Assembly: GCA_964016885.1 (NCBI GenBank)
Contig: OZ024758.1
Coordinates: 6,448,001 to 6,512,000, forward strand
DNA length: 64,000 bases
Source: Eledone cirrhosa
Lineage: Eukaryota
Reading direction: 5' to 3'
Part shown: piece after piece, positions 1 through 64,000 of the stretch
How the letters are laid out: every line of letters begins with the position of its first letter
Numbering within the stretch: the stretch's first letter is position 1
Notes under the pieces: model-generated
Seen by the model: the letters and a program-made list of their open reading frames with translations, nothing else
Told to the model about the DNA's origin: nothing
Databases searched by the model: none
Translations under genes and position numbers: made by a program

Positions 1-89
1 CGACGGCTATTTCTGGACTGTAGCCACTCTACTACCGAAGTATTGAGTGCGTTATGGTTCATCTGGTTCCTTACCACACCTCCTTTGTT
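1..89. mobile_element. Family A short element (Penelope-like remnant), inverted junction, truncated by window start
   Basis: cgacggctatttctggact followed by the reversed tail (...ggttccttaccacacctcctttgtta) and (TA)n; homologous to 29569-29765 and 38801-39060. Confidence 0.6.
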
Positions 90-109
90 ATATATATATA
101 TATATATAT

Positions 110-227
110 ATATTTATTAAAATAACAGATTAAAGTTTAAGCAAAGAATCGCTGCTTTCACCCTTAACGGGATCTTCTGAAGCAGCGATTCTTTGCTTAA
201 ACTTTAATCTGTTATTTTAATAAATAT
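110..227. repeat. Perfect 48-bp inverted repeat with 22-nt spacer, next to (TA)n
   Basis: 110-157 is the exact reverse complement of 180-227. Confidence 0.9.
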
Positions 228-309
228 TTGCTCTACGGTTCTTATATATTTGATATATATTTTCCTTATCGAGCCCTCTTTGGATTTTAGTCTTCAATTT
301 TATTATTAT

Positions 310-382
<73 letters not shown>

Positions 383-756
383 CAGATTAATAGTTATATA
401 TGACATGGAGAAAAATGATAGAACGTTGCAATAAAATATTCCTTAAATTTTCTAAAAAGAAGTACTACTGTGCGTTATGTTACTGAAATAAATACGCTCC
501 GAAAGCTAGATTAGTTCAATTTCCCTCTCAACGTTGCAAATCTAATTGTTTTATCGGACTGGCTCAGTAAGGTATATTCTTTCATGTGGAATCTATTCCA
601 TTCTAATTCTATCTGCCAACCTTTTAAACTACTTCATCTCTATGATAGGATGTTGATAGTTTTTTTTTAATGATATCCTATAGATATCGTATAGATATCC
701 TGTTATAATGACAATGAAGAACAGAGGATATAAATAATACAAATATATACACCACC

Positions 757-788
<32 letters not shown>

Positions 789-962
789 CGTCTTCTTCTT
801 TGTCTCCTCCTTCTTCTTCTTCTTCTTCTTCTTCTTCTTCTCCGCCCCTCCCTTTTCTTCCCTTTCTTCTTCTTATACTTCTTCTTCTCCGTCTCCTCCC
901 CCTTTTTCTTCTTCTTCTTTGTCTCCTCCCTCTTTTCCCCTTTCTTCTTCTTCTTCTTCTTC

Positions 963-998
<36 letters not shown>

Positions 999-1035
999 TC
1001 CTTCTTTTTTTCTTCTTCTTATCATTATTATTATT
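757..1035. repeat. Compound (TTG)n/(TTC)n/(TTA)n microsatellite
   Basis: Seen directly; explains ORFs 757 and 800. Confidence 0.95.
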
Positions 1036-1226
1036 GGTGGATTGGCAGTATCGGGAGAGGGTCGGACGCCATGCTTTGCAGCATAGAGTTACGGCCCTTT
1101 ATGATTTGAGTTCAAATCCCGCCGTGGTCAACTTTGCCTTTCATCCTTACGTGGTCGATAAAATAAAGTACCAGTAATGCACTGGGATAATTGCTGGCCT
1201 TGTGCCAAAAGTAGAAACAATTATTA
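1036..1226 (+). mobile_element. SINE family 1 (tRNA-like head, GCCTTTCATCCTT..GGGGTCGATAAA core, tail ...GGCCTTGTGCCAAAAGTAGAAACAATTAT)
   Basis: A-box-like TGGCAGTATCGG and B-box GAGTTCAAATCCC; more than 15 similar copies in the window. Confidence 0.85.
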
Positions 1227-3453
1227 TTACGATTATTCTTCGCCCACTTATTTCTGTGAAGGTCACGGATGGAGAGTCTACAAACGTTGATTCCAGAGTG
1301 TCCTGTAAGATGCCACCGTCTCCAGTTGATCCGACTCGATCCCCAAGAGAGATCAACCGAACTCATCGATTGTTATTCAATCATCTTGTTAGGGGTCTAC
1401 TCCTGGGTCTCCTGCCGGTTGGTTTCGCCTGTAAAATCTGTCCAGTGACTCGTTCCTGAGACATTCTAACCACATGTCCCTAGTATCGGAACTGTGATCG
1501 CTCAATTCGGAGAAGTATCAACTCTACCTGAAGCGACTCTCTGATCTCTGAGCTAGAAATCTGTCCAGTGACTCGTTCCTGAGACATTCTAACCACATGT
1601 CCCTAGTATCGGAACTGTGATCGCTCAATTCGGAGAAGTATCAACTCTACCTGAAGCGACTCTCTGATCTCTGAGCTAGAAATCTGTCCAGTGACTCGTT
1701 CCTGAGACATTCTAACCACATGTCCCTAGTATCGGAACTGTGATCGCTCAATTCGGAGAAGTATCAACTCTACCTGAAGCGACTCTCTGATCTCTGAGCT
1801 AGAAATCTGTCCAGTGACTCGTTCCTGAGACATTCTAACCACATGTCCCTAGTATCGGAACTGTGATCGCTCAATTCGGAGAAGTATCAACTCTACCTGA
1901 AGCGACTCTCTGATCTCTGAGCTAGAAATCTGTCCAGTGACTCGTTCCTGAGACATTCTAACCACATGTCCCTAGTATCGGAACTGTGATCGCTCAATTC
2001 GGAGAAGTATCAACTCTACCTGAAGCGACTCTCTGATCTCTGAGCTAGAAATCTGTCCAGTGACTCGTTCCTGAGACATTCTAACCACATGTCCCTAGTA
2101 TCGGAACTGTGATCGCTCAATTCGGAGAAGTATCAACTCTACCTGAAGCGACTCTCTGATCTCTGAGCTAGAAATCTGTCCAGTGACTCGTTCCTGAGAC
2201 ATTCTAACCACATGTCCCTAGTATCGGAACTGTGATCGCTCAATTCGGAGAAGTATCAACTCTACCTGAAGCGACTCTCTGATCTCTGAGCTAGAAATCT
2301 GTCCAGTGACTCGTTCCTGAGACATTCTAACCACATGTCCCTAGTATCGGAACTGTGATCGCTCAATTCGGAGAAGTATCAACTCTACCTGAAGCGACTC
2401 TCTGATCTCTGAGCTAGAAATCTGTCCAGTGACTCGTTCCTGAGACATTCTAACCACATGTCCCTAGTATCGGAACTGTGATCGCTCAATTCGGAGAAGT
2501 ATCAACTCTACCTGAAGCGACTCTCTGATCTCTGAGCTAGAAATCTGTCCAGTGACTCGTTCCTGAGACATTCTAACCACATGTCCCTAGTATCGGAACT
2601 GTGATCGCTCAATTCGGAGAAGTATCAACTCTACCTGAAGCGACTCTCTGATCTCTGAGCTAGAAATCTGTCCAGTGACTCGTTCCTGAGACATTCTAAC
2701 CACATGTCCCTAGTATCGGAACTGTGATCGCTCAATTCGGAGAAGTATCAACTCTACCTGAAGCGACTCTCTGATCTCTGAGCTAGAAATCTGTCCAGTG
2801 ACTCGTTCCTGAGACATTCTAACCACATGTCCCTAGTATCGGAACTGTGATCGCTCAATTCGGAGAAGTATCAACTCTACCTGAAGCGACTCTCTGATCT
2901 CTGAGCTAGAAATCTGTCCAGTGACTCGTTCCTGAGACATTCTAACCACATGTCCCTAGTATCGGAACTGTGATCGCTCAATTCGGAGAAGTATCAACTC
3001 TACCTGAAGCGACTCTCTGATCTCTGAGCTAGAAATCTGTCCAGTGACTCGTTCCTGAGACATTCTAACCACATGTCCCTAGTATCTGAACTGTGATCGC
3101 TCAATTCGGAGAAGTATCAACTCTACCTGAAGCGACTCTCTGATCTCTGAGCTAGAAATCTGTCCAGTGACTCGTTCCTGAGACATTCTAACCACATGTC
3201 CCTAGTATCGGAACTGTGATCGCTCAATTCGGAGAAGTATCAACTCTACCTGAAGCGACTCTCTGATCTCTGAGCTAGAAATCTGTCCAGTGACTCGTTC
3301 CTGAGACATTCTAACCACATGTCCGCAATATCGGAAATGTCATCTCACAATTCGGAGAAATAGCGGCTCTACCTTGAGTGACTCTCTCATCTCAGATTTA
3401 CACACTCTATCGAGTATCGTTACTCCAAAGATCCTTCGGAGGAACCCCAACAT
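1225..3453 (-). mobile_element. 5'-truncated RTE-clade LINE with an internal tandem amplification
   Basis: Minus strand reads MLGFLRRIFGVTILDRV..EMRESLKVEPLFLRI...GHVVRMSQER..GQILQAKPTGRRPRSRP, a typical RTE C-terminus; ends in a (TAA)-like tail. Confidence 0.85.
1434..3324. repeat. Tandem array of 15 full 123-bp units plus a partial copy
   Basis: aaatctgtcc recurs at 1434, 1557, 1680 ... 3279; the only variant I saw is G>T at 3087. Confidence 0.95.
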
Positions 3454-3998
3454 AAAGCAATAAAAGTATCACATTACAAACTATTCATTTATCCACATAG
3501 TAAAATAGGTGCTAACGTACCTAATATAGTGAGCCAATGAATTTTAATTAATTAGAACTGTACAACGCGTTAGAAATAAATTAATATTCAACATATTAAT
3601 CAATATATTTTATAAAATATGTATGTAGAATGTTGTTCTGAGCTCGAAAACTTCAAGGATATTAATTTATATAATGCTTTCTTATTCCTGTCATCTGAAT
3701 ACTAATTTTCAGTAGTTTTCATATATGACATCAATGTACAAACATACTTCTTTCGTTAAATCAATTAATTCTCAAAGGAATTTAATATAATTTTCAAACT
3801 TATTGACCTGATATTCAAATACACATAACTTTATTCAATTATCCAATCGAATAACCCAAGGTTTCTGTCACTATTCTATTTAATAAATGAACAAGTAGCT
3901 GATTATATTTTACATTAGGTTGCAATTAGATTAAATAACAAACCTGGACCGTATCGAGGGGTATTACGCAATATCCTCGATTGGTTTCTATGAATCCA

Positions 3999-4111
<113 letters not shown>

Positions 4112-4366
4112 CGTACTGTTATAGAGAAAGTTAGAACGAGCGAGAGAACGTATCAACGAAGTTAGCATGTGAGGGTTACTACCATATATTTTTGAATGCA
4201 TATTTTAATATAGAGAATGTAATTCTCTATATTAGGAGAGAAAAGTTCCACCAAGTTTCAATATGAGGATGTATATAATTATATATATATATATCACATA
4301 TATTTCACCAATTATATTTATATATATATATATCACATATATATATATCACATATGTATCACCAAT

Positions 4367-4414
<48 letters not shown>

Positions 4415-5594
4415 GTTATAGTGATATAGAGAAATGTTCCACTACGTTTCTGCATGAAAGTACAGAAAATATATCAATAATTTTTTCCCGATGGCTAAAT
4501 TGTTTTCAACATTTCTCGAATCTAATTGTTCGAATACAGAGATTCTAATAAATATTGCGGCCCGGTGTTTTCAATTAAGGACAGTCAACATTTTCTGACA
4601 ATTTTCTAAAACCATATTATATTTACATAGATGATATCTAATTCTATACTGGTATGGAATTTTGGATTCGTAAACATTAATTCGCAATATTGCTTGCATA
4701 CATAATCTTTCAAATCTATAGATTCGAGACATCTTCTAATTTGTTTCTTGACCTATGAGAAATAGAGGCCAAACTACTTTCAAACAGTACCTTGCCACAT
4801 TTAAAAAAAGAAAACCACAGATTATATAATGTAACAAGGAATGGATTAATAACTAGGTTAGACAGAAGTAAAAGACACAAAGGGCATGTGGCCTTAATAC
4901 TTTTAGTTATAGATAGTCGTTCCTGTACTACAGGCCAAGGTCTAAAGTTGTGTATTTCTTAGCTGTCCAGCGAACCCATGTGTAAGGGAATAGCTTTACA
5001 TCTCACCCCTATAACTAAATATCTTCATGTCTTAGCTGTAATCGAAGCTATGCATTTAGGATCAGGATGGACAATCATCCGGTGATCCCAGGTTTTACGA
5101 AAAGACGGCCATCAACTGATTCCATGTACAATATTAGAAGTAGCATAGACAGAGAGAATCTGAGAAAAGGAGAGTGTACAAGTTTAACATCAATACATGC
5201 TGTGCTGATCAATCGATAATCAATACATGTTCATGTGACATTCGTTTGGAATAATTATATATGGTAGAAGGATTGATTCTCTAATTGAAAAGATGTAGTG
5301 CTGGAATTGATTATTTATATAAAACGTGTGCTGTATTTTGTGTTACTATTGGAGGTGAAATAACATCTAGAACTAATATTGAAACTTAATATCATAATTT
5401 TTCTAAGATTATTGTACGTGTCTAACATGACACAGACTGACCAACGTACGAAATGTATATTTCCGATAATGATATCAACACTAATGTTGACTAATATACA
5501 TTTTAACACCCGTCTCTTGTTGATTCATGAAGAAAAGTTGGAAAACGTTTGTTCATAAGCTTACGTGTGTAAACAATACATAAAAAAAAACTAA

Positions 5595-5764
5595 ATAATT
5601 GTTTCTACTTTTGGCACAAGGCCAGCATTACTGGTGCTTTATTTTATCAATCCCGTAAGGATGAAAGGCAAAGTTAACCTCGGCGGGATTTGAATTCAGA
5701 CCGTAAAGAGGCGTAACTCTATGCTGCAAAACATAGTATCCGACCTTCTACCGATACTGCCACT
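5595..5764 (-). mobile_element. SINE family 1
   Basis: Reverse complement of the 1036 copy. Confidence 0.85.
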
Positions 5765-6759
5765 GGTTAAGGCAAGTAAATATTTTTTTTATATAGCGAA
5801 ATATTCTTTTATGCAGCGAAATATTTTTTTTGATGCGAAATAATTTTTTTAAGTTTCAGTTATATGTATTTATCCCTCACACGAGATAACACCATTTGGG
5901 TAGCTATTACGTCTTAAGTTTCCTACACTTATATATCTAGGATGTTCTAAATACTTGTATAGATATAATTTATATCCTGGAATTGCTGATGTGCGTTTAG
6001 AATTATTGATTATTTTGACAATGTTGTAAATCATTTTTAAAACATACAAAAACTGAAACACGCATTTTGATTTTGAGTTTGCATGAACAGCAAATTTAAT
6101 TTAGTAAAATGGCCAAATATATTATATCAAACATTGGTTAGCCGAGAAATGCATTAACAATAGTAGCTATTTTTTCTTTAAATGTCGTGATTGAAATGAT
6201 TGCTTTTAGCAAAAGATGTTGTAAATTATCGATACAGTTGCCTTTTATTTTTTTAATAGCTTACAAAAAATAACTCCATGATTCTTTTCTTATTTATACA
6301 TATTACACCTTTTTCTTTAGTGTTTGTGGCATAACTAATAAATGTAATTTCACCAGAAAAAGAAGTTAGGAACTCGATATAAGATCATTAATTTGTTGGA
6401 TGATAATTTCTTTGACATTCTTCATTACAATTTCTTGTTATGTGGGAATTGAAACAGAAAATACCTTAAATGTTCTGGAATGGAATATTTTACAATTCTC
6501 ATTTGAAAGTGTATGATTCCATACAACAAGAGGTAACTACCCGACAAATCTTCAGTTATTTCTCTCTGGGAAATGAAATTTCTTCTTGTATAATGAGATA
6601 CATAAGAATATTTGGAAACAGTTACCATAATTCGGAATATATATTGGTAGGATGTTGGGCAATAGGCTTTAACGCAGAGTTACTGTAGGTTCACCCGGGT
6701 GAGCACTCGATGTTTAGGTCCACGTCGATATCGAGGTGTAGAGCTAGATAGAGTGTAGT

Positions 6760-6999
<240 letters not shown>

Positions 7000-7171
7000 C
7001 TACCCTGATAATTATTCCTCTTAATTTACAACGCATTATGGTGAGATGTACTGTCATCAGCGACCCACACCAGAATGCCGAAGAGCGGCAATTGTCCTTA
7101 TGATTGTCTTTGTCTTACGTTTTCTAAATAATATTAATTATTAACCACACACTGCCTTTTTCACTTTTAAT

Positions 7172-7204
<33 letters not shown>

Positions 7205-7424
7205 AACATGGATGGGTGAGAGATTTAACCGGGAAGTGAAAAACCTACCCAATGTCCAAATGTCTAAGAATAACAATACACTAGACTCGTAGTTTGATTC
7301 ACTCTCATCAAAAGGACAACTACAATGGCATAAAGTAAGTATTTTCCTATAAAAGTTACATATTTCTTATATTAAAGATAAAGATAAAAGTAAAGATAAA
7401 AGATTAAAGAAAATAAGACGGGAA

Positions 7425-7600
7425 ATATTTGTTTTTACTTTTAGCTCAAAGCCAGCAATAAACCCCAGTGCATTACTGGTACTTTATTTTATCGACCCCG
7501 TAAGGATGAAAGGCAAAGCTAACCTTGGCGGGATTTGGACTCGGAACGTAAAGAGCCACAATTACGTGCCGCAAAGCATATTGTCCAAGGCTCGACCAAT
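7425..7600 (-). mobile_element. SINE family 1, diverged
   Basis: Core and B-box in reverse orientation. Confidence 0.75.
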
Positions 7601-8461
7601 ACTTTTAATCTATAAAAAGTAAAATAGTAAGAACAAAATAGAAAAAACGCTAAACTCCTCAGTAATAAATATTCAACAGTGTGACGAAACGTAGGGGTTT
7701 CGTAAGTTTAAGTAAAAAAAAAAAACGAGACGTGAATTTAGCAATTTTTTCTCTTAAATTGTTAAAATTTCTCGGTATAATTTTAAAATAGAATTCACGC
7801 CTAATGTTTATAGAGAAATTATATTGAAGTCGGTGTATATTTTTGATACGGCCGTCTGCTTCCCAGTAGATGTTTTGAATATGTTATTCTATTGATCAAA
7901 CTCCTGAATAATATTGTTCAAAGCGATAGATCAGTGAATATTCAGTATAGCACGTAAATTATACGAATCAAATGTTAATGATTACTTTATTGGTAAGTTA
8001 AATTTACACAGATATATATGAATTGACTGAGCAGAATTTTAGATAGTGTTGAACACACATTAATCTCTAGGACCGGCAATAACACCAAAGTAATAATACA
8101 CAAGTGAGATGAAGATGGAATAAAAGAAAGCTACTGTTTGCAAAGGTCATGGTATCTCGATGAACTGGTCATGTCTGGTGTGAAATGTGATTCATTACTA
8201 GATGGATGAGAATGTTAAGAATCTCTGATTGATGACACGTCACTACTTTGGGAAAAGTATCCGTTTCCTCGGGATTACCAACCTAACACAAAACCTGGCA
8301 GACATCGATGCTATTTATGTGTTGAATAGTTTCTATTAATTTTGATTTGGTAGGCAATCTAAATAGAACAGGCAAATACTTTTAAATATAGACTGTATTG
8401 GTATTAATGCCTTTTCGGAGTCTCTGAAAGCGTATATTGCTTTATGTAGAGGTCGAAGCTC

Positions 8462-8620
8462 TGACGGTCAAATGAAACGTTCATAGAATGACCAAGATAC
8501 TCTCATGGAATGACCAAATGAGATTTATTTTTCAGCATAGTCCCTGGAAAGAAACAATGTAGTTATTAATAACAGTTGAAACTAATGCATGTAAGATTTC
8601 ATAGCTCTAGCATCACTCGT
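8462..8620. mobile_element. Mariner-like MITE, partial
   Basis: Shares gatactctcatggaatgaccaaatgag with the copies at 10.3, 11.2, 18.4 and 51.7 kb. Confidence 0.65.
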
Positions 8621-8629
8621 ATAGGTAAA

Positions 8630-8718
8630 ATGGTGCTGGTTGTGGTGGCGGTGGTGGTGGTGGTGGTAGCAACAGCAGCAGTAGTAGTAGCAGAAGTAAT
8701 AGCAGCAACAGCAGCAGC

Positions 8719-8785
<67 letters not shown>
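8630..8785. repeat. (GGT)/(GCA)/(GTA)n microsatellite
   Basis: Seen directly. Confidence 0.95.
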
Positions 8786-9144
8786 AACATCTAGCTTGGC
8801 TGTGGAAGATGTCACATACCAACCAGTAATATGTTAGGTTAATAACATCACTATGGATGTCTTAAAGAAGACATGGAATGGAATAGACCTCCGTTGGATT
8901 CAACGATAAGTGTTCCAGTTGTTTGAACAACGGAACAAGCTGCTTCCTTTCTAAAATTAACAGGCAGGTGCCTGAGCATTCTACAAACTCTTGTACGCTT
9001 AACGTCATACTCAGGGAGATCCAATGTGACACTGTGTGGGACAAAATAAACACCATACATAAGCAGCAGTATAAATGAGATGGAGAAGCCAGGAATATAT
9101 CTGTGCAAATGTTCTAGTTAATATACGGAGATTTCTAATTAAAA

Positions 9145-9757
9145 ATCATCATCATCATCATCATCCGGCGACCTCAGGCGAAATGGACTCAACAATTGAT
9201 CTCCACGTGGGTCTGTCGTTCATTGCCGTTGCCAAGTCCTGGATTTTAATACCAGAATCTCTGGAGAGGACATCGGGATAGGAGAGCTTGCGTCCCCTGT
9301 TATTAGTGACTGCTTGTGGTTTCCAAAGCACTAATGGGAACACAGCCTCAGAGGTGGCACTGTGGCAGTGACCAGCAAATCGGGATAGGAAAGCTTGCGT
9401 CCCCTGTTATTAGTGACTGCTTGTGGTTTCCAAAGCATTAATGGGGTCACAGTCTCATAGGTGGCACGATAACTGGCCAGCAAATCTTACTCTCCTTTTA
9501 CGTAAAACGACAGATATGCGTGGGAGGCCGGCATATATCTCTCTAAAAGTCAGATGTCCCGAGCTTATGTTCTGAATGTGTTGAAGCAGCCGAGTGTAGG
9601 TGCCACCAAGATGCGTTTGTTGTTTGGATGAAAGCGTCCATGTTTCACTTCCATATAGCAAGATTGGTTGAATTGTTACTTGGAAGAGTCTGATCTTTGT
9701 GTGGCTGGAAAGATTTGAGAGCGAAACACGATCTATCTTGTTGCAAGTTGACCATTA
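9145..9757 (-). mobile_element. 5'-truncated RTE-clade LINE with (ATG)n tail and internal ~107-bp duplication
   Basis: Minus strand LYGSETWTL...TYTRLLQ...LRKRRVRFAG and RGRKLSYPDVL..DRPTWR; segment 9272-9378 is repeated at 9379-9486. Confidence 0.85.
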
Positions 9758-10337
9758 CTTTAATAAACAATAACAAGATGCTAAAATTTGAGAGAGAATC
9801 TTACTGAGAAAGAACACACACTGAATGATAAACAAAACATGCAGCGTATGAAAAAAAAACTAGGACAAACCAATGAAAGCAACACAATAGAACTCATCAC
9901 AGACAAAATCACAATAGAGACGACATTGCTACTTCCTTTTTCTATATTTTTCACTAAATATTAAAATCTTTATTATTTTTATGAAATTTTATCCTAGAGA
10001 TATATTAGAAATATATTTGAGTATTTTGAAATAAAATTAATATGATTTTCGAAAAATAAATGCTACAGAAAAATACATTGAAAATAAGACAGAAATTATT
10101 GCCTAAGAGACACACAAGGAATGGTAACAAATAAAAACTACTCAAAGAAACAAAGAATTGAAATTGTAAATGGTGATGAAGACCATAGGTCCTTCGTGGA
10201 AACATTCAACCAAATATAGTCACAACAAAAATATGACTTCACAACAGATAAACGAGAGTTTTCAGTGAAGGTACCTAATAGAAGAGACCATAACAAAATT
10301 AGTGAACATAGATCAAGGTTAACCCCTGCCCAAGCAA

Positions 10338-10681
10338 CGAAGGTAGACTGAAAAGTTTATACGCTGAGTATGAATAAGTGATGCTAGGGCTATGAAATCT
10401 TGCATGCATTAATTTCAACTCTTCTTAGTAATAACTGCATTGTTTCTTTCCAGAGACTATGTTGAAAAATAAACCTCATTTGGTCATTCCATGAGAGTAT
10501 CTTGGTCAGCCTATGAAAGATTGATGCTAGAGCTGTGAAATCTTGCATGCATTGATGTCAACACTTCTTATTAATAAATGCATTGTTTCTTTCCAGGGAC
10601 TATGTTGAAAAAATAAACCTCATTTGGTCATACTATGAGAGTATCTTGGTCAGTCTATGAACTTTTCAGCCGACCATCATA
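10338..10681. mobile_element. Mariner-like MITE with duplicated interior
   Basis: TIR-like ends (..gactgaaaagttt / ..gaacttttcagccgacc); internal segment present twice. Confidence 0.7.
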
Positions 10682-11209
10682 CATGGGAACAGGGAGTTCC
10701 ACAGATTAATAAATATACGTAAGTGTACCTTGCTAGAAATTCTGTTCATGGAAAAGAACTACCATGAAAGATAACCAGTCTTTTCAGTCAGCACCAGCAT
10801 CACCAAATACGGAAAGAAAATATATTAATTAAATTTGAAACAAAATAATTTAAGAGCTGTCAATATTTTAACGGGTTATAAAATGCGTCACTCAACATTA
10901 TCCAAACAAAATAGCCAAATAACGAAAACCGGATATTATTCAAAGACACTCTAGAAACTAATGTAACACTTAAATGAATCCTATTAGGAAAATAAATGGA
11001 TAAATCACTTATTAAAATGTGAAGTCTCCTCCGAAAGCCACAAGCTGTTTGAATAAAATACAAGAAGAATTTACAGAATCATTACCAAAAACGATTGTAT
11101 TTCACTGGAGAACACACCAACATCAAAGGAAATCACAGAAATTGGAAAACACCTGAGATTGACGAGGTCCCAACATCTGTCCGAAAAATTTAACTAATAA
11201 CCATGGGCA

Positions 11210-11556
11210 TACAAAGGTCGACTAAAAGGTTCATAGGCTGACCACGATACTCTCATGGAATGACCAAATGAGGTTTATTTTCAACATAGTCCCTGGAAAG
11301 AAGCAATGCAGTTACTAATAAAAAGAGTTGAAATTAATGCATGCAAAATTTCACAGCTCTATCATCACTCCTTCTTCATACGCTGATCAAGATACTCTCA
11401 TGGAATGACCAAATGAGGTTTATTTTTCAACATAGTCCCTGGAAAGAAACAATGCAGTTATTAATAAGAAGAGTTGAAATTAATGCATGCAAGATTTCAC
11501 AGCTCTAGCATTACTCCTTCATAGTCAGCCAACCAACCTTTTAGTCTAGCCTTGTA
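11210..11556. mobile_element. Mariner-like MITE with duplicated interior, TA-flanked
   Basis: TA-caaaggtcgactaaaaggtt ... aaccttttagtctagccttg-TA. Confidence 0.75.
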
Positions 11557-11954
11557 TTGTGGTAGAGATCAATTGAAAATTATTTAAATGATTTAAAAGA
11601 ACTTAAAATTGATGCTCCAGTATGGTCTTAGTGCATTGAATGAATGCAGTAAAAGAAAAAAAGAATATTTAATGACAAATCTCCCATCCATATGGAATGT
11701 GCGTGTATATGTATGTATGTGTGTGTATGTATGTGTACATATTAAAAGAATGAAGAATAATATGGCTGGCTGTACTAAAAGGGTTTATTTACAGTATTAA
11801 CAAGTGTTTCATTAACTATCCTCAACACAGGGTACACTCAACCTCCTAAGGAATACAAATCCTTGAGAGCTTTAAGTCTTTATACAAAAAAGTCGGCTGA
11901 TTATATGATCAACCAACTTTCATCAACTGAATAATATGTATATATAAACGTGTG

Positions 11955-12841
<887 letters not shown>

Positions 12842-13284
12842 CACTGTTATGTCTTCAATAAACTATACAATGTACTCTTCAAGTTACAATGTATTTTATA
12901 GTTGATTATAGTTGTTTCACTTTATATAAATTAGTAAAATAATTGAAATGATCAAATAATTATGGCCAAAAATTGTTTTATATTATTAGGGTTTCTTTCT
13001 GCAATTATCACTGTGACTATCAGTCTCTAGGCAATTGAATATCTACTCTAAAAATGAATCGATAATAAAAATTGTTGGCCTTGATCCTAAATCAGAAACC
13101 AATATTTATACTAAAAAGCGTACGGTCAATATCAGAGTTGACAGATGGTGGATAAAGTTCCAATGTATATTTAGTTATGTCCCTTGTTATTCTGAGTTCA
13201 AATCCTGCCAGATATCTTTTCTCGCTCGATAAAATAAAATAGCAATGAAATAGAGAAGAGATTTAATTGATTGTAATACCTTCC

Positions 13285-13640
13285 CGAAGGCAACCAAATG
13301 ACAGAGACATTAGAACGTCAGATAGAATACTTTGCTGTATTCGTTTCCGTTCTCTTTCTCTCTGAATTCCAATCCCGCTAAGGTTAACGTTGCCTTTAAT
13401 CAAATCAAGGTCGATAGAAAAAAGTACTAGTCAAGTAATAGGGCGAATTCTTCCTCTATATATATCTATCTCACTTCCTGTCTCTCATTTTCTATCTTTC
13501 TTTGGAAAAAATCTGCCGTTTTCAGACCTGGAGAGGAGATGAGTTCCACCAGGTTTTAAAATGCCCTGGAATCGCCGAATGCCAACACAGCAACCCTACG
13601 ACTCCTTCGAGCGTCACAGAATCATACATGCTTGCAATAC
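13285..13640 (+). mobile_element. SINE family 2 (same head/core as family 1, longer different tail containing TTCAGACCTGGAGA)
   Basis: Homologous to the copies at 18.8, 31.6, 39.6, 47.9, 49.6 and 58.9 kb. Confidence 0.7.
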
Positions 13641-15044
13641 TTCCTCAAAATGATTAGTCTTCTATCTGCTAGATATCTATATTTAAGCTGTGATAGGAAA
13701 ACCGCTGTTGACGAAGATCTTTATATATTATCGTGTCGAAGACTGAATCACTGGTAAAAACGTTCTTTTTATCCTAATTTATTTCAAGGCAAATAAATAT
13801 ATATCCATAGTAATAGTCATCAGACAAACTAGCATTTTCTGAATTGAAAGTGTTTCATTATTTTGTAATCACCATTACACATGCTACTATGAGGAAAGTC
13901 AGCAGAATACTGATTTCCCTATAAAAGGAAGCAGAAATCTCAATGTTGGCTTGGAATGTTTACAATCGCTGCAGCTAAACGTGTCTAATATGGAGGATTT
14001 ATCATAGATGCAAATGGCGCAATCTGGAGCGTGGTGTTGATAGATTCTGCTTTAAATCAATAGTACTCTCAAACTTAGAAATAAACAATACATTAGCCAT
14101 AGATGTGTGTTGGATAGATTGACAGAAATTGAGTGTATAGATGTTTTGAGGCAAATTACAAATAATTCGATACTATAGAACAATGAAAGCAGCGAAGTTA
14201 GATGCAGTATAACGCTGGACTAAGCGCCAAACAATATTTAGTTTCATCCATTCCCTTATGTACTAGGACCGATGCTAATCGATTACAACCCTCCTCCCCA
14301 AATGTGTATTATTGTAAAAATTGAGAAATCGATAGTCTTCTATAATGTCCATATTATAAATGTATAAGTTAGTTTCTCTTCAAACAACGTCGCCATATCT
14401 TCACAAATCTTTACAATATTTGGCCCAGAGATACATGATAGAATAATCCATGAATAAAAATAGTTCCGATACCCATAGGCTTCCAGTGTGAATAGTATGT
14501 ATTAAAGAAGGGATTGGAGTAAAGAAAAACTTAAAAAGCTAACAGAATGAGAAATGAAAATATTCTAAATTCATTTTCTGAATAGAAGAAAATATTTTTG
14601 TCCTTAGAACATTTATAAACTTTCTACTTGAAACTTTCTTGAGTTAGTTGTGATTGTGTTGCATGTTTGACTGTATGTGTGTTTGACTGTTTGACTGTTT
14701 GGCTGTGTGGGTCAGTGGGTGTGTGTGTGAGTGAGTGTGTGTGTTTGAGTGTATGTGTGTGCATGCCATGTATCTGTTCCTACATTTATGTGTTTCATAT
14801 ATTCTTTTGTTTTTTGCGTTGTTTCTTGAAATAATATCAAATATTAATGCGTTCATTTCATTTCGTATGGCTTCTGTCCGGAGTCACAAATTTGTAGGTA
14901 ATGTAAATAAGCAGGTATATTCATTTGAATCAGAACAAAACCTGAAACAATTCCTTTCTTTTTCATATTTACGCATCAGAAGAATATATATGATATACAT
15001 TCATTGGTGTTATCATTTTATATATTGGTATTATTCTTTTGTGA

Positions 15045-15212
15045 AGGCGCATGGCTTAGTGATTATAACAGTGGGCTTGCAATCGAAAGGTTGAGAGTTC
15101 AATTCTCGGACCGGGTGATGTGTTGTTTCCTTGAGCAAGACATTTTATTTCACGTAGCTCCAGTTTACTCGACTGTAGAAATGAGATGATAGGACTGGGG
15201 TCCCTATCATTA
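15045..15212 (+). mobile_element. tRNA-derived SINE family 3 (CORE-like TCCTTGAGCAAGAC domain)
   Basis: A-box TGGCTTAGTG, B-box GAGTTCAATTC; body shared with 62135-62230. Confidence 0.65.
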
Positions 15213-15981
15213 AATCACCCAAAACACTTCCAACGAGATATACCTTGGAGGAGGCCAACTAAACCTGCATAGGTGTGAGCTGTCACACACATTATTCTTT
15301 TATATACTGTTATGTTGTATGAAATCTGGTTACTAGATTAGAAATTCTGAATAGATATTGTCATTTCAGTTTGTCAATACTATCTACGAAAACATAACCC
15401 TTGACCGATAGTTATAGCTTTAATTGTGTTGAAATACATTAGGACATTTATAATATCTATCTGTTTGTATATTCAAAGGCCTGCATTCAAAATTAACTAG
15501 GATGGAATATTTCGACACTAATGTCTTTACACTAATGTCTTTTCTGAGGGTATCTGGAAAAACCTCATATTGTATATAATTTGAAATGAAACTGGAAGGC
15601 CCATATATACTCACGTGTGAATGTATATATCTAAATGTGTGTATATATATATAGTAGTGAAAGAGTGAAGAATAACATGGTCGGCTGTACAAAAAGGGTT
15701 TTATTTATAGTATTAACAATTGTCTCATTGATCAGGTGAATCTAAAGGCCGCTAATCACTCGAAGTTGTGTCACTCGACCTTAAATAATGTCTCTGATCA
15801 AATCATCGGAATAACCAAGAATAACCTGCATGGGAATTCTCGCAAACTCGCTACCTAACAATGGAAACTTCTTGTTGAGTCAAACAACGCCGAACGTTAA
15901 AACGATCCGCAGTACAGAGTACTCACAAGCTCTGCCTTGATTACCTAAAACGATAACTTGTTATCCCATATATATATATAT

Positions 15982-16031
<50 letters not shown>

Positions 16032-16100
16032 TTGTCTGTGATCGATATACACTGGTAATAGACACACACACATATATATATATATCCACACAACATCTCC

Positions 16101-16179
<79 letters not shown>

Positions 16180-16182
<3 letters not shown>

Positions 16183-16370
16183 ATGAAGGTACCCGGATAA
16201 AACCATATCTCGGGAACCGGTGGTCCGATTTACGCGAAACTTGTTTTATTCCATTTGTATTCCCATTTCAGAGTCAACTTCCTTTCAAAGTAATTTCCCA
16301 TTATGCGCCCTTTTGGCTGTATTACATTACAGACCAGCAAGTAAGCAATCACATACTTTTAGTAATATAT
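16180..16370 (+). mobile_element. Possible non-autonomous Helitron/Helentron-like remnant
   Basis: Microsatellite followed by atatctcgggaaccggtggtccgattt..gaaactt, resembling motifs in DINE/HINE-type elements (from memory). Confidence 0.3.
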
Positions 16371-17316
16371 AGATAATATTCATATATTCAAATGGGAATT
16401 AAAACTACACCAACTATATAGCAAGCAGAAATTTCTTTATGCGCGACCATTTTGTGTTGGGTATTGGCGAAGAAAGAGTAACTAGAATCGACTATAAAAA
16501 CTTTAAGATATTATTTATTATGTTCTTCCAGTATTTCTGCTCACGTGTAATCAGAGAAATGTTTCGAATAAAACGCTTTGTCATTAATTCAAGCAAAAAT
16601 ATATACGAACATAATTAAAAAACATTAAAAGAAATATTTACATAAAAGTAAAACAATTAAAGAAATAAAATGGTGAGCCTATAACAACAAAAGAATGAAC
16701 TTTGCGCGGGTTTCTTATTATAGTCTTCTGAGAAAGGGATTTTAGTCCCGAAATATTAGGAGAGGTAAATAAAACTAGTGATACGTTATTCCAAAATCTA
16801 TCGTCTATTTTGTATTGTCGTAGCCTTCGAATTACATACTACTTTAAAACTATTAAATTTTGTTAATGGAAATGTAATGAACGAAATCAATATTTATTTA
16901 GCATATCCCATGAGATTCTCAGATAATTAAATATATTTGACAAAGTGGTTTTTCATTAATAAATTATATTATATTAACGGCATTATATCATACAATCTCT
17001 GATCTTATAGTGTGAGTCCGTTATCAATTTATCTGTGAATGCTATTAATCAATATTGGACTATTATGCGTAATTTAACCTGTGTTATACAATTTCTTTAT
17101 ACGTTTTCATTCAATTTATTTTGAATCAGTATTGCGTAACTAGATTCAAGAGTAAGTGGCCCACGTGACTTCCCCCTCTTCAAAGATTGACCAAAGAAAT
17201 ATGGTGAAAGTCTTCTTTAAACAAAGTATACTCTGGTCATTGTGTTAAAACATTGTTCGTTAGTCGTATCATTGCTTCTGCATATATGTATGTGTATATA
17301 TATATATATATATATA

Positions 17317-17364
<48 letters not shown>

Positions 17365-17365
<1 letters not shown>

Positions 17366-17831
17366 AACAAAACCTGTCAAAGGGCAAAGGAGCTCTTAAG
17401 AGTCAATGGCCATCCAAAATCACCGGGAGAGATGACACCTTAGCCTTTGTCAAGGCAGAATTCTATGAGAAGGAAAGCTCTGATATAACACCTGCAACCC
17501 TGATGATATCCAATGATGTTGACTTGTTCTTCTTTTTGGTAAATATCATCTTGGTTAAGAGAGTGGGACTGGTTTTGTGCAGTGCCTTTGCTCACTATAA
17601 AAGCTTCACGGCACAGGCATTGCTTTATATCTGGAGATCTCTCTGCACTTGTCGTCACATGGTACCATGGGCCCAGCACTATGTGTCAATAATTGTCACA
17701 AGTGTAGTGTTTGTACCAGAGTTTTCAAGTCGCTGGCTGGACTAAAAAGTCACATTCGTTCAGCGCATCGGTAGGGGTTCTCCTACATGGATATAAAGTA
17801 GTGGCCGTACTCGAAAACGAGTTGGCAGCCA

Positions 17832-17835
<4 letters not shown>
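17365..17835 (+). mobile_element. Bipartite non-autonomous RTE-type element (5'-truncated)
   Basis: 3' end encodes C-terminal zinc finger HKCSVCTRVFKSLAGLKSH.RSAHR*, followed by a hairpin (CTCG-AAAA-CGAG) and a microsatellite; homologous to 55846-56438. Confidence 0.7.
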
Positions 17836-17873
<38 letters not shown>

Positions 17874-18037
17874 TACCCGCCTGTGACCTCTGTATCATAT
17901 TTTAATTTCCCCCTCCACCTCCTGAGATATTTTCACTTGCTACAAGGGAAACAGTCCTTTTTCTTGACCGATGTACCACGTGTTAATTCCTATGTAGATT
18001 TGCTCACTTGCTACAAACGCGTCTGAAAATATATAAA

Positions 18038-18232
18038 TAATTGTTTCTACTTTTGGCACAAGGCCAGCAATGATACCAGTGTATTACTGGTACTTTTTAT
18101 TACAGTGTATCCCCGAAATGATGAAAGGCAAAGTTAACCTTGGCAGGATTTGAACACAGACTGCAAAGGGACGTTGCTCTATGCTACAAAACATGGTGTC
18201 CGACCCTCTACCGATACTGCCAATCCACTGCC
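18038..18232 (-). mobile_element. SINE family 1
   Basis: Full-length reverse copy. Confidence 0.85.
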
Positions 18233-18414
18233 TTGAATGCCAAGAAATAATATCAATCGTTAATAAATGTATTTCCGTTGTCTTTTGAACGGAGTCACAA
18301 AGCTGGAGGTAATGTAATTATACAGCTCCATAACCCTATACTATATAACTGGTACTATTCTATTGAAAGATAATATAAAACGATTTAGAAGCGATTTCAC
18401 TGTAGATACGACTT

Positions 18415-18617
18415 TACGAGAGTAGGCTGAAAAGTTCATAGGCTGACTATGACAGAATGATGCTAGAGCTGTGGAATATTGCATGCATTAATTTCAACTC
18501 TTCTCATTAATAATTGCATTATTTCTTTCCAGGGAATATGTTGAAAAAATAAACCTCATTTGGTCATTCCATGAGAGTATCTTGGTCAGGCTATGAACCT
18601 TTAAGCCAAGCTTAGTA
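18415..18617. mobile_element. Mariner-like MITE (~200 bp, single interior)
   Basis: TA-cgagagtaggctgaaaagttcataggctgac ... gtcaggctatgaaccttt..-TA. Confidence 0.75.
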
Positions 18618-18749
18618 TTTACTATTAGCTAATGTACTCTGTTCTCCCTATCGTTCTGCTAGCTCATTATTTTACAGGTATATCTCTAATATAAGTCTTT
18701 GTCTATAAAATAATCTAACTAAAAAATTTGGTTAAATAGTTTTATAACT

Positions 18750-19100
18750 TGTATCTCCTGATTAAATCTTCGGGGCCCCGTCGCGACATTCGGCGTTTGT
18801 TGGTCATTTTATAAAACCTGATTATCGGAGTCCCTCCTATTCGAGATCTGAACACAACAGATTTGTTTCCAGAGAAAGAGATTATGAGACGAAGAGACAG
18901 ATAGATATAGAAAGGGTGTGAGAAAGACATATAGATGCAGAATCGACTCCAATACATTACTGGTATATTTATATCGACCTCGAAAGAAGGAAAGGCACAG
19001 TTAACGTCGGACAGATATGAACCCAGAATGCAAAGATGAGGAATAAATAGCGCGAAACATTCTATCTAACGTTCTAACGACTCTATCAATTCGTCGCCTA
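18750..19100 (-). mobile_element. SINE family 2
   Basis: Reverse core (cgacctcgaaagaaggaaaggca) and tail. Confidence 0.65.
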
Positions 19101-19510
19101 TGGATGAAAATTAGATGTCATACAAAAGAAATAATTATTTGGATTAAAGAAAAGCTATTAAATTTTATTAATGAAAATGTAAAGGAGAAAATCAATATTT
19201 ACATAACATATCCTATGGGCTCCTCGAATAATTTAATTTTAAGTGGTTTTCATTAATAAATTATATTATATTAAAGAAATTATAGCTTAATATTTACGAT
19301 ATTGATTATCTTATAGTTTACATTATTTTATCGTTAGCGGATTTCATTAAGTAGCATTTAACTCTTTAGTGTATGATAGTAGTCAATTATTCTTATCTTT
19401 TGTGAAATTAAAGAGAGTCCCCTAATATACTAAAATGTGTCCCGCAGTGGCACAAAGTACACTTCCCATTTAATATGTTATATGATGGGTTACAATATAG
19501 TACTCACACA

Positions 19511-19569
<59 letters not shown>

Positions 19570-19692
19570 TGTTTGTGCAGGTATATGTTAATGCATGTGT
19601 GGATCTGTATGTTTTGAGTTAAAATGTGTACATGTATATATGTTTCTGTATCGAATTTGAATAACAACCTTGGTATGATTTCTGTATAAATG

Positions 19693-19965
19693 GAGGGACT
19701 GGCTTTGTGCAGTGCCTTTGCTCACTATAAAAGCTTCACGGCACAGGCATTGCATTATATCTGGTGATCTCTCTACACGTGTCATCACATGGTACCATGG
19801 GCCCAGCACTATGTGTCAATAATTGTCACAGGTGTAGTGTTTGTACCAGAGTTTTCAAGTCGCTGGCTGAACTAAAAAGTCACACTCGTTCAGCGCATCG
19901 GTAGGGGTTCTCCTACATGGATATAAAGTAGTGGCCGTACTCGAAAACGAGTTGGCACCCCCCAT
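19693..19965 (+). mobile_element. Bipartite RTE-type element, 3' part
   Basis: Near-identical to 17563-17835. Confidence 0.75.
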
Positions 19966-21097
19966 GTAGTTATGTATGTATTTCTGTATGTATGTATATA
20001 TAGCTCGGGAAAAATATACTTTTGTTCAATCCGTTTCCTAATACTGTCTAAGCGGAAGCGAAGTCAACTGGCTTCAATACAGATACAAAAGCATGTTATT
20101 GTTTAAAGACATAGAAAATATTGCCTTTCACTTTTCTCATTTCTATACCTTCCTATGAGACATGTAAAGAGAGGAAATATCTGACAGACAGAAATTAAAG
20201 TTCAACCATATTCATATTGTGCTGAATACTGTTCAATTCCACAAACAGGAAAGTATTTATTTTATTTGATTAAGCAGATGGGGCATTTTCACATGAATCT
20301 GGATATATTAATTGTACTTATTCCACCAAACGCGATCCGATGACCTGTCACCCCTTCTATAAATGGTAATATTAATAAACTCCAAAAGAGACATACCGCA
20401 TCATAAGCATCAGAATGGCGAACTAAATGCAATGCTTTAGTTATTTCCTCCTCACTACATTACATATTTCCGTTTGCTACTGGCGTTGATACAATAATAT
20501 GCAGTCTTGTATTAGAATTGATTCAGTGTATAGCATTGTTTCAACGTAAGAAATAATATAAATATGTTCCTAATTCTCATCTGGCTTTAAAATTGATGCA
20601 ATTTAAAATGTTCCATATAAATATATCTGCAATTTTCAATTTATAACCCTCGCAGGGCGATCAATGTAAACAAATTATATTTATTTACATCCGTCATAGC
20701 TTGACAATCTCTCATAGGAGAAAATCGAATATGCATGACACTGTTTTACAATTATTCGAGTATTGTTTATTATGCAAGTTAGCTCTGAATAGAGTCCACG
20801 ATGAATAGTTTAATATAATTATATGAATTAGCAAGAAATTATAGCTATATTTTGATCAAGGGCTAGCGTCCGAAACGTTAAGACATTTGTCCTACTATAT
20901 CAAGAAACGTTAAGACATTTGTCCTACTATATCAAGCATGAAACGTGATTGTACAGTCTCGTTTGCTCAGCTATTTCTGTTTGCTTTTTACATAGATACG
21001 ATACATACATATATATTCATGCATGTATATACATACATACATACATACATACATACATACATACATACATACATACATACATACATACATACATACA

Positions 21098-21133
<36 letters not shown>

Positions 21134-21191
21134 GACAAACAGACACACACATAAATACTTACATACATACACAAATATGCATACATACATA

Positions 21192-21748
21192 CATGATATG
21201 AGACAGGGAAAAGAAGGTATGCACAGTTGTGGAAGTTAGCTGCCCAGCAGATGCCAATATAATATCAAAGATTAGTGAAAAGGAGAATATCTATGCAGAA
21301 CTAATGAGAAATCTGCAGATACTCCACCCTAACTATAACTTCAGATTATTGGGGCACTGGGGTATGTTAGTAACTGCCTCAGTACAAATCTTGAGAAGCT
21401 GGGCTTCACAGAAACAGAAAGAACACGACTATTTAGGAAATTATTAGTTCCATCCATTAATGGAACAGTAAAAAATATGTAAAATATTCAAAACATTCTG
21501 CATCTAATAACTGCATATACACTTGTACAGATACAAAGCATATACACATGCACACATACAACTCAAAACATCCATATCCACACATACAATAACATCCATA
21601 CCTGCACACACATACATGCATGCAGACATACGTACATATCTACCTAGTTGATGTTGTGTAAATTCCAATGAGAGAGTCTTGTGTCTATGTTAGAAACCAA
21701 CTCTCTCTCTCTATTGGCAAAAATTTGTGAAACTATAAAACCAGAACA
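21192..21748 (+). mobile_element. R4/Dong-like (RLE-encoding) non-LTR retrotransposon 3' fragment in (ACAT)n
   Basis: MI*DREKKVCTVVEVSCPADANIISKISEKENIYAEL...IIGALG matches the restriction-like endonuclease C-terminus; flanked by (ACAT)n. Confidence 0.75.
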
Positions 21749-22030
21749 CATACATACATACATACATACATTACATTACATTACATTACATTACATAAAT
21801 GTATATTGGCGTCGCCATTTCCTCTTCGTAAAATTTTCAACAAGTTATACTCAAGATAAACTAAATGTAGATAACAATATTAAGTAATGGTTTTCAGACA
21901 AGTTATATGTGTTAAATATTTATGTTTTAGAATGGATAACCTTAAATTTATTACAATTTGTTAATATAAGTGTATAATTATGTTTGTATCTTCACACACA
22001 CACACACATACACACACACACACACACATG

Positions 22031-22059
<29 letters not shown>

Positions 22060-22065
<6 letters not shown>

Positions 22066-22141
22066 AAATAAAACAAGAACGAGTGGTTAATCCTTCATTA
22101 TGTTTATTGGTTGGTGACGCGCGTTTCGCTATTGATCAGCT
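22060..22141 (-). mobile_element. Family B element, second copy (hammerhead 3' half)
   Basis: Minus strand gctgatcaatagcGAAACGCGCGTCaccaaccaataaa..., ending in (TA)n. Confidence 0.65.
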
Positions 22142-22356
22142 ATTGGTGGTATGTAGAACATAAAAAGTCAATGTGGAAGAAAAAATAATGTTATTTACAA
22201 GCAGTCATTGAAGTTAAGCAGTTCAAAATGTGTTAATATAGCAAGGGTGCTTAGTTGATCCATGATTCCGAGATGGAGGCACAAGGTGGACTGAGGTTTG
22301 ATAATATAATTGTTTCTACGTTTGACACAAGGCCAGCAATTACAAATGATGTACAC

Positions 22357-22428
22357 CTCGCCGTTAAGGAATTGAAACCTGGTCTTTCGCGTGAGAGGTG
22401 AGCATTCTTACCACTATACTACCAAGGA
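22357..22428 (-). pseudogene. tRNA-Asp-derived pseudogene (72 nt; anticodon reads CTC)
   Basis: Minus strand TCCTTGGTAGTATAGTGGTAAGAATGCTCACCTCTCACGCGAAAGACCAGGTTTCAATTCCTTAACGGCGAG aligns without gaps to metazoan tRNA-Asp(GTC), with stem-breaking substitutions. Confidence 0.8.
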
Positions 22429-22536
22429 TGTATCATATCTGTGAATATATTCTTTGGATGGGAGCAAGACTGGACAGTCAGAGATAATGTGGCTAATTAT
22501 ACAACATATATCTATTTATTCTCAAGGCATTATTTA

Positions 22537-22914
22537 GGCATGAATTGGCAGAATTGGTAGAGGGTCGGACGCCATGCTTTCTAGCGTAGTTACGTCCCTT
22601 TACGATCTGAGTTCAACTCCCGCCAAGGTTAACTTTGCCTTTCATCCTTACGGGGTCGATAAAATAAAGTACCAGTAATGCACTGGGTAATTGCTGACCT
22701 TGTGCCTAAAGTAGAAACAATTATTTAGGCGTGAATTGGCAGTATCGGTAGAGGGTCGGACGCCATGCTTTCTAGCATAGTTACGTCCCTTTACGGTCTG
22801 AGTTCAAATCCCGCCGAGGTTAACTTTGCCTTTCATTCCTACGGGGTAGATAAAATAAAGTACCAGTAATGCACTGGGTAATTGCTGGCCTTGTGCCAAA
22901 AGTAGAAACAGTTA
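22537..22914 (+). mobile_element. Head-to-tail dimer of SINE family 1
   Basis: Two full copies with a 191-bp period; attatttaggc precedes both. Confidence 0.9.
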
Positions 22915-23432
22915 TATCTTCATTGATTTAGACAGGTTTGATTGTTAGCTGAATTCTATTTAGTTATTCATTATCTAACTTTGTTTTACCTATAATTACA
23001 AAATTGATTCTCTTTAATTCTTGCCGCTAACTTATCAGGATTCACTCCTATGACTTCATTAAACGTGAAGCATAGTTTCGTAAATAATTCTTCGAAAGAG
23101 GCAGATCTTTAAGCTGATACAATTTGTAGATATTAATTATAAATACATTTTGAAGTTCTTCGTAATGCTGATTGTATAACTAAGTTACAGTAACGGATTT
23201 CGTGATATCAATAGAATTCACAGCTTTAACTTAATCCCATGTGATCTCTCTCGTTATTTACTTAAATATGTATCTGATCCATATACTAGAATGTGAGTTT
23301 CTGTGTGCACGTGTGTGTGTATGTGTGTCTGTTTGTATCAGTCTTTGTGTGTGTATGTGTTTATGTGTATGTGGGTGTTCGTGTGTGTATATGTGGGTGT
23401 ATGTGTATGTATGTATGCGTGTATATATATAT

Positions 23433-23528
23433 GGACTAATAAGCCACACTCGTTCAGCGCATCTGTAGGGGTTCTCCTGCATGGATGTAAAGTAGTGGCC
23501 GTACTCGAAAATAGTTGACAGCCACCAT
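23433..23528 (+). mobile_element. Bipartite RTE-type element, extreme 3' end
   Basis: cacactcgttcagcgcatc...gtggccgtactcgaaaa, within a microsatellite. Confidence 0.7.
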
Positions 23529-23628
23529 ATATGCATATATATATGTGTGTATGTATGTATGTATGTATGTGTGTATATATACATATATATATATGTGTGT
23601 ATGTGTATGTATGTATGTGTGTATATAT

Positions 23629-23684
<56 letters not shown>

Positions 23685-23889
23685 ATATATGTGTTTTATA
23701 ACACTTTTATTCTTTATCGGATTTCGATTCTTTCTTCAACTTCTCATTGTCCTGATGGGAAACGAAATAGGAAAGAATATGTTACATTAACGAAATCCAA
23801 TGTAAAATATTTCAGATATCTAAGTTACAATGATGACATTATGAAAGATCTCCATAGTATTTCACATATCCAAGTTAGGTTGATGTCGT

Positions 23890-24370
23890 TATGAAAGTTC
23901 TCCATTTAAAATATTGTTTCTGATGCCCCAGCTCCAGCAATTCTTGTATTTAATTCAGCCTCGTGAAAACAGTCCCAATATACTTCAACCTCTCCACCTG
24001 CTTTGGTGGAACTCCACTCAAATGCCGAGTGCACTACACATACATTCTTTTCGCAGCACTGATTTTCATACCTGTCGTTTAGCACTCACCAGCAAACTTA
24101 TCAAGTTCATATCGGAGACCACCTTCCGACAAATTATGTAGCATTATGTCATCTGAAAATTACTGACTGGTCGTACGCCCGCAGGTTTTGATATCCGACC
24201 TTATTGCATATGTCACTCCTGTTCATTAAAATTGTGAGCAGAAGATGTGCCAATAAGCGACCTTGGCGGTTACCAATATTGAATGGTTTTGACTTGGCAA
24301 TATTTATCTAAACACAAACAATATGACATTTGTACAGAGACTTCAAGGCACCAAGAAGCTGTCCCTTAAG
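23890..24370 (-). mobile_element. Degenerate reverse-transcriptase fragment (RTE-like)
   Basis: Minus strand F(S)DDIML...SEGGLRYELDKFAGEC..GMKIS resembles the FADD motif region of a LINE RT. Confidence 0.55.
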
Positions 24371-24479
24371 CTGTTGAATCATTAATTTTTCTCTGCCTTA
24401 CTCTAAGTGTTCGTGTCTGGAGTTGTTGTCTTTCAAACAATTTAATTTATACGTTTCCTCTGGAATGATTCATAAAGCA

Positions 24480-24710
24480 TTTTGATTATGTATTTGTCTG
24501 TGTGTTTTTTTATCATTCCCAGAACACCTATTATTATAGTTATTGTTTCATTTTTCATTTTCCACATTCCAGGTTATTTCTATCTCTAAATCTTTATATT
24601 TGGAGAATTTCTCCATTTCCTTGGAAGATATATTATCGTGTGTGGTGATTGATACATCTATTAGAAGGCATCTTTTTAAGAATTTTTCTCTTCTTGAGTG
24701 AACCAAATCG
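24480..24710 (-). mobile_element. R4/Dong-like RLE domain fragment (second family)
   Basis: KRCLLIDVSITTHDNISSKEMEKFSKYKDLEIEI. Confidence 0.7.
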
Positions 24711-24784
24711 TGGTTTGAAAGACTTCGCCAGTTAGACATGGCCTAGGCTAATACTAGCCGAAACGTATCAAATCTATCACAATT

Positions 24785-25232
24785 ATATATCTATCTAGGG
24801 CGAGTAAAAATTCCGAGATCCATGGGCGAGTTCTCTCCAGCGGTCTCTGATCCTCGCTGCCATGTCCTGCGTCTCCAAGAGACCAGTGTCTGTCCTTAGG
24901 GCATCAACATATCTCAACCTCGGTCTCCCTCGTCCATGCAGAGTCTCCTGCAGGAGCACTGAGTGCAGTGTCAACCCTGGATGTCGGTGAGCATGTCCAG
25001 CTAACCTCAGTCTCCTCTGTGCTACTTTCGAGCTGACTTTTGGAAGGGCCCCGTACAGCTCTGAGTACTTCATCCTCGATGTATATTGATTAATGTTCAG
25101 AGCGAGCCATCCTCAGAATTCTCGTGTAGCAACCATCCACCATCTGAGTGAGTTTCTTGGTCAGTGTCCAAGTCTCAGACCCGTACAGCAGCACAGACTC
25201 CACTACAGCAGTGAAGAGACGGATCTTCAGGT
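24785..25232 (-). mobile_element. 5'-truncated RTE-clade LINE in (TA)n
   Basis: DLKIRLFTAVVESVLLYGSETWTL...RRLRLAGH..RGRPRLRYVD...DRWR; tagatagatata tail. Confidence 0.85.
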
Positions 25233-25905
25233 CTATATATATGTTTGTATATATATATATATATATATATATATAATCGTGTATTGTAGCTAAGTAGGAG
25301 TCTTGTTACACTGGAGTTTCACATACGCCTCCACGGGATTACCAGATGCACTTATTTATATATTTATATATATATGTGTGAGTGTGTAATGTTATATTAC
25401 ATTAATATTATATTATATTATATCGTGACAAAACGTTTTCTTTGGTTATTATTCGATTCTTCCTATAAATATTTCGATAAGTTTTATACTTATACGTTTT
25501 GACTTACAGGCATCTGCCAATATCAGAGTTTGGTGTTATTTTTTTAAGAAACACACTTAAGATTAGAGTTTCTAAATTAATGGTTTCCTTCTGTGATTCC
25601 GCTTTGATTTTTTTTTTTTTTTTTTTTTTGTTTCTTCAAATATTATTTAATATCATTTTTCTATTTTAATATTTCTACTGAATTATAGCCTGAACCTGAT
25701 AGATATTCCTGTTTAATGTATATTTACATTTAGTGAAATATTTCACGCCGATCAGGAAAAAGAAAAGACAGTTTTTTACCTAATGTCATCTTATTGCAAT
25801 GAAAGCACAGTATGGTCCGTATTTACAGACGATGTTGCTGGCATGAGGCACAATGGAGTCCAGTAATGCAAATTCCCTTTGATCGATCCATAATTACTAA
25901 TATTT

Positions 25906-26227
25906 ATTGACTGGCAGTATCGGTAGAGGGTCGGACGCCATGCTTCGACGCAAAGAGTTTCGTCCCTTTACGATATGAGTTCAAATCCCGAATTTCAATG
26001 TATTATTATAAAAATAATACACTGGCGGTGGATTGGCAGTATCGGTAGAGGGTCGGACGCCATGTTTTCCAGCATAGTTTCGTCCCTTTGCGGTCTGAGT
26101 TCAAATCCCGCCGAGGTTAACTTTGCCTTTCATCCTTACGGGGTCGATAAAATAAAGTACCAGTAATACACTGGGTAATTGTTGGCCTTGTGCCTAAAGT
26201 AGAAACAATTATTATAAAAATAATACA
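25906..26227 (+). mobile_element. SINE family 1: head-only copy plus a full copy with 20-bp TSD
   Basis: attattataaaaataataca at 26002-26021 and 26208-26227. Confidence 0.85.
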
Positions 26228-26346
26228 TTGAAATTCCGTTATAACGAAATACATGGGGTATAAAAAAATTCGTTGGAATGAATTGTTATATATATATATA
26301 ACAATGGAAGTGAGTAAAATCGAAGTTGCAGCATCGGTGTGTGTGT

Positions 26347-26406
<60 letters not shown>

Positions 26407-26893
26407 GCGCGCGCATGTGTCTGTGTGTGTGCGTCTGTGTATATATATATATATGATAACCGTGTGTGTATCTGAATGCGTGTGTATCTGTGTATGCGTC
26501 CGTATGTGTATGTCTGTATGTGTCTCTGTATGTCTGTATGTGTCTGTGCCTGTGCGTGTGTGTATATATGTGTGTGTATATGTGTGTATATCTGTGTGTG
26601 TGTACTCTGAAAGGACATGCAGGCCCTTACTGGGTTTCAGTGTTCTTCTCATCACAATATGTATGTTTCCCACCCCGCAACTTATTCTTCGATATAAGTT
26701 CTAAGCTGTCCCCTTCACTCATTCTCTCCTGTGTAATACAAATAATCCCGTGTAAAATGGATTAGTCTTGCATTTAATTTTAGATATAGAGAATTAATTA
26801 AGAAGCAAATTAATTATCAGTGATGGGTGGGTTGCGGGATAAAAGTTGTTGTTTTTATTCAATATATTTTGACTTGCTGTAAAATGTTTCTTA

Positions 26894-26985
26894 TTTTTTC
26901 TTTCAATTTTTTCTTTCAATTTTTTCTTTCAATTTTTTCTTTCAATTTTTTCTTTCAATTTTTTCTTTCAATTTTTCTACCGCAG
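26894..26985 (+). promoter_or_regulatory. Splice acceptor and polypyrimidine tract of the GPCR exon (six 13-bp TTTTTTCTTTCAA repeats, then ...ctaccgcAG)
   Basis: cag at 26983-26985, 16 nt before the ATG at 27002; implies an upstream exon. Confidence 0.75.
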
Positions 26986-27001
26986 AAACCATCTTGAAAA
27001 C

Positions 27002-27781
27002 ATGGCTGCCACAGAACTATCATCAAATCTTCCAAACACCGACCGGGATTATCTGGACTTTAAAGCTGATGTTAATGATTTCAATATTACATTTAATTCT
27101 ACCGACATTCTATATGAAGTACCAATCGGACTTGTCGTAGTTTTAGCTATACTCTATGGAACGATTTCCATTCTTGCTGTCATTGGCAATGGACTGGTCA
27201 TTTTAGTGATCGTTAAGAATAAAAGAATGCAAACAGTGACTAATCTTTTCATAGCAAACTTGGCTATTGCCGACGTTATAACTGGTATGTTTGCAATTCC
27301 TTTCCAGTTCCAAGCTGCGTTACTACAACGCTGGGTTTTCGCCGATTTTCTTTGCTTACTTGCCCCGTTCGTACTAACAATGTCAGTATCGGTTTCAGTC
27401 TTAACACTCACAGTCATTGCTATAGATCGATATTTCGCCGTACTTCATCCGCTCAAACAACGATTTACAAAACGTTCTGCTATTGTTTTGGTCGCCGCTA
27501 TATGGGTAGTATGTTCTACTTCGAGTTTGCCAGAAGCATTGTTTCATAAAGTCCGCTCGATGTTGCTCCAACCATACGTCTACTGTTCTCTTAATTGGCC
27601 ATCTCATCCACAAAATCTTTCTGAAGCTTATCGCATGTACCTTTTCTTTGCGCAGTATTTGCTTCCATTGACAATCATCAGTTTCGCATATCTACGTATT
27701 GGTTGCCATATTTGGATGTTAGAAAATCCTGGAATTGCTGTTAACAACCAGAAAGACATACGCTCAAGAAATAAACGAAAA
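27002..27781 (+). CDS. Lkr: First coding exon (260 codons, TM1-TM5 plus ICL3) of a leucokinin/lymnokinin-type neuropeptide receptor (class A GPCR)
   Basis: ORF has GN (TM1), TVTNLFIANLAIAD (TM2), DRY, TM4 W and YLLPL (TM5), plus N-terminal N-glycosylation sequons (NIT, NST). YEVP..V..L..LYG.IS and FAIPFQFQAALLQRW match kinin receptors as I recall them. Ends at RNKRK/gtgagt, a phase-0 donor at 27782; the ORF-track tail VSNF* is intronic. Confidence 0.85.
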
Positions 27782-27787
27782 GTGAGT
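27782..27787 (+). promoter_or_regulatory. 5' splice donor GTGAGT
   Basis: Canonical donor after AAA (Lys260), just before the expected TM6; in-frame stop 4 codons later. Confidence 0.85.
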
Positions 27788-27799
27788 AATTTTTAGAAC

Positions 27800-27842
<43 letters not shown>

Positions 27843-27874
27843 GGTGTTGTTGTTGTTGTTGTTGTTATTCTTTG

Positions 27875-28003
27875 GGGTCGGTGGAGTATCTTTACAGTCT
27901 GAGTTCAACTCTCGCCGAGGTTAACTTTGACTTTCATCCTTACGGGATAAAGTACCAGTAATGTACTGGACTAATTACCAAAAGTAGAAACAATTATTAT
28001 TAT
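27875..28003 (+). mobile_element. SINE family 1, deleted copy
   Basis: B-box, core and tail remnants. Confidence 0.7.
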
Positions 28004-28122
28004 TCTTTGAGTCTCAGTCATTGATGTTATTTAACTGGAAGGTTTGTTCAAATGAATATCAAGCCGCTACCTGCAGTCTCAGATATTAAGGACGTATCGG
28101 AGGGTTCTTGCCTTTTCAAACA

Positions 28123-28258
<136 letters not shown>

Positions 28259-29294
28259 TATATGATCGGAAAATTTCGTTGTCTTTTGTGACTGATATTA
28301 AATAAATCTAAATTCATGTATATATAAGAATACTTTCAATATACTTTATATATATCAAAAATATAAGATTACTTTCAATATGTATATATATATATATATA
28401 TAAAAGAATACGCTTGCATGTACATTTATTCGATTATTTGTCTGTGTTGCTTCAATAGGCAAGACATAAATTCAATACAAATATATGCGCGTTTAATTTT
28501 CTTATTCTCTGCCTTTTCAATAATTCATTTCTTTTCTATGAAAAGAATATCTTAAATTTGTTATCAGCAACTGATTTATGTTTTCAGGATTACAATTTAA
28601 TTAAGCGTCATATGTTTATGTCTTCCATATACAATTTTATCGATCACTTATCTTAGGCTGTGGTTGGAATTTAAATTGACAATCGAACGATCTTCTTCGA
28701 TTGAACAAAAAGGAATATTAAATGAGAGGAAAAATCATATAATATAGCAAGAAAAGAAATCTGGATAGACTTCATTTATTTAGTGTCTTAATTGCTTATC
28801 TTTGGACTTTGACCAAGCTGGAGCACCGTCCTTTAAAAGAATAAATTAGTCGATAATATTGATATCGCATTAATTGCTTTTATCCATTTTTCTTTGTCGA
28901 ACTATAATAGACAAACAGCACGGGTTCTTGAATCGTGAAAAGACTGAACACAGAGACGAACACACACACACACACACATCTATCTTATCTCTCTCTATAT
29001 ATATATACACAACAATTATTATTGAGTGGCTGCTATTTGCAGTATAGCAATATAAGGTTGCACTTACCAATGAAACGGTCGTAAATACCTGGATAAAATC
29101 CTTTTTTTAATGCTTACCTGTGTTTTCTCTTTTATCCTTTACACTCCAAGATTGAACGTGATTCTTACAAACTTGTGGAGTTACCCCTAACCGTACGTTG
29201 AAACCGTCCATGAAACTGGCTGTCTTAACCAAGAACTGGATCACAATAAGCGATTTTCTGGTTCCCTAACTATATATATATATATATATATATA

Positions 29295-29387
29295 TCCAAC
29301 AGACCAGGATATGGCAGCGATAATGAGGGACAGAGACCGCTGGAGAGAACTCGTCCATGGATCTCGGGAATTTTACCCGCCTTAGAT

Positions 29388-29392
<5 letters not shown>
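29295..29392 (+). mobile_element. RTE 3' end (same family as 24785-25232) in (TA)n
   Basis: gaccgctggagagaactcgtccatggatctcgg matches the reverse complement of about 24810-24846. Confidence 0.8.
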
Positions 29393-29447
<55 letters not shown>

Positions 29448-29451
<4 letters not shown>

Positions 29452-29484
29452 ACACGCAAATTCGTGAAACGTTCCATATTTTTT
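29448..29484 (+). pseudogene. U6: U6 snRNA 3'-terminal fragment (retrocopy)
   Basis: GATGACACGCAAATTCGTGAAaCGTTCCATATTTTTT matches the conserved U6 3' end with one mismatch. Confidence 0.9.
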
Positions 29485-29539
29485 ACGAGGGCGGTGTCCC
29501 AACGGGGCCTCAGCCGAATGGCTGGAACAGGTAAAAGAG

Positions 29540-29568
<29 letters not shown>

Positions 29569-29570
<2 letters not shown>

Positions 29571-29762
29571 ACGAAGGAAATGTGGTAAGGAACCAGGTGG
29601 ACCATAACGCACCAAAGTACTCAATACTTGGGGTAGTAGAGTGGGTAATAGGAACCAGTAAGACCCCGACGGCTGAGCTCAAGCCGTTTCGACGGCTAAT
29701 TCTGAGTCCAGAATTAGCCGTCGAAACGGCTTGAGCTCAGCCGTCGGGGTCTTAATGGTTCC

Positions 29763-29765
<3 letters not shown>
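29569..29765. mobile_element. Family A fold-back element with hammerhead 3' half
   Basis: 57-bp arms (29648-29704 and 29709-29765, one mismatch); GAAACGGCT-TGAGCTC-AGCCGTC; (TA)n on both sides. Confidence 0.7.
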
Positions 29766-29793
<28 letters not shown>

Positions 29794-30554
29794 TTGTGTG
29801 TGTGTGTGTGTTTGTGTGTGAGTGTATGTATGTCTCTGTGTGTCTGTCTGTGTGCGTGTGTGTATGCATGCATATAGATCTATAGATAGATGAATATATC
29901 GATAGATAGACAGACATATACATAGCTAGATAGATAGACAGATGTGTGCCTCCATATGTTCACATGTGTATCTAGATATATTTGGTGATAGCCGGCAGAA
30001 TTAGCTTCCATATTTTCTAATAAATAAGTACCGCCATATAATTAGTTTACTGATTAGGAAGAAACAAAATAATGGTGTACTTGTAACCATGCAACATTTC
30101 CAACATTTAATACAATATAGAATGTCATGGACTACCTATGTATTACTTTGGGAACAAAGGTAGATGTCACTAGTTGTGTGTTTTGTATATATAATCATTA
30201 TAGTCATATTTCGTTACAGTAAGCTAGTAAGATAATTATAACCCACATAATATATCTTATGTTTCATAGCGTCTGTAAAGGTGTATGGCGTGTATGAGAT
30301 ATATTGTAATATTTCTTAGCTTCCAGCGTATTCCGGTAGTGTTTCCAATATTTATAATATATGTAATAGCTAAGTCGACTACATTTTACTGTAGTTACAC
30401 CGTATAAGCGTATATTCAATACTGCATTTTATATTTACTATTATATCAAGATTGAGTAGTTTAGACATGCTGTTTAAATATATGATTATATACACACCAT
30501 CGTATGCATGTGTGAATGAATATGTATACATTTAAATGCATATATGAATATATG

Positions 30555-30576
30555 AGTGTGCATATATATATATATT

Positions 30577-30625
<49 letters not shown>

Positions 30626-30707
30626 GTATATATAATATATATATATGTATTTATATATGTATATATATATTTATATATATATATATTTATATATATATAT
30701 GTATTTA

Positions 30708-30752
<45 letters not shown>

Positions 30753-30959
30753 TTATATATATACATATATGTATTTATATATGTATATATATATATATAC
30801 ATATATGTATTTATATATGTATATATATATATATATATATATGTATTTATATATGTATATATATATTTATATATATATATGTATTTATATATGTATATAT
30901 ATATATATATATATATGTATTTATATATGTATATATATATTTATATATATATATGTATT

Positions 30960-30991
<32 letters not shown>

Positions 30992-31180
30992 TGTATTTAT
31001 ATATGTATATATATATTTATATATATATATATATATATATGTGTGTATTTATATATGTATATATATATTTATATATGTATATATATATTTATATATATAT
31101 ATATATGTGTGTATTTATATATGTATATATATATTTATATATGTATATATATATTTATATATATATATATATGTACATTC
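30555..31180. repeat. Degenerate (TA)n minisatellite
   Basis: Seen directly. Confidence 0.95.
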
Positions 31181-31228
31181 ATATATGCATACTAATGTAT
31201 ACATATTCACACATGCATATATATGTGC

Positions 31229-31487
31229 GGAGGAACGTGGCCTAGTGGTAAGGGTGTTGGACTTACGATCATAATGTCGTGGGTTCGATTCAAGGGTTGC
31301 GTGTTGTGTTCTTGAACAAAACACTTCCTTTCCCGTTGCTCCAGTATACTCAGATGAAAATGAGTACCAGCAATAACTGGGGATTTAACCCTGCGATGGA
31401 CTGGCGTCCTGTCCAGGAGGAAGTCTTGTACTCTCAGTCGCTTCATGCCATGAAACCGGAATAAAAACCGGCTAAAGACAGACTTTA

Positions 31488-31490
<3 letters not shown>
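31229..31490 (+). mobile_element. tRNA-derived SINE with CORE-like and V-domain-like segments
   Basis: A-box TGGCCTAGTGG, B-box GGTTCGATTC; CCCTGCGATGGACTGGCGTCCTGTCCAGG resembles the V-SINE domain (from memory). Confidence 0.7.
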
Positions 31491-31556
<66 letters not shown>

Positions 31557-31621
31557 ATATATATACACACATATATGCATGTATGTGTGTTGTTTTTACT
31601 TTTCTGAGAATCCATTCCGAG

Positions 31622-31935
31622 ATTTGCAGTATGCAAGCATGGTTCTGTCACACCCGAGGAAATCGTAGGGGCGCCATATCGACATACGGTGTTTTTTAAG
31701 ACATTTTTAAAACCTGGCAGAGTCTATCTCCTCTCCAGGTCTGAATATAGCAGATTTTTTCCAGAAAAAGAATGGAGAGAGCGATGAAGAATCGATCCCA
31801 GTACAAGACTGGTATATTTTTATCGACCTCGAAAGGATGAAAGACAAACTTGAGTTCAACAAAACTTGAACTCAAAAAACAGACAACCGAAACGAATCCC
31901 GCAAAGCATTCTATCCGACATTCCAACGACTTTGT
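31622..31935 (-). mobile_element. SINE family 2
   Basis: ctctccaggtctgaa tail and reverse core. Confidence 0.7.
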
Positions 31936-32303
31936 CCAAAAAATCGTCTATAGATTTACAATAAACAATGGCGTATTGCCCGTTATTTACACTTGCAAAG
32001 ACAGAAAAAGCTGAATACATGCGTAAAGTTTTGAAGGAAAATCATTAAAAGTATTCAGACGAAATGTCTCTTTTGTGTTTCAAGTCTGATGTATTTAAAA
32101 CACGGTTATATTACAGTTTTTATGTTTATTTTATTTCCATATTTTTATATAAAACTCTTCCAGTGCGATTGGAGGAATAAACTTCCTGGAACCATTCTCA
32201 CACTACTTCCCTAAATATTCGCAGCCTTCTCTACAGAACATAAAATTGTGTTGCCTTCTCTATTGCAACATTTATAATTCTTGAATATGAATTGTGTACA
32301 CTT

Positions 32304-32395
<92 letters not shown>

Positions 32396-32618
32396 AAAGG
32401 GTAAACAGAAATAACAACACAATCGGTACAGTATATGGAAGGAATATATTAGGTTAACGCTTGATATAGCAGGAAGAGGGTCATCTTTCTCTATCTATCT
32501 ATATATATATATATCTATCTCTTTCTCTTTATCCATCTATCTATTTATCTATTAATCTATCTATGTATCTCTTTCTCTTTCTCTCTATCTCTCTATCTCT
32601 ATCTATCTATCTCTCTAT

Positions 32619-32660
<42 letters not shown>

Positions 32661-32844
32661 GGCTCATCATCAACTTAAAAGAATCATTAGCAGCACACTA
32701 CTAAACATCATAAAATAAAACTAAATAGGAAAATATTAGTGGACAATAGGTCCTTACTCTATAGAATTTTACACAATAATAGAGAAACATCTGTGGAAGA
32801 ATTACTCATAACATAACACAATGTATACCTATCAGGGTTAATAA

Positions 32845-33410
32845 ACCATATGCACAGTATACACACAACATACAAAGCTAATATTATACACAATATACAC
32901 ACAGCATACGGAGGTAATATATACACAATATACACTTAACGTATAAAGCTAATATTATACATAATATACACTCAACGTACAAAGCTAATATTATACACAA
33001 TATACACACAACATACAGAGGTAATAAACTATATACACAATATACACACAACGTACAAATTTAATATTATACACAATATACACACATCATACAAAGGTAA
33101 TATATAATATATACACATCATAGAGAGGTAATAAACTATATACACAATATACATACATCATATAGACATAATAATATATATACATTATACAGAGGTAATA
33201 AAATATATACACAATATACATACATCATATAGATATAATAATATACATACGTTTACAGAGGTAATAAATAATATACACACTATACATACATCATATAGAC
33301 ATAATAATATACACACGTTATACAGAGGTAATAAAATATATACACAATATACATAATAATATACACACAATGTATATTATATACACAATATACACACATT
33401 ATATACAGAT
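32845..33410. repeat. Degenerate minisatellite (~40-47-bp units; tatacacaatatacac..acagaggtaataa)
   Basis: Recurrent gaggtaata / aagctaatattataca motifs. Confidence 0.7.
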
Positions 33411-34087
33411 AATATATAGTATGTAAACAGTACTGATAAGGCCAGGTTTGAGTTGTAAATCTACACAAATCACATTCACATAAAATAGAATAAGTAGTAA
33501 ACATGTCAACAATATTTCATATCTTGAGGATGGGGCTGTAAAAATCTAGAAACGTTTATGGTTGATAGATTTGGGAAATTTGTGGTTTGAAACGAATACG
33601 AAAATATGGAAGAACACTAATAAAAGTGATATGACATGGTCGTGTGTTTAATACACACACACACATTCACACACACACATACATACATATATATATACAA
33701 ACACTCACACACCCTCACACAAACACACACACACGCACACGCACACTCATCCACCCACACATACACACACATTCACACACACACGCACGCACGCAAACAC
33801 ACATACACGCACACTCACACACACACAGCCAAACATTCACACACATACAGACATACAGACATGCACACACAAACACATACACACACATACACCCATACAC
33901 ACACTCACACGCCCACACACACAAACATGCATACACGCACATTCACACTCACCCAAACATTCACACATACAAACACACATACAGATGCGCACACAAATAC
34001 ACATACATACACCCACACACACACACATAAACACACATTCACACACACACGCACGTTATATTTATATCCTTTTTATCATTATTTCGC

Positions 34088-34556
34088 GTTGGATTGGATG
34101 AGTTCAAATCCCGCCGAGGTTAACTTTGCCTCTCATCCTTACGGGGTCGATAAAATAATTGTTTCTACTTTTGGCACAAGGCCAGCAATTATTCCAGTGC
34201 ATTACTGGTACTTTATTTTATCGACCCCGTAAGGATGAAAGGCAAAGTTAACCTCGGCGGGATTTGAACTCAGTCCGTAAAGGGACGTAACTGTGCTGCA
34301 AAGCATGGCGTCCGACCCTCTACCGATACTGCCAATCCACCGCCCTCAGGGGGTCGATAAAATAATATACCAGTAATACACTGGGGTAATTTCTGGCCTT
34401 GTACCAAAAGTAGAAACAATTATTATAACTTTTCGTTCTAAGTTCAAATGCCGCCGAGGTTAACTTTGCCTTTCATCCTTACAGGGTCGATAAAATAATA
34501 TACCAGTAATACACTGGGGTAATTGCTGGCCTTGTACCAAAAGTAGAAACAATTAT
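34088..34556. mobile_element. Cluster of four SINE family 1 pieces (+ partial, - full, + partial, + partial)
   Basis: Seen directly. Confidence 0.85.
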
Positions 34557-34684
34557 CTCCATTGTGTTAATTATAATTTAGACATCGTAACATATAGAAA
34601 CATATATATATATTTATTTTCACATACATACGTCATACGATACAAATTATCGTACTGGTGATTATAGATATATATACAAATCTT

Positions 34685-34845
34685 GGGTATGACATTAAAC
34701 TACATCCAGTGGCAAGGCTCCAGTTGGGGAGTTGAGGAGCTGTAGGGAATGTTGAGTTACTCCTTAGTTGTCATAACACCCAGGTTTGCTCTGGTCCGGA
34801 GTAGTAATACCTGCTAGGGCCCTGTTTATGGGTTAAATAATTACT
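34685..34845. repeat. Unclassified interspersed repeat fragment
   Basis: GC-richer island resembling an abundant Octopus repeat as I recall it; single copy here. Confidence 0.3.
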
Positions 34846-36077
34846 TTATTCGAGTGGCGCCGGTAAGGTATTATCAGTCATTGAAAAGAAAGAAAGATAT
34901 ATTGATACCAATATAGTTATATTCATTAATTGATCTTATCAGAATTTCAATGAGATATCTTTTTTTCATCAGATACGACATGTATGTATATAGATACTAT
35001 TTGGAGCACCCTGGGGAAATCACAAAATATTTGAAAGTGAATATGTAACTTGATAAGTCTCTTGTAATCGATATAGATAGAGTTTTGTAAACGGTTTATA
35101 TATATATAATATATTAACAAATGGAAACTATATTTATAAAACCATATTTATTTCATTATACATATTTCAAGGACACCAAGTTAAATTATGGTGTGCTTTC
35201 ATCAGATAAAATATAATATAGAGCAGTTTTATAAATAAATATTGACATACCCTTAAAGAATGCGACCAGAAATTAACTCGTTAGAATATATAAGTGGTTG
35301 AGTATATGTATATATGTGTGACGCCCGAAAGAGTATTTTTCCCTTCGCCTCTTGGTCCCGGTCGACCGAAATAGAATAAGAAAATATGTGATAATGTATG
35401 TGGTAAGGTATTAAAATATAATCGTAACATATTCCATGTGACGTTAATAATTACAAAAGGTTATGAAAATTTAAGAAGATCTATCCGTATTAAATATAGG
35501 ATATTGTGTAACTATTATGTTACCCTCAGTAAAAGTGTAATTACTATTATTCATTAACTAATTAGTTGGGGTTCGGTAGTTTGATGGCTTGTCTTGGTGA
35601 AAATAAACGGACCGTGTCTGAAGAATGAAATACTATCCGAATTCTTGACATAATATTTCCGTGATGAAAAAACATTCCAGGTTTTTTTTTTAGAAATCAA
35701 TAGTTAACAAAAGATAGACAATTAATTGCAAGATTTTAACATAATTCAAAATGATGTAGCTGATGCCAAAATTACTATTTTTACCGTTCAATCCCGAATA
35801 TATTTTGACAATGTAATCTTTGAATATATTTTTTTGTTTCTCCTCCCCTCGCCCTCACTTTTTTTTTAGACTATGCACGCTAAGATTGTGTTACTTGAAA
35901 TGTTGAAATTATGTCCGTTAAATCTTTGCTTTCTATTATCTGAAATGTGTAACCCGATAACTAAAACCTGTGATCTTTACTTTACTGGGTGGTTTGTGCC
36001 CTAAGATTTTGCACTCAGTACTCGTATTTCGTTTGTGAGTTTTTTATAGCATGAACTTAATTAAAAATTAAATTACA

Positions 36078-36520
36078 TTGGATTGGCAGTATCGGTAGAG
36101 TGTCGGACAGCATACTTTGCAGCATAGGGTTACAGCCCTTTACGATCTGAGTTCAAATCCCGCCGAGGTTAACTTTACCTTTCATCCATACGGGGTTGAT
36201 AAAATAAAGTACCAGTAATACACTGTGTAATTGCTGGCATTGTGCCAAAAGTAGAAACAATTATTTTGTAGACGGCGGTAGATTGGCAGTACAGTAGATT
36301 GTCGGGCACCATGATGCGCAGTATATAGTTATGTCCCTTTACGTTCTGAGTTCAAATCCCACCGGGGTTAACTTTGTCTTTCATCCCGCCGGGGTTAACT
36401 TTGCCTTTCATCCCTACGGAGTCAATAAATAAAGCACCAGTAATACATTGGAGTCGATTTAATCGACTTACCCCTCTCCTTCAAATTGCTAGCCTTGTGC
36501 CTAAAGTAGAACAATTATTT
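36078..36520 (+). mobile_element. Two tandem SINE family 1 copies
   Basis: 36078-36265 and 36272-36520; the second has a short internal duplication and a longer pre-tail segment. Confidence 0.85.
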
Positions 36521-36970
36521 CGTAAGATATTTGTATTAATTATCCACCTTAATTAATTGAGACGGCAAATTCTGTTATTTTAACTTCTGTTATTTTAGCT
36601 GCAGAGGAGAAACATTTATTAAGCCTTCTGGATTTAGATCTCTTGACAAGAATTTTGTCTCTGGGATGATACGTGAATAAGGTTCCTTTATTTTAAGATA
36701 CTTTAATGTAATCTTCTCTTTAAACAATAAATCTGAGTTCAATATTTATATATATATGTGTGGGTGTGGATGTGCGTCTGTGTGTGTGTACATATAGCTA
36801 ACAAGTATAATAAAATATTACTCACATATAACAAAACACACATTTCACAGGTCAAATATTGTGTAATATCATGATAATCATATATTTCAAGACATATATG
36901 TACTTCCCGTCGGACTTTCTGTTCGGAAAACTTTATAAATATACATAACTGTATTGACGCTTTATATCCA

Positions 36971-36976
<6 letters not shown>

Positions 36977-37039
<63 letters not shown>

Positions 37040-37230
37040 CTATATATATTACATAAATACACACATACACGCACAACACAAACACACACTCACACATCCA
37101 CACACACGCACACACACTTATATCTCTATATATATGCATATATATATATATTCATATATATGCATATATATATATATGCATATATATATATGTGTGTATA
37201 TATATAATTAAATATATTCATATATATAAT

Positions 37231-37267
<37 letters not shown>

Positions 37268-37390
37268 TCATATATATGCATATATATATTTATGCATATA
37301 TATATATATATGTGTGTATATATATAATTAAATATATTCATATATATAATTATATATATATACACATATATATATATACATATACATGTA

Positions 37391-37427
<37 letters not shown>

Positions 37428-37552
37428 GCATATATATATATAATTGTGTTTATAGATATAGATATATACACACACACACACACATATATATATATACATA
37501 TATATATACATATATACATATATATACATATATATACATATATATATATATC
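36977..37552. repeat. (TA)n-rich compound repeat
   Basis: Seen directly. Confidence 0.9.
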
Positions 37553-37826
37553 AAAGCTCACGGTACGTTGCATTGTATCTATAGAAAATTCATAAACTTT
37601 CGCATATTGGAATTGATTTGAGGGATAAGTCTATTTACTAAGTCAAATTATTTTCCAGAAAATGACAAATCATGCGAAATATCATTGGTTACGTGATATA
37701 TACAAACATATTCAAAAGTTACGACACTTGGCGTGACACGAAATATATAAATATATTACGGCACTTCTATATGGGTGATTGTATGCATATGTGCGTTTAT
37801 ATATGTATGTATGGTGTTTATATATG

Positions 37827-37861
<35 letters not shown>

Positions 37862-38681
37862 ATATGTGTGTGTGTGTGCGTGTGTGTGGGGCGAGGATTA
37901 GTGTGTGTGAATGTGTGTGTCTGTGTATGTGAGTGTGTGTATGTATGCATATGTGCGTTTATATATGTATGTATAACATTTATATATGCATATATGTGTG
38001 TATGTGTGTGTGAGTCAATGTGAGTGTGTGTGTGTGTGTGTGCCTGTGTGTATGTGTGTGTGAGTGTGTTGGTATGTATGTGTGTGTGTGTGTGAGTGTG
38101 TGTACATACGTGTGCTTATGTTCGTTCCTCCCAAATATCTCGATTCGTTTCCATTTTTTCGTGTACAACTTTCCTATATATTAATAATATAATTGTTTCT
38201 ACTTTTGGCACAAGGCCAGCAGTGTGTGTGGGGGGGGGGGGGGAGTATACTATTCTATAGTGTTTACACTACTCATATTACAAAATTCCACTAATTTTCT
38301 TTTGTGTTATAAATACAAATGTTATTAAGTTTTCAATTTACACGATCTATGCAAATTGGCTAATAAATATATATATATATATATATATATGTTCTATTAA
38401 TTTATCTAATGGTGCAAGAAATTTGAAATGATATTTCGAGAATATTCCTAGTCTAAATATGTTTAGTTTCTTACAATAACTGACTGAGTATATTAGATTG
38501 AACAGATTCGGCAATATCGATTTTATCATAACGGTTCAATCAATAAATAGTATTTGGAAACGTATCATCTTGTTATGGATCTAGAGCATAGAGAAATGTT
38601 TAAATATTAACTTGTATTAACCTATATAATAGATCCTTACAATGTACTATGTGGTTGGGGAGATTATACACACACACACGC

Positions 38682-38768
<87 letters not shown>

Positions 38769-38800
38769 GTAAATATATATATATATTCATATATGTATAT

Positions 38801-39059
38801 ATAGGAACGAGTAGGACCCCGACGGCTGAGCTCAAGCCGTTTCGACGGCTAGTTCTGGACGTTATGGTCCAGCTGGTTCTTTACCACATTTCCTTCGTTA
38901 TATGTATATATATATATATATAACGAAGGAAATGTGGTAAGGAACCAGATGGACCATAATGCATCAAAGTACTCAATACTTAAGGTAGTAGAGTGGGTAA
39001 TAGGAACGAGTAGGACCCCGACGGCTGAGCTCAAGCCGTTTCGACGGCTAATTCTGGAC

Positions 39060-39060
<1 letters not shown>
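38801..39060. mobile_element. Two family A elements in (TA)n, the first with an inverted junction
   Basis: 38801-38900 and 38921-39060; both break at ...ttctggac. Confidence 0.7.
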
Positions 39061-39141
<81 letters not shown>

Positions 39142-39168
39142 AATACATATATAAATATATATATATAA

Positions 39169-39274
<106 letters not shown>

Positions 39275-39407
39275 ATATATATATGTATATATATATATAT
39301 GTGTGTGTGTATATATATATGTATATATATATATATGTGTGTGTGTATATATATATGTATATATATATATATGTGTGTGTGTATATATATATGTATATAT
39401 ATATATA

Positions 39408-39482
<75 letters not shown>

Positions 39483-39604
39483 ATATATATAAATGTATAT
39501 ATATATATATGTGTGTGTATATAAATGTATATATATATATGTGTGTGTGTATATATATATATATTTATTTATATATATATATACTGATATATATACGGAA
39601 TACT

Positions 39605-39935
39605 GATATGGTGTGGTCCTTTAACTCCTGGTGGAGACGTAGAGGGTGCCATAGTGGTATACGGCGTTTCCTTGGCATTTGAAACCTGGCGGAGCCCAAC
39701 CGTCTCCGGGCCTGAACATGGCAGAGGAGGATTGAGATTTAAAGAATGGAAGTGATAAAGAGATATAAAGGAAGAATCGACCCCTGTACTAGACTGGTAC
39801 TTTTTTTAACGACCTCGAAAGAATGAAAGGCAAAGTTGACCTCGGTGGGATTTGAACTCAGAGAGCAGAGAGACAGAACAAATACCACAAAACATTCTAT
39901 CTGACGTTCTAATGACTCTGCTAATTTGCTGCCTT
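39605..39935 (-). mobile_element. SINE family 2
   Basis: Reverse head/core and family 2 tail. Confidence 0.75.
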
Positions 39936-40794
39936 AGAACAATCCTACGAACAGAGTTATAATTTAAACAAAACACATATATATAACAATGTTGATATCT
40001 GATTGTTCATGAAACATTGATTATAACATAATGCATTGCCGTAGTAATTGCGTGCTATGAAAGCATCATAAATGATTTATGATGCTTTCTAACAGGATTT
40101 ATACGCCATTTTTATACGTATAAATTTTCTGTAATTTTCAATATCTCCTCCTATTGAAAAAAAATGTATCCTATAAATCGTAATAAGCTGCGAATGCTAA
40201 TAAACCACAACTCAACCTTTGAGAAATAAGCTTATGATTAAAAGAATCATATTATTATATCAACTAATAATAATTGATTTGTCTTTTGAATTTAAAACAA
40301 ATTAGAAATTCCCAGTTTCAAAGCTTAGGCACAAACAATTAGTGTATGTTCAGAAAGAATTTTACAATATAATTTCATTTTTCAATGTTATATTTAGAGA
40401 TGAATTGATTTCAATCAATACTTTAATGAATACATCACAATTTCTTCTTTTTCTTTTTAATAAGAATTAGATATATCTTGGAGGATATAGATCGAAGTGT
40501 TAAGGTATAACAACGATGTTCTCCAAATGGTCCATACAATAATTATTTTTAAATCATTAGGTGATCATTTTAAAGTGGTTTTTCTCACCTTCTCCTGGAT
40601 GGGTGCCTTTCTTTACTAAATATATCGGGAGATAATTATTTTCGCATGTTTTCATCATAATAAGTAACTTAAGTACTGGTCTTTTTATCGTATGATGTGC
40701 TTGTTTAATAATTAATATAGTTAATAGAAGTATTGTACGATATAATAAATGAATTATAAGTTTTAAAAAGCCGGTACAATGTGGTAGAAATATA

Positions 40795-41151
40795 CAGGCT
40801 GTCCATAAAGTCTCTTTACAATTTAAAATATTTATTACAAAAGCAAATGAACAGACAAATATGTGAAAATTGTTACAAAATAAGGAGTAGATATTGAAGT
40901 TTTTGACTAATTTAATACATCTCTATATGGGTATCATTAGTTGTACGAAGCACATCAAGACGGTACTAGATGTCTTGCTATGTTCGCTGTAGCATAGCCT
41001 CATCAATGGTGGCAATAGCATCAGTGATCTTTTACTTTAAAAAAAACTTCAATATCTACTCTTCATCTTGTAATACTTTCCACATATGTCTCTGTTCATT
41101 TGCTTTTGTAATAATTTTTTTAAATTGTCAAGAGACTTTATGGACACCCTG
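40795..41151 (-). mobile_element. Tc1/mariner deletion derivative with ~110-bp TIRs, TA TSD and transposase C-terminal remnant
   Basis: TA-CAGGCTGTCCATAAAGTCTCTT ... AAGAGACTTTATGGACACCCTG-TA; minus strand KITDAIATIDEAMLQRT*QDI*YRLDVLRTTNDTHIE. Confidence 0.85.
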
Positions 41152-41525
41152 TAATAAGGGCAAAGGATGACAAAGAAAACAAAATGAAGTAATGTTTTAC
41201 CCAGGATATTTCAACATAATAAAACATTGTTTTGTTCTGTTTGTCATCATTTACTCTTTATATATTTCTACGACATTTTACCTGCTTTTTGAAACTTATC
41301 AGTCATATGTTAGATATCTCACAATGCTTCATATTAACAACTATTTATTCTCTTCACGCCTGAACCAGGCTGACTTTAACTACTTCCGTTCCACATTTGA
41401 AAAAAGGGTTTTAACCCTAAATTATATTGAAATATACTGATAAAAAACAGTACTTTGTTTTGTTTTATTTGTCATCCATTGCCCTTTATATATTTCTACC
41501 GCATTGTATCGGCCTTTTGAAACCT

Positions 41526-41820
41526 TCTTCTTCTTCTTCTTCTTCTTCTTCTTCTTCTTCTTCTTCTTCTTCTTCTTCTTCTTCTTCTTCTTCTTCTTCT
41601 TCCTGCGAGTGTCATGGCTGAGTCCTCAAACACGCCCTCCAACGGGTCCTGTCAAAAGCAACCGTCTCCAACTGGTCCGACAGGATCCCCAAGCGAGTCC
41701 AACCAAGCTCATGAATGTTATCCAACAATGTTGCTCGGGACCTACCCCTGGGTCTCCGGCCGCTTTGTTTGACCCGTAAAATCTGTCCAGCGATTTTTTT
41801 TCTGGGACATTCTAACCACA
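41526..41820 (-). mobile_element. 5'-truncated RTE LINE with (GAA)n tail and 9-bp TSD
   Basis: GQILRVKQSGRRPRGRSR..DRTRWR; TTGAAACCT at 41517-41525 and 41821-41829; related to the 1225-3453 element. Confidence 0.9.
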
Positions 41821-42216
41821 TTGAAACCTAATGATTTATATTTCTGAAATTAGTGTGTGTGATACATAATTATTTGTTTAATTGTTTCCGCTGTTAAAAT
41901 GTATTTACTCATTCATTAACTAAAATACCAAAAATGTTATTTCTTATTAAATAGTTCAATAATTAGTAACCACTAATAAAAATAATCAATTTATTCACTT
42001 AAAATTTCTTGATTATTTCATTTTTTTTAAACATTTATTTATCCATTAATAATCCTATGAAAATTCCTGATTTAATTATCTAATGGTTTAATTGCTGACT
42101 TAATATTAAGAAAATTATCCCCGATTTACTTATTTATTACATTTATTTGTCGGTAGCTTAAATATCTGAAGATTTCTTTCCGACTTAATGGAGCAATAAA
42201 AAGTATTCACTAGATA

Positions 42217-42535
42217 ATAATTATTTCTTCTTTGAGAATAAGGCCAGCAATTTGAAGGCAGGGTGAGAGTCGGTTTAATCGACGCCAGCTCGTTGCTGAT
42301 ACTTTATTTTATCGACCCACGAGCATAAAAGGCAAAGTTAACTTCGACGGGATTTGAACTCAGAATGTAAAAAGCCCGAAAAAATATCGAATGTTCTACT
42401 AATTCTGCCAATCCACCGCCCTATACCCGCACTAATATTTATTTCTACTTTTGGCACAAGGCCAGCAATTTGAAGGGAAAGGGAAAATAGATTAACCTAA
42501 CCCCAGTGTATTACTGGTACTTTCTTTTATCGACT
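42217..42535 (-). mobile_element. SINE family 1, full plus partial tandem copies
   Basis: Seen directly. Confidence 0.75.
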
Positions 42536-42689
42536 CATTATTGATACTCCCTTTTCCACTAGCTCCAACTCACCCTTGCCATCAATACAATTTCAAACCT
42601 TTTTAAATTGTATTAAATTTCCATCTTGATTTTACTCTTAAAATATTCTATATACTATTCCCTCCCCATCTCTCTGTAATATGAGCAAA

Positions 42690-42845
42690 TGAGGTCCCAC
42701 GTGCTGACCGCCCCACTGCCCCGGCGGACAGAATGGAGAAGGCGTTTCACCGGAGGTTGGTAAGGGAGATGCGCTGGAAGAGCCATTCCATCTCAGTACG
42801 CTCACACCTGCGACTGGCCACATTCCTTTTTCCTTCACGTCCTTT
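42690..42845 (-). mobile_element. CRE-clade non-LTR retrotransposon 3' fragment
   Basis: Minus strand EMEWLFQRISLTNLR*NAFSILSAG; homologous to 48950-49020. Confidence 0.7.
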
Positions 42846-44944
42846 AGTCTTCTGTTTTCTATGTCGAGAGTACTTTTGTTTATCCTAATTATCTCTTCTG
42901 TTTAGTGTTTATTGACTTCTGCTAATGAAAGTAATGTTTTCTTATGCTTGTCTTTCGTGATAATGCATAATAACTTTCTAATATTCTTTATTAGGTATTT
43001 TTGTAGTTGTTCATATTCTATAACGGTTTTCTAGTTGTGTAAATCCCTTATTTCTTTTTATTTGTAGTAAATGTGATATTTCATATCTTGCAGCTATAAT
43101 TCTTCGAACATACTATTAACCATCGTAAGAACATATTCCTAGCTGTATGTAATACGCAATTATATAAACATTACAATCGCTTTAGTGGTGAATTCATAGC
43201 AAGTTGAGACTATGTTTGTTTTGGATTTCCAAATAAAACCAATTGGATATTTATTTTTAATATAGTTGCAAACAGTATCAAAATATTTCACATCCCACTG
43301 ACTTCCTTTTCAAACGCTGAGTATATAAGAGTATACAAATATCGAATGCAGATTCTACAGATTCAAATCTCACTGTCTTAATCAAAGAGTTTGGTATTCG
43401 GCCAGAAACAAACATCTCAGAGATGTTGTTAATGTGTAGGAAATAGATAATGATTAGCTATTTTTGAAAACGTGAGGAATGTTCAGTAAATGATTTCCCA
43501 AGTGAAAATAGACCTGATTCTTTTCTAAAGTTGACGGATGGTTCGTTGCAGACTAAATCGGTCAAACAAAATTGCAATGCAAGCAAGCAATATACAAAAT
43601 AGCTGAATATAAACTTTTTGTGAATAGATAGTGATGTTATGTATGTGATATCAAGTAATATTATAGTATGGAAACAAAAGGTTTTTAAAGAATCGCTACA
43701 ATTGCAGTGAAAATAATCATATGAAAGCTGAATAGCAAACGTTAACGACAAAACATAAATGAAAGCAAAACATTATCTAATGTTGCTTTTGGATTAAGGA
43801 GTTGAGACGTAGTTATTGATTCTAACAGCACAATATCTATAAACGTGGAATCATTGGAATACTTTTCGGATAATAGTTAGGTTACAGCTAATTAAATTCA
43901 TGGTGGAAAGAGGAATAATATATTTTGCTCAGTTCCTCGTTATTATAGGTGCTGTTCCACTTGATTCGTGAAAATTAAAGGCTATGAAATGTAACCAGCT
44001 ACAATTTAGTCTCATCACCTTTACCAACATCATGCAAATTACCACATTTACATGTGTGTGTTTCTTTGTAATGATAGGAAAGAATTCAAGGAAGGAATTT
44101 TAAAAGATAAACACTTTTTCTGTTTTCTTTATTTGCTTTCAATATTCTCTATAGCATTTTGTATTGATGTCTACAATTGTCGAATGATCTTCATAGCTTT
44201 ATAATTCTGTGGTTAAATGTACCCTCCAATTATCATTGTTTCTATCTCTTAAAACTGTATAATATCCTGCCTCTTTTGCTACTTTTTTGTTGTTGTTTTA
44301 GCTTGTAAATACTTAAAGGAACATAGTTATTTTTGTTTGTCTGTCTAGATTGTAGATATTTTTCCAGGTTTTGTGAATTATCATTTGGGGAGAGAAACTA
44401 GCCAAGTCCACAGATAGAATGTTATGCCATTCGAACACCGATTCTGCTGTGTGGTGATTAATTATACAGTTACTGCATCTTTTGGTCAGACTGGCCTTAT
44501 TGAAACTGATAAGAGAATAATTGATTTTATATATATATATATATGCAAATATATATATGCATATATATATATATATATATGCAAATATATATATAGAGAG
44601 AGATAGAGATATAGATATATTAGGAAATATAGTAGAAAATGCTTATGGGATTTTGTCATAGAATAACATCAAAACATTTATTTTTAAAAAAGGCAATTAA
44701 TCGTACCGGTTTCAGCCAAAAGTTGTTTAGGTTTCTTCATGCTACAGGAAATATGATTAAAATGTATTAAACAATTCAGGTCTGTATTAATAAGAAGTGT
44801 GTATAAGAGAACATAGATTACATACATATAAAAGAATTTACATTTTCGTTTATCTCTATCTCTACATCTGTCACCCTTGGTTTGTTCCTTGTTATTGTCT
44901 GACCATAACAAGGAATATATCAAGGAAAATCAGGGAAATATTCG

Positions 44945-45125
44945 GAATATATTGCAACGTATTAGACTCCTTTATGATCTGAGTTCGAATCCTGACGAGG
45001 TTAGTTTTGCCTTTCATCTTTACGGAGTCGATACAATAAAGTACCAGTAATTCACTAGGGTTGGTTTAATCGAATCCCCCCCCCCTCAAAATTGTTCGCT
45101 CTGTACCTAAATTAGAAACCAATAT
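44945..45125 (+). mobile_element. SINE family 1, diverged
   Basis: B-box GAGTTCGAATCC, core and tail. Confidence 0.7.
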
Positions 45126-45868
45126 ATTACAACGTAAAGGTTTATATATATCGGATATAGGTTGGAATCCCGTAGTTGTTAGTTATTTTACACTGGGGTC
45201 TGCTTCGTCTTTTATCCGACTAAAATCGATAAAATATAATAATTATATCGACTATATTTCTTTGCTTGTAATTTTGGACGTAAAACCAATAATATCAACA
45301 TTATAATAACATTATAGCATAGCAATATTTTGGTTATTCGGTTTCAATGATTGGACAATCGTTAAAGATAAGAGATAATGAAAAAAAGCAAATAAAACAA
45401 TTCGAAAATATCTTCTCATGGTTGTCTGCACACATATTATATTTTCTTCAAACAATTCCTATAAAAATAACTTTACAATCATAAGCAGTGAAGACACCCC
45501 CCAAAATTAATTGTGTTGTAGAGGATGTAAATAATAGGAAGCAGTGTTAAAGAAACGCTACGAAATATTTTATGCAATCTCTTTACATTCCACTAGTTTT
45601 TATCATCCATATTTCTAGTTGTTTTTATTTTTTCTTTCTGTTTTATTTACAGGATATTTCCTATGTATACAATATTTATTATAGCTCTAGAGAAAGTTAA
45701 TGACGCTTATGTCAAGTTTAAGCTGAAATATATATTTATGACAACAAATATATATTTATGATAAACAAATACATATAAGATTATGATATATATATATAAT
45801 GTATATTCAGGTTGATAATGCATTTTGACTTGGTGTGAAAATATTCTCATTGTATTTGGTATATATAA

Positions 45869-45902
<34 letters not shown>

Positions 45903-46065
45903 TTGTGTGTATTTGTCTGTGTGTGTGTGTGTGTGTGTCTGTGGTGGGGGGTATGTGTGTTTGTGTCTGTGTATGTCTGTGTGTGTCTGAGTGTCTGAGT
46001 GTGTGTGAGTGAGTGTGTGTCTGTGAGTCCCGGGTTCAACCGGGGGTGACCAGAGTAATTCAGAT

Positions 46066-46408
46066 ACTCAATACATTAGTAGAGTGTAAACATCATGTCT
46101 AATATAGAAATGGCTTCTACAGATCTAGAACTGTTTCGTTCAAAAGATTCAAAAGAAATCATCAGGAAAGCCTGATGATTTCTATCGAAGGAAATAGTTC
46201 TAGTCCTGTGGAAGCCATTTCTATATTAAACATAATATATATATATATGGGGGGGAGCTTGTGTATGTTTGTGAGTTTGTGTGTGTGATTTATTTAATAG
46301 ACAAATGCTTCTACAGGACTAGAACTTTTCCATCTTTTTAGTCCTGTAGAAGTAATTTCTACATGAAATACATCATGTAACTTCTCTACTGTATGTATTG
46401 AGTACTAC
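46066..46408. mobile_element. Family C fold-back elements (two) with CTGATGA...GAAA hammerhead-like core
   Basis: Imperfect arms 46095-46166 and 46171-46233; second fold-back of the same sequence at 46297-46405. Confidence 0.55.
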
Positions 46409-47278
46409 ACATGTATATATATATATATATATAATACATTATGAAGAGAGAAGAAACATTAGATATAATTAGTAATAAGATATATCATACCCAAACTGCT
46501 TCTATAGTCCCCGACTACGGAGTTTCGTGGCATATTATGCAAAAACGCTACATCATAGAGATATAGAGTTTTTGTGAGGTCTGCCGACTTATCAAGAGGA
46601 TACCTCATTATATTTTCATATATAACATCGGGTTCTTTATTTGTCCGTCGCCATGTCTTTGTCTGATTTTAAGTGTATCTATTGCTATATACATTTCACC
46701 AACATGGGTAAGAATGTGTACAAGTATCCTGGGAAATCGTTCTGCACACTACATACAAATAACGTTTAGTCTTATTTATGCAATAGAATAAGCTGAAAAA
46801 CTTTGATTAAGAGAAAGCGTTAATGCAATTAGCGACATTTAAAATTTTAAAGCAAGAAGCAAAGTAATTAAATATAATTAACTATCAATAAATTAAAATG
46901 TATGAAACGCAGTATAGAAGTAGATCTGTTGGAAAGGTGAAAGTAGTGTATATACTTTGGTCTGTTAGCTGTACATGTCAGCAGGTTTGAAAGTAATGCT
47001 ATAACTGTAAAGAGTGTGAGATTTTCGATTTTCTTTTTCAAAATTCTTAGCAAAGAGTGTTAATATCAGCTCAAATGGTAGGATAAGTAATGGTGGAAGA
47101 AGTGGAGCTGTGAGATAGATATTTTAGGATATTCAATAATGTCTGTGTTGTATCTGATACTGCACATGTGATGTTGGTGGTGTCACATTCGTCATTTGAT
47201 GTCATATGATTTGAAAGTACTGTAATAGTGGCAACGTGAAATATGTATATATAATTAATTTAGAGTGTTAGTCTAGAG

Positions 47279-47595
47279 CAGGGGCGTGCAACAGGCGGCC
47301 CGATGGCCACAATCCGGCCCGCCAGACCAGTCAGAGTGGCACGCGATGACAATTTTTAATGTTTACCTTGTAGGCTTATTTAGAATTTTTTCGTAGCCGT
47401 GATACAATTTTCTGTTAGTTGACCTATACTAAAGGGTTTCACTGATAGGGTTATGTGTGTTATAATTTACCAGTTCCATGTTATGGAAAGAGGTTGTGGT
47501 TTTCATTAGATTACATATTTTTGACAGTGACTGACCCTGTTGGTTGTTCCGATGTTCAAAATTGACCCGCCAACGGAATATGTTGGCGGGTCAAT
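47279..47595 (+). mobile_element. hAT (Charlie-like) non-autonomous element, left end intact
   Basis: gTCTAGAg target-like site, then CAGGGGCGTGCAAC..GCGGCCCG..GGCC..ATCCGGCCCG subterminal motifs. Confidence 0.65.
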
Positions 47596-47881
47596 GTACT
47601 GCTAGTTCTGCCATTGCTATTACATCTACTTTCGTCACCCCCACTGTTCCCATTATTGCCACAACCATTTCCATCTTACCTCCTCACTGTCAGTGTTTGT
47701 ACTAAGTGTAGCTAGGATTAAAGACAGTCCTGGGGTTGTTTTACCGCTACTTGTATTGCTAGGACATTTTTATCCTTTTAATCAACGATTGGAGGGTATT
47801 TCCCCTAACCCTATTAAGGGGGGTGGCATTGGCATTAAATTGGAGGACAGATCAAATGTGAGGGGAGCCAGGGTTATTATA

Positions 47882-48230
47882 AGGTGGCGAATAGGCAGAA
47901 TCGTTAGAACATGAGATAGAATACTTTGAGGTATTCGTTTCCGCTCTCTGCTCTCTAAGTCGAAATCCCGCCGAGTTCAACATTGCTTTTCATCCTTTCG
48001 AGATGGATAAAAAAAGTACCAGTTAAGTACTGGAGTCGATTCTTCCTCTACATCTCTTTCTCACTTCCTTTCTCTCACTCCCTATACGTCTCTGGGGGGG
48101 GGGGTCCATATGTTGTATTCAGACCTGGAAAGAAGCTGAGCTCCAACAGGTTTTTTTTTTTAAATACTCTAGAACACTGTAAATCAATGCGGCGCCTCTC
48201 CGACCCCCTCGGGGGTTATGAGTTAAGAGA
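47882..48230 (+). mobile_element. SINE family 2
   Basis: Head, core and ttcagacctggaa tail. Confidence 0.75.
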
Positions 48231-48399
48231 AACGAGACTGTGTACGCTATCATCGTTGTTTCTGATGTTGTGGCTGTTGCTTTTCTCGTTTTTGTAGTTG
48301 CTCTTGTGGTTGTTGTTGCTGTTGTTGTCGCTTTTATTGGTGCTATCGTTGTTTTTTGTATACAACATTGATACTATTATTGATATTGAGTCGAGAGAC

Positions 48400-48433
48400 T
48401 TACTACTACTATTACTACTACTACTACTATTAT

Positions 48434-48469
<36 letters not shown>

Positions 48470-48482
48470 GACTACTACTTCG

Positions 48483-48528
<46 letters not shown>

Positions 48529-48600
48529 ATGATGATGATATTGATACTCTTGATGCTGTTGTTGTGGTTATTGTTATTGTTGTTGTTGATGTTGTCATTG
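48400..48600. repeat. (CTA)n/(TTG)n microsatellite
   Basis: Seen directly. Confidence 0.9.
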
Positions 48601-48759
48601 ATATTATTGTTAACACTATTTACAATTTTCCATTAATTTTTTGTGAATTTGTTTTTTTCCTCAATTCCAGACAGACAAATATTATTGAACAGGTGTTTCT
48701 TGTTTGTCCATTTGAACTGCACTCTATGCTCTGTTGGTGTTGTTTCTTTCTGTGCTCTG

Positions 48760-49045
48760 CGAGTCTCTGTGCTGCAATTACTGGGTAGTCTACTGTCGAA
48801 CATAATAAAAGTATCGCCCGCTCTCTGAGAGGTTTGCGTTTGAGCCTGTGGCAGTGGAGACCTCCGATGGTCTTCGCCCTCGGACTACATCCCTACTTAC
48901 TGCTATAGGGGCGAAGTTGGCTACCAGCAAGCGTGAACCCCGTGGTGTCGAGTAGCTGTTCCAGCACGTCTCTCACGCCATCCTCCGGAGCAATTCCTTC
49001 TCCATTCTGTCCGCCAGGACCACGTGTCTGAGCCGTAAGTTTCAT
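48760..49045 (+). mobile_element. CRE-clade non-LTR retrotransposon RLE C-terminal fragment
   Basis: From 48809: KYRPLSERFAFEPVAVETSDGL.....LLTAIGAKLA...REPR..E*LFQHVSHAILRSNSFSILSA, matching the CRE pattern KY..L....F.P.AVET.G....QRIS.A..RGNA. Confidence 0.75.
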
Positions 49046-49101
49046 TTATGGTCGTAGTATGTGGAATATATTTACTTATATTTTATTATATTATAAAATA
49101 C

Positions 49102-49271
49102 CGGGCGATGGTAGAACGTCAGACACCATGCTTTGCAGCATAGTTATGGCCCTTTGCGTTCTGAGTTCAAATCCCACCGAGGTTAACTTTGCCTTTCATC
49201 CTTACGGGGTAGATAAAATAAAGTACCAGTAATGCACTGGGTATTTCTGGCCTTGTGCCAAAAGTAGAAAC
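49102..49271 (+). mobile_element. SINE family 1 with 15-bp TSD
   Basis: tatattataaaatac at 49087-49101 and 49272-49286. Confidence 0.9.
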
Positions 49272-49367
49272 TATATTATAAAATACTGTTTTAGAAACGT
49301 TGACTTGTTGAAAGAAGAAGAATGATAAATAAAAAGTATGAAAAAAATAATAAAGCCAAGAAAATAT

Positions 49368-49430
49368 AAGGCGGTGCTCCAGCATGGCCTCAGCATGTCG
49401 GCTGGAACACGTAAAGGAGTAAAAGTGTAA
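49368..49430 (+). mobile_element. Isolated LINE/SINE 3' tail (L2/CR1-like)
   Basis: ggcggtgctccagcatggcctcagc..ggctggaacacgtaaaggagtaa; homologous to the tail fused to U6 at 29489-29542. Confidence 0.55.
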
Positions 49431-49557
49431 TACTATCAGTATATTTTTGTTTCTGTGTATCTCTGTTTATCTGTTACTATTGGTGTTTCATCTATGTTAG
49501 TTTGTTGTTTGGGGTGTCGGTTATAGGTGGAATTTATGGGTTGATATTACTGATAGG

Positions 49558-49882
49558 AAGGTGACGAATTGGCAGACGTTAGAAGGTCGAATAGAATACT
49601 TTGTGGTATTTGTATCGACTCTAGGCTCTCTCAGTTCAAATCCTGTCGAGGTCAACTTTGTATTTCAACCCTTCAATGTCGATAAAAAAAAGTCTAGTAC
49701 TGGGGTCGATTCTTCCTCTATAAATCATTCTCACTCCTCTATCTTTCTCTATAAGAAGTCTGCTGTATTCAGACCTGGAGAGAAGATGGACTCCGCCTGA
49801 TTTAAAGGTGCCCTAAGGACCACCGGGGGTCAATACGGCGCCCTACGACTCACTTAGGAGTTAAGGAATGATGCTTGCATTC
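49558..49882 (+). mobile_element. SINE family 2
   Basis: Head, core and tail. Confidence 0.75.
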
Positions 49883-51658
49883 CCACTAAAAAGGAACCAA
49901 GAGTCTTCCTCTCTAGTTGTGCTGACATATTTTCTTTGTTTCGTATAATCGAGTCCTTTTCCTTTTTCTGTTTTGGATAATATCTTAACTATAATAAAGT
50001 AAGGAGTGCGGGACTGCGTCCAGAATATATTTGTTTATCCCATTTGTAAAATAAGTTGGTTACTTTGAATAAATAATGAATGAATATTACATAATTTATC
50101 TACTAAATTTAGTAGCTCTTGATTAAATATATTGTATTGCTTATTTAAAGATTCATTTCTTTCAAATTTTCAAATGTCAACACTTCCAGTTAGCGATCGC
50201 TTAAATAAACATTTATATATTTCCGTCACTAATTTTTCCCTAATGCAGTTTATATATAATATCGTCTTTTTTTAATGTATCATGAATTACGTTACTGATT
50301 ACATAAGAGAGTGTAACGCAGACTTCGTTCAATTTCTGTGTATATTATCAATTACGATTTTATTTGATGTATCATATCTACATGCAGATATACTTGCATA
50401 TAATATCAATATGACACTACACATGCTAGCAGAAAAACCACCCGACGGGTGATTTTTCTGCTAGTGTATGTAAGAATTTTTATTTGGGATTTTAGAGTAT
50501 TGCGTGTTTTCATTTCTCATTTTAATATTTTGTGAGGTTCAGCAAGATGCCATTTGCTGTTTTGAGTCACATAGTAATATCTCAATACAGAAAACTCACA
50601 GAAAGGATGACATTCGGCACACTTAAAGAATGGAGCATGTACTTCTGAACTATTCCAATATGTAGCCATTTATCATGAATATCTACGAGGTATTTTTGCT
50701 TTGAAGATCGAACGAAAAGAAGACAGGCGCCAGATGGCGAATGGTTTTGACTCATTCAAATTAATATACATTAAACCTAAACCCTGTCGAGGATTCACTG
50801 CATGTAATGGAAGTAATCATGTGTACTTGTTTTATTGTATAAGGAATGAAAAGAATTAGATGTATAAAGCAAAAACCAACAATGAAATACTTCGTCTCAA
50901 GAAAACATATTTGTTACGCCAAAGCATTGAATGTCATCTGCTCCAGGAAAAGAACATTAATCATATTTGGTATATCTTCTAAACTTCTATTTATGCAACT
51001 CTGCAAGTTTGTGTTATTTGCATCAATAAAAAGCTACTTGTTCAAAGTGATCATCTGCTAGAGGATATACTACGAGAAAGATGAGGAAACATTGTGTGCA
51101 TTAAAAGATGAAGCCACCTATAACGTGGAGGGGCTTGTTAACCTTCTTTTACCTTTGACCGAACGCCTCTGACCTTCCCAAAATGACAGAACGAGGAAGG
51201 ATATGAATTTAGTTAGATATTTGCCATGATATCTAATTTGAGTTTGATGAAGTTAGACAGCAATAATTAAAGATCTTTACTTGTGAATATAGCACAGCAC
51301 TAATAATGAGTTATAAATTGTTTTCGTGAAACAAGAATGTATAAAAACAATTAATTGATCCTTCAATTATGCTAATAGAAATGTGTTAATGCCTCTCTAA
51401 ATATGATATTGGACAACGTAACATAAGAAGTTTTGTAACGTAAAATATGAAGTTTCAATTTGTTAATTCATACAGTATAGAATCCCTTACTTCTAATAGT
51501 GGACATATACTAACCTCTATATAAATATAGTAGGAGTATAGATTCATTATTCACTCGATTAGGCTAATAGAAACGTTTTAATGACTCTATAAATATGGGA
51601 TATGGAACAAATTAACATAAAATAGGAAGTCAATTTAAATTTGTTAATTTATACAGTA

Positions 51659-51823
51659 TACGAGAGTCGACTGAAAAGTTCGTAAGCTGACTATACATTA
51701 ATTTCAACTCTTTGTTAATAACTGCATTGTTTCTTTCTAGGAACTATGTTGAAAAATAAACCTTGTTTGATCATTCCATGAGAGTATCTTGGTCGACCTA
51801 TTAACTTCTCGGTCAACCCTCTC
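51659..51823. mobile_element. Mariner-like MITE
   Basis: TA-cgagagtcgactgaaaagttc; family interior. Confidence 0.7.
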
Positions 51824-52984
51824 ATTTATAATAGTGGAATAGATTTGCAATAACAGAATAAAATTGTATTAATTGGGAATTATTTGGTATAATCCTTTTA
51901 TCACATAACAGTCATTACAATGCGTAAATAAATTCAACGATCCCGACTAACAGAATGTTTTTTTAAGTGTTAAAAATGTTAAAAATAACACTTGAACGCT
52001 GTTAGTCTTGTTAACTGTGTCATTGTAGTGTCTCTGTTACCAGAACAGAATTAGTCTTGTCATCTATATCATTGTGTATGTCTATTACTAACAGAGTTAG
52101 TCTTGTCAACTGTCATTGGAGTCAACTGTCACTGAAGTATCTTTATTCTTAGATTTCAATAAACACGAGATGTTTTGTTTGAGAATTCCTTTCTTTTGTT
52201 GAGATGATTTCCCATAATTGTGGGTTTCTGTTTAGATTTTGAGTACTATATTTTAATAAACAATAACTTGATTGGTAATTCTTTGCTGATGATGCTTAAT
52301 AATACTGAAACATGTCCATTCGTTCCATCTGTGGCTTCAAAACTGGTTCTTCTTTTATTTACCATTTTACATAAGAGAGGACCTAACGTATTTATTTAGC
52401 ATGCACTTCGATTAGATATGGTAAATGTGAATTCTTTCTACTTTTATCGAGACTTCTACTTCAATATTTCACCCAAATATATCTGTTATATATAACTTCT
52501 ACTTATATTACTTCCACTGTACATATATGGCTGCACAGTAAATATTAATATCTACTTTAATTATCAAGAATATAAAACGACCGCAGTTGAAAGATATATA
52601 CAAATACTCATCTACCCTTACCGTCATTTTTGACGGTACGGGACCAACTAGTCTTTTTAGGATAGGGAATGCCCTTATAAACGTTCTCCTGCAATCGAAG
52701 GTACTGTGTATTCGAAAGGTGCTAAAGAAATACTTTTATTTGAAAGTAGGTACCCTGTTTCAGCCATGACACTGTTTATCACGTTAGACATTACCTCTTC
52801 AGAAGGTTTGTAATATAATTCATCCCTGCATAATCACGCTGGCGTTACAATTGTATAGGGAATAAAAGTTGTATTAAATTTAATAAACTGCAAAATCAAA
52901 TATATTGGTGGGAGCTTGTATCGTCTGCACGTCCCATGAGGAGTGTTGCCTTTCTATCCATTTATATAGATTGATATATCAATT

Positions 52985-53222
52985 ACGACACACACACACA
53001 CAAACACAGACACACACACATACATACACACAAACATACACATACACACACACACAGAGACACATACATACACACACACACACATACACACAAACACACA
53101 CACACACTCACGGACACATACACACACATATACACACAAATACTTACACTCAAGCTTGAACATGATATATGTGTCAGCACGAATTACGTTTGTGTGTTGC
53201 GTGCGTGTGTACATATATAGTG

Positions 53223-53253
<31 letters not shown>

Positions 53254-53700
53254 TGTATGTATGTATGTATGTATGTACATGTTTGTGTGTCTATGTATAT
53301 TTTAAAATGTGTACCTCTATGTGTATCTGTGAGAATGTACATGTGTGTATGTAAGTAAGTATGTATGTATGTATCTGTGTATGTATATAAGTATGTATGT
53401 ATGTTTATATGTATGTATCTATGTGTGCATGTATGTATAAACGTATGTATGCATGTATATGTGTATGTATTATGTATGTATATATATATATATATATGTG
53501 TGTATATGTATATGTATGTATATATTTACGTATGTATGTACGTATCTACGTCAGAATGTATACATGCATGTATGTATGTATGTATGTATATACGTATGTA
53601 TGCATGTATATATGTATGTATGTATATATGTACGTATATATGTATCTATGGACGTATGTATGTATGTCTGAATGTATGCATATATGTATGTATGCATATA

Positions 53701-53740
<40 letters not shown>

Positions 53741-53745
53741 TGTAT
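52985..53745. repeat. (CA)n/(TATG)n compound microsatellite
   Basis: Seen directly. Confidence 0.9.
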
Positions 53746-54295
53746 GAATCTAATAAAGTACTTATAATATTAGTTCCCCATTTTTTCCTTTACTTTTATA
53801 GTAAATACAAAATATCCCATGATGCCCCATTGTACCTTCTATTTCTCCCTTTCAATATATTAAAATATAAAATATTAAAGTAATCCCATGGCAAATCTGA
53901 TATTACTGAGCCACGTAAATTATCTTACAAGTCAATACATTTTATCAGTTGAACTCGCAGACGATTTTAAAAGTTTATTCACGTCCCTCAGCTCCAAGTC
54001 TCATATTTACTTAAGATGAAAACCTGTTTCTGTGAATATTTATGTTTATTAGACATTTCCTTGATCATTCTTGGTTGATGACAACAATTGATGACAACTA
54101 TCTCTGTGACAGGAACACGGTTTTAATCTTTTCTCGATGAAATCGCAGTCTCCGCTGTGGACATAGTATCAGGTTTAAAGCACTTATTTGTAACCATGTC
54201 CACATCCACACATACAGGCGTGTATAAGCGTGAGTTTACCTATGTGTATACATACAGACATACGTGCATGCAAGCATACATACATACATACAGAC

Positions 54296-55058
54296 AGACA
54301 AACATAAAAATCCCAATAAAATGCAGGCATAACAAACCAGATATAATTGTTTCTACTTTTGGCACAAGGCCAGCAATTATCACCAGTGCATTACTGGTAC
54401 TTTATTTTATTGACCCCGTAAGGATGAAAGGCAAAGTTAACCTTGGCGGGATTTGAACTCAGATCATAAAGGGGGGTAACTATACTCCAAAGCATGGTGT
54501 CCGACCCTCTACCGATACTGCCAATCCACCAGATATAATGATATGGGACAGGGAGAAGAAGGTATGCACAGAAGTGGAAGTTAGCTGCCCAGCAGATGCC
54601 AAAGATTAGCGAAAAGGAGAATATTTATGCAGAACTAATGGGAAATCTGAAGATACTCCACCCTGATTACACCTTCAAATTTATGCCTGTGATTATTGGG
54701 GCACTGGGGTATGTTAGTAACTGCCTCAGTACAAATCTTGAAGCTGGGCTTCACAAAAACAGAAAGAACACAACTAGTTAGGAAATTAGAAGTACAATCC
54801 ATTAATGGAACAGTAAAAATATGTAAAACATTCCAAACAGTTTGCATCTTATAACTGCATATACTCTTGTACAGATACAAATCATATGCACATGCACACA
54901 TACAACTCAAAATATACACATGCATCCATGCAGACATGCATACATATCTACCTAGTTGATGATGTGTAAATTTCAATGAGAGAGTCTTGTACCTTTGTTA
55001 GAAACCGACTCTCTCTCTCTATTGGCAAAAATTTGTGAAATTATAAAACCAGAAGAAC
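54296..55058 (+). mobile_element. R4/Dong-like RLE element 3' fragment interrupted by a SINE
   Basis: Removing the SINE restores CRHNKPDIMIWDREKKVCTEVEVSCPAD...FMPVIIGALG; homologous to 21192-21748. Confidence 0.8.
54348..54527 (-). mobile_element. SINE family 1 with 12-bp TSD
   Basis: accagatataat at 54336-54347 and 54528-54539. Confidence 0.9.
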
Positions 55059-55069
55059 ATACGTACATA

Positions 55070-55346
55070 CATGGTGGCTGCCAAATCGTTTTCGAGTGGG
55101 GTCACTACTTTATATCCATATAGAACCCCTACCGATGCACTGAACGAGTGTGACTTTTTAGTCCAGCCAGCGACTTGAAAACTCTGGTACAAACACTACA
55201 CTTGTGACAATTATTGACACATAGTGCTGGGCCCATGGTACCATGTGACGACAAGTGCAGAGAGATCTCCAGATATAAAGTAATGCCTGTGCCGTGAAGC
55301 TTTTATAGTGAGGAAAGGCACTGCACAAAGCCAGTCCCACTCTCTT
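55070..55346 (-). mobile_element. Bipartite RTE-type element, 3' part
   Basis: Reverse complement of 17560-17835. Confidence 0.75.
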
Positions 55347-55845
55347 ACATACATATATACACGCATACATTACATTACATAAATGTATATTCAGTTCTCT
55401 CTCTATTAAGATTATAACGACATTAAGATAAACCTCCCGTTACTTGTAAGTAGATTCATGACAATCTGCTTTCAGCTGATTAAGACTTTACTGCACACTT
55501 CAGCATTTCTGCATCTGCCACAGAACTTTTACAAAGAAAATTAATAAGAGGTGATGAGACATCTCGACATTAACAGATTATTGTGACAAGCTCTGGCACA
55601 TCATGCACGTCACCCACTAACTATCTATAGTTAAATAACTGGTGAAATGCAAGGATAACATGGTCATTAGCTAATTTATCCACAATTTTTTTAACACCAG
55701 TTCTTCCAGACTCTTCCATTATAAGTACTCTGACAATTCAGTAGAGGGCTTGATTTTTCTTTCTAAGTGGTTTTACGGCTTAACAAGACACAAGCCTGCT
55801 TCTTATCACTGTAGTAATGCGCATACACAGATACTTACATAAATA

Positions 55846-56438
55846 CATGGTGGCTGCCAACTCGTTTTCGAGTACGGCCACTACTTTATATCCATGTAGG
55901 AGAACTCCTACCGATGCGCTGAACGAGTGTGACTTTTTAGTCCAGCCAGCGACTTGAAAACTCTGGTACAAACACTACACTTGTGACAATTATTGACACA
56001 GTGCTGGGCCCATGGTACCATGTGATGACAAGTGCAGAGAGATCTCCAGATATAAAGCAATGCCTGTGCCGTGAAGCTTTTATAGTGAGCAAAGGCACTG
56101 CACAAAGCCAGTCCCACTCTCTTAACCAAGATGATATTTACCAAAAAGAAGAACAAGTCAACATCATTGGATAACATCAGGGTTGCAGGTGTTATATCAG
56201 AGTTTTCCTTCTCCTAGAATTCTGCCTTGACAAAGGCTAAGGGGTCGTCTCTCCCGGTGATTTTGGATGGCCATTGACTCTTAAGAGCTCCTTTGCTCTT
56301 GACAGGTTTTGTTTTTAGTCCTGCAGGATGTCCAAAGTCACCCTCCTCACCAAGAAACCTTGGTGGGGTTGCCAGTTTAGTCGCCAACGACCCGACCATG
56401 AGACAGCATGTTACCAGTAGCACCAACTGGTGACCTGA
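55846..56438 (-). mobile_element. Bipartite non-autonomous RTE-type element, longest copy (~590 bp)
   Basis: Structured 5' region with an RTE 5'UTR-like motif (ctaggagaaggaaaactctgat), no RT/EN coding sequence, zinc-finger 3' end; (ACAT)n-type flanks. Confidence 0.7.
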
Positions 56439-58849
56439 CATACATACATACATACATACGTGCATACGTGCATACGTGCATACGTGCATACATGCATACA
56501 TAGATACATGATGGCTGCAAACTCTGCTAAGAGTATTGCAATCGATTACAGAAAATGGTGGACTTTTAGGCTACGGCCAGCCACACGAACCTGAAACATA
56601 TCCTAAACAAGCAATGCCTCTGTTTTGAAGGTTTTTTAAGTGAGGAAAGGTCTTGCACACACGATAATTCGAATGATTTTATCACAATATTCTTCAACAA
56701 TCTAATTATAGGTCATACCAGATAATTTTAAGTGTCGAAGTTTTAGAACTGTTAACACATGTCACTTATATTAAGAGCCCGTATTTGGCACAGTACGAAA
56801 TTTCCCTTATAATAAAAGCTCTGATTTAAAATTAGCAGCTATTAAATAGTTTTAAATTACTAGTTTTACAGCTAGGTTGCCTATGTTGTGCACTTGTTAT
56901 AAGATAGGTCATTATATGCTATGTAATAATTTCTTTATGGCATTAACCGAAATTATAATGTTGGTTTCATCTTCTATTCCAGTATTTCCATAAATATTTG
57001 ATATTTGTAATATTCGGTATCTATATACGTAAATAAATGTGAATTCGATTCCCGGAGAGGGTGATGCGTTATGTCCTTGGGCGAGACACTTTATTTCATG
57101 TTGCTCTTTCTACCTGGAGTTGCGACCAATAGAGAGTATTAGCAATTGGAAAGACCAATGGAAACATTGTTTCCTCGGTCTGATTTGACGAAAGTCGATC
57201 AACTGTTGATACGTAAATCAGACGGGTATTGCTTCAGTCAGCCCCCCAAACCGAATGCCAATCTGTACCCATGACTCCTGCCAAACCAAACTGTACTCAA
57301 CCTCCAAATTCAGCAAATCGAAGATGGATCACCCATCTTTCTAAAGTCACTACACGTATCCGAACCGAAAACTTATGTAATTAGCTGTTCATGCGGATTC
57401 CGAATGTTATTATTATTACACACAAAGGAAGACTTGAAATCTAGTTAGAGTTTCCTGAAGTGACATGACTTGAACATTCTTACTGAACCACAATAAACTT
57501 TTAATCTGACCAAAATACTAAAGAACATAATGTCAAATTCTTCGAAACTATGCAGTAAATGATATAAACGGAAAAGACATTTCAAAATCAAGATACTTTA
57601 TCTGTGCGGCTTTACCACACGTTTCATCAATCCATATTTCCTTTACAGTGATTTTCTCAAAATCTTTATCTTCACATCTTATCGGATTTAGTACATTACT
57701 TTCACTTAATTTCCAGCTACTTAGAAGTAAGTATTATCAAAAGTGTCGTGCATTTTATATCATCTAAAGTACGTTTACAACATTAAATAGAGAATGTAAT
57801 ATGACATACACCAAAAAGTTGTCTTGTATATGTCTGAGCTGCAATTGAACTAAAAAAATGTGAAGTTGTTGCTACATACACAAATGAAGAAATTGTGTAA
57901 AAAAGTAATAAATTTTGTAAGATTTTATAAGTGTATTTTTTTTATTTTCTTCTATACTTCTGAAATATTTTCTTTTCTTTAAGAGACGTGAACTCTTATT
58001 AAAAAATATGACGCCAAGATTTTTTTTTAATTTCATTTATAATGACCAATATAATAAAACACTAGCCTAAAATATATATAACAAAAATAAATGTAATACA
58101 ACTTGTTTTATCTCATTTTCTTTCAAAATTGGATTAAGTCCGCGAAAGAAACAAGAGCTATTAAAAAACATGATATTTAAAAATATTTTTTATATTAACA
58201 AATATATGTGAGCCTATATCGGGCTGTCAGTGTTATTCAATAATGTTTCAATTTATGTAAATTATTAATATATTGTGATTTATATTTTCATAATTTCTCA
58301 GTATTCATACTTTAATTTTACAAAGTTTCACACTATTTCGCTATCAATTCAGAGCTGTGAATAACTTTAGGCATCATATATGTTCAGGGAAAGAAAATGG
58401 CATGAAATGTTGAAATATTTACTATTAGCTAATAAAATGCCATATATAGTCATGTTTCTTTCAAATATATTAAACTGTTCAGTTTTCATTAGTGGATTCT
58501 TATACAATAAGTCAATATCATAAGACTCTTCAATATAAATAGGAATTATTGAATTTCTATCGTAATTAGCGAACGAAAGAAAAGTAAGTATTAAACACTT
58601 CAACACCAGAAACAAAGATATGGTTTCAAAAGTTTGCCAGACTCGTTCTGCTGTATAGTTTCTGCTCAATTTATTCCAAGACAATTTATCTAACAATCTT
58701 CTTGTTCCCGCGCTGTGACCGTGGTTCATGCGTTTATGCTTCTACGTAGAATCCCTCTAGCTCTACCGAGGTAGCGAATTTTATAATTCTGTGCTGAGCA
58801 GTAATATACTGTACTTGTTTTTCATTTTAATTGATGTACCATATTTGTA

Positions 58850-59180
58850 GGCGACGAGTAGGCAGAGTCGTTAGAACGTCGGATAGAATGCCTTGTGGTA
58901 TTCGTTCCAAAGCTCTGCACTCTCGGTTCAAATCCCGCTGAGGTCAACTTTGCCTTTTATTCTTTCGAAGTCGATAAAAAAGTACCAGTCTGTCTGGTAT
59001 TGAGGTCGGTTCTTCCTCAATATCTCATTTTCTATTCCTCTTCGTACTTTCTATTCTCCTCTGAAAGAAAATCTGGTGTGTTCAAACCTGGAGAGGGGTG
59101 GGGTCCGCCAGGCTTAAAATAGTCAAGAAACGCTATATGCCACTACGATTCTATTGTGAGTTACGGGTCCATAACATACA
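58850..59180 (+). mobile_element. SINE family 2
   Basis: Head GGCAGAGTCGTTAG, B-box GGTTCAAATCCC, core and tail. Confidence 0.75.
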
Positions 59181-59494
59181 ATACATAATAGTAAAGTGAC
59201 CGTTAACTTGAAGTGGTAAGGTCATTTCTTGATGCGAAAAAAACTGTATATGATTGACTGGGGAAAGATGTTATCTATTATCTGTTTAGAATATCTGAAA
59301 CAGGAGTGGAGCAATGTGATTTAGAAATGTTTAGTTTTTGTATCTAGCTTAATTACTGATTAGCATTTGTTCCTTGTTCAATTATTGATATTTTCTTCAA
59401 GTAACAGATAAGTGAAAATAAAGTTGCGAGTGACTATATGTATATGTGTGACCGTTATAGACAAACACATAAAGAGAGAGGCACAGAGAGTGGT

Positions 59495-59581
<87 letters not shown>

Positions 59582-59810
59582 AGATATATAAATATACATA
59601 CATACATACATATATATCTATATATACATACATATATACACACACACACACATATATATACATGTATATACACACATATATATATATACATATACATATA
59701 TGTATATATACATATATATGTATATATACATATACATATATATGTATATATACATATATATGTATATATACATATATATGTATATATACATATATATGTA
59801 TATATACATA

Positions 59811-59858
<48 letters not shown>

Positions 59859-59879
59859 CATACATACATGCATACATGC

Positions 59880-59972
<93 letters not shown>

Positions 59973-60016
59973 TGTATGTGTGTATACATATATACATATA
60001 TATGCATGTATGTATG

Positions 60017-60051
<35 letters not shown>

Positions 60052-60052
60052 A
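59495..60052. repeat. (TG)n/(TA)n compound microsatellite
   Basis: Seen directly. Confidence 0.95.
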
Positions 60053-60087
60053 CATCATAGAGCTACATGATTGTTATATATTATATA

Positions 60088-60215
60088 TTTCTTTATATAT
60101 ATAATTGTTTCTACTTTAGGCACAAGGCCAGCAATTACCCAGTGTAGTACCAGTAATGCACTGGGTAATTGCTGGCCTTGTGCCTAAAGTAGAAACAATT
60201 ATATATATAAAGAAA
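60088..60215. repeat. Perfect 57-bp inverted repeat made of SINE family 1 tail plus flank
   Basis: 60088-60144 is the exact reverse complement of 60159-60215. Confidence 0.9.
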
Positions 60216-60966
60216 AAGATTGCTTATTTTTTCTCGTAGGTGATCCAATATTGGGTTTATAAAAAGGTTTTAAAGAATAATAAGCTAATATATTAATCTT
60301 CGTGAAAGGATTAACATTTACTACGTTGATAGATTTGCTATTCATATATCGAACACAAACGAGAAGAGTGTATTAATGTGTCCACCATTTTTTAACACAG
60401 AAAGCTGCAGTAGCTGATACAGATACCATTACCGTGTTGGAAATGATATAATCGATTTTTATTTGAGTTAATGAATATAAAATAAAAATCATTAATCATA
60501 TTAGGAACATTGGAAAGATAGGTGAAATGAAGAGGTTCATTAAATGTTGGCATTTGGTAAGATTGGTTGTTGGGAGGAGAGAATAAATTTAATGTCTGGG
60601 ACAAAGGTGCTTTTATTGAGAAGTGAATAGAATTGAATAAGTTAAAATGAAACAAAGTGATGGCTGTGAATGGGAGATGTAGAGAGTGGAGAGTGGTGTG
60701 ATTTGTTAGGGAAGACAGCCAAGAGAAAGAGAGAAAGAGTTGGTTGATGTGAGAAGTGCTGTAAGGTAGTAGGTATTTAACGAGAGAGAGAGACAGAGGT
60801 TTGTTTCTAAGTTTGGTGTCAGGCTTTATACACACACTCCGACGTACACACACACACAGACACACTCACTGATACACACACACACTATCACACAAACACA
60901 CACTGACACACACACACACACACTCACTGTCACACACTCATACTGACACACACATACACACACACA

Positions 60967-61039
<73 letters not shown>

Positions 61040-61094
61040 ACACACAGATACACAGATCCAAAAACAGACAGACACACACACACACAGTCACACA

Positions 61095-61154
<60 letters not shown>

Positions 61155-61220
61155 ACACAAAAACAAGATGTCGTAGGACAGAACAAAGGAGAGGCACAAA
61201 AACAAAGAAAAGAATACCCA

Positions 61221-61263
61221 GTCACTGAAGAGGTCACAGAATGTGTGACGAAAGAACTTTGAC
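61221..61263 (+). ncRNA. Candidate minimal type I hammerhead ribozyme (Penelope-like)
   Basis: GTCA-CTGAAGA-g-GTCACA-gaatg-TGTGAC-GAAA-GaaC-TT-TGAC: stem I, core, 6-bp stem II, minimal stem III. Confidence 0.55.
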
Positions 61264-61411
61264 AATATATGAACAACCGTCCGGTTGTGGAACCAACCAA
61301 CCAACCGGAAATTTATAAATTCTTAAATTTATAAATTTAATTTATAATAAATTGGAGTAAAAGCAACTGGTGCGTGTGTTTCTTATTGGCAACATGACCC
61401 TCCCAAAGCAT

Positions 61412-61454
<43 letters not shown>

Positions 61455-61457
<3 letters not shown>

Positions 61458-61575
61458 CGAAGGGAGTGTGGTAAGGAACCAGGTGGACTATAACGCACCT
61501 GAGTACTCGATACTTAGGGTAGTAGAGTGGGTAATAGGAACGAGTAGGACCCCGACGGCAGACCTCAAGCCGTTT
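61455..61575 (-). mobile_element. Family A element, truncated at the GAAAC motif
   Basis: Homologous to 29569-29690; adjoins (TA)n. Confidence 0.7.
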
Positions 61576-62134
61576 TTTTAAGTTTTTCCTATCATTGTTT
61601 ATTGCAAATTTTCTGTTGAATAATACCATTAGGAAGAAGGAGCATAAAAATTACACCTAAAAAGATTGTCTAGAAGTTTATGGTAATTTAAAGTTAGCAA
61701 TATTTTAGTTCTTTTACACAAAATATTAGCTAACAAAATCCAGAAAATATCTTGAAAAATCATCTAAAATTACAGGCCATAAAATATGAAAGCCAGTAAA
61801 CCAGAGATTGTACTGGCACTTTTCTGAGGGATAATTTATTGAATTTTACCCTGCTAAGTGTAGTTTTATTAAACAAAGTTTTATCTAAGAAAATTCATGC
61901 AACTTTTAGAAATGTAATAGTTTGCTGTAATGAAATTATTCCATTTATGCTCTAAGAAAGTCTTCGGATAACCACAATTATAAAGATTTCACATCCTTCC
62001 ACAGTATAAAGTTAATGCGTTCTGTAATTCCTATGGTGGACGTTTTGTGCAAATATTCAGTTAAAAGGATTTAATAGCTGAAGTTTTATGCTGATTTCAA
62101 GGTCGATAAAAAACTACTAGTTATGTACTGGGAT

Positions 62135-62403
62135 TGATCCTTGTTTCCTTGAGCAAGAGACTTTATTTCACGTTGCTCCAGTTTACTCAGCTGTAGAAAT
62201 GAGATGATAGGGACTGGGGTCCCTATCATTCCACTGCAAAGTGGTCGTGGAGGTGCCACGGCAAAAAAAGAACCCAGCACTCACTGTAAATGAGGTTGGT
62301 GTTAGAAAGGGCATCCAGCTGTAGAAATCAAGCCAGAATCAGTTCCCGTCCCACCCTTGCAAGCAGGGAAAAGCGGACGTAAAATGATGATGATGATGAT
62401 GAT
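62135..62403 (+). mobile_element. SINE family 3 body with RTE-type tail and (ATG)n
   Basis: Shares its body with 15120-15210; aagggcatccagctgtagaaa ... gcggacgtaaaatgatgatgat. Confidence 0.65.
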
Positions 62404-62744
62404 CCTTACTTTTATTCTCTCATTCTATCCTTCTAAGGAACAAATCTGTTGTATTCAGACCTGAGAAGCAATGACCTTTGCCATGTTTTAAAACATGGCA
62501 TAGAAACGCCGTATATCAGCATGTCGCCCTTACTACTCCGTTCCCTTAACTTACAGAATCATATCATACATGACCATATTACAAAAGAAGAAACTGACAT
62601 TTTCTCAACAGTTTTAATGAGTTTCGTAGAACTGAAATACATTATAATTGTAATATAGCAGAAATGGACAAATATGTCTCATTGTGTTATACCAGTTCAT
62701 TTCGCTCAGTTGTTTCAATTTCTTATGGCAGATGAATATATGAT

Positions 62745-62819
<75 letters not shown>

Positions 62820-62897
62820 TAAATATATGTATTTATATGTATATATTTATATATATATATATATATATATGCATAAATATATGTATTTATATATATA

Positions 62898-62930
<33 letters not shown>

Positions 62931-62934
<4 letters not shown>

Positions 62935-62938
62935 GTTA

Positions 62939-62974
<36 letters not shown>

Positions 62975-62978
62975 GTTA

Positions 62979-63014
<36 letters not shown>

Positions 63015-63050
63015 GTTAGTATATATATATATATATATATATAAACGTTA

Positions 63051-63088
<38 letters not shown>

Positions 63089-63092
63089 GTTA

Positions 63093-63128
<36 letters not shown>

Positions 63129-63192
63129 GTTAGTATATATATATATATGTATATATATATATAAGCGTTAGTATATATATATATAAACGTTA

Positions 63193-63240
<48 letters not shown>

Positions 63241-63244
63241 GTTA

Positions 63245-63283
<39 letters not shown>

Positions 63284-63288
63284 CGTTA

Positions 63289-63335
<47 letters not shown>

Positions 63336-63340
63336 CGTTA

Positions 63341-63380
<40 letters not shown>

Positions 63381-63544
63381 GTTAGTATATATATATATAT
63401 ATATATATAAACGTTAGTATATATATATATATATATATATAAACGTTAGTATATATATATATATATATATAAACGTTAGTATATATATATATATATATAT
63501 ATAAGCGTTAGTATATATATATATATATATATATATAAGCGTTA

Positions 63545-63593
<49 letters not shown>

Positions 63594-63645
63594 CGTTAGT
63601 ATATATATATATATATATATATGTATATAAACATTAGTATATATA
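62931..63645. repeat. Array of AA(A/G)CGTTAGT motifs separated by variable-length (AT)n
   Basis: About 19 motif copies. Confidence 0.9.
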
Positions 63646-64000
63646 TATATATAACTAGATAACAATTTCCATATATATGAATTCCTTTATTAAACAGTCT
63701 GTAAATTTAGACCTATCCATATACTAGACACGTTTCTGCATGAATTATCATATTTCATCAATTTTATGGTCAACCTCGGGCAACATCGTTAAAAATTGAG
63801 CTCGGCTCCATGGCAGAGAATACATAGTGGTAGCATTTCCCTCATTTACTTCTAATATGTTATTGTCAATTACAAATATAAGCAAGTATATAAGCACGCT
63901 TTCTTTATACATGAAAATCAATCTGATTATATATGAAAATAAAACATCGTCGACCTCGTATGTGTGTCTTTGTGCCTGTATGTATGTATATGTGTATGTG

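What the first reader, a model, noticed from the sequence alone, without database searches (positions are those of the whole stretch)
29569..29765. Microsatellite-dwelling fold-back elements broken inside a hammerhead ribozyme (family A, 5 copies)
Seen: copies at 1-89, 29569-29765, 38801-38900, 38921-39060 and 61455-61575, all in (TA)n. The element reads agtccagaattagccgtc-GAAAC-GGCT-tgagctc-AGCC-GTC-ggggtc: GAAA, a perfect 6-bp stem III with a palindromic loop, and a GUC cleavage triplet. Four copies stop at nearly the same point ~18 nt upstream of GAAAC, where the stem II loop would be, and three then continue with an inverted piece of their own tail. Established: Penelope-like elements carry minimal hammerheads in their pseudo-LTRs, often form inverted termini, and some clades (Neptune) favour microsatellites. 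Inference: a non-autonomous Penelope-dependent family whose cDNA reproducibly stalls or snaps back in the ribozyme, so copies lack the CUGANGA half.
Basis: partly seen in the sequence, partly recalled or inferred. Interest (0 to 1): 0.75.

Follow-up and report, generated by a model that had tools for sequence, protein, structure and literature searches.

The report
Jumping-gene RNA starts inside its ribozyme
These short hairpin-like repeats are cut-off copies of a Penelope-like jumping gene with tens of thousands of copies in this genome, and the places where they stop suggest that most were likely copied from an RNA that begins in the middle of the element's self-cutting ribozyme, a few from RNA likely cut by that ribozyme, and the long copies from an RNA with neither end, possibly a circle.

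Summary
The five copies are stubs of an autonomous 3.54-kb Penelope-like element (717-aa RT plus endonuclease, Hydra-clade motifs, not Neptune), with more than 52,000 ribozyme-bearing arms genome-wide. Long copies carry the missing half as a U3-A8 hammerhead (UUGANAA), not CUGANGA. Of 138 arms reaching helix II, 115 stop 33-50 nt before the cleavage site, with a sharp edge at -45. But none of 38 copies reaching the same structure after copying the ORF stops there, so the fold is not the barrier. Stops peak at an initiator-like A (-41), often with an extra G, 29-31 nt below a TATA-like box: likely run-off at a capped RNA start inside the ribozyme. A second class ends exactly at the predicted cleavage site, often on both arms, which is indirect evidence of cleavage in vivo. 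Long and tandem copies need a template with neither end (circle or read-through). No RNA data were available. The scan noted run-off stubs before in other genomes, but upstream of the hammerhead. New variant of a known kind.

The parts
29570..29704 (-). Copy 2, tail arm: element positions -37 to +98 (3' arm of helix II, GAAA, helix III, GUC, 3' arm of helix I, 80-nt tail)
29705..29765 (+). Copy 2, short inverted arm: -41 to +20; begins at the initiator-like A, and the G before it (29704) is shared with the other arm
29723..29745 (+). GAAA, helix III with palindromic loop and GUC; predicted cleavage between 29745 and 29746
   Evidence: sequence; fold of a whole copy
29542..29569 (.). (TA)n target, left flank of copy 2
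29763..29787 (.). (TA)n target, right flank of copy 2 (TAT shared with the arm end)
1..19 (-). Copy 1, end of the short arm (stops at -41; the arm starts about 41 nt before the window); older subfamily
21..89 (+). Copy 1, tail arm from +21 to +98 with small deletions
38801..38860 (-). Copy 3, short arm -40 to +20
38860..38899 (+). Copy 3, tail piece +59 to +98, joined through 1 shared base; lacks the sequence that the short arm holds
38922..39064 (-). Copy 4, single tail arm -45 to +98 joined directly to (TA)n
61456..61575 (-). Copy 5, single tail arm from about -22 to +98, ending in a T run at GAAA; older subfamily

Best explanation
The copies are 5'-truncated, often head-to-head insertions of an autonomous 3.54-kb Penelope-like retroelement with Hydra-clade motifs, and most are likely run-off reverse transcripts of a capped RNA predicted to start inside helix II of the element's hammerhead ribozyme. 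Steps: (1, shown) arms end at two fixed sites, +18/+20 and +98/+100, in (TA)n; (2, inferred from PMC11167929) the protein nicks both strands and primes at these two internal sites just upstream of the ORF start; (3, inferred) the main template is a Pol II transcript starting at A(-41), less often A(-45), so cDNAs run off after about 60 or 140 nt, often gaining a cap-templated C, and the two cDNA ends or a cDNA end and the target are joined with trimming and short insertions; (4, inferred) such a transcript carries only the 3' half of the ribozyme at its 5' end and could not cleave there in cis; (5, inferred) a minority of templates hold the whole ribozyme, are cut after GUC and give arms ending exactly at +1; (6, inferred, least certain) long and tandem copies come from a template with neither end, most likely a re-ligated 3.5-kb circle.
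For: Parent: intact 717-aa ORF from ATG at +191, units of 3,528-3,546 bp in tandem arrays; tail continues into the ORF start; 345 exact tail-ORF junctions. Hotspot: 49 of 90 tail-anchored arms end at -53..-34; 115 of 154 arms at -50..-33. Sharp edge: 5,158 arms hold C(-46), about the number that hold the whole 5' half (5,338); only 117 diverge at -49..-51. Peak: 7,005 matches diverge after -41, 1,579 after -42, 3,317 after -40, 1,530 after -45. Not a structural stall: 0 of 38 copies that reach the ribozyme after at least 1.5 kb of ORF stop there, against 9 of 10 copies primed within +146..+939 (Fisher p about 5e-9 on the script's 0/39 vs 9/1). Extra G: 102 loci with the exact junction (AT)n-G-AGTCC; cDNA-side C:T after -41 is 43:11 of the first 100 rows, 15:30 after -42, 6:16 at the +1 end; all three counted by hand. 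TATA-like T at -29 to -31 from A(-41). Cleavage: 19 of 47 distinct arms ending between +5 and about -10 end at +1 (by hand); 18 of 30 sampled arms, with 12 of 15 partners also starting at +1/+2; 106 both-strand matches to +1/+1 palindromes in one subfamily. The youngest subfamily folds as a hammerhead.
Against: No RNA data: the start site, the cap, cleavage and the circle are all read from DNA copies. No compensatory base-pair change in 16 representative ribozymes (0 pairs changed on both sides, not above shuffles); Rfam found no hammerhead; several subfamilies do not fold as a hammerhead at minimum energy and the fold is no more stable than shuffles (z 0.13). The C excess is modest when all AT-only flanks are counted (54 C vs 46 G of 100 at -41, p 0.12 against -42); many of those G rows belong to a subfamily with templated C(-42), and C also leads at -40 (47:30). 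My own small locus sample showed no clear G excess at -41 (5 unexplained G, 5 unexplained C). Junction microhomology blurs end positions by a few bases. About 26 of 100 long arms carry C3 opposite A8, which should impair cleavage, yet that lineage spread. Seven of the 38 long copies stop 83-163 nt upstream of the cleavage site, which could mark linear RNAs from upstream starts and not a circle; arrays with alternating variants may have grown at DNA level.
Confidence: 0.72

Rival explanations
1. The reverse transcriptase stalls or snaps back at the folded ribozyme.
For: Breakpoints lie in the 3' arm of the long helix II; many junctions are small hairpins such as a recurrent 7-bp stem (22 of 100 rows); self-priming was proposed for Penelope palindromes (PMC3846280, passages).
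Against: 0 of 38 second encounters stop there; the edge is at the top of the stem, after it is unwound; a second class ends exactly at +1; inverted arms often hold sequence missing from the other arm (window copies 1 and 3).
Confidence: 0.07
2. The template does end at -41/-45, but the end is made by an RNase or small-RNA cut in loop II, not by transcription initiation.
For: The edge sits beside loop II; run-off and the second-encounter control fit any physical end; position -49 in that loop differs between the two arms of one insertion in 8 of 33 pairs against 2.15% background.
Against: Ends peak at A in initiator-like words with a TATA-like box at the right distance; the added base is C here but A/T at the +1 end; a pLTR promoter is established for Drosophila Penelope (PMC2377424, section 15).
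Confidence: 0.15
3. Same as the best explanation for the stubs, but long and tandem copies come from long linear read-through RNAs and DNA-level expansion, with no circle.
For: Seven long copies stop at -83..-163; two arrays alternate between two unit variants; ribozyme mutants did not affect insertion in vitro for an anole element (PMC11167929).
Against: Linear RNAs from the element's own promoter should give ORF-bearing copies that begin at -41 or +1; none of 41 long copies does.
Confidence: 0.3
4. A non-autonomous mini-element or retrozyme family that is copied as a fold-back unit.
For: Very high copy number; some junctions recur exactly.
Against: Sequence is collinear with the autonomous element; junctions are diverse and the same junction recurs in different subfamilies; no tandem short units with whole ribozymes in this family.
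Confidence: 0.03

Closest known systems
Hydra clade of C-terminal EN+ Penelope-like elements (PMC8557442, section 11 read, plus passages)
   Same: RWK-type motif (RWR here, RWK in most aligned relatives), DKT, CxCX5C linker, CxxC and CxH in the endonuclease, (TA)n targets, hammerhead in the pLTR, inverted 5'-truncated partner and tail.
   Different: Unit 3.54 kb (described as generally under 3 kb); hammerhead has U3-A8, not a canonical core; tail 80 nt against 30-40 bp; more than 50,000 arms; no truncation hotspot described in the parts read. Supplements with sequences were not opened.
Poseidon element of Anolis in vitro (PMC11167929, parts 1-2 of 4 read)
   Same: Both target strands are cut and extended; two internal priming sites define the tail; shortening the RNA 5' end shortens the product.
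   Different: There no RNA-seq reads began or ended at the cleavage site and the start site was not mapped; here genomic arms end exactly at +1 and at -41/-45.
Metazoan PLE hammerheads incl. the U3-A8 variant of Schistosoma Cercyon (PMC4209133, parts 1-2 of 4 read)
   Same: Type I, short helix I, enlarged helix II, palindromic helix III region, U3-A8 core, mostly solo or inverted truncated copies; circle model proposed.
   Different: Helix III is 5-6 bp here, so it may work as a monomer; helix II carries a second stem-loop; the paper gives no in vivo evidence and does not place a start site in the ribozyme.
Drosophila virilis Penelope pLTR promoter (PMC2377424, section 15 and passages)
   Same: Promoter with initiator in the pLTR drives the downstream unit.
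   Different: Its start lies 46 bp upstream of an intron whose end maps to the 5' end of helix I (PMC4209133), so upstream of the ribozyme; here the predicted start is inside helix II, and the named downstream element was not seen.
Animal non-LTR retrozymes (10.64898/2026.07.22.740005, part 1 of 5 read)
   Same: Type I hammerhead, link to PLE pLTRs, rolling-circle model.
   Different: Retrozymes are non-coding tandem units with whole ribozymes; these stubs hold half a ribozyme and belong to a coding element.

Membership tests
EN+ Penelope-like element | Single ORF with RT and C-terminal GIY-YIG-type endonuclease | tested here: met
   717-aa ORF with YRDD and YIG; 402 relatives at E<=1e-20, one with Pfam RVT_1 at 2e-7. 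The query itself had no Pfam or PDB hit, so the endonuclease call rests on motifs.
EN+ Penelope-like element | Partial-tandem pseudo-LTRs | tested here: met
   345 tail-ORF junctions; arrays of 2-5 ribozyme-bearing units
EN+ Penelope-like element | Inverted 5'-truncated partner and optional tail | tested here: met
   Inverted partner in 59 of 90; TA run starts at +18 in 52 and +98 in 55 of 132 arms
EN+ Penelope-like element | Target-site duplication | tested here: inconclusive
   Cannot be read inside (TA)n
Hydra clade | RWK, DKT, CxCX5C linker, CxxC and CxH | tested here: met
   RWR 37, DKT 117, CNCPDRSIC 572, CNLC 670, CKH 698; conserved in relatives; features
Hydra clade | No CCHH motif in the endonuclease | tested here: inconclusive
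   None seen by eye in the alignment; no reference alignment to compare
Hydra clade | Insertion in (TA)n | tested here: met
Hydra clade | Generally shorter than 3 kb; canonical hammerhead | tested here: not met
   3.53-3.55 kb; U3-A8 core. Both are descriptive traits in the paper, not diagnostic ones.
Hydra clade | Groups with Hydra RTs in a tree | not tested
   No named reference proteins in hand
Neptune clade | CX2-5CxxC linker | tested here: not met
   Linker is CxCX5C
Type I hammerhead ribozyme | Three helices around YUGANRA, GAAA and NUH | tested here: met
   Minimum-energy fold of the youngest subfamily; N7 varies (G, U, A) while flanking core bases hold; 93% of cells paired
Type I hammerhead ribozyme | Compensatory covariation | tested here: not met
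   0 pairs changed on both sides in 16 closely related sequences
Type I hammerhead ribozyme | Self-cleavage after NUH | tested here: inconclusive
   Indirect only: arms end exactly at +1; no assay possible
Non-autonomous element or retrozyme | No coding parent; tandem short units with whole ribozymes | tested here: not met
DNA transposon / MITE | Fixed terminal inverted repeats and fixed internal length | tested here: not met
   Arms end at two different sites, centre junctions vary, arm lengths from 20 nt to kilobases

The most novel reading that the evidence does not exclude
The element's core promoter is written into helix II of its hammerhead, which splits its RNAs into two fates: the capped messenger carries only half a ribozyme at its 5' end and yields protein and abortive stubs, while RNAs with whole ribozymes are cut after GUC and closed into a 3.5-kb circle that is the only template for full-length and tandem copies. 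The genome would then hold a countable record of all three RNA species, including in vivo cleavage by a Penelope-type hammerhead.
Probability: 0.4. Interest if true: 0.82.

Novelty: new variant of a known kind. Interest (0 to 1): 0.66.

Why it matters
How Penelope-like elements replicate is open: whether their hammerheads cut in vivo, whether a circular RNA is the template, and how head-to-head copies form. The one in vitro study read here found no RNA ends at the cleavage site. This family gives base-level predictions (start at -41/-45, cut at -1/+1, priming at +18/+20 and +98/+100, a 3.54-kb circle), young intact units to test them with, and a control (first against second encounter) that can be applied to any Penelope-like family. 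It also explains tens of thousands of short hairpins that would otherwise be filed as MITEs or unknown repeats.

Tried and rejected
Rfam scans gave no hammerhead hit (window, where only the best 150 of 287 rows were shown; whole ribozyme). Pfam and PDB gave nothing for the ORF. No RNA holder listed. Contigs of two of the four runs of one study show the same ends at +20 and +98/+100 and the drop in depth across helix II, but may be the assembly's own sample, so not counted as independent. Strand transfer from the run-off end with the cap base kept: only 7 matches genome-wide with G at -42 in read-through arms, 3 of them at one locus; not supported. Misincorporation at -49 on every lap: no change between units in 7 arrays, all of the subfamily where -49 varies least; left open. 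Canonical CUGANGA core: 4 of 48. One search printed positions offset by 1,397; one search failed and was redone. In one search two of six arms at -51..-100 are whole arms with indels and one of 17 long arms is a self-match. In one search one 'long pass' (L429) is two pieces and was dropped (39 to 38), one 'long before' (L419) is not long, and four long rows are one array. Literature searches for an earlier report of the hotspot, cap G or in vivo cleavage found none; the library lacks most subscription papers; Lunse et al. (PMC5785218) is not held; two searches were irrelevant papers. Supplements of PMC8557442 and PMC4209133 were not opened and may hold this family or its ribozyme. That RTs copy a cap as C, and the initiator and TATA consensus words, are recalled, not from a call.

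Full report
Coordinates are given relative to the predicted hammerhead cleavage site (+1 = first base after GUC). The window lies in a 3.0-Gb microsatellite-rich animal genome, G000.

Observation. The five copies are real and lie in (TA)n. Four stop at -37 to -45 and three have an inverted partner. In copies 1 and 3 the two arms do not overlap: one holds about -41..+20, the other only +21..+98 or +59..+98. A 24-mer from the ribozyme's 3' half has 52,348 exact matches, reversed control 0; the tail end has 25,045.

Parent element. Three of the first 30 related loci continued upstream into the missing half. Long copies encode an RT and a C-terminal endonuclease. Young tandem arrays have units of 3,528-3,546 bp with an intact 717-aa ORF from ATG at +191 in three of seven arrays and 721 aa in a fourth; the 'tail' is the start of the 5' UTR. 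The protein has RWR, DKT, CxCX5C, CxxC and CxH, the traits given for the Hydra clade (PMC8557442 section 11), not the Neptune linker. No tree was built, and the ORF itself has no Pfam or PDB hit.

Ribozyme. The 5' half has 5,338 matches; of the first 100, by hand, 67 read UUGANAA, 26 CUGANAA, 2 UUGANGA and 5 other. Canonical CUGANGA occurs in 4 of 48 G8-bearing matches. U3-A8 is a described PLE variant (PMC4209133). The youngest subfamily folds as a type I hammerhead with extended helix I and a long, two-part helix II; others do not at minimum energy, Rfam does not detect it, and there is no covariation among 16 representatives.

Ends. The TA run begins at +18 in 52 and at +98 in 55 of 132 arms, with TAT shared between element and target. 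This matches two internal priming sites on two target strands, as shown in vitro for an anole element (PMC11167929).

The hotspot. Of the first 90 tail-anchored copies on contig C1, 49 end at -53..-34, 31 earlier and 10 beyond -100; 59 have an inverted partner. With subfamily-matched references 115 of 154 arms end at -50..-33, 16 earlier, 23 later (see Tried and rejected for three doubtful rows). Genome-wide, arms holding C(-46) number 5,158, about the same as arms holding the whole 5' half, and only 117 diverge at -49..-51: the edge is at -45. Matches diverging after -40, -41, -42 and -45 number 3,317, 7,005, 1,579 and 1,530 (the -41 figure includes about 8% read-through arms of a subfamily with C at -42, and microhomology shifts some ends).

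Stall or RNA end. If the fold stopped the enzyme it should do so at every encounter. I examined 70 of 345 tail-ORF junctions. Of copies that reach helix II after at least 1.5 kb of ORF, 0 of 38 stop in the hotspot (35 independent loci); of copies whose 3' end lies within +146..+939, 9 of 10 do. So the barrier belongs to a class of template, not to the structure. A(-41) and A(-45) sit in initiator-like words (consensus recalled) and a TATA-like run begins 29-31 nt upstream of A(-41). An extra C on the cDNA end, that is a G before A(-41), is common: 102 loci have the exact junction (AT)n-G-AGTCC; C:T is 43:11 after -41, 15:30 after -42 and 6:16 at +1 ends, by hand on the first 100 rows each. Against this: with all AT-only flanks C:G is only 54:46, C also leads at -40 (47:30), and my small locus sample was even. 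I read this as a capped Pol II start, likely but not shown.

Second end class. Among 47 distinct arms ending between +5 and about -10, 19 end at +1 (by hand; three could be CpG decay). Of 30 sampled tail arms (927 matches) with a base other than G at -1, 12 are point changes and 18 end at +1; 12 of the 15 with a partner have it starting at +1 or +2. One subfamily alone gives 106 both-strand matches to short palindromes centred at or within three bases of this site, most at +1/+1. This is what a ribozyme-cut 5' end would leave; it amounts to a few percent of arms. The two arms of one insertion usually share their end class, which suggests one RNA, or RNAs from one locus, primed twice.

Third class. 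None of 41 long ORF-bearing copies begins at -41 or +1, and arrays run through up to five ribozymes. A template with neither end is needed; a re-ligated circle, as proposed in PMC4209133 and reviewed in PMC6765202 (passages), fits best, but long read-through RNA and DNA-level expansion are not excluded: seven long copies stop at -83..-163 and two arrays alternate between two variants.

Unexplained. Position -49 in loop II differs between the arms of one insertion in 8 of 33 pairs against 2.15% per site (binomial 4e-7 before correction for 346 sites), yet is constant within seven arrays. The C3/A8 lineage spread although its core is mismatched.

Prior art. Each part is known separately: PLE hammerheads with U3-A8, pLTR promoters, inverted partners, tails and two priming sites. 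Ten paper searches found no report of a start site inside the ribozyme, of the first-versus-second-encounter contrast, or of genomic ends at the cleavage site; coverage is limited and supplements were not opened. Earlier scan notes describe run-off stubs in other genomes, ending upstream of the hammerhead; none matched this sequence. I did not check those notes on their own DNA.

Verdict. Stubs of a Hydra-type Penelope-like element (about 0.95 for PLE, 0.85 for the clade); run-off at an RNA 5' end inside the ribozyme and not a stall (about 0.87); that end being a capped start (about 0.72); cleavage in vivo (about 0.8); circle (about 0.5). New variant of a known kind; interest 0.66.

Noticed in passing
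window 115-225: Near-perfect fold-back with about 45-nt arms between (TA)n runs directly after copy 1; a different repeat family, a similar end is seen in the flank of L017.
   Followed up: no
window 29448-29545: Another insert of about 95 nt between two (TA)n runs just left of copy 2; not this family.
   Followed up: no
window 1434-3393: 15.9 copies of a 123-bp unit, 99% identical.
   Followed up: no
G000:C1:91.47-91.49 Mb and C1:437.20-437.21 Mb (L441-L444): Tandem arrays whose 3.5-kb units alternate between two sequence variants, as a doubled dimer or a dimeric template would give.
   Followed up: partly
loop II, position -49, e.g. L069, L071, L073, L239, L245, L246, L258: One base differs between the two arms of the same insertion in 8 of 33 pairs, mostly G against T; cause unknown.
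   Followed up: partly
L405-L407, L411, L432, L455, L475, L487: Copies whose 3' end lies inside the ORF start (+146 to +918), several near +210 and +315: minor priming sites downstream of the tail.
   Followed up: partly
e.g. G000:C28:34216836-34217072, C1:266208016-266208079: A recurrent junction of the -42 arm end with an AT-rich 11-mer, partly as a 38-bp tandem repeat, 28 of 54 rows.
   Followed up: no
long arms such as L032, L036, L066, L073: A whole lineage (about 26 of 100 long arms) has C3 opposite A8 in the ribozyme core and still spread.
   Followed up: partly
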